In this document: positions 1-17,312 of the stretch, piece by piece
How the letters are laid out: each line of letters opens with the position of its first letter
Numbering within the stretch: position 1 is the first letter of the stretch
Virus record (IMG/VR): IMGVR_UViG_2850790056_000002
Length of the DNA stretch: 17,312 bases
Origin: a virus
Lineage: Duplodnaviria; Heunggongvirae; Uroviricota; Caudoviricetes
Direction: 5' to 3' (one strand)
Made by a program: the position numbers and the translations under genes
Notes under the pieces: generated by a model
Database searches by the model: none
Seen by the model: the letters and a program-made list of their open reading frames with translations, nothing else
Told to the model about the DNA's origin: nothing

Positions 1-273
1 ATGGCCAGCGTTAACATTCATTGTCCTCGTTGTCAGTCTGCACAGGTCTACCGCCATGGTCAGAACCCTAAAGGCCATGACAGATTTCGCTGCCGTGACT
101 GCCACCGCGTTTTTCAGCTCACTTACACTTATGAGGCCCGTAAGCCGGGCATTAAAGAGCTGATCACTGAAATGGCCTTCAATGGCGCCGGGGTTCGCGA
201 TACCGCCAGGACACTGAAAATTGGCATTAACACCGTCATCCGGACTTTAAAAAACTCACGCCAAAGCGAATAA
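1..273 (+). CDS. insA: IS1-family InsA (zinc-finger/HTH transposition regulator), divergent from classical IS1 InsA
   Basis: 90-aa ORF with CPRC...CRDC zinc-finger motif and InsA-like C-terminus; roughly 45% identical by eye to the classical InsA at 4926-5201. Confidence 0.9.
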   Translation: MASVNIHCPRCQSAQVYRHGQNPKGHDRFRCRDCHRVFQLTYTYEARKPGIKELITEMAFNGAGVRDTARTLKIGINTVIRTLKNSRQSE

Positions 274-299
274 CGTCTTCGCCCGTTGCTCATGCCGAT

Positions 300-695
300 G
301 TGGCGCTTATCTGCGAACTTGATGAGCAATGGAGTTTCGTTGGCAGTAAAGCCCGGCAACACTGGCTCTGGTACGCGTATAACACCAAAACAGGGGGGGT
401 ACTGGCCTACACTTTTGGTCCCCGTACCGATGAAACCTGCCGGGAACTACTGGCACTGCTTACGCCATTCAACATCGGCATGATCACCAGCGACGACTGG
501 GGCAGCTATGGCCGGGAAGTGCCGAAGGATAAGCATCTGACCGGAAAAATATTCACCCGACGGATTGAGCGCAATAACCTGACGCTGCGCACCCGCATTA
601 AGCGCTTGGCTCGTAAAACAATCTGCTTCTCGCGTTCAGTAGAGATCCACGAAAAAGTCATCGGGACGTTTATTGAAAAACACATGTTCTACTAA
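300..695 (+). CDS. insB: IS1-family InsB reading frame (expressed as InsAB' transposase by -1 frameshift; the frame opens upstream of the first ATG)
   Basis: ORF in -1 frame relative to insA; A6C motif near insA 3' end; same architecture as the IS1 at 4871-5638. Confidence 0.85.
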   Translation: MALICELDEQWSFVGSKARQHWLWYAYNTKTGGVLAYTFGPRTDETCRELLALLTPFNIGMITSDDWGSYGREVPKDKHLTGKIFTRRIERNNLTLRTRIKRLARKTICFSRSVEIHEKVIGTFIEKHMFY

Positions 696-777
696 TTGGA
701 AGCATCACCGATATTTATATGTCCGGCCAAATTGAGGTGTGTTTAAATGTAATTGCACATTGATTGTAGGAGGAATA

Positions 778-957
778 ATGAAAAACGCATTGCAGTTTTT
801 GTTTGTTGCGTTCTGGTTGTTCGTATCATGTATGCCCATCATCTTCACAGCAAGGTATATGGAAAAAGTTGATGTTTTGATATTAATATTTGGATATATA
901 AATGCCCTTTTTTTAGGGGTGTCCATGGCGGTCATGTGCATTGAATACTGGCGGTAA
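778..957 (+). CDS. small hydrophobic protein (59 aa, predicted two transmembrane segments), function unknown
   Basis: ATG at 778 preceded by near-perfect Shine-Dalgarno taggagga (767-774) with ~5-nt spacer; the ORF-track frame begins at 739 but 778 is the RBS-supported start. Confidence 0.4.
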   Translation: MKNALQFLFVAFWLFVSCMPIIFTARYMEKVDVLILIFGYINALFLGVSMAVMCIEYWR

Positions 958-959
958 AT

Positions 960-1215
960 ACAGCGAACTCCATTGGTTTAGTTGGATATTTACTGTGCTG
1001 GACAAAAACGGTTTGCGGGGAAATCTTAGTTAAGTAGAATGACTGCGGGTGCTTGAGGCTATCTGCCTCGGGCATGGACACCAACGGCAGATAGAGAAAA
1101 GCCCCAGTTAACACTACGCGTCCTGCAAGACGCTTAACATTAATCTGAGGCCAATTTCATGCTAGACACATGTAGGTTAGCCTCTTACGTGCCGAAAGGC
1201 AAGGAGAAGCAGGCT
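960..1215 (+). promoter_or_regulatory. hok mRNA leader region; an antisense Sok-like RNA would be expected on the minus strand here but was not mapped
   Basis: Position immediately upstream of the hok-family ORF; in-frame upstream extension (mok-like frame from 1159); no promoter mapped precisely. Confidence 0.3.
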
Positions 1216-1371
1216 ATGAAGCAGCAAAAGGCGATGTTAATCGCCCTGATCGTCATCTGTTTAACCGTCATAGTGACGGCACTGGTAACGAGGAAAGACC
1301 TCTGCGAGGTACGAATCCGAACCGGCCAGACGGAGGTCGCTGTCTTCACAGCTTACGAACCTGAGGAGTAA
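1216..1371 (+). CDS. hokD: Hok/Gef-family type I toxin, HokD (RelF)-like
   Basis: 51-aa product MKQQKAMLIALIVICLTVIVTALVTRKDLCEVRIRTGQTEVAVFTAYEPEE matches my recollection of HokD; ATG at 1216 inside ORF-track frame 1159-1371. Confidence 0.85.
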   Translation: MKQQKAMLIALIVICLTVIVTALVTRKDLCEVRIRTGQTEVAVFTAYEPEE

Positions 1372-1441
1372 GAGACCCGGCGAGGGAGAAATCCCTCGCC
1401 ACCTCTGATGTGGCAGGCATCCTCAACGCACCCGCACTTAA

Positions 1442-1470
1442 CCCGCTTCGGCGGGTTTTTGTTTTTATTT
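1442..1470 (+). terminator. rho-independent terminator (hok transcript 3' end)
   Basis: cccgc-ttcg-gcggg hairpin (1442-1455) followed by a T-run; a second GNRA-loop hairpin cgaggga-gaaa-tccctcg at 1381-1398. Confidence 0.6.
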
Positions 1471-1587
1471 TCAACGCATTTGAAGTTCTGGACGGTGCCG
1501 GAATAGAATCAAAAATACTTAAGTAGCGCGCAGGGATAAGAGGGATGGTCCCTTAAAGGGGAGAGCTAATTATCCGGAAGGATTCTG

Positions 1588-1839
1588 ATGATGAACATCG
1601 AAGAACTGCGTAAAATTTTTTGTGAAGATGGCCTCTATGCTGTGTGCGTTGAAAATGGAAATATTGTTAGTCATTACCGCATTGTGTGTTTGCAAAAAAA
1701 TGGGGCTGCGTTAATTAATTTTGTGGATGCCCGAGTGACGGACGGATTTATCTTGCGCGACGGTGAGTTTGTCACTTCATTACAGGCATTGAAAGAGATC
1801 GGAATAAAAGCTGGCTTTTCTGCTTTTTCAGAAGAATAA
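1588..1839 (+). CDS. small prophage protein, Rem-like (83 aa), function unknown
   Basis: ORF with GGAAGG RBS upstream; size and position between hokD and a YdfU-like gene match the Qin prophage rem gene as I recall it. Confidence 0.5.
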   Translation: MMNIEELRKIFCEDGLYAVCVENGNIVSHYRIVCLQKNGAALINFVDARVTDGFILRDGEFVTSLQALKEIGIKAGFSAFSEE

Positions 1840-1905
1840 ACTCATCTACAATCTTGCGCGGGGCTGAACTCCCGCTGAGTAACACCGTGCCACCGGAGAA
1901 AACCG

Positions 1906-2184
1906 ATGGCACGCAACGCAAAATATTACAATCATGATAATTCGACCGTTCTTGCCCACACGCACGAGCGGTATTCTCACGCATTTAAGTCAGACTGGTA
2001 CCAGCATCCCCCATGCACTGAAGAACAGGCCGAATGGCTCATTCAGTGTTACCGCAGGCGCGGATGCGAGGTTAAAAAAGCCCTTAGCCTCGACTACCGT
2101 CACTGGATAATCTCCGTCAGGCTTCCTTACTCCGAACGCCCACCGCGTCCGTCCCGCACATTCCAGCAACGCATCTGGAGGTAA
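1906..2184 (+). CDS. hypothetical 92-aa protein
   Basis: ATG with GGAGA RBS 6 nt upstream; stop 1 nt before the GTG start of the next gene, suggesting translational coupling. Confidence 0.45.
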   Translation: MARNAKYYNHDNSTVLAHTHERYSHAFKSDWYQHPPCTEEQAEWLIQCYRRRGCEVKKALSLDYRHWIISVRLPYSERPPRPSRTFQQRIWR

Positions 2185-2185
2185 C

Positions 2186-3235
2186 GTGCGGGTATTACTT
2201 CGACCTGTTCTGGTACCGGAACTCGGGCTGGTGATCGTTAAGCCGGGCCGTGAATCCATGCCGGTATTCCACAATACCCGGTTACTGGTGGAGCCGGAAC
2301 CGAAAAGCATGCGTAATCTGCCGTCCGGGGTCGTTCCTGCCGCTCGCCAGCCGCTGGTGGAAGACAAAACATTGCTGCCGTTTTTCAGTAACGCACGGGT
2401 GATTCGTGCTGCTGGTGGTGCTGGTGCATTGTCTGACTGGCTGTTGCGCCATATTAAATCCTGCCAGTGGCCACACGGCGATTATCATCACAGCGAAACC
2501 GTCATTCACCGTTATGGTACCGGCGCAATGGTGTTGTGCTGGCACTGCGACAACCAGCTGCGTGACCAGACATCCGAATCACTCGAGCAACTTGCTCATC
2601 AAAACCTGTCAGCATGGATGATTGACGTCATCGGTCACGCAATAAGCGGTACGCAGGAGCGTGAATTATCTCTGGCTGAATTATCCTGGTGGGCGGTCCG
2701 CAATCAGGAGGCGGACGCGCTACCGGAAGCGGTATTACGTCGTTCGCTGGGGTTGCGTGCGGAAAAAATCCGCTCAATGTACTGTGAAAGCGACATCGTA
2801 CCGGGAGAGCAGACCGCCACCAGCATACTGAAACAGCGCACAAAAAATCTTGCGCCGCTGCCTCACGCCCACCAGCAACAGAACCCACCACAGGAAAAGA
2901 CGGTGGTCAGCATTGCCGTTGATCCTGAGTCTCCGGAATCTTTCATGAAACGACCTAAACGTCGTCGCTGGGTTAACGAGAAATACACACGCTGGGTGAA
3001 GACACAGCCGTGTGCGTGTTGTGGTAAGCCAGCCGACGATCCCCATCACCTGATTGGTCATGGTCAGGGCGGAATGGGGACAAAATCTCACGATATTTTC
3101 GCGCTACCGCTGTGTCGGGAGCATCACAACGAGCTTCATGCGGATCCGCTGGCGTTCGAAGAAAAGCATGGTTCTCAGGTTGATTTAATTTTTCGTTTTC
3201 TTGATCACGCCTTTGCAACTGGCGTGCTTGGGTAA
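2186..3235 (+). CDS. ydfU: DUF968 / YdfU-like prophage protein with C-terminal HNH-like (Ref-like) nuclease motif
   Basis: 349-aa ORF from GTG; C-terminal CACCGK...DPHHL...LCREHHNELH resembles a His-Me finger HNH motif; position in the nin-like region upstream of rusA and Q. Confidence 0.65.
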   Translation: MRVLLRPVLVPELGLVIVKPGRESMPVFHNTRLLVEPEPKSMRNLPSGVVPAARQPLVEDKTLLPFFSNARVIRAAGGAGALSDWLLRHIKSCQWPHGDYHHSETVIHRYGTGAMVLCWHCDNQLRDQTSESLEQLAHQNLSAWMIDVIGHAISGTQERELSLAELSWWAVRNQEADALPEAVLRRSLGLRAEKIRSMYCESDIVPGEQTATSILKQRTKNLAPLPHAHQQQNPPQEKTVVSIAVDPESPESFMKRPKRRRWVNEKYTRWVKTQPCACCGKPADDPHHLIGHGQGGMGTKSHDIFALPLCREHHNELHADPLAFEEKHGSQVDLIFRFLDHAFATGVLG

Positions 3236-3247
3236 AAGAGGTGACTG

Positions 3248-3622
3248 ATGCTCATAGATTTGGTTTTACCTTACCCGCCGACGGTGAACACTTACTGGCG
3301 ACGCCGTGGCAGCACATATTTTATCTCGGAGGAGGGAAAGCGTTATCGCCGGGCTGTGGCGCTTATTGTTCGCCAGCAGCGGCTGAAATTAAGCCTGTCC
3401 GGAAGGCTGGCGATAAAGGTGATTGCAGAGCCACCGGATAAGCGTCGTCGCGACCTGGACAATATCCTGAAAGCACCGCTGGATGCGCTGACGCATGCGG
3501 GAGTGTTAATGGACGATGAGCAGTTTGATGAAATCAATATCGTTCGTGGTCAGCCAGTATCTGGTGGACGTCTGGGGGTGAAGATTTACCCCATAATGCA
3601 TGAAGAGCAGGTCAAAAAATGA
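3248..3622 (+). CDS. rusA: RusA-family Holliday junction resolvase
   Basis: 124-aa ORF with PDKRRRDLDN...DAL...DD...GGRL motifs characteristic of RusA; RBS aagagg upstream. Confidence 0.85.
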   Translation: MLIDLVLPYPPTVNTYWRRRGSTYFISEEGKRYRRAVALIVRQQRLKLSLSGRLAIKVIAEPPDKRRRDLDNILKAPLDALTHAGVLMDDEQFDEINIVRGQPVSGGRLGVKIYPIMHEEQVKK

Positions 3623-4440
3623 AACTGGAAGATTTACCGAAATACTACTCCCCAAAATCCCCTTGCCTGACCGATGCATCGGCCTCAACGTCAAAAGATG
3701 CGCTGAGTATCACTGATGTGATGGCCGCGCAGGGCATGACACAGAATCGGGCTGAGATGGGGTTTTCTGCGTTCCTGGGGAAAATGGGCATCAGTATGAA
3801 TGACAGGGCGCGGGAAACAGAATTACTGGCAGATTATGCACTCAGTCGGTGCGATCGTGTGGCGGCGTTGAGAAAACTTCCGGCAGAAATAAAACCGTTA
3901 GTGATGCGCATTATGGCTTCGTACGCTTTTGAGGATTATGCCCGCAGCGCAGCGAGTAAAAAGCAGTGCCCTTGTTGCTATGGGGAAAAATTTATTGAAA
4001 GCGTAGTTTTTGCAAACAAGGTCCAGTATCCGGATGGTAAGCCGCCGGTATGGGCAAAGTGTACGAAAGGTGTGTATCCGTCTTACTGGGAAGAATGGAA
4101 AAAAGTCAGGGAGGTGGTAAAAGTTGCCTGTCCGGAGTGTGGCGGAAAGGGTGAGGTTTCCACCGCCTGTAAGGATTGCCGTGGGCGTGGTGTCGCCATT
4201 CACCGTGAAGAGTCGGTAAAACGTGGTATGTCTGTTATCAGAGACTGCCAGCGTTGTGGTGGTCGTGGCTATGAAAGACTACCATCAACGGAGGCATTTA
4301 ATGCTATATGCGAGGTGACAAACCAGATAACACGCGCGTCATGGGAAAAAACAGTTAAGAAATTCTATGATGCGCTGGTGACCCGGTTTGATATTGAAGA
4401 AGCATGGGCTGAGCGGCAGTTAAAAAAGGTAACTAGGTAA
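3619..4440 (+). CDS. late-gene antiterminator Q-like protein (zinc-finger type, QuuQ/Q82-like)
   Basis: 273-aa ORF starting in an ATGA overlap with the rusA stop; three CxxCxGxG zinc-finger repeats; located immediately upstream of a promoter-like element and tRNA genes as in lambdoid/Stx phages. Confidence 0.6.
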   Translation: MKLEDLPKYYSPKSPCLTDASASTSKDALSITDVMAAQGMTQNRAEMGFSAFLGKMGISMNDRARETELLADYALSRCDRVAALRKLPAEIKPLVMRIMASYAFEDYARSAASKKQCPCCYGEKFIESVVFANKVQYPDGKPPVWAKCTKGVYPSYWEEWKKVREVVKVACPECGGKGEVSTACKDCRGRGVAIHREESVKRGMSVIRDCQRCGGRGYERLPSTEAFNAICEVTNQITRASWEKTVKKFYDALVTRFDIEEAWAERQLKKVTR

Positions 4441-4445
4441 CAAGG

Positions 4446-4473
4446 TTGATTTTTCCGGAATCTGTGGTAGATT
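4446..4473 (+). promoter_or_regulatory. candidate late promoter (pR-prime analogue) downstream of Q
   Basis: -35 ttgatt (4446-4451), 16-nt spacer, extended -10 tggtagatt (4465-4473); assignment by position only. Confidence 0.3.
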
Positions 4474-4583
4474 CGTCATAACGATGGGCTTTTTATGCCT
4501 GACGTTAGAAGAGTTTCTACAACCCGCCGCCGAGCAGGTTTTTTATTGCGGAATTAATTACGGACCGTTATTATTCTGCTCCC

Positions 4584-4659
4584 GGCCCTTTAGCTCAGTG
4601 GTGAGAGCGAGCGACTCATAATCGCCAGGTCGCTGGTTCAAATCCAGCAAGGGCCACCA
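4584..4659 (+). tRNA. tRNA with CAU anticodon (Met or lysidine-type Ile2, ileZ-like as in Stx phages)
   Basis: 76-nt cloverleaf folded by hand: acceptor ggccctt/aagggcc, D-arm gctc/gagc, anticodon loop ctCATaa, T-arm gctgg-ttcaaat-ccagc, discriminator A plus encoded CCA. Confidence 0.85.
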
Positions 4660-4757
4660 TCACAAACCGCCATTAGCTTATCAGGAAGAGCAGACGACAC
4701 GATAACAGGGTTGTTGGTGCGGGGCGGGCCCCGATGGCGGTCCATTATCGGTATTCA

Positions 4758-4834
4758 GCGTTGTTAGCTCAGCCGGACAGAGCAATTGCCTTCTAAGCAA
4801 TCGGTCACTGGTTCGAATCCAGTACAGCGCGCCA
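4758..4834 (+). tRNA. tRNA-Arg (UCU anticodon, argN/argO-like)
   Basis: 77-nt cloverleaf: acceptor gcgttgt/acagcgc, D-arm gctc/gagc, perfect anticodon stem attgc/gcaat with loop ctTCTaa, T-arm actgg-ttcgaat-ccagt, encoded CCA. Confidence 0.85.
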
Positions 4835-4925
4835 TATTCATTCTGCCAGATTCCTTCCGGCAGAGCCTTAGGTGATGCTGCCAACTTACTGATTTAGTGT
4901 ATGATGGTGTTTTTGAGGTGCTCCA

Positions 4926-5201
4926 GTGGCTTCTGTTTCTATCAGCTGTCCCTCCTGTTCAGCTACTGACGGGGTGGTGCGTAACGGCAAAAGCACTGCC
5001 GGACATCAGCGCTATCTCTGCTCTCACTGCCGTAAAACATGGCAACTGCAGTTCACTTACACCGCTTCTCAACCCGGTACGCACCAGAAAATCATTGATA
5101 TGGCCATGAATGGCGTTGGATGCCGGGCAACTGCACGCATTATGGGCGTTAGCCTCAACACGATTTTACGTCACTTAAAAAACTCAGGCCGCAGTCGGTA
5201 A
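4926..5201 (+). CDS. insA: IS1 InsA
   Basis: 91-aa ORF matching classical IS1 InsA ([22 protein letters not shown]...). Confidence 0.95.
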
Positions 5202-5245
5202 CCTCGCGCATACAGCCGGGCAGTGACGTCATCGTCTGCGCGGAA

Positions 5246-5623
5246 ATGGACGAACAGTGGGGATACGTCGGGGCTAAATCGCGCCAGCGCTGGCTGTTTT
5301 ACGCGTATGACAGGCTCCGGAAGACGGTTGTTGCGCACGTATTCGGTGAACGCACTATGGCGACGCTGGGGCGTCTTATGAGCCTGCTGTCACCCTTTGA
5401 CGTGGTGATATGGATGACGGATGGCTGGCCGCTGTATGAATCCCGCCTGAAGGGAAAGCTGCACGTAATCAGCAAGCGATATACGCAGCGAATTGAGCGG
5501 CATAACCTGAATCTGGGGCAGCACCTGGCACGGCTGGGACGGAAGTCGCTGTCGTTCTCAAAATCGGTGGAGCTGCATGACAAAGTCATCGGGCATTATC
5601 TGAACATAAAACACTATCAATAA
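5246..5623 (+). CDS. insB: IS1 InsB frame (InsAB' transposase by -1 frameshift)
   Basis: ORF in -1 frame relative to insA ending 15 bp inside the right end; matches classical IS1 InsB. Confidence 0.9.
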
Positions 5624-5747
5624 GTTAGAGTCATTACCGAGCCTTATACTGAAATATACCTGGCTCAGGATATTGTTGAAAATATTATATGTTTGTCAAA
5701 AATAAAAGTTCTGTTAAGTATTGATTGAGTGTTTGTTATACGGTCTA

Positions 5748-6074
5748 ATGGTTTTTTCAGCATTAAATATTTATCATTCATATGGTGTGGGTAGAGTGAA
5801 TATTGATGAGGCGTCGGGGTGTTTCATCCTTAGGCAGCGTATTGATATAGTCAATGCAGCACGAGCAAAGGCCTTCAGCCGTTTGACAGTTTTGTTCTGT
5901 ACTCCTGATCGTCTTTCGGGAAGAGACGTTATTATTCTGAATAGTGATGCTATACAGAGGGTTTGCGATGAGTTCATGGTTGCTAATTCAGAATTATTTG
6001 CTCTTGTTCAGGAGTACAACAGAATAGCCAGGACCTGTGGTATGGATGAACTTCGGGGTGATGCCTCTAATTAG
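5748..6074 (+). CDS. hypothetical protein in AT-rich cargo segment; last 5 codons and stop supplied by the inserted IS1 (native C-terminus ...ELRITHLG replaced by ...ELRGDASN)
   Basis: Open frame from TTG 5721 / ATG 5748; IS1 copy B inserted at 6056/6057 with 8-bp TSD; joining the flanks restores an ORF ending at the tag now at 6846-6848; start codon uncertain. Confidence 0.4.
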   Translation: MVFSALNIYHSYGVGRVNIDEASGCFILRQRIDIVNAARAKAFSRLTVLFCTPDRLSGRDVIILNSDAIQRVCDEFMVANSELFALVQEYNRIARTCGMDELRGDASN

Positions 6075-6113
6075 TTGAATCTGATGTATAATGCGGGCTT
6101 TTGAGGTTCTTTC

Positions 6114-6386
6114 ATGGCCAGCGTTAACATTCATTGTCCTCGTTGTCAGTCTGCACAGGTCTACCGCCATGGTCAGAACCCTAAAGGCCATGACAGATTT
6201 CGCTGCCGTGACTGCCACCGCGTTTTTCAGCTCACTTACACTTATGAGGCCCGTAAGCCGGGCATTAAAGAGCTGATCACTGAAATGGCCTTCAATGGCG
6301 CCGGGGTTCGCGATACCGCCAGGACACTGAAAATTGGCATTAACACCGTCATCCGGACTTTAAAAAACTCACGCCAAAGCGAATAA
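6114..6386 (+). CDS. insA: IS1-family InsA (divergent type)
   Basis: Identical protein to ORF 1-273. Confidence 0.9.
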   Translation: MASVNIHCPRCQSAQVYRHGQNPKGHDRFRCRDCHRVFQLTYTYEARKPGIKELITEMAFNGAGVRDTARTLKIGINTVIRTLKNSRQSE

Positions 6387-6412
6387 CGTCTTCGCCCGTT
6401 GCTCATGCTGAT

Positions 6413-6808
6413 GTGGCGCTTATCTGCGAACTTGATGAGCAATGGAGTTTCGTTGGCAGTAAAGCCCGGCAACACTGGCTCTGGTACGCGTATAACACCA
6501 AAACAGGGGGGGTACTGGCCTACACTTTTGGTCCCCGTACCGATGAAACCTGCCGGGAACTACTGGCATTGCTTACGCCATTCAACATCGGCATGATCAC
6601 CAGCGACGACTGGGGCAGCTATGGCCGGGAGGTGCCGAAGGATAAGCATCTGACCGGAAAAATATTCACCCAACGGATTGAGCGCAATAACCTGACGCTG
6701 CGCACCCGCATTAAGCGCTTGGCTCGTAAAACAATCTGCTTCTCGCGTTCAGTAGAGATCCACGAAAAAGTCATCGGGACGTTTATTGAAAAACACATGT
6801 TCTACTAA
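6413..6808 (+). CDS. insB: IS1-family InsB frame (divergent type)
   Basis: Same as ORF 300-695 with one substitution (R to Q). Confidence 0.85.
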   Translation: MALICELDEQWSFVGSKARQHWLWYAYNTKTGGVLAYTFGPRTDETCRELLALLTPFNIGMITSDDWGSYGREVPKDKHLTGKIFTQRIERNNLTLRTRIKRLARKTICFSRSVEIHEKVIGTFIEKHMFY

Positions 6809-7184
6809 TTGGAAGCATCACCAACTTCGGATTACTCATCTGGGGTAGATACATATCTGGATTATCACCTGTTACGGTATAAAGTGATTGCTTACTGTTT
6901 TTGTGAATGGCATTGCAGCAGCCGGATAATGTCAGTGTTGGCTGACGGTGTGCTGGTGGCGGGTGTGGTGGTTGTTGCTTTCCCGTTGCTGAAAAAGAAA
7001 ACGCCAGACTGTTAGCCGGGTATCAGTTAGCGGGAGAAATTTTTAAATACTTCACAATTCAGGCGGTTGACTGTTGTCTGGTTTGCGGGGAGTTTGTTAA
7101 AAGAAACTGGCATGGTGAATTGAGGTAGCCTGAGTTTAACGGACACTCCTTCCTGAAATAGAATGGCATCAGAAGGAGCTAATA

Positions 7185-7487
7185 ATGAGCAGAAAAACCC
7201 AACGTTACTCTAAAGAGTTCAAAGCCGAAGCTGTCAGAACGGTTCTTGAAAATCAACTTTCGATCAGTGAAGGCGCTTCCCGATTATCCCTTCCTGAAGG
7301 CACTTTAGGACAATGGGTTACCGCCGCCAGAAAAGGGCTCGGTACTCCTGGTTCCCGCACGGTGGCTGAACTGGAATCTGAAATTCTGCAACTGCGTAAG
7401 GCGTTAAATGAAGCTCGCCTTGAGCGAGATATATTAAAAAAAGCAACAGCGTATTTTGCACAGGAGTCGCTGAAAAATACGCGTTAA
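7185..7487 (+). CDS. IS600 OrfA (HTH transposase N-terminal protein)
   Basis: 100-aa [21 protein letters not shown]... typical of IS3-family OrfA with leucine-zipper C-terminus. Confidence 0.9.
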   Translation: MSRKTQRYSKEFKAEAVRTVLENQLSISEGASRLSLPEGTLGQWVTAARKGLGTPGSRTVAELESEILQLRKALNEARLERDILKKATAYFAQESLKNTR

Positions 7488-7522
7488 TCGAACAATGGCG
7501 ACAACAATTTCCCATTGAAGCG

Positions 7523-8341
7523 ATGTGTCAGGTATTTGGTGTATCCAGGAGCGGTTATTACAACTGGGTACAGCATGAACCCTCAGACAGAAAACAAAGT
7601 GATGAGCGGCTAAAACTGGAGATTAAGGTGGCACATATCCGCACTCGCGAAACATATGGAACCCGGCGGCTCCAGACGGAGCTGGCAGAGAATGGCATCA
7701 TCGTTGGTCGTGACCGACTGGCACGTCTTCGTAAGGAGCTAAGGCTACGCTGTAAGCAGAAACGCAAGTTCAGAGCGACTACGAACTCGAACCACAATCT
7801 GCCAGTTGCGCCAAATCTGCTGAACCAGACGTTCGCTCCTACAGCACCAAATCAGGTCTGGGTGGCGGACCTGACGTATGTTGCCACACAGGAGGGATGG
7901 TTGTACCTCGCTGGCATCAAAGATGTTTATACGTGCGAAATTGTCGGCTACGCCATGGGAGAGCGCATGACAAAAGAGCTGACAGGTAAAGCCCTGTTTA
8001 TGGCGCTCAGGAGCCAGCGCCCACCTGCCGGGCTAATCCACCACTCTGATCGAGGTTCACAGTACTGCGCATACGATTACCGGGTCATACAGGAGCAGTT
8101 TGGTCTGAAAACATCAATGTCGCGTAAAGGTAACTGTTACGACAACGCTCCGATGGAAAGCTTCTGGGGAACGCTGAAAAATGAGAGCCTGAGCCACTAT
8201 CGTTTTAATAACCGGGATGAAGCCATCTCAGTAATACGGGAATACATTGAGATTTTCTACAATCGTCAGCGTCGTCACTCTCGTCTGGGGAATATCTCCC
8301 CGGCAGCCTTCAGGGAAAAATATCATCAGATGGCTGCTTAG
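7523..8341 (+). CDS. IS600 OrfB (DDE transposase catalytic domain; normally made as OrfAB fusion by -1 frameshift)
   Basis: 272-aa ORF in -1 frame relative to orfA with DDE-type motifs (WVADLTY..., HSDRGSQY..., NAPMESFWGTLK); stop tag at 8339-8341. Confidence 0.9.
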   Translation: MCQVFGVSRSGYYNWVQHEPSDRKQSDERLKLEIKVAHIRTRETYGTRRLQTELAENGIIVGRDRLARLRKELRLRCKQKRKFRATTNSNHNLPVAPNLLNQTFAPTAPNQVWVADLTYVATQEGWLYLAGIKDVYTCEIVGYAMGERMTKELTGKALFMALRSQRPPAGLIHHSDRGSQYCAYDYRVIQEQFGLKTSMSRKGNCYDNAPMESFWGTLKNESLSHYRFNNRDEAISVIREYIEIFYNRQRRHSRLGNISPAAFREKYHQMAA

Positions 8342-8507
8342 AAAAAGAACAAATGGTAGTGTCCGCTATTGCCAGTACACCTCAAATCCCCCTGTGCGGA
8401 GGGGCAATCAGCGAGTAGGTATATGGGATAATCGCGGATTCAGGTGCTGGTACTGAATTCACCGGGAGGCACCCGGCACCATGCAATGGCACATAGCGCC
8501 ACTCTCC

Positions 8508-8535
8508 AGCCCCTCTCCGGAGGGGCTGTTTATAT
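8508..8535 (+). terminator. candidate rho-independent terminator
   Basis: 8-bp GC-rich stem agcccctc/gaggggct with tccg loop (8508-8527) followed by gtttatattgatttt. Confidence 0.4.
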
Positions 8536-8560
8536 TGATTTTGTCAGATGTGAGTAAACT

Positions 8561-8592
8561 CCTTATGGACTTTGTTGTTTTAGTCCATAAGG
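8561..8592. repeat. perfect 11-bp inverted repeat with 10-nt T-rich spacer
   Basis: ccttatggact (8561-8571) and agtccataagg (8582-8592) are exact reverse complements. Confidence 0.7.
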
Positions 8593-8734
8593 ACATATTT
8601 GCAGAGTGCAACGGTTATTAAAGCATTCATTCAATACGTTATCTGTATTTGTAGGGCATTCCTGGCTGTTTTTGATTAAATTCCAGAATGTTTTATTGAA
8701 TGGTACTACGTTGTAAATGGGGTGATGCTTCCAA

Positions 8735-9145
8735 TTAGTAGAACATGTGTTTTTCAATAAACGTCCCGATGACTTTTTCGTGGATCTCTACTGAACGCGA
8801 GAAGCAGATTGTTTTACGAGCCAAGCGCTTAATGCGGGTGCGCAGCGTCAGGTTATTGCGCTCAATCCGTTGGGTGAATATTTTTCCGGTCAGATGCTTA
8901 TCCTTCGGCACCTCCCGGCCATAGCTGCCCCAGTCGTCGCTGGTGATCATGCCGATGTTGAATGGCGTAAGCAGTGCCAGTAGTTCCCGGCAGGTTTCAT
9001 CGGTACGGGGACCAAAAGTGTAGGCCAGTCCCCCCCCCTGTTTTGGTGTTATACGCGTACCAGAGCCAGTGTTGCCGGGCTTTACTGCCAACGAAACTCC
9101 ATTGCTCATCAAGTTCGCAGATAAGCGCCACATCAGCATGAGCAA
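8735..9145 (-). pseudogene. insB: IS1-family insB with +1 frameshift in a homopolymer tract (9 C on the plus strand at 9030-9038, versus G7 then T in copies A and B)
   Basis: ORF-track protein fuses an out-of-frame N-terminus (MLMLMW...TPKQGG) to the InsB frame (GLAYTFGPRTDETC...); ORF is 411 nt versus 410 nt for the equivalent span in copy B. Confidence 0.7.
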
Positions 9146-9157
9146 CGGGCGAAGACG

Positions 9158-9430
9158 TTATTCGCTTTGGCGTGAGTTTTTTAAAGTCCGGATGACGGTG
9201 TTAATGCCAATTTTCAGTGTCCTGGCGGTATCGCGAACCCCGGCGCCATTGAAGGCCATTTCAGTGATCAGCTCTTTAATGCCCGGCTTACGGGCCTCAT
9301 AAGTGTAAGTGAGCTGAAAAACGCGGTGGCAGTCACGGCAGCGAAATCTGTCATGGCCTTTAGGGTTCTGACCATGGCGGTAGACCTGTGCAGACTGACA
9401 ACGAGGACAATGAATGTTAACGCTGGCCAT
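9158..9430 (-). CDS. insA: IS1-family InsA (divergent type)
   Basis: Protein identical to ORFs 1-273 and 6114-6386. Confidence 0.9.
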   Translation of the reverse strand: MASVNIHCPRCQSAQVYRHGQNPKGHDRFRCRDCHRVFQLTYTYEARKPGIKELITEMAFNGAGVRDTARTLKIGINTVIRTLKNSRQSE

Positions 9431-9515
9431 GAAAGAACCTCAAAAGCCCGCATTATACATCAGATTCAACTAATTAGAGGCATCACCAGTTATTTTTCAG
9501 ATGGTGGAAAGAACC

Positions 9516-9743
9516 ATGGCATTTAAACACTATGATGTTGTCAGGGCGGCGCCGCCGTCAGATCTTGCGGAAAAGCTGACACATAAACTGAAAGAGGGCT
9601 GGCAGCTGTTTGGTAGTCCGGTGGCCATAACCCCTTATACCCTGATGCAGGCGATTGCAGCAGAAGGTGATGTGGTGGTCAGTGGTGCAATTGAGCCGGA
9701 GTGGTACTACGTCATCGTATTGGCCCGGCATTCCAGGCCATAA
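9516..9743 (+). CDS. small late-region prophage protein of unknown function (possibly DUF1737-like)
   Basis: ATG at 9516 with GGAAAG RBS (ORF-track frame opens at 9501); lies upstream of the holin gene in the late region; family name is a tentative recollection. Confidence 0.35.
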   Translation: MAFKHYDVVRAAPPSDLAEKLTHKLKEGWQLFGSPVAITPYTLMQAIAAEGDVVVSGAIEPEWYYVIVLARHSRP

Positions 9744-10100
9744 AAGACAGTCTGGCAGTGGGACTAAATGCACTGACGCTGACGGATATTACCAAAAATG
9801 CAACGTATGGCGTTGAGATAGAAAGTCTGGTGCTGGAGATAAATGCACCGGCATCATCATAAAAAGTGAGCCAGTCAAACGGAAGGTATCGTTAAACTCA
9901 CCGGTAGTGTCAGTGGGTCGTCTGAGACGCTTGCATTAGTTATCAGAGCCATCAGTAGTTAACTGGTGGCTTTGTTATTGTTGTCAGCTTCCGGATAACG
10001 GGAGACGGGTAGACTGGCCCCCTGAATCTCCAGACAACCAGTATCACTTAAATAAGTGATAGTCTTAATACTAGTTTTTAGACTAGTCATTGGAGAACAG

Positions 10101-10466
10101 ATGATTGATGTCTTAGGGCCGGAGAAACGCAGACGGCGTACCACACAGGAAAAGATCGCAATTGTTCAGCAGAGCTTTGAACCGGGGATGACGGTCTCCC
10201 TCGTTGCCCGGCAACATGGTGTAGCAGCCAGCCAGTTATTTCTCTGGCGTAAGCAATACCAGGAAGGAAGTCTTACTGCTGTGGCCGCCGGAGAACAGGT
10301 TGTTCCTGCCTCTGAACTTGCTGCCGCCATGAAGCAGATTAAAGAACTCCAGCGCCTGCTCGGCAAGAAAACGATGGAAAATGAACTCCTCAAAGAAGCC
10401 GTTGAATATGGACGGGCAAAAAAGTGGATAGCGCACGCGCCCTTATTGCCCGGGGATGGGGAGTAA
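10101..10466 (+). CDS. insC: IS2 InsC (OrfA)
   Basis: 121-aa product [24 protein letters not shown]... ; the ORF-track frame opens upstream at 10056. Confidence 0.9.
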
Positions 10467-11329
10467 GCTTAGTCAGCCGTTGTCTCCGGGTGTCGCGTGC
10501 GCAGTTGCACGTCATTCTCAGACGAACCGATGACTGGATGGATGGCCGCCGCAGTCGTCACACTGATGATACGGATGTGCTTCTCCGTATACACCATGTT
10601 ATCGGAGAGCTGCCCACGTATGGTTATCGTCGGGTATGGGCGCTGCTTCGCAGACAGGCAGAACTTGATGGTATGCCTGCGATCAATGCCAAACGTATTT
10701 ACCGGATCATGCGCCAGAATGCGCTGTTGCTTGAGCGAAAACCTGCTGTACCGCCATCGAAACGGGCACATACAGGCAGAGTGGCCGTGAAAGAAAGCAA
10801 TCAGCGATGGTGCTCTGACGGGTTCGAGTTCTGCTGTGATAACGGAGAGAGACTGCGTGTCACGTTCGCGCTGGACTGCTGTGATCGTGAGGCACTGCAC
10901 TGGGCGGTGACTACCGGCGACTTCAACAGTGAAACAGTACAGGACGTCATGCTGGGAGCGGTGGAACGCCGCTTCGGCAACGATCTTCCGTCGTCTCCAG
11001 TGGAGTGGCTGACGGATAATGGTTCATGCTACCGGGCTAATGAAACACGCCAGTTCGCCCGGATGTTGGGACTTGAACCGAAGAACACGGCGGTGCGGAG
11101 TCCGGAGAGTAACGGAATAGCAGAGAGCTTCGTGAAAACGATAAAGCGTGATTACATCAGTATCATGCCCAAACCAGACGGGTTAACGGCAGCAAAGAAC
11201 CTTGCAGAGGCGTTCGAGCATTATAACGAATGGCATCCGCATAGTGCGCTGGGTTATCGCTCGTCACGGGAATATCTGCGGCAGCGGGCTTGTAATGGGT
11301 TAAGTGATAACAGATGTCTGGAAATATAG
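10424..11329 (+). CDS. insD: IS2 InsD (OrfB, DDE transposase)
   Basis: 301-aa ORF overlapping insC in a different frame; DDE-type motifs. Confidence 0.9.
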
Positions 11330-11347
11330 GGGCAAATCCAACGGGGT

Positions 11348-11563
11348 ATGGACCAGATGGAAAAAATCACAACAGGTGTGTCATACACCACGTCAGCGGT
11401 GGGAACGGGCTACTGGTTCCTGCAGTTGCTGGACAGGGTTTCCCCGTCTCAGTGGGCGGCAATAGGCGTGCTGGGGAGTCTGCTGTTTGGGCTGCTGACA
11501 TATCTGACTAACCTGTATTTCAAAATCAGAGAGGACCGTCGTAAGGCGGCACGGGGAGAGTAA
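11348..11563 (+). CDS. class II holin / pinholin (phage 21 S-like, EssD-like) with dual-start motif
   Basis: 71-aa product ...[50 protein letters not shown] closely matches S21/EssD as recalled; two in-frame Met codons (M1, M4). Confidence 0.8.
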
Positions 11564-11567
11564 TTCA

Positions 11568-11753
11568 ATGACTCAAAACTATGAACTGGTTGTGAAAGGG
11601 ATCCGCAATTTTGAGAATAAGGTTACGGTAACTTTAGCATTACAGGACAAAGAACGCTTTGACGGTGAAATTTTTGACCTGGACATCTCGCTGGACCGTG
11701 TTGAAGGTGCCGCGCTGGAGTTTTATGAGGCAGCGGCCAGAAGGAGCATCTGA
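11568..11753 (+). pseudogene. YdfR-like (DUF1327-like) lysis-cassette gene, 3'-truncated by IS600
   Basis: ORF begins 5 nt after the holin stop; its stop codon tga (11751-11753) is the first three bases of the IS600 terminal repeat; family assignment from recollection of Qin gene order essQ-ydfR-rrrQ. Confidence 0.45.
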
Positions 11754-12187
11754 GGTGTACTGGCAATAGCGAACACTACCATTTGTTCTTTTTTTAAGCA
11801 GCCATCTGATGATATTTTTCCCTGAAGGCTGCCGGGGAGATATTCCCCAGACGAGAGTGACGACGCTGACGATTGTAGAAAATCTCAATGTATTCCCGTA
11901 TTACTGAGATGGCTTCATCCCGGTTATTAAAACGATAGTGGCTCAGGCTCTCATTTTTCAGCGTTCCCCAGAAGCTTTCCATCGGAGCGTTGTCGTAACA
12001 GTTACCTTTACGCGACATTGATGTTTTCAGACCAAACTGCTCCTGTATGACCCGGTAATCGTATGCGCAGTACTGTGAACCTCGATCAGAGTGGTGGATT
12101 AGTCCGGCAGGTGGGCGCTGGCTCCTGAGCGCCATAAACAGGGCTTTACCTGTCAGCTCTTTTGTCATGCGCTCTCCCATGGCGTAG
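11751..12187 (-). mobile_element. IS600 fragment (copy 2): 3'-terminal ~437 bp including the right inverted repeat, inverted orientation
   Basis: Plus strand reads tgaggtgtactggcaatagcgaacactacc... (IS600 right end, reverse complement); homology ends at 12187 where the IS911 terminus begins. Confidence 0.85.
11794..12187 (-). pseudogene. IS600 orfB, C-terminal fragment
   Basis: 128-aa ORF identical to the C-terminal part of OrfB from copy 1; terminates with taa rather than tag. Confidence 0.85.
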
Positions 12188-14338
<2,151 letters not shown>

Positions 14339-14532
14339 AGTCTGATGTCTTTATCACCGTCAGCTTTTCCCTGATACGCAGCAATAATCAGCCCGCCAAT
14401 GTCAGGGTCTCCCCATCTGTTGCGGACAGAGCTCGCCGCGATTCTGTAAATAATATCTTCTGCGGTTATATTTATTTTCACCCAGTCAGTCAGAAATCCA
14501 GATAAGAGCCGGTAGCAGGCGTGATAAATGGG
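14339..14532 (-). other. 194-bp orphan coding fragment between two IS600 copies, open on the minus strand (remnant of a deleted gene)
   Basis: One minus-strand frame has no stop across the whole segment (...TDWVKINITAEDIIYRIAASSVRNRWGDPDIGGLIIAAYQGKADGDKDIR...); family not recognised. Confidence 0.35.
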
Positions 14533-14596
14533 TGAGGTAGCCTGAGTTTAACGGACACTCCTTCCTGAAATAGAATGGCATCAGAAGGAGCTAATA

Positions 14597-14899
14597 ATGA
14601 GCAGAAAAACCCAACGTTACTCTAAAGAGTTCAAAGCCGAAGCTGTCAGAACGGTTCTTGAAAATCAACTTTCGATCAGTGAAGGCGCTTCCCGATTATC
14701 CCTTCCTGAAGGCCCTTTAGGACAATGGGTTACCGCCGCCAGAAAAGGGCTCGGTACTCCTGGTTCCCGCACGGTGGCTGAACTGGAATCTGAAATTCTG
14801 CAACTGCGTAAGGCGTTAAATGAAGCTCGCCTTGAGCGAGATATATTAAAAAAAGCAACAGCGTATTTTGCACAGGAGTCGCTGAAAAATACGCGTTAA
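14597..14899 (+). CDS. IS600 OrfA
   Basis: 100-aa ORF, one substitution (T to P) relative to copy 1. Confidence 0.85.
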   Translation: MSRKTQRYSKEFKAEAVRTVLENQLSISEGASRLSLPEGPLGQWVTAARKGLGTPGSRTVAELESEILQLRKALNEARLERDILKKATAYFAQESLKNTR

Positions 14900-14934
14900 T
14901 CGAACAATGGCGACAACAATTTCCCATTGAAGCG

Positions 14935-15254
14935 ATGTGTCAGGTATTTGGTGTATCCAGGAGCGGTTATTACAACTGGGTACAGCATGAACCCTCAGAC
15001 AGAAAACAAAGTGATGAGCGACTAAAACTGGAGATTAAGGTGGCACATATCCGCACTCGCGAAACATATGGAACCCGGCGGCTCCAGACGGAGCTGGCAG
15101 AGAATGGCATCATCGTTGGTCGTGACCGACTGGCACGTCTTCGTAAGGAGCTAAGGCTACGCTGTAAGCAGAAACGCAAGTTCAGAGCGACTACGAACTC
15201 GAACCACAATCTGCCAGTTGCGCCAAATCTGCTGAACCAGACGTTCGCTCCTAC
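14935..15254 (+). pseudogene. IS600 orfB, truncated after ~106 codons by the adjacent IS600 copy
   Basis: ORF-track 14935-15267 ends ...NQTFAPTEVA; the last codons derive from the terminal repeat of copy 5. Confidence 0.85.
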
Positions 15255-16520
15255 TGAGGTAGCCTGAGTTTAACGGACACTCCTTCCTGAAATAGAATGG
15301 CATCAGAAGGAGCTAATAATGAGCAGAAAAACCCAACGTTACTCTAAAGAGTTCAAAGCCGAAGCTGTCAGAACGGTTCTTGAAAATCAACTTTCGATCA
15401 GTGAAGGCGCTTCCCGATTATCCCTTCCTGAAGGCACTTTAGGACAATGGGTTACCGCCGCCAGAAAAGGGCTCGGTACTCCTGGTTCCCGCACGGTGGC
15501 TGAACTGGAATCTGAAATTCTGCAACTGCGTAAGGCGTTAAATGAAGCTCGCCTTGAGCGAGATATATTAAAAAAAGCAACAGCGTATTTTGCACAGGAG
15601 TCGCTGAAAAATACGCGTTAATCGAACAATGGCGACAACAATTTCCCATTGAAGCGATGTGTCAGGTATTTGGTGTATCCAGGAGCGGTTATTACAACTG
15701 GGTACAGCATAAACCCTCAGACAGAAAACAAAGTGATGAGCGACTAAAACTGGAGATTAAGGTGGCACATATCCGCACTCGCGAAACATATGGAACCCGG
15801 CGGCTCCAGACGGAGCTGGCAGAGAATGGCATCATCGTTGGTCGTGACCGACTGGCACGTCTTCGTAAGGAGCTAAGGCTACGCTGTAAGCAGAAACGCA
15901 AGTTCAGAGCGACTACGAACTCGAACCACAATCTGCCAGTTGCGCCAAATCTGCTGAACCAGACGTTCGCTCCTACAGCACCAAATCAGGTCTGGGTGGC
16001 GGACCTGACGTATGTTGCCACACAGGAGGGATGGTTGTACCTCGCTGGCATCAAAGATGTTTATACGTGCGAAATTGTCGGCTACGCCATGGGAGAGCGC
16101 ATGACAAAAGAGCTGACAGGTAAAGCCCTGTTTATGGCGCTCAGGAGCCAGCGCCCACCTGCCGGGCTAATCCACCACTCTGATCGAGGTTCACAGTACT
16201 GCGCATACGATTACCGGGTCATACAGGAGCAGTTTGGTCTGAAAACATCAATGTCGCGTAAAGGTAACTGTTACGACAACGCTCCGATGGAAAGCTTCTG
16301 GGGAACGCTGAAAAATGAGAGCCTGAGCCACTATCGTTTTAATAACCGGGATGAAGCCATCTCAGTAATACGGGAATACATTGAGATTTTCTACAATCGT
16401 CAGCGTCGTCACTCTCGTCTGGGGAATATCTCCCCGGCAGCCTTCAGGGAAAAATATCATCAGATGGCTGTGCTTAAAAAAAGAACAAATGGTAGTGTCC
16501 GCTATTGCCAGTACACCTCA
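15255..16520 (+). mobile_element. IS600 copy 5, full length (1266 bp; same 2-bp-insertion variant as copy 3), no flanking direct repeat
   Basis: Both terminal repeats present; flanks tac versus act do not match; gctgtgctt at 16467-16475. Confidence 0.9.
15319..15621 (+). CDS. IS600 OrfA
   Basis: 100-aa ORF identical to copy 1 OrfA. Confidence 0.9.
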   Translation: MSRKTQRYSKEFKAEAVRTVLENQLSISEGASRLSLPEGTLGQWVTAARKGLGTPGSRTVAELESEILQLRKALNEARLERDILKKATAYFAQESLKNTR

Positions 16521-16760
16521 ACTTGTCAGGGGGCGGTCATACAGAGGCTCACGACTGGGACCGGTGGGGATTTCAGCGCCCTGTACTCCCACCGGAACGC
16601 ATATAGTATACCCACAATATTTCATTACGGGATGTTCAGAGCATTCATTACCGGGGTCATATCGCGCCCTGTCCGGGGTGCCGGATACATATGTCTCTGG
16701 CGCAATGCTTGGGCTTTTTATTCGCACATCGTGAGGAATGGAATGCACCGTGGAAATTAA
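15657..16760 (+). CDS. IS600 OrfB with 95-codon read-through extension into flanking DNA
   Basis: Same 2-bp insertion as copy 3; 367-aa ORF runs to 16760, well past the IS end at 16520. Confidence 0.8.
   Translation: MCQVFGVSRSGYYNWVQHKPSDRKQSDERLKLEIKVAHIRTRETYGTRRLQTELAENGIIVGRDRLARLRKELRLRCKQKRKFRATTNSNHNLPVAPNLLNQTFAPTAPNQVWVADLTYVATQEGWLYLAGIKDVYTCEIVGYAMGERMTKELTGKALFMALRSQRPPAGLIHHSDRGSQYCAYDYRVIQEQFGLKTSMSRKGNCYDNAPMESFWGTLKNESLSHYRFNNRDEAISVIREYIEIFYNRQRRHSRLGNISPAAFREKYHQMAVLKKRTNGSVRYCQYTSTCQGAVIQRLTTGTGGDFSALYSHRNAYSIPTIFHYGMFRAFITGVISRPVRGAGYICLWRNAWAFYSHIVRNGMHRGN
16522..16734 (+). pseudogene. 3' remnant (about 70 codons) of a gene interrupted by IS600 copy 5; possibly a phage gene, unassigned
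   Basis: Open frame from the IS600 junction to tga at 16732-16734, 3 nt before the next gene's RBS-supported start; no 5' part in the window. Confidence 0.3.
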
Positions 16761-17312
16761 AAAAATCATTAATCCCCGTTATACCGAAAGTGGCGCAGTA
16801 GACTGTGACGTTTTTTTGACGACAGGGACCAGGCAGTCCCCTACACAGCCACTGCTGATGATGTCGCTTCGACGGGTCAGCAAATCTGGCAGGAACTGCA
16901 AAGCGGCAAATGGGGTGAGATAGCCCCATTCACTGTGACACCAGAAATGCTGGAAGCGGCCAGAGAGGCCAGACGTCAGGGAATTGAAGCATGGCGCACA
17001 GAACAGGAGGCGAAGCCGTTCACGTTTGAATGGAACGGTCGTATCTGGAATGCTGGCCCCAACTCACTGGGCCGCCTTTATCCGGTGGTAATGGCTGCGA
17101 AATCCGACATTGTACGGGACGTGATGACGTGGGGTGATGCCGATAATCAGCAGGTGAAACTGTCGATGCCGGAACTGGAAGAACTGGCGGCAGCAATGGC
17201 TCAGGCACAGGTTGAGCGCAATGACGAGATTTATCGCCGTCAGCGGGAGCTGAAGGAAGAGCTGAATAGTCTGAAGGATTTGAATTCGGTTAGGAATTTT
17301 ATCGTGGAATAA
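16738..17312 (+). pseudogene. hypothetical protein (~191 aa if intact), frameshifted at a T7 homopolymer (16811-16817)
   Basis: ATG 16738 with RBS tgagga; ORF-track splits it into 16738-16923 and 16935-17312; the second frame opens at 16809 right after the T-run; one extra T would fuse both into ...DCDVFFDDRDQAVPYTATADD... Confidence 0.4.

Follow-up and report, generated by a model that had tools for sequence, protein, structure and literature searches.

Late transcription in bacteriophage lambda is controlled by the antiterminator Q, the late promoter pR', the qut site (a Q-binding element together with a sigma-dependent pause), the terminator tR' and the 6S RNA. The Qin prophage of Escherichia coli K-12 carries its quuQ (ydfT) gene at the end of the order hokD, rem, ydfU, ydfT. 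In the Stx2a phage phi346, a cassette of three tRNA genes, ileZ, argN and argO, lies upstream of stx2, an arrangement which we take to be of the 933W/Sp5 type. That phage tRNAs may aid the translation of virulence genes is an old idea, reportedly going back to the first Stx-phage genomes. A 144-aa Q clade of Stx phages, paired with the StxS RNA, has been described by Sy et al. (PMC7547250). Our literature search for ileZ/argN/argO and for the tRNAs of Stx phages and rare codons, in a collection without the original 933W and Sakai papers, yielded nothing of use.

Here we analyse positions 3619-4870 of a 17,312-nucleotide stretch of DNA (IMG/VR virus record IMGVR_UViG_2850790056_000002; the window). 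We conclude, with a probability of about 90%, that this segment opens the late transcription unit of a lambdoid prophage of the Qin/Rac kind, which occupies the ttcA site in Shigella dysenteriae type 1; the unit is lambda-like in the intact phage and a decaying relic here, and we found nothing that speaks against this assignment. The element is a standard lambdoid late-control region, already known and already annotated by the NCBI pipeline in more than 1,000 E. coli genomes.

Results

The window matches S. dysenteriae CP026782.1 with 100% identity, and the exact Q protein occurs in Sd197 as well as in further S. dysenteriae type 1 assemblies, with the ttcA and sit genes flanking. The surviving prophage fragment measures 4.1 kb (710-4870) and is bounded by two IS1 copies. 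Of 5,426 complete E. coli genomes, 1,121 contain at least 80% of the segment 3400-5000; the order hokD, rem, orf92, DUF968/YdfU, RusA, Q, tRNA-Ile, tRNA-Arg is kept at ~99% identity in E. coli 55989 and in some 1,100 others. Prophages of the 55989 type, among them mEp460_ev081 and vB_EcoS-813R8, carry essentially the same element (96-99% DNA identity over 1028-4870), but their -10 hexamer is wild-type, TAAATT, their tR' is intact, and lysis and structural genes follow downstream. In these three relatives the genes after the tRNAs are DUF3927, TolA-like or IraM-like ones, then comes the lysis cassette, and stx is absent. K-12 Qin resembles the window in gene order and in DNA sequence from hok to ydfU (91% identity); it differs in that rusA is missing between ydfU and Q and that cspF and cspB, not a tRNA cassette, come next.

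Downstream, the late operon has been wrecked by IS elements, much as the preliminary description had it. A simple insertion of IS1 (4871-5638), flanked by a target-site duplication, severs the late transcription unit 36 nt past tRNA-Arg, so that coordinate 4870, where the module had been taken to end, is the exact IS1 junction; from 5639 on the window is homologous to E. coli 55989 once more, with 8 bp of overlap. The remainder of the late region consists of colinear fragments between IS copies (IS1, IS600 and IS3-family) and stops inside the lysis cassette, and neither lysozyme nor Rz nor structural genes were found in these remains. The module had been described as lacking a toxin, and indeed no stx-sized ORF and no toxin homology were found anywhere in the window. 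We considered whether this fragment had once been the front half that the Stx prophage of S. dysenteriae type 1 lacks, and dropped the idea because the stx remnant of that organism, with its own integrase fragment, sits at a different locus, between sapC and ycjW (PMC7819885). Common descent of the IS1 insertion with that of E. coli TUM9757 was likewise rejected: the junctions differ by 3 bp, and the two insertions are therefore independent.

Table 1. Features of the late-control segment (window coordinates)
Feature	Position	Strand	Basis
Q antiterminator gene, lambda-Q family (PF03589), long form, 273 aa	3619-4440	+	Pfam, PDB, comparison with QuuQ and E. coli 55989
Late promoter pR' (promoter-like)	4446-4473	+	Sequence; register with lambda pR' and four other lambda-Q-family promoters
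Candidate Q-binding element, the promoter spacer TTTCCGGAATCTGTGG	4452-4467	+	Spacer comparison; binding by analogy with lambda
Sigma70-dependent promoter-proximal pause element (qut core) AACGATGGG	4480-4488	+	Exact conservation
Terminator tR', crippled in the window	4521-4545	+	Comparison with E. coli 55989; folding
Candidate cassette promoter, TTGCGG, 17 nt, TATTAT	4546-4574	+	Conservation upstream of ileZ
tRNA-Ile2, ileZ type, anticodon CAU, CCA encoded	4584-4659	+	ARAGORN, Rfam, alignment
Degenerate argN, relic of tRNA-Arg(UCG)	4666-4744	+	Alignment to argN of phi346
tRNA-Arg (UCU), argO type, reads AGA, CCA encoded	4758-4834	+	ARAGORN, Rfam
IS1 target-site duplication GAGCCTTA	4863-4870	.	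Sequence; second copy at 5639-5646

The start of the Q gene overlaps the stop codon of rusA (ATGA). Its product matches the Pfam family 'Antitermination protein Q' with 181.4 bits (cut-off 26.7; E 3.3e-54) and the lambda Q structure PDB 7ubm (7ubm_Q) with E 5.3e-40. Homology between the two proteins spans both the N-terminal part and the C-terminal zinc-finger part (PDB 7ubm/4mo1): 1-113 and 182-273 of the window protein align with lambda Q 1-113 and 116-207, and the four zinc-binding cysteines are kept (CKDC and CQRC against CRDC and CGRC of lambda). Unlike lambda Q, the window protein has a 68-aa insertion (residues 114-181) with two extra CxxC motifs, found likewise in K-12 QuuQ. The zinc-finger gene with three CxxCxGxG repeats that the preliminary description had called Q-like thus belongs to an antiterminator family rather than to some other one; the three motifs are perfect (CPECGGKG, CKDCRGRG and CQRCGGRG) and are joined by a degenerate fourth (CPCCYGEK). 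At E ≤0.01 Pfam gave no family besides PF03589 and the DnaJ zinc motif, and at E ≤1 the only PDB antiterminator chains were lambda Q entries, with no Q21 chain among the matches. By sequence, then, Q belongs to the lambda-Q family. The kinship with Q82, Q21 or QuuQ that had been suggested for it holds for the last, K-12 YdfT/QuuQ being 40% identical with the same four CxxC motifs, but not for Q82 or Q21. Qin Q nevertheless belongs to another clade and goes with another promoter spacer. The E. coli 55989 'antitermination protein' is 99% identical to the window Q (97.8-99% across the relatives compared), and Q of phage mEp237 is 54% identical. In phi346 the Q position, just upstream of the tRNA cassette, is taken by a 145-aa ORF that is not a lambda-family Q.

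A promoter-like element with an extended -10 had been noted downstream of Q, and one is found there in register with lambda pR'. It consists of a -35 hexamer TTGATT (4446-4451), a 16-nt spacer and the extended -10 TG-n-TAGATT (4465-4473). The hexamers are weak: they match consensus at 8 of 12 positions, which is under the threshold of the generic promoter and terminator scan of 3500-5000, so pR' went uncalled, as did tR', and it was comparison with relatives that revealed both. Our call of pR' rests on its position and on that comparison, in which the AACGATGGG block stands at the offset seen in lambda pR'. This 9-mer, the qut-like pause signal whose presence past the promoter had been anticipated, begins at the inferred +1 (4480), six bases past the -10, and occurs once in the window. 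The same 9-mer is found at the same offset in lambda pR', E. coli 55989, mEp237, an Stx2c phage and K-12 Qin; unchanged in six family members, it is the sole fully invariant block of the promoter alignment. The promoter spacer of the window, TTTCCGGAATCTGTGG, shares 14 of 16 positions with mEp237, whereas Qin and the Stx2c phages, whose Q proteins are 94% identical to each other, have a spacer of their own in common, and that of lambda is different again. By analogy with lambda, we infer that Q binds this spacer.

As in lambda, a terminator downstream of the pause element delimits a short constitutive transcript; the leader is ~65 nt in the window against 194 nt in lambda, and tR' is followed by a tRNA cassette. 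Pause, leader and terminator have homologous counterparts in Qin. In E. coli, tR' reads AACCCGC-CGCCGA-GCGGGTT followed by T6, and the 55989 copy is called as a terminator with 7 bp, five of them GC pairs, and the T6 tract. The window has GCAGG in the stem (A4536), and the scan makes no call. A GC-rich hairpin running straight into a U-tract is absent. The wild-type hairpin folds at -11.2 kcal/mol, whereas the Sd1 allele (G to A at 4536) is without a terminator fold. A 35-mer over tR' was found in its wild-type form in 1,082 E. coli genomes and in its Sd1 version in none of the 5,426 searched. The -10 hexamer is altered too: relatives in E. coli have TAAATT, as lambda does, and G4470 is specific to the S. 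dysenteriae lineage, with the Sd1 allele in 0 of 5,426 complete E. coli genomes. This mutation may further weaken pR'. Folding z-scores for the leader (4480-4583, -1.0), the inter-tRNA spacer (-0.5) and a hairpin after argO (-1.8) are unremarkable, and thus give no evidence of additional structured RNA.

The CAU/UCU tRNA pair reported in the preliminary description was recovered at both loci. ARAGORN called exactly two tRNAs in the window (anticodons CAT and TCT, the latter Arg), and Rfam scored them at 72.5 and 68 bits, respectively, against a gathering score of 29. Between them lies a relic of argN that has retained its acceptor stem and CCA but has lost its anticodon arm and T-loop; it was called neither by ARAGORN nor by Rfam at E up to 10, and a permissive Rfam search of 4400-4900 returned the two tRNAs and chance matches only. 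E. coli 55989 carries the same relic. Compared with phi346, ileZ is 100% identical, argO differs at two of 77 positions, and conservation reaches 40 nt upstream, across the cassette promoter; the window differs in its wrecked argN and in having no stx after the cassette. The preliminary description was therefore right about the likeness to Stx phages insofar as the cassettes are homologous, but the architecture is not characteristic of those phages, since so many E. coli genomes (1,121, as given above) contain it and the relatives inspected lack stx downstream of it.

The candidate cassette promoter ends 9 nt ahead of the first tRNA. It is conserved ahead of ileZ in five contexts, Stx2a and Stx2c phages among them, in which the sequence farther upstream is unrelated. 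Its -35 hexamer has only 3 of 6 matches, and the mapped start site reported for this promoter is that of the Sakai Stx2a prophage, not of the window element (PMC7547250). The cassette thus appears to carry its own sigma70 promoter, so that lysogens probably express the tRNAs even in the absence of Q.

Discussion

In an intact phage of this type, late control would run as follows. Q would be made from the early rightward transcript. RNA polymerase initiating at pR', which would be constitutive, would still hold sigma70 and pause ~16 nt downstream, because the non-template AACGAT at +1 to +6 would mimic a -10 element; the element itself is evident from its exact conservation. Spacer-bound Q, acting as expected from its homology to lambda Q, would then load onto the paused polymerase and make it resistant to terminators. 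The modified polymerase would pass tR' (~+42 to +66) into the tRNA cassette, the accessory genes, and the lysis and structural genes, and the ileZ, argN, argO cassette would provide decoders for AUA and AGA, codons that are several-fold commoner in phage than in host genes. For the window Q this mechanism is transferred from lambda by homology (28-39% identity). In the window genome the late unit is a decaying relic, with both the -10 and the tR' stem mutated, and it is likely that only the two tRNAs, with their own promoter, still do anything.

It had been proposed that this is an Stx-phage-type late module which the host has kept intact because Q, the tRNAs or both are of benefit to it. We regard this as improbable, because the module is neither Stx-phage-specific nor intact: the -10 (4470) and tR' (4536) are mutated, argN is a relic, and Q carries three lineage-specific changes, A66E, T132A and P205S, all non-synonymous (3:0), of which A66E alters an Ala conserved in lambda Q and QuuQ. 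These lineage-specific mutations in Q, the -10 and tR' leave the retention of Q for host benefit without support. Across the fragment there are 28 lineage-specific changes, 12 of them non-synonymous and 5 synonymous, a ratio as expected without selection. The survival of Q and the tRNAs is not peculiar to them either, since every gene in the IS1-bounded fragment is intact, as would be expected if the fragment had recently survived by chance in a clonal genome riddled with IS elements. In favour of a benefit, neither tRNA has acquired a lineage-specific change (153 nt together), while the remaining 277 non-coding nt of 4441-4870 show 4-7 events. The average rate, however, predicts only ~1.1 changes in the tRNAs, and the zero count is therefore not significant ((277/430)^4 to (277/430)^7, that is 0.17 to 0.05).

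Codon usage, in the rare-codon comparison that had been suggested, is also on the side of a benefit from the tRNAs. Per 1,000 codons, the 55989 prophage genes use 12.5-14.7 ATA and 9.8-11.5 AGA, whereas a sampled handful of chromosomal genes use 2-3 and 0-1.6. In the Sd197 virulence-plasmid effector genes the values are 29.7 and 13.9, about tenfold above the chromosomal genes, and stx2AB is similar. Because of this tenfold difference, a benefit to the host from the tRNAs is plausible on sequence grounds. The promoter of the cassette (PMC7547250) also speaks for it, as does the Sd1 mutation in tR', which would let transcripts from pR' pass to the tRNAs without Q. A host-serving cassette might be imagined on this basis, its own promoter and the disabled tR' yielding constitutive, Q-independent AUA and AGA decoders that aid the translation of AT-rich plasmid effector genes and of stx; we think that the remnant is unlikely to be one.

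Our reading of a decaying late unit takes the CAU tRNA to be tRNA-Ile2, a reader of AUA after lysidine modification, and the sequence favours this identity. The ARAGORN label, Met, follows from the anticodon only, and several phage annotations likewise have tRNA-Met, that is, an elongator or initiator tRNA in place of an AUA-reading one. The gene, however, follows K-12 ileX closely, having C4, C5/G68 and G69 in common with it, and differs in its acceptor and anticodon stems from metT, which has T4 and A5, and PGAP labels the identical gene of the E. coli copies tRNA-Ile. The C4-G69 and C5-G68 pairs are determinants for the lysidine synthetase TilS. A tRNA-Met is accordingly very unlikely. That the tRNAs are leftovers of an integration site (attL/attR in a host tRNA gene) and not phage cargo can be dismissed: although prophages often enter tRNA genes, and a recent survey reads tRNA matches near prophage sRNAs in this way (bioRxiv 10.64898/2026.05.13.724894), here their place is between Q and the lysis genes, as it is, well away from the integrase end, in the records of 813R8, mEp460_ev081 and the Stx2a phage phi346, and the prophage meets the chromosome 6 kb away, at ttcA.

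As a discovery the element carries little weight, since its parts match lambda, K-12 Qin and the tRNA cassette of Stx2 phages. Its comparison nonetheless brings out a strongly conserved unit, AACGATGGG with a short leader and a terminator, which is kept throughout the long-form lambda-Q clade, in K-12 Qin as in Stx2c phages, and provides a simple signature by which pR' can be located in such prophages. The tRNA cassette and its own promoter form a discrete module that moves from one Q region to other, unrelated ones. If these tRNAs support the translation of virulence genes in Shigella, the remnant would be a tidy example of the domestication of a prophage remnant.

A generic lambdoid late region on a prophage fragment

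The Q gene, the promoter-like element and the two tRNAs recorded in the preliminary description are all present (ARAGORN, Rfam, Pfam and sequence), both tRNA loci being called and the 273-aa protein falling in an antiterminator family. ARAGORN calls no further tRNA gene across the 17.3-kb window. The architecture had also been held to be characteristic of Stx phages. This did not stand: positions 3400-5000 are present over at least 80% of their length in 1,121 of 5,426 complete E. coli genomes (top matches ~99% identical), and stx was found in none of the relatives inspected (E. coli 55989 and the phages mEp460_ev081 and vB_EcoS-813R8). NCBI labels the E. coli copies RusA, antitermination protein, tRNA-Ile and tRNA-Arg. 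Downstream of these genes, 55989 carries DUF3927, TolA-like genes, holin EssD, lysozyme, Rz and terminase; mEp460_ev081 has this layout too, and in 813R8 IraM-like and DUF1737 genes precede the lysis cassette. The architecture is thus that of a generic lambdoid late region, and no Stx-phage hallmark. S. dysenteriae type 1 (Sd1) has its Stx prophage remnant at a different locus, between sapC and ycjW, where IS600 stands immediately 5′ of stx (PMC7819885).

Features of the late-control region and its surroundings
Feature	Position	Details
Prophage fragment with Q	710-4870	4.1 kb, IS1 either side; hok/sok, rem, 92-aa ORF, DUF968/YdfU gene, rusA, Q, tRNAs
Q gene (ORF)	3619-4440	273 aa; Pfam PF03589 'Antitermination protein Q', E 3.3e-54
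Insertion versus lambda Q	3958-4161	68 aa (Q residues 114-181); two additional CxxC motifs
Proposed promoter pR′	4446-4473	-35 TTGATT 4446-4451, 16-nt spacer, TG-g-TAGATT 4465-4473
qut-like pause signal	4480-4488	AACGATGGG; identity with lambda pR′ element
tRNA, anticodon CAT	4584-4659	ARAGORN; Rfam 72.5 bits (threshold 29)
Degenerate argN	4666-4744	acceptor stem, D-arm region, CCA kept; anticodon arm, T-loop lost
tRNA-Arg, anticodon TCT	4758-4834	ARAGORN; Rfam 68 bits (threshold 29)
IS1	4871-5638	simple insertion; 8-bp target duplication GAGCCTTA
Late-region piece	5639-6056	
Late-region piece	6823-7120	DUF3927
Late-region piece	8385-8720	
Late-region piece	9490-10009	DUF1737
Late-region piece	11341-11753	holin + truncated DUF1327

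The exact Q protein occurs in complete Sd1 genomes, for example Sd197 (CP000034.1) and HNCMB 20080 (CP061527.1). Short-read assemblies also carry it on many contigs of 2-5 kb. Over 14.4 kb the window matches CP026782.1 at 100% identity. On one side of the locus is ttcA (Rac prophage attachment region), on the other are the sit iron-transport genes. A type I toxin-antitoxin locus of the hok/sok kind, including hokD, lies at 1047-1221 (Rfam sok, 111 bits) ahead of rem, as in K-12 Qin. Position 4870 is the final base before IS1, beyond which the phage DNA continues as colinear pieces between IS copies; these pieces of the window contain no lysozyme, Rz or structural gene, confirming that the downstream late operon has been largely destroyed. 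The IS load of the window amounts to four IS1, four IS600 and other IS3-family elements.

The IS1 past the tRNAs is an IS1A-like isoform; the other three (1-709, 6057-6822 and 8721-9487) are mutually near-identical, and blastn gave no long alignment between it and them, indicating strong divergence. E. coli TUM9757 carries an IS1 (~9470 of L001) 3 bp 5′ of the S. dysenteriae insertion point (GAGCC/GGTGATG versus GAGCCTTA/GGTGATG). The two insertions are independent, suggesting a local IS1 hot spot just past argO. The IS600 copies (7112-8393 and those beginning at 13064, 14524 and 15246) share one orientation over a 9-kb span; some are truncated, or nested with other IS3-family elements, and Sd1 assemblies vary among themselves across this stretch, which suggests that IS-mediated rearrangement is ongoing. 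An Rfam match to the STnc100 sRNA (8356-8539; 79 bits, gathering score 47) overlaps an IS600 right end; the IS600 repeat arm ends at 8393, and from 8385 the DNA is 99% like the IraM-like region of 813R8. A 2026 preprint relates STnc100 to prophage PasD sRNAs adjoining PF03589 Q genes.

Q is a long form of the lambda Q family

Pfam returned no antiterminator family other than PF03589 for Q and the PDB search no Q21 chain; the closest solved structure is lambda Q (7ubm, E 5.3e-40), with 4mo1 and 7ubj also matching. Residues 1-113 align with lambda Q 1-113 and residues 182-273 with lambda 116-207, lambda zinc-finger cysteines included. The translation contains three perfect CxxCxGxG repeats (CPECGGKG, CKDCRGRG and CQRCGGRG) and a degenerate fourth (CPCCYGEK). 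Together with lambda's own pair, the CxxC motifs of the insertion make four, spaced as in the DnaJ zinc domain (a weak Pfam DnaJ_CXXCXGXG match). The insertion is common to K-12 QuuQ and many phage Qs; YdfT/QuuQ of K-12 Qin, with the full set of four motifs, is 40% identical to the window Q. The long form is widespread, since 166 of 249 phage records matching Q span at least 80% of the protein, among them mEp237 (54% identity), Stx2c phages (38%) and phages of Salmonella, Klebsiella, Erwinia and Yersinia. The structural match, the lack of another family in these Pfam and PDB searches and the four motifs of QuuQ identify Q as a QuuQ-like long form of the lambda Q family, and not as Q82 or Q21, two of the families named for comparison in the preliminary description.

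Promoter, pause element and terminator

We aligned the post-Q regions of the window, E. coli 55989, mEp237, an Stx2c phage, K-12 Qin and lambda. All six line up in register at the -10 hexamer, and six bases past it lies AACGATGGG, the sole fully invariant block of the alignment. At lambda pR′, AACGAT at +1 to +6 is a -10-like element that causes sigma70-bearing polymerase to pause at +16/+17, where Q loads. The qut-like pause signal sought downstream of 4473 is therefore present. The Q-binding element of lambda is located in the promoter spacer, and the spacer co-varies with Q clade: window and mEp237 are alike at 14 of 16 positions, Qin and the Stx2c phage (Qs 94% identical) have a common spacer unlike that of the window, and the lambda spacer is distinct again.

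In 55989, tR′ is a clean intrinsic terminator ~42 nt past the start (AACCCGC-CGCCGA-GCGGGTT, then T6), delimiting a terminated leader of ~65 nt that corresponds to lambda 6S RNA. The leader (window 4480-4545; K-12 Qin sequence L022 3345-3425, minus strand; Stx2c phage L018 3320-3385) is conserved in sequence between prophages though their Qs are merely 38-40% identical. StxS and lambda 6S RNA suggest by analogy that the leader might serve as a small RNA; an Rfam search gave no match for it.

The tRNA cassette

The CAU tRNA is 100% identical to the one (ileZ) located before stx2 in the Stx2a phage phi346, and in alignment it is near K-12 ileX (C4, C5/G68 and G69 included) and unlike metT. On this likeness it is assigned as tRNA-Ile2, which would read AUA after the host changes C34 to lysidine. 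The UCU tRNA differs from argO of phi346 at two positions. The 98 nt between the tRNAs align to argN (anticodon UCG), whose anticodon arm has become a 7-bp stem with a 3-nt loop and whose T-loop is down to 4 nt; neither ARAGORN nor a permissive Rfam search recognised this relic. E. coli 55989 and 813R8 share this relic, so the loss of argN is older than Shigella. At 4724-4728 the Sd1 relic has additionally lost 2 nt and acquired two substitutions.

Homology to Stx2a and Stx2c phages starts abruptly 40 nt 5′ of ileZ and spans a conserved promoter-like element (TTGCnG, 17 nt, TATyAT) ending 9 nt 5′ of the tRNA. It thus seems that the cassette carries a promoter of its own as it moves and needs no Q for expression. 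Just past argO, an Sd1-specific T-to-G change at 4845 turns the imperfect hairpin of E. coli (TCTTCC...GGCAGA; 4841-4866) into a perfect 7-bp stem (TCTGCC...GGCAGA), with no U-tract after it.

Lineage-specific changes and retention

When differences were polarised against three mutually agreeing relatives, 28 changes proved specific to the S. dysenteriae copy. The preliminary description regarded the module as intact and took this to suggest that Q or the tRNAs are kept for the host. Two of the changes show that it is not intact: the pR′ -10 went from TAAATT to TAGATT at 4470, and the tR′ stem from GCGGG to GCAGG at 4536. Each Sd1 allele is found in 0 of 5,426 E. coli genomes; the intact terminator 35-mer is in 1,082 of them. 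The wild-type tR′ folds at -11.2 kcal/mol, and the Sd1 allele no longer favours the hairpin, so that the 4536 mutation is predicted to abolish the terminator fold. The two alleles could represent neutral decay, or tRNAs made independent of Q.

Retention of Q for host benefit was not supported either. Q has three non-synonymous lineage-specific changes (A66E, T132A and P205S) against no synonymous one, A66 is kept in lambda Q and QuuQ, and coding changes overall are 12 non-synonymous to 5 synonymous; such a pattern points to relaxed selection rather than functional retention. The two tRNAs show no change in 153 nt, where ~1 is expected, so the test is powerless. ATA and AGA frequencies, in codons per 1000, are 12.5-14.7 and 9.8-11.5 in 55989 prophage genes, 36.6 and 14.6 in stx2AB, 2-3 and 0-1.6 in a handful of sampled chromosomal genes, and 29.7 and 13.9 in Sd197 virulence-plasmid effector genes. 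The prophage values, several-fold above the chromosomal ones for both codons, would explain why phages carry such tRNAs. The high values in the effector genes make a host gain from additional AUA/AGA decoders plausible. The feature as a whole is a lambdoid late-control region, well understood and annotated before, that survives in S. dysenteriae type 1 as a decaying fragment.

Follow-up and report, generated by a model that had tools for sequence, protein, structure and literature searches.

What occupies the interval between the Q and tRNA genes and the lysis genes of this prophage? In the window, by which we mean the whole 17,312-nucleotide stretch of DNA that was analysed, the original prediction placed the segment 5639-8720 in the Q-tRNA-moron-holin slot of a lambdoid prophage, and the segment does sit there. 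The prediction further read the slot as holding an unknown cargo gene. This reading did not survive comparison with other genomes: a cassette with 99-100% identity to this one is present in CFT073 and many other strains, and it includes iraL, on the opposite strand, and the STnc100 sRNA (RF02076), both of which had already been described and were overlooked. We conclude that the segment is almost certainly an accessory cassette common in E. coli and Shigella prophages, broken here by IS elements. Upstream of it, three tRNA genes (ileZ, argN and argO) had been proposed; ARAGORN and Rfam give two.

4584..4659, plus strand: tRNA with a CAT anticodon, ileZ-like (ARAGORN; Rfam tRNA 72.5 bits)
4758..4834, plus strand: tRNA-Arg with a TCT anticodon (ARAGORN; Rfam 68 bits)

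The identical copy of the CAT tRNA gene in E. coli 042 is annotated as tRNA-Ile by PGAP.

Four IS elements interrupt or adjoin the cassette. These are the following.

4871..5638, plus strand: IS1 copy A, with the target duplication GAGCCTTA at 4863-4870 and 5639-5646, the junctions being read directly
6057..6822, plus strand: IS1N copy B, with the target duplication AACTTCGG at 6049-6056 and 6823-6830
7121..8384, plus strand: IS600 (IS3 family), with the target duplication AAT at 7118-7120 and 8385-8387
8721..9487, minus strand: IS1N copy C, inverted with respect to copy B, without a target duplication and adjoining a 412-bp deletion

IS1 copy A, IS1N copy B and IS600 have the terminal inverted repeats, target duplications (8, 8 and 3 bp, respectively) and collinear flanks of simple insertions, and 042 and CFT073 have no insertion at the corresponding sites; for copy A, which lies between the cassette and the Q/late promoter region and tRNAs, both genomes run collinear through the insertion site. 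Only IS1N copy C departs from this pattern. Thus, the junctions and intact duplications described in the original prediction are present in the sequence and its three insertions are real, but the damage amounts to four IS events plus a deletion rather than three clean insertions. Rebuilding the IS-free segment in silico gave 1041 bp with a GC content of 42%, against 50% for the window (29% in the leader, 5639-5795), in agreement with the AT-rich segment of about 1 kb that had been anticipated. The rebuilt segment is collinear with E. coli 042 and CFT073. A search for uninterrupted alleles found copies with 99.5% identity in 869 of the 5426 complete E. coli genomes, these two included, and the reconstruction is valid for this reason. 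Every ORF of the IS-free segment is accounted for and none is toxin-like; as predicted, there is no Shiga-toxin-like coding sequence, and neither the A- nor the B-subunit reading frame of stxAB is among these ORFs.

The first ORF of the rebuilt cassette, here called orf92, is the protein that the original prediction described as about 110 residues long and of no recognised family.

5796..6074, plus strand: orf92 (phrog_2873), 92 aa, GTG start at 5796, native sequence to 6056
6831..6848, plus strand: displaced native 3' end of orf92, ATT ACT CAT CTG GGG TAG (ITHLG and stop), joined by in-silico excision

A real conserved protein without a characterised family is indeed encoded, but it has 92 residues and starts at GTG 5796 rather than at ATG 5748, because diverged alleles have in-frame stops upstream of the GTG. 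The last five codons and the stop (6057-6074) are supplied by the end of IS1N and read GDASN instead of ITHLG. The reconstruction bears out this predicted exchange, with length kept, and 042 and CFT073 are collinear across the displaced 3' end.

Next on the same strand is a small membrane peptide.

6884..7015, plus strand: DUF3927 small hydrophobic protein, 43 aa, intact, TciB-like (phrog_1470), identical to WP_000562553.1

Its translation is also identical to that of 042, and it matches Pfam PF13064 at 95.6 bits (E=1.7e-27; gathering score 25 bits) as well as a PHROG. The 28-aa hydrophobic peptide proposed at 6930-7016 is the C-terminal part of this 43-aa gene.

The DUF3927 gene is followed by an sRNA gene in two pieces.

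7081..7120, plus strand: 5' 40 nt of an STnc100-family sRNA, cut off by IS600
8388..8539, plus strand: remaining 150 nt (3' part) of STnc100, with its Rho-independent terminator (Rfam RF02076, 79.3 bits in the window)

STnc100 is a prophage-borne sRNA, copies of which occupy the Q-S slot in Stx2 phages (PMC12370729). The intact copy in the 042 locus (L001, 9669-9858) scores 132.4 bits over the full-length RF02076 model, and by coordinate mapping the IS600-free window sequence is identical to it at 190 of 190 positions. The score in the window exceeds the gathering threshold of 47 bits; as a unit the gene is not contiguous, with IS600 lying between nucleotides 40 and 41. A terminator scan of the intact locus located the hairpin and T-run, which are still present here. 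The candidate terminator at 8508-8535 is therefore a real hairpin, though one that belongs to STnc100 as its Rho-independent terminator.

The last recognisable element lies on the opposite strand.

8563..8720, minus strand: 3' remnant of iraL, last 51 codons and stop, 100% identical to CFT073 iraL (WP_000871291)

iraL has been reported as enriched and functional in Shigella and as RpoS-stabilising, and its loss from this genome, which is probably of Shigella type, adds another case of a regulator lost through IS activity. Window positions 8385-8720 are 100% identical to positions 3549-3884 of the CFT073 locus (L013). The fragment covers positions 62-113 of the NCBIfam profile NF007393 (IraM subfamily) at 60.6 bits, and the intact IraL protein of 042 and CFT073 scores 162 bits. 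Membership is defined by a full-length protein of about 107-111 aa above the curated cutoff of 121 bits, which the fragment does not reach, while its nucleotide sequence is identical to the characterised CFT073 gene. By its sequence, then, the window iraL is what remains, as a truncated pseudogene, of a true NF007393 member. Alignment to CFT073 shows that the 412-bp deletion beside IS1N copy C took the sigma-70 promoter and 5'UTR of iraL together with codons 1-60; because of it, the iraL transcription start sequence (PMC4045071), found in CFT073, is absent from the window. IraL is an anti-adaptor that binds RssB and protects sigma-S from ClpXP, as shown in CFT073 and S. sonnei (PMC4045071). 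With these parts and the transcription start gone, this copy can yield no anti-adaptor. A perfect 11-bp inverted repeat had been noted at 8561-8592; it exists, but its coordinates were one base off (8560-8570 and 8583-8593), and it lies within the 3' end of iraL, spanning the last codons and the stop.

How do these pieces fit together? We propose that 5639-8720 is the IS-shattered remnant of a widespread accessory (moron) cassette between the Q/tRNA genes and the lysis genes, the one that E. coli CFT073 also carries in its potB-island prophage. Its intact order is the tRNAs, orf92 (plus), the 43-aa DUF3927 membrane peptide (plus), STnc100 (plus), iraL (minus), DUF1737 and the holin. In the window, IS1 parts orf92 from the late promoter, IS1N replaces the last five residues of orf92, IS600 splits STnc100, and a further IS1N with the 412-bp deletion takes away the promoter and 5' half of iraL; the DUF3927 ORF is the sole untouched part. 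Going by the presence of IS1N and IS600, the genome is probably of the Shigella dysenteriae type; an exact search of genome contigs with the IS1N/orf92 junction gave no match. Taken as a whole, a shattered moron cassette with orf92 as a real gene in it is very probably the best explanation of the locus. The content of the cassette is largely known, mostly ordinary and already in databases. What the window has is a decayed version of something sequenced hundreds of times, and its interest for the window itself is modest.

What, then, might orf92 do? All 92 residues align to positions 17-108 of phrog_2873 (E=5.6e-58), a full-length match; the match to phrog_4827 is weak, and that profile best fits the Serratia and Morganella relatives. 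Citrobacter, Serratia, Morganella and Xenorhabdus have homologues of 91-110 aa, and identity is 20-37% in other genera. Word-indexed and exhaustive HMM searches gave relatives named only as hypothetical, and tblastn against a phage collection found orf92 in a single record, mEp460_ev081, where it is unannotated too. orf92 had no match in Pfam or NCBIfam, and seven family members had none among the PADLOC anti-phage defence HMMs at E<=1. The family is conserved across prophages of Enterobacterales, where its usual place is that of the first ORF behind Q and the tRNAs, in the context Q - tRNA - orf - (TerB-like/DUF3927) - holin. Structure prediction gave a confident AF2 model (pLDDT 87.6, pTM 0.74) with helices at 3-33 and 50-80, and structure searches with it returned only generic coiled-coil hairpins. 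orf92 is thus predicted to be a soluble, mildly acidic antiparallel two-helix hairpin. Tentatively, we suggest that it could be expressed on the Q-dependent late transcript and serve as a coiled-coil adaptor that binds another protein, and not as an enzyme. Expression from a late operon is not universal in the family, since one of its branches is plasmid-borne and adjoins fimbrial operons. A promoter scan for an orf92 transcription unit gave no more sites than shuffled sequence, with no promoter/terminator pattern beyond chance. It is rather doubtful that this uncharacterised, largely unannotated family of small helical hairpins has a specific role as a new host-takeover or anti-defence factor, or as a modulator tied to either the phage tRNAs or the TerB/DUF3927 membrane module; if that were true, a widespread phage function, present in about one-fifth of E. 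coli genomes, would have been hidden by standard annotation pipelines.

A still less likely proposal is that orf92 and the TciB-like DUF3927 protein, with or without a TerB-like protein, form a membrane-stress, lysis-timing or toxin-antidote module. The two genes lie on the same strand, 36 nt apart, and in an E. coli locus (L010) and a Citrobacter locus (L017) the order is orf - TerB-like (phrog_632) - DUF3927 (phrog_1470) - holin. However, the family members of E. coli strain 0-4, of Serratia prophages and of plasmids have no DUF3927 gene beside them, and the pairing is therefore not obligate.

That the cassette is still functional, with the re-tailed orf92 and DUF3927 driven by outward or hybrid IS1 promoters and the IS elements representing adaptive rewiring rather than decay, we consider improbable. 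orf92 does retain 87 of its 92 native residues and its full length, and DUF3927 is identical to the wild type; but the C-terminus that was replaced aligns with a hydrophobic [IV]-x-[IV] segment that the family conserves, the destruction of STnc100 and iraL is clear, and IS copies saturate the whole window, the neighbouring lysis region included. Such saturation of a prophage by IS copies is typical of prophage decay in Shigella.

Kinship of orf92 with the small DNA-binding protein GapR (UPF0335/DUF2312) is very unlikely and was rejected: several GapR entries are the best PDB matches of the family profile, over about 46 residues of helix 1, but at E=0.05-0.25 even the best of them is insignificant, Pfam gave no match at E<=10, and the best fold matches do not include GapR.

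Is orf92 a gene at all? At an identity of at least 99% it is carried by 1172 of the 5426 complete E. coli genomes, and RefSeq/PGAP leaves it unannotated in every genome row listed among these carriers, and likewise in 042 and CFT073. This could be explained if the frame were a fortuitous opening in AT-rich noncoding DNA 3' of the tRNAs. The Shine-Dalgarno sequence of the window allele is weak, and the noncoding DNA that flanks orf92 is also about 70% conserved between alleles. Against this, three alleles with 68-72% nucleotide identity are all exactly 279 nt long and share start and stop without indels. Their substitutions are frame-specific: codon position 3 differs about twice as often as positions 1 and 2, with a dN/dS of 0.22-0.32, compared with 0.9-1.2 in three of the five other frames (the antisense wobble-sharing frame gives 0.21 but is interrupted by stops). 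Moreover, a 76%-identical allele is annotated by PGAP as a 92-aa CDS (WP_001017777). Together with the confident fold and the same-length homologues in other genera, these observations have already largely refuted the fortuitous frame, to which we give hardly any credence. Judged from allele comparison, orf92 is truly a protein-coding gene; it starts with GTG, encodes 92 aa and is under clear purifying selection. The original prediction named two outcomes that would count against it, a confident match to a well-characterised family and a fortuitous frame. Neither occurred, because intact homologues exist in related prophages and no characterised family matches (Pfam, NCBIfam, PADLOC; PHROGs of unknown function only). 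orf92 is a cheap target for small-protein validation and better annotation.

Finally, the cassette can be compared with known systems. phrog_2873 and phrog_4827 are prophage protein families of unknown function, from which the window orf92 differs by its IS-derived C-terminus; the phrog_2873 profile is 108 positions long because an upstream ATG was used, whereas the comparative data favour 92 aa. Similarly, the DUF3927 family (PF13064; TciB-like, phrog_1470), of which the 43-aa ORF is a member, is itself uncharacterised, and unlike in other prophages the TerB-like partner gene is missing in the window. STnc100 (RF02076), which is related to PasD, lies downstream of the cargo in the Q-S interval as it does in Stx2 phages (PMC12370729; bioRxiv 10.64898/2026.05.13.724894), although here it is interrupted by IS600 40 nt in. 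Likewise, 8563-8720 corresponds to the 3' 158 nt of CFT073 iraL (IraM/IraL/RssC anti-adaptor family; Hryckowian et al. 2014) at 100% identity and in the same prophage context, but only the C-terminal 51 codons are kept. With respect to Q, the tRNAs and the holin, the slot as a whole lies exactly where Stx phages have their stxAB moron slot; in place of a toxin gene, the window carries regulatory cargo (iraL and an sRNA) plus small ORFs.

What occupies the interval between the tRNA genes and the holin gene? The original prediction placed an AT-rich cargo gene of no recognised family in the Q–tRNA–moron–lysis slot, where Stx phages carry stxAB. The slot reading is right, since the homologous loci of E. 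coli 042 and CFT073, which begin DUF968, RusA, antiterminator Q, tRNAs, match it in gene order. After the tRNAs they contain approximately 500 bp without annotation, a DUF3927 protein (43 aa, plus strand), a minus-strand pseudo-CDS that is spurious, an "anti-adapter protein IraM" (minus strand), and then a DUF1737 remnant, holin, lysozyme and spanin. Taken together, this is a known cassette. The prediction was largely accurate as an observation but incomplete, and as an interpretation half right: its slot and its uncharacterised ORF hold, but it missed the principal cargo, iraL on the minus strand and the small RNA STnc100. It also counted three tRNAs; ARAGORN and Rfam detect two, a CAT-anticodon ileZ-like tRNA and a tRNA-Arg(TCT), and neither finds a tRNA in the 98-nt spacer between them (4660-4757). 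At the equivalent place CFT073 carries three closely spaced tRNAs (Ile, Arg, Arg), and the window aligns with it there at just 91% with gaps; the middle argN-like tRNA appears to have been lost or replaced in the lineage of 042 and the window.

The region 4400-9200 was read and every junction checked. The names IS1N and IS600 were assigned by BLAST against annotated plasmids, in which Shigella dysenteriae plasmid copies of IS1N show 99.9% identity.

Insertion sequences and the iraL remnant in the window
1-709, partial IS1N at the window start
4871-5638, IS1 copy A, flanked on both sides by GAGCCTTA (junctions read directly)
6057-6822, IS1-type element (IS1N copy B), flanked on both sides by AACTTCGG (junctions read directly)
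7121-8384, IS3-type element (IS600), flanked on both sides by AAT (junctions read directly)
8563-8720, minus strand, iraL remnant (NF007393 positions 62-113)
8721-9487, IS1N copy C, inverted relative to copy B and 99.6% identical to it, no target duplication
10010-11340, IS2-like element (IS3 family), ORFs 10103-10466 and 10424-11329
11751-12187, 13071-14339, 14533-15254 and 15255-16521, four further IS600 copies, complete or partial, some of them in tandem

Removing the insertions in silico yields 1041 bp of 42% GC, compared with 50% for the whole window, including a 157-bp leader of 29% GC; the segment is AT-rich, as described. Of 5426 complete E. coli genomes, 869 carry this 1041-bp sequence unbroken with 99.5% identity, and the IS-free reconstruction is therefore correct. 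The three insertions with target duplications stand, but the damage is not confined to them and comprises four IS events and a deletion. Beside IS1N copy C, 412 bp of CFT073 and 042 are missing, which suggests that IS1 mediated an adjacent deletion or that IS copies recombined with each other; the next stretch (9488-10009) belongs to the same prophage and is its DUF1737-remnant region. The IS2-like element separates this region from the class II holin gene (11348-11563), and its flanks are contiguous in 042 and CFT073 with a five-base overlap that is probably a target duplication. The YdfR-like gene 3' of the holin is cut at approximately 11753, and IS DNA has essentially replaced the prophage lysis region.

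At its right-hand end the segment encodes the named cargo, on the minus strand. CFT073 WP_000871291 is IraL, an experimentally characterised RssB anti-adaptor encoded by a potB-island prophage gene; in CFT073 and S. sonnei it keeps sigma-S stable during log phase (PMC4045071). Positions 8385-8720 are 100% identical to CFT073; the match ends at IS1N copy C and picks up again 412 bp further on in CFT073, and therefore all that the window retains of iraL is its final 51 codons with the stop. The 5' half and 5'UTR of iraL are missing, and the mapped transcription start sequence, present in CFT073, is absent from the window. The perfect 11-bp inverted repeat noted earlier is real (8560-8570 and 8583-8593), and it covers the final codons and stop of iraL. 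The sole cassette element left intact is the DUF3927 gene (6884-7015; PF13064, E=1.7e-27; match to TciB-like phrog_1470), whose product has the same sequence as its 042 counterpart; this 43-aa protein contains the "28-aa hydrophobic peptide" as its C-terminal two-thirds.

The uncharacterised ORF, orf92 (plus strand, GTG 5796 to 6074), matches nothing in Pfam, NCBIfam or PADLOC, and its position is without RefSeq annotation in 042, in CFT073 and in every genome listed from among the 1172 complete genomes that carry it at 99% identity or more. We conclude that orf92 is a real gene because its alleles and their length are conserved and show codon-position bias and purifying selection. Two further alleles, recovered by protein searches at approximately 57-63% amino-acid identity, bring the comparison to three with 68-72% DNA identity, each exactly 279 nt long and free of indels, with a shared GTG start and stop and about twice as many differences at third positions as at others. 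The dN/dS is 0.22-0.32 in its own frame and approximately 0.9-1.2 in three of the other five; in the antisense frame sharing wobble positions it is 0.21, and that frame is broken by stop codons. Since two alleles have in-frame stops upstream of the GTG, a start at ATG 5748 is rejected and the product is 92 aa rather than the ~110 aa first proposed. For the allele of strain 0-4, which is 76% identical, PGAP gives precisely this 92-aa model (WP_001017777).

Beyond these alleles, profile searches find homologues in Citrobacter, Serratia, Morganella and Xenorhabdus; they are 91-110 aa long and all labelled "hypothetical". The family corresponds to phrog_2873 and its relative phrog_4827, neither of known function. 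The sequenced lambdoid phage mEp460_ev081 bears the window's allele. As predicted, IS1N copy B swaps the last five residues from ITHLG to GDASN, and in the family alignment the replaced segment corresponds to a hydrophobic C-terminal stretch that is conserved. Family members sit between Q and holin, often right after phage tRNA genes, as in Serratia (Q, three tRNAs, orf99, holin) and in locus L009 (Q, tRNA-Thr, orf95). One branch, on E. coli plasmids, adjoins tRNA-Thr and fimbrial genes: its 91-aa protein P0037 (5001-5276 in loci L020-L022) is encoded by Rep3-type plasmids, next to a fimbrial operon (PapB, usher, chaperone) and approximately 580 bp downstream of the tRNA-Thr gene. This branch looks like a piece of a prophage tRNA–orf module that was transplanted.

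The analysis shows what the cassette is, that orf92 is coding and to which fold class it belongs, and that iraL and STnc100 are destroyed. Because of its orientation and position, and because a promoter scan of the region gave no convincing promoter of its own, orf92 would be part of the Q-controlled late transcript that starts at pR'; in the window, IS1 copy A would uncouple it from that promoter. The product is a 10-kDa acidic helical hairpin that may act by binding another macromolecule, a functional guess that we offer with rather low confidence. Alternatively, orf92 could form a module with DUF3927 and TerB, given that genes for TerB-like and DUF3927 proteins often follow those of the family, or it could bind DNA, or have no function.

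Finally, the Rfam model of STnc100 (RF02076) gives 132 bits for the unbroken 042 locus and 79 bits for the window. Coordinate mapping places IS600 40 nt inside the sRNA gene, the pieces of which (7081-7120 and 8388-8537) are identical to the intact copy at 190/190 positions. The candidate terminator at 8508-8535 is indeed a terminator, that of STnc100 itself. A RefSeq partial minus-strand "hypothetical protein" pseudogene lies wholly inside STnc100 in 042 (locus L001, 9688-9813) and CFT073 (locus L013, 3531-3656), equivalent to approximately 7100-7120 plus 8388-8492 (minus strand) in the window, and is probably an annotation artefact. STnc100 (plus strand) and iraL (minus strand) are convergent; the iraL stop lies just 25 nt or so from the terminator of the sRNA (window 8508-8593), and an iraL transcript running on beyond its 3' hairpin would be antisense to that terminator. 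Two prophages with a diverged orf92 allele beside an AraC-family regulator each contain two STnc100-family copies (L003, 1344-1556 and 4650-4839; L007, 4569-4764 and 4829-4935), which suggests that the sRNA has been duplicated or shuffled as a module in the Q–holin interval.

The novelty of the segment is low; what remains is a well-supported, unannotated and uncharacterised orf92 family and the loss of iraL in an IS-laden genome. STnc100 copies, which are related to PasD, are reported to lie 75 nt downstream of stx2 in Stx2 phages (PMC12370729; bioRxiv 10.64898/2026.05.13.724894); the STnc100 family therefore regularly occupies this slot.

Follow-up and report, generated by a model that had tools for sequence, protein, structure and literature searches.

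An IS2 insertion between the ribosome-binding site and the start codon of a phage 21-type holin gene in a prophage remnant of Shigella dysenteriae type 1

An intact gene for a phage 21 S-family class II holin (71 aa; PF04971; positions 11348-11563, + strand; with both Met1 and Met4) lies immediately downstream of a complete IS2 in the window, that is, the whole 17,312-nt stretch of DNA analyzed here. The gene is probably an essentially inert relic within an IS-shredded lambdoid prophage of Shigella dysenteriae type 1. In the sequence of events that we favor, a complete IS2 transposed into an ACGGG that lies past the GGGAG ribosome-binding site and ahead of the start codon of this S21-family class II holin gene and, separately, a pile of IS600 and IS911 copies removed everything from the middle of ydfR through to the tail-fibre genes, including a signal-anchor-release (SAR)-type endolysin and Rz/Rz1. 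The holin would then be near-silent, as its Met1 start is deprived of its Shine-Dalgarno (SD) element, it is preceded by 1.3 kb of poorly translated IS2 DNA and by another four IS elements on the downstream side of Q and pR', and the junction creates no new promoter. That its open reading frame (ORF) is intact may be due solely to the youth and clonality of the lineage, in which the 216 bp have not yet mutated. We infer that expression is low and that selection is absent.

The IS2 element and its target site

The IS2 copy (10010-11340, + strand) is 1331 bp long and, end to end, shares 99.7% identity with IS2 copies annotated in E. coli. It contains orfA (10101-10466, + strand; 121 aa) and orfB (10424-11329, + strand; 301 aa), whose products match the NCBIfam models for IS2 TnpA and IS2 TnpB over their full length with 276 and 721 bits, respectively, and an A6G window for -1 frameshifting at ~10419-10425, where the run caaaaaag lies within the orfA/orfB overlap. 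The features used for recognizing IS2 were a length of ~1331 bp, imperfect terminal inverted repeats of ~41/42 bp, the A6G window, and a 5-bp duplication, all of which are present; the imperfect terminal inverted repeat was located at 10019-10051 and 11300-11332. The element is oriented with IRL on the left and IRR on the right, and IRR (…GGGGCAAATCCA) faces the holin gene and terminates at 11340, 7 nt short of its ATG.

Two copies of ACGGG flank the element at 10005-10009 (left) and 11341-11345 (right), and the right copy ends 2 nt upstream of the holin ATG at 11348. When IS2 and one ACGGG were deleted in silico, the resulting 916-nt empty site aligned collinearly and in a single piece, at ~98%, with several phage isolates and 836 complete genomes of E. 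coli, and each of the 12 IS-free alleles compared contains a single ACGGG at the insertion site, reading gggagACGGGgtATG (in its longer form, ...ccggataacgggagACGGGgtATGGACCAG...). Since the empty site is collinear and there is one copy in the 12 IS-free alleles, ACGGG is a true target-site duplication rather than a chance repeat. A reading of the same DNA from its letters alone (hereafter, the sequence-only reading) had called this duplication at the same positions and had placed the insertion 2 bp upstream of the holin start; both claims hold, with the 2 nt counted from the end of the pentamer and not from the IS2 terminus. The comparison with IS-free alleles that it had suggested returned, besides the single ACGGG in 12 alleles, a holin gene identical at 216 of 216 nt.

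The holin and its missing partners

The holin ORF matches the Pfam family PF04971 ("Bacteriophage P21 holin S") with 112.5 bits (cutoff 26) over 63 of the 64 profile positions. Residues 7-28 form a weakly hydrophobic, SAR-like first transmembrane domain (TMD1; mean Kyte-Doolittle hydropathy 0.71, 50% G/A/S/T), residues 36-58 form a hydrophobic TMD2 (mean 1.48) that carries G40, S44, and G48 (a GxxxSxxxG face), and the C-terminal tail is highly charged and basic. The GxxxSxxxG face is relevant to pinholes, and pinholins of the phage 21 S type form small heptameric channels that depolarize the membrane without releasing a cytoplasmic endolysin. Homology and the gene order of relatives support the assignment of 11348-11563 as a putative phage 21-type class II holin, or pinholin, and the 71-aa product would be expected to form pinholes. 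NCBIfam contained no model matching the holin or YdfR, and a PDB sequence search with the holin returned chance matches only (E >= 0.35) and no solved structure of any relative. At the amino acid level, the holin is 100% identical to those of phage vB_EcoS-716R1 and the E. coli 042 prophage. Identity is 98.6% with the holins of many Stx2a phages and ~76% with an S21-type allele (MKSM...). The identical 71-aa protein is very common, occurring in ~25,000 blocks of an assembly collection according to its index.

The N-terminus of the protein reads MDQM, which provides Met1 and Met4 (the latter encoded at 11357), and both residues are conserved across the holin subfamily (MDQM, MYQM, and MNQM). 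In phage 21, the defining feature of the longer product, the S21-71 antiholin, is an additional positive charge (PMC9636201). The Met1 extension found here, M-D-Q, has an acidic residue and no Lys/Arg, whereas S21-type alleles, represented in our comparison by phage Lambda_ev058, have M-K-S. The sequence-only reading had described an intact ORF with a dual start. The intactness was borne out and, structurally, both methionines are in place, but the extension lacks the basic residue of the S21-71 antiholin, and the holin/antiholin logic of the two-Met motif cannot simply be assumed for an MDQM allele.

The prototype pinholin S21 of phage 21 (S21-68/S21-71), which is paired with the SAR endolysin R21, resembles this protein in its PF04971 family, its length of 71 aa, Met1/Met4, a weakly hydrophobic TMD1 rich in Gly/Ala/Ser/Thr, a hydrophobic TMD2, and a basic C-terminal tail. 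The S21-type allele mentioned above directly precedes a gene for a 165-aa lysozyme with a SAR-like N-terminus, whereas in the subfamily of the present holin ydfR lies between holin and lysozyme; the present locus further differs from S21 in having M-D-Q instead of M-K-S and in having lost the endolysin and spanin genes from the window. In IS-free relatives the gene order is Q, tRNAs, iraM, DUF1737, holin, YdfR, lysozyme, and Rz, and in every holin context sampled the gene is followed by YdfR, then by a 177-aa lysozyme (121 aa and truncated in one locus), and then by Rz/Rz1. The N-terminus of the 177-aa lysozyme, YGLSAAVLALIAVGAPAP, is typical of SAR endolysins, and this pairing in the IS-free relatives, together with the PF04971 score, upholds the earlier placement of the gene in the pinholin family. 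Holin genes of Stx-converting and related lambdoid phages (vB_EcoS-716R1, VT2phi_272, and the E. coli 042 prophage) have the upstream sequence gggagacggggtATG in common with the present one but differ from it by an uninterrupted SD-ATG region and the full holin-YdfR-lysozyme-Rz/Rz1 cassette.

In the window, the holin gene is followed by a truncated ydfR (DUF1327; 11568-11753, + strand) with 61 of its 116 codons left. An inverted IS600 right end at 11751 supplies its first three bases as the TGA stop codon; the truncation by IS600 at this position was noticed in the sequence-only reading as well. This IS600 right-end fragment (11751-12187, - strand; 437 bp), identified by self-BLAST to full IS600 copies and by its end sequence, is itself cut by IS911, of which a fragment (12188-13072, - strand) is part of the same IS pile, as are an IS600 (13073-14336), a partial IS600 (14533-15254), and another IS600 (15255-16521). 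The next phage DNA past the pile, from 16522 onward, is prophage tail-fibre/DUF4376 DNA. Because neither the lysozyme nor the Rz encoded by the E. coli 042 prophage had a tblastn match within the 17,312-nt window, the holin is locally orphaned, and the earlier claim of an orphan holin with no endolysin or Rz/Rz1 downstream stands in this local sense. The IS pile stands in place of the genes for the endolysin, the spanins (Rz/Rz1), the terminase, and the head and tail.

Lineage and distribution

The IS600-truncated YdfR protein was found on 12 contigs, eight of which were inspected and proved to come from S. dysenteriae type 1 genomes (including strains 08-3380, BU53M1, 69-3818, 07-3308, NCTC 9718, and HNCMB 20080, among others). 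The IS2-holin-ydfR' junction is present in all eight. Over 2313 bp across the junction the sequences are 99.9-100% identical with 0-2 SNPs, the exception being assembly L003 (97.8%, with many gaps), and within this stretch the window matches CP026782 and CP024466 exactly; the downstream IS arrangement is also common to the window and CP026782. The IS2-holin junction was found in none of 5426 complete E. coli genomes. An exact-match scan for the junction in the GTDB species representatives gave no hit, but the representative that covers Shigella in that set is probably an E. coli genome, and the scan does not inform on prevalence. No "holin" entry occurs in the supplements of a Shigella IS survey.

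Among the reference chromosomes of Shigella, IS density is highest in S. dysenteriae, where IS1, IS2, IS4, IS600, and IS911 account for 99% of the IS burden (PMC7373316). IS-driven decay of prophages and of the genome, including an IS-flanked defective Stx prophage, has been described for S. dysenteriae type 1, with which the present locus has both the lineage and the IS repertoire (IS1, IS2, IS600, and IS911) in common (PMC7373316, PMC7819885). All components of the locus are known elements, identical or nearly so to known copies, and such decay is already textbook knowledge for this lineage; the locus is a routine example of insertion-sequence-driven prophage decay and not a new system. It provides a clean, fully resolved case of IS2, IS1, IS600, and IS911 dismantling a lambdoid prophage, in the Shigella lineage with the heaviest IS load, and is of little import beyond that, with no bearing on a long-standing open question. 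We also considered whether the window belongs to the Stx prophage of S. dysenteriae type 1 and rejected this, as that prophage is located between sapC and ycjW and the window has no stx-sized ORF. The holin-bearing remnant has no stx gene and is adjoined, in related S. dysenteriae type 1 loci, by ABC-3 transporter genes.

Transcription and translation of the displaced gene

From DUF968 to Q, with RusA between them, the window is collinear with the prophage of E. coli 042, which is IS-free. The gene for the late antiterminator Q (3619-4440, + strand; 273 aa) is intact, matches PF03589 (Antiterm) with 181 bits, and its product is 97.4% identical over the full length to Q of the 042 prophage. Downstream of Q are tRNA-Met(CAT) and tRNA-Arg(TCT) (4584-4834, + strand; ARAGORN), just upstream of which a candidate pR' with the sequence TTGATT-N16-TAGATT (4447-4474) was read by eye, below the threshold of the promoter scan. 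Four IS elements were called between this region and the holin from collinearity breaks against 042, self-BLAST, end sequences, and IS1/IS3 family matches, namely an IS1 (4871-5638) and an IS1-type element (6057-6822), each with an 8-bp duplication, an IS600 (7121-8384) with a 3-bp duplication, and a further IS1-type element (8721-9487, - strand) without duplication, next to a 410-bp deletion in which the 5' part of iraM has been lost. Counting IS2, the path from the presumed pR' to the holin is interrupted five times, and the five IS elements (~5.9 kb) together with the 410-bp deletion break the continuity from Q to the lysis genes. A DUF1737 remnant (PF08410) and a 53-aa ORF, which precede the holin in IS-free relatives, occupy 9501-9862 (+ strand; tblastn against 042 proteins). 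The terminator scan also found a terminator-like hairpin upstream of the holin (9944-9974, + strand), in which G9974 replaces a U-tract T that is conserved in all IS-free alleles.

Q-modified RNA polymerase resists both intrinsic and Rho-dependent terminators, and IS polarity is classically suppressed by phage antitermination. The sequence-only reading had stated that IS2 cuts the holin off from Q-dependent late transcription; given that four other IS elements also separate the holin from Q, and given the terminator resistance of the modified polymerase, this proved to be an assumption.

With regard to translation, the best anti-SD match in the reconstructed native allele is GGGAG (10000-10004, + strand; -7.4 kcal/mol with the anti-SD), an SD-like element located 7 nt from ATG1 that would serve Met1 and is conserved in IS-free alleles. 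It lies to the left of the insertion, which agrees with the earlier claim that IS2 sits between the holin ribosome-binding site and the ATG; IS2 has shifted it by 1336 bp, to a present distance of 1343 nt. A weaker SD-like element, GGGGU (11343-11347, + strand; -6.3 kcal/mol, whether in the native or in the IS2 allele), is retained. It overlaps the duplication, and its last G, unchanged in position by the insertion, stands 1 nt ahead of ATG1 and 10 nt ahead of the codon for Met4. The IS2 end supplies UAGGGGC (-5.6 kcal/mol) 14 nt before ATG1, a spacing that is probably too large. Initiation at Met1 is most likely lost, and initiation at Met4 could survive at lowered efficiency; since GGGGU persists 10 nt before Met4, translation is not necessarily abolished. 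IRR is also predicted to pair with the initial codons of the holin gene, but the stability of this hairpin does not exceed that of the native fold, and no weight was given to it.

The sequence-only reading had also raised the idea that IS2 places the holin under new control through a hybrid outward promoter. Such a promoter would be composed of the IRR -35 and a -10 in the flanking DNA, and the control would be constitutive, as in the IS2-ampC fusion (Jaurin & Normark 1983, as summarized in PMC9330008). The right end of IS2 indeed bears an outward -35 (PMC3219604) and abuts the holin in the same orientation as in IS2-ampC. In the IS2 minicircle, the IRR -35 pairs with the IRL -10 over a mandatory 17-bp spacer that includes the single junction base (PMC3299598, PMC3219604), and fusion promoters of IS2 have been documented for ampC, acrEF, and neoR, for which a correctly spaced -10 is required (PMC9330008). 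By counting back from IRL TAGACT under the published 17-bp rule, the putative outward -35 was placed at TGGAAA (11319-11324). However, unlike in IS2-ampC, the flanking DNA offers no -10-like hexamer: ACGGGG, CGGGGT, and GGGGTA stand 16, 17, and 18 bp past TGGAAA, respectively, and none resembles TATAAT. In addition, the promoter scan detected no promoter-like site at the IS2-holin junction, and the transcription start site would fall within the first codons of the ORF. Because a fusion promoter needs a correctly spaced -10 and the junction has none, a hybrid promoter is not supported, and we regard it as barely credible.

Transcription could also reach the holin conditionally, by read-through from a Q-antiterminated pR' or from the IS2 promoter PIRL, with initiation mainly at Met4 via GGGGU and a depolarizing pinholin without endolysin as the product. 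The intact Q, the terminator resistance of Q-modified polymerase, the SD-like element (-6.3 kcal/mol) untouched 10 nt before Met4, and the identity of the protein to alleles in a functional context are compatible with such expression, as is the terminator scan, which predicted no intrinsic terminator on the + strand inside IS2. On the other hand, five IS elements (~5.9 kb) lie between pR' and the holin, PIRL is weak and repressed by OrfA (PMC3299598), the 10-nt spacing to a four-G SD is suboptimal, and the early region of the prophage is outside the window; we consider conditional expression unlikely. Since PIRL exists, though weak and repressed, and no + strand terminator is predicted in IS2, low-level read-through from IS2 into the holin would be possible. 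The orfB gene stops 18 nt before the holin ATG in the same frame, which would allow read-through with some translation, and this, the GGGGU kept before Met4, and the intact Q count against our preferred view of the holin as inert. A more specific scenario, in which IS2 has made a Met4-only holin transcriptionally fused to the transposase operon, such that IS2 bursts or Q read-through would co-express a depolarizing pinholin in S. dysenteriae type 1, appears very unlikely. Expression of the holin, if it did occur, would amount to a modest curiosity, namely an IS-coupled pinholin that has no endolysin.

Host roles have been assigned to cryptic-prophage lysis genes in E. coli K-12, and the orphan holin might likewise have been kept by selection for a host function, for instance in stress-induced death or in releasing membrane vesicles or proteins of the periplasm. 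The ORF is intact in each of the eight S. dysenteriae type 1 genomes that were inspected and have the junction, which would fit such retention. However, its SD element is displaced and its partner genes are deleted. Moreover, the 216-nt ORF has no substitution relative to IS-free alleles, and with at most 2 SNPs per 2313 bp only ~0.1 changes would be expected in 216 bp under neutrality, so the intact ORF is uninformative. We therefore consider selective retention highly improbable. For the inert relic that we prefer, an intact ORF in so young a clone is no evidence of function, and on this comparison the intactness of the holin ORF would reflect the recency of the event and not selection.

Hairpin and reading frame around the holin start

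A terminator-like hairpin of 13 pairs (9944-9984) lies approximately 35 nt upstream of the Shine-Dalgarno sequence of the holin gene, and its first U-tract reads CTTTGTTATT in the lineage of the window but CTTTTTTATT in all 12 IS-free alleles. Alignment with these alleles identifies the difference as a T-to-G change (G at 9974), which might lessen termination at this hairpin. The TAG stop codon of IS2 orfB (11327-11329) shares its reading frame with the holin gene, and six sense codons separate it from the first holin ATG (11348). Thus, read-through or suppression of this amber codon would yield a transposase-holin fusion. A shared frame has accidental odds of one in three.

IS1-family elements and the loss of iraM sequence

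IS1-family elements of two different kinds are present in the window. Canonical IS1 ends (GGTGATGCTGCCAAC) mark the element at 4871-5638, whereas three IS1-type copies (1-709, 6057-6822, and 8721-9487), which are 99% identical to one another, have the ends GGTGATGCCTCTAA and GGTGATGCTTCCAA; no similarity between the former and the other three was detected by blastn at E<1e-5. The minus-strand copy at 8721-9487 lacks a target duplication and is adjoined by a 410-bp deletion relative to the E. coli 042 prophage, through which the anti-adaptor gene iraM (8566-8720) lost its first 60 codons, leaving residues 61-111.

Variation downstream of the truncated ydfR gene

The IS pile downstream of the truncated ydfR gene (12188-16521) varies among S. 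dysenteriae type 1 strains (loci L003-L010). The majority of these loci carry a full IS911 followed by IS600, both on the minus strand. In the window and in CP026782 (L008), by contrast, IS911 is truncated and the IS600 copies after it lie on the plus strand, two of them as a tandem pair (partial, 14533-15254; full, 15255-16521). These strain differences look like the outcome of IS600-mediated rearrangement. Two of the IS600 copies are separated by a spacer of 196 bp (14337-14532) that shows no similarity to the rest of the window. Tail-fibre/DUF4376 sequence starts again right after the last IS600 (16522-17312); its best E. coli matches are only about 93% identical, and only 11 of the 5426 complete E. 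coli genomes searched contain it at a coverage of at least 80%.

A possible hok-like ORF and two tRNA genes

A 70-aa ORF (1159-1371), the counterpart of the hokD region in the related E. coli 042 prophage, matches Hok-family toxins below threshold (47.5 bits, cutoff of 73). Just downstream of the late antiterminator gene Q, a CAT-anticodon tRNA and tRNA-Arg(TCT) are located within 4584-4834, the former being designated Met by ARAGORN, and its counterpart in E. coli 042 being annotated as tRNA-Ile.
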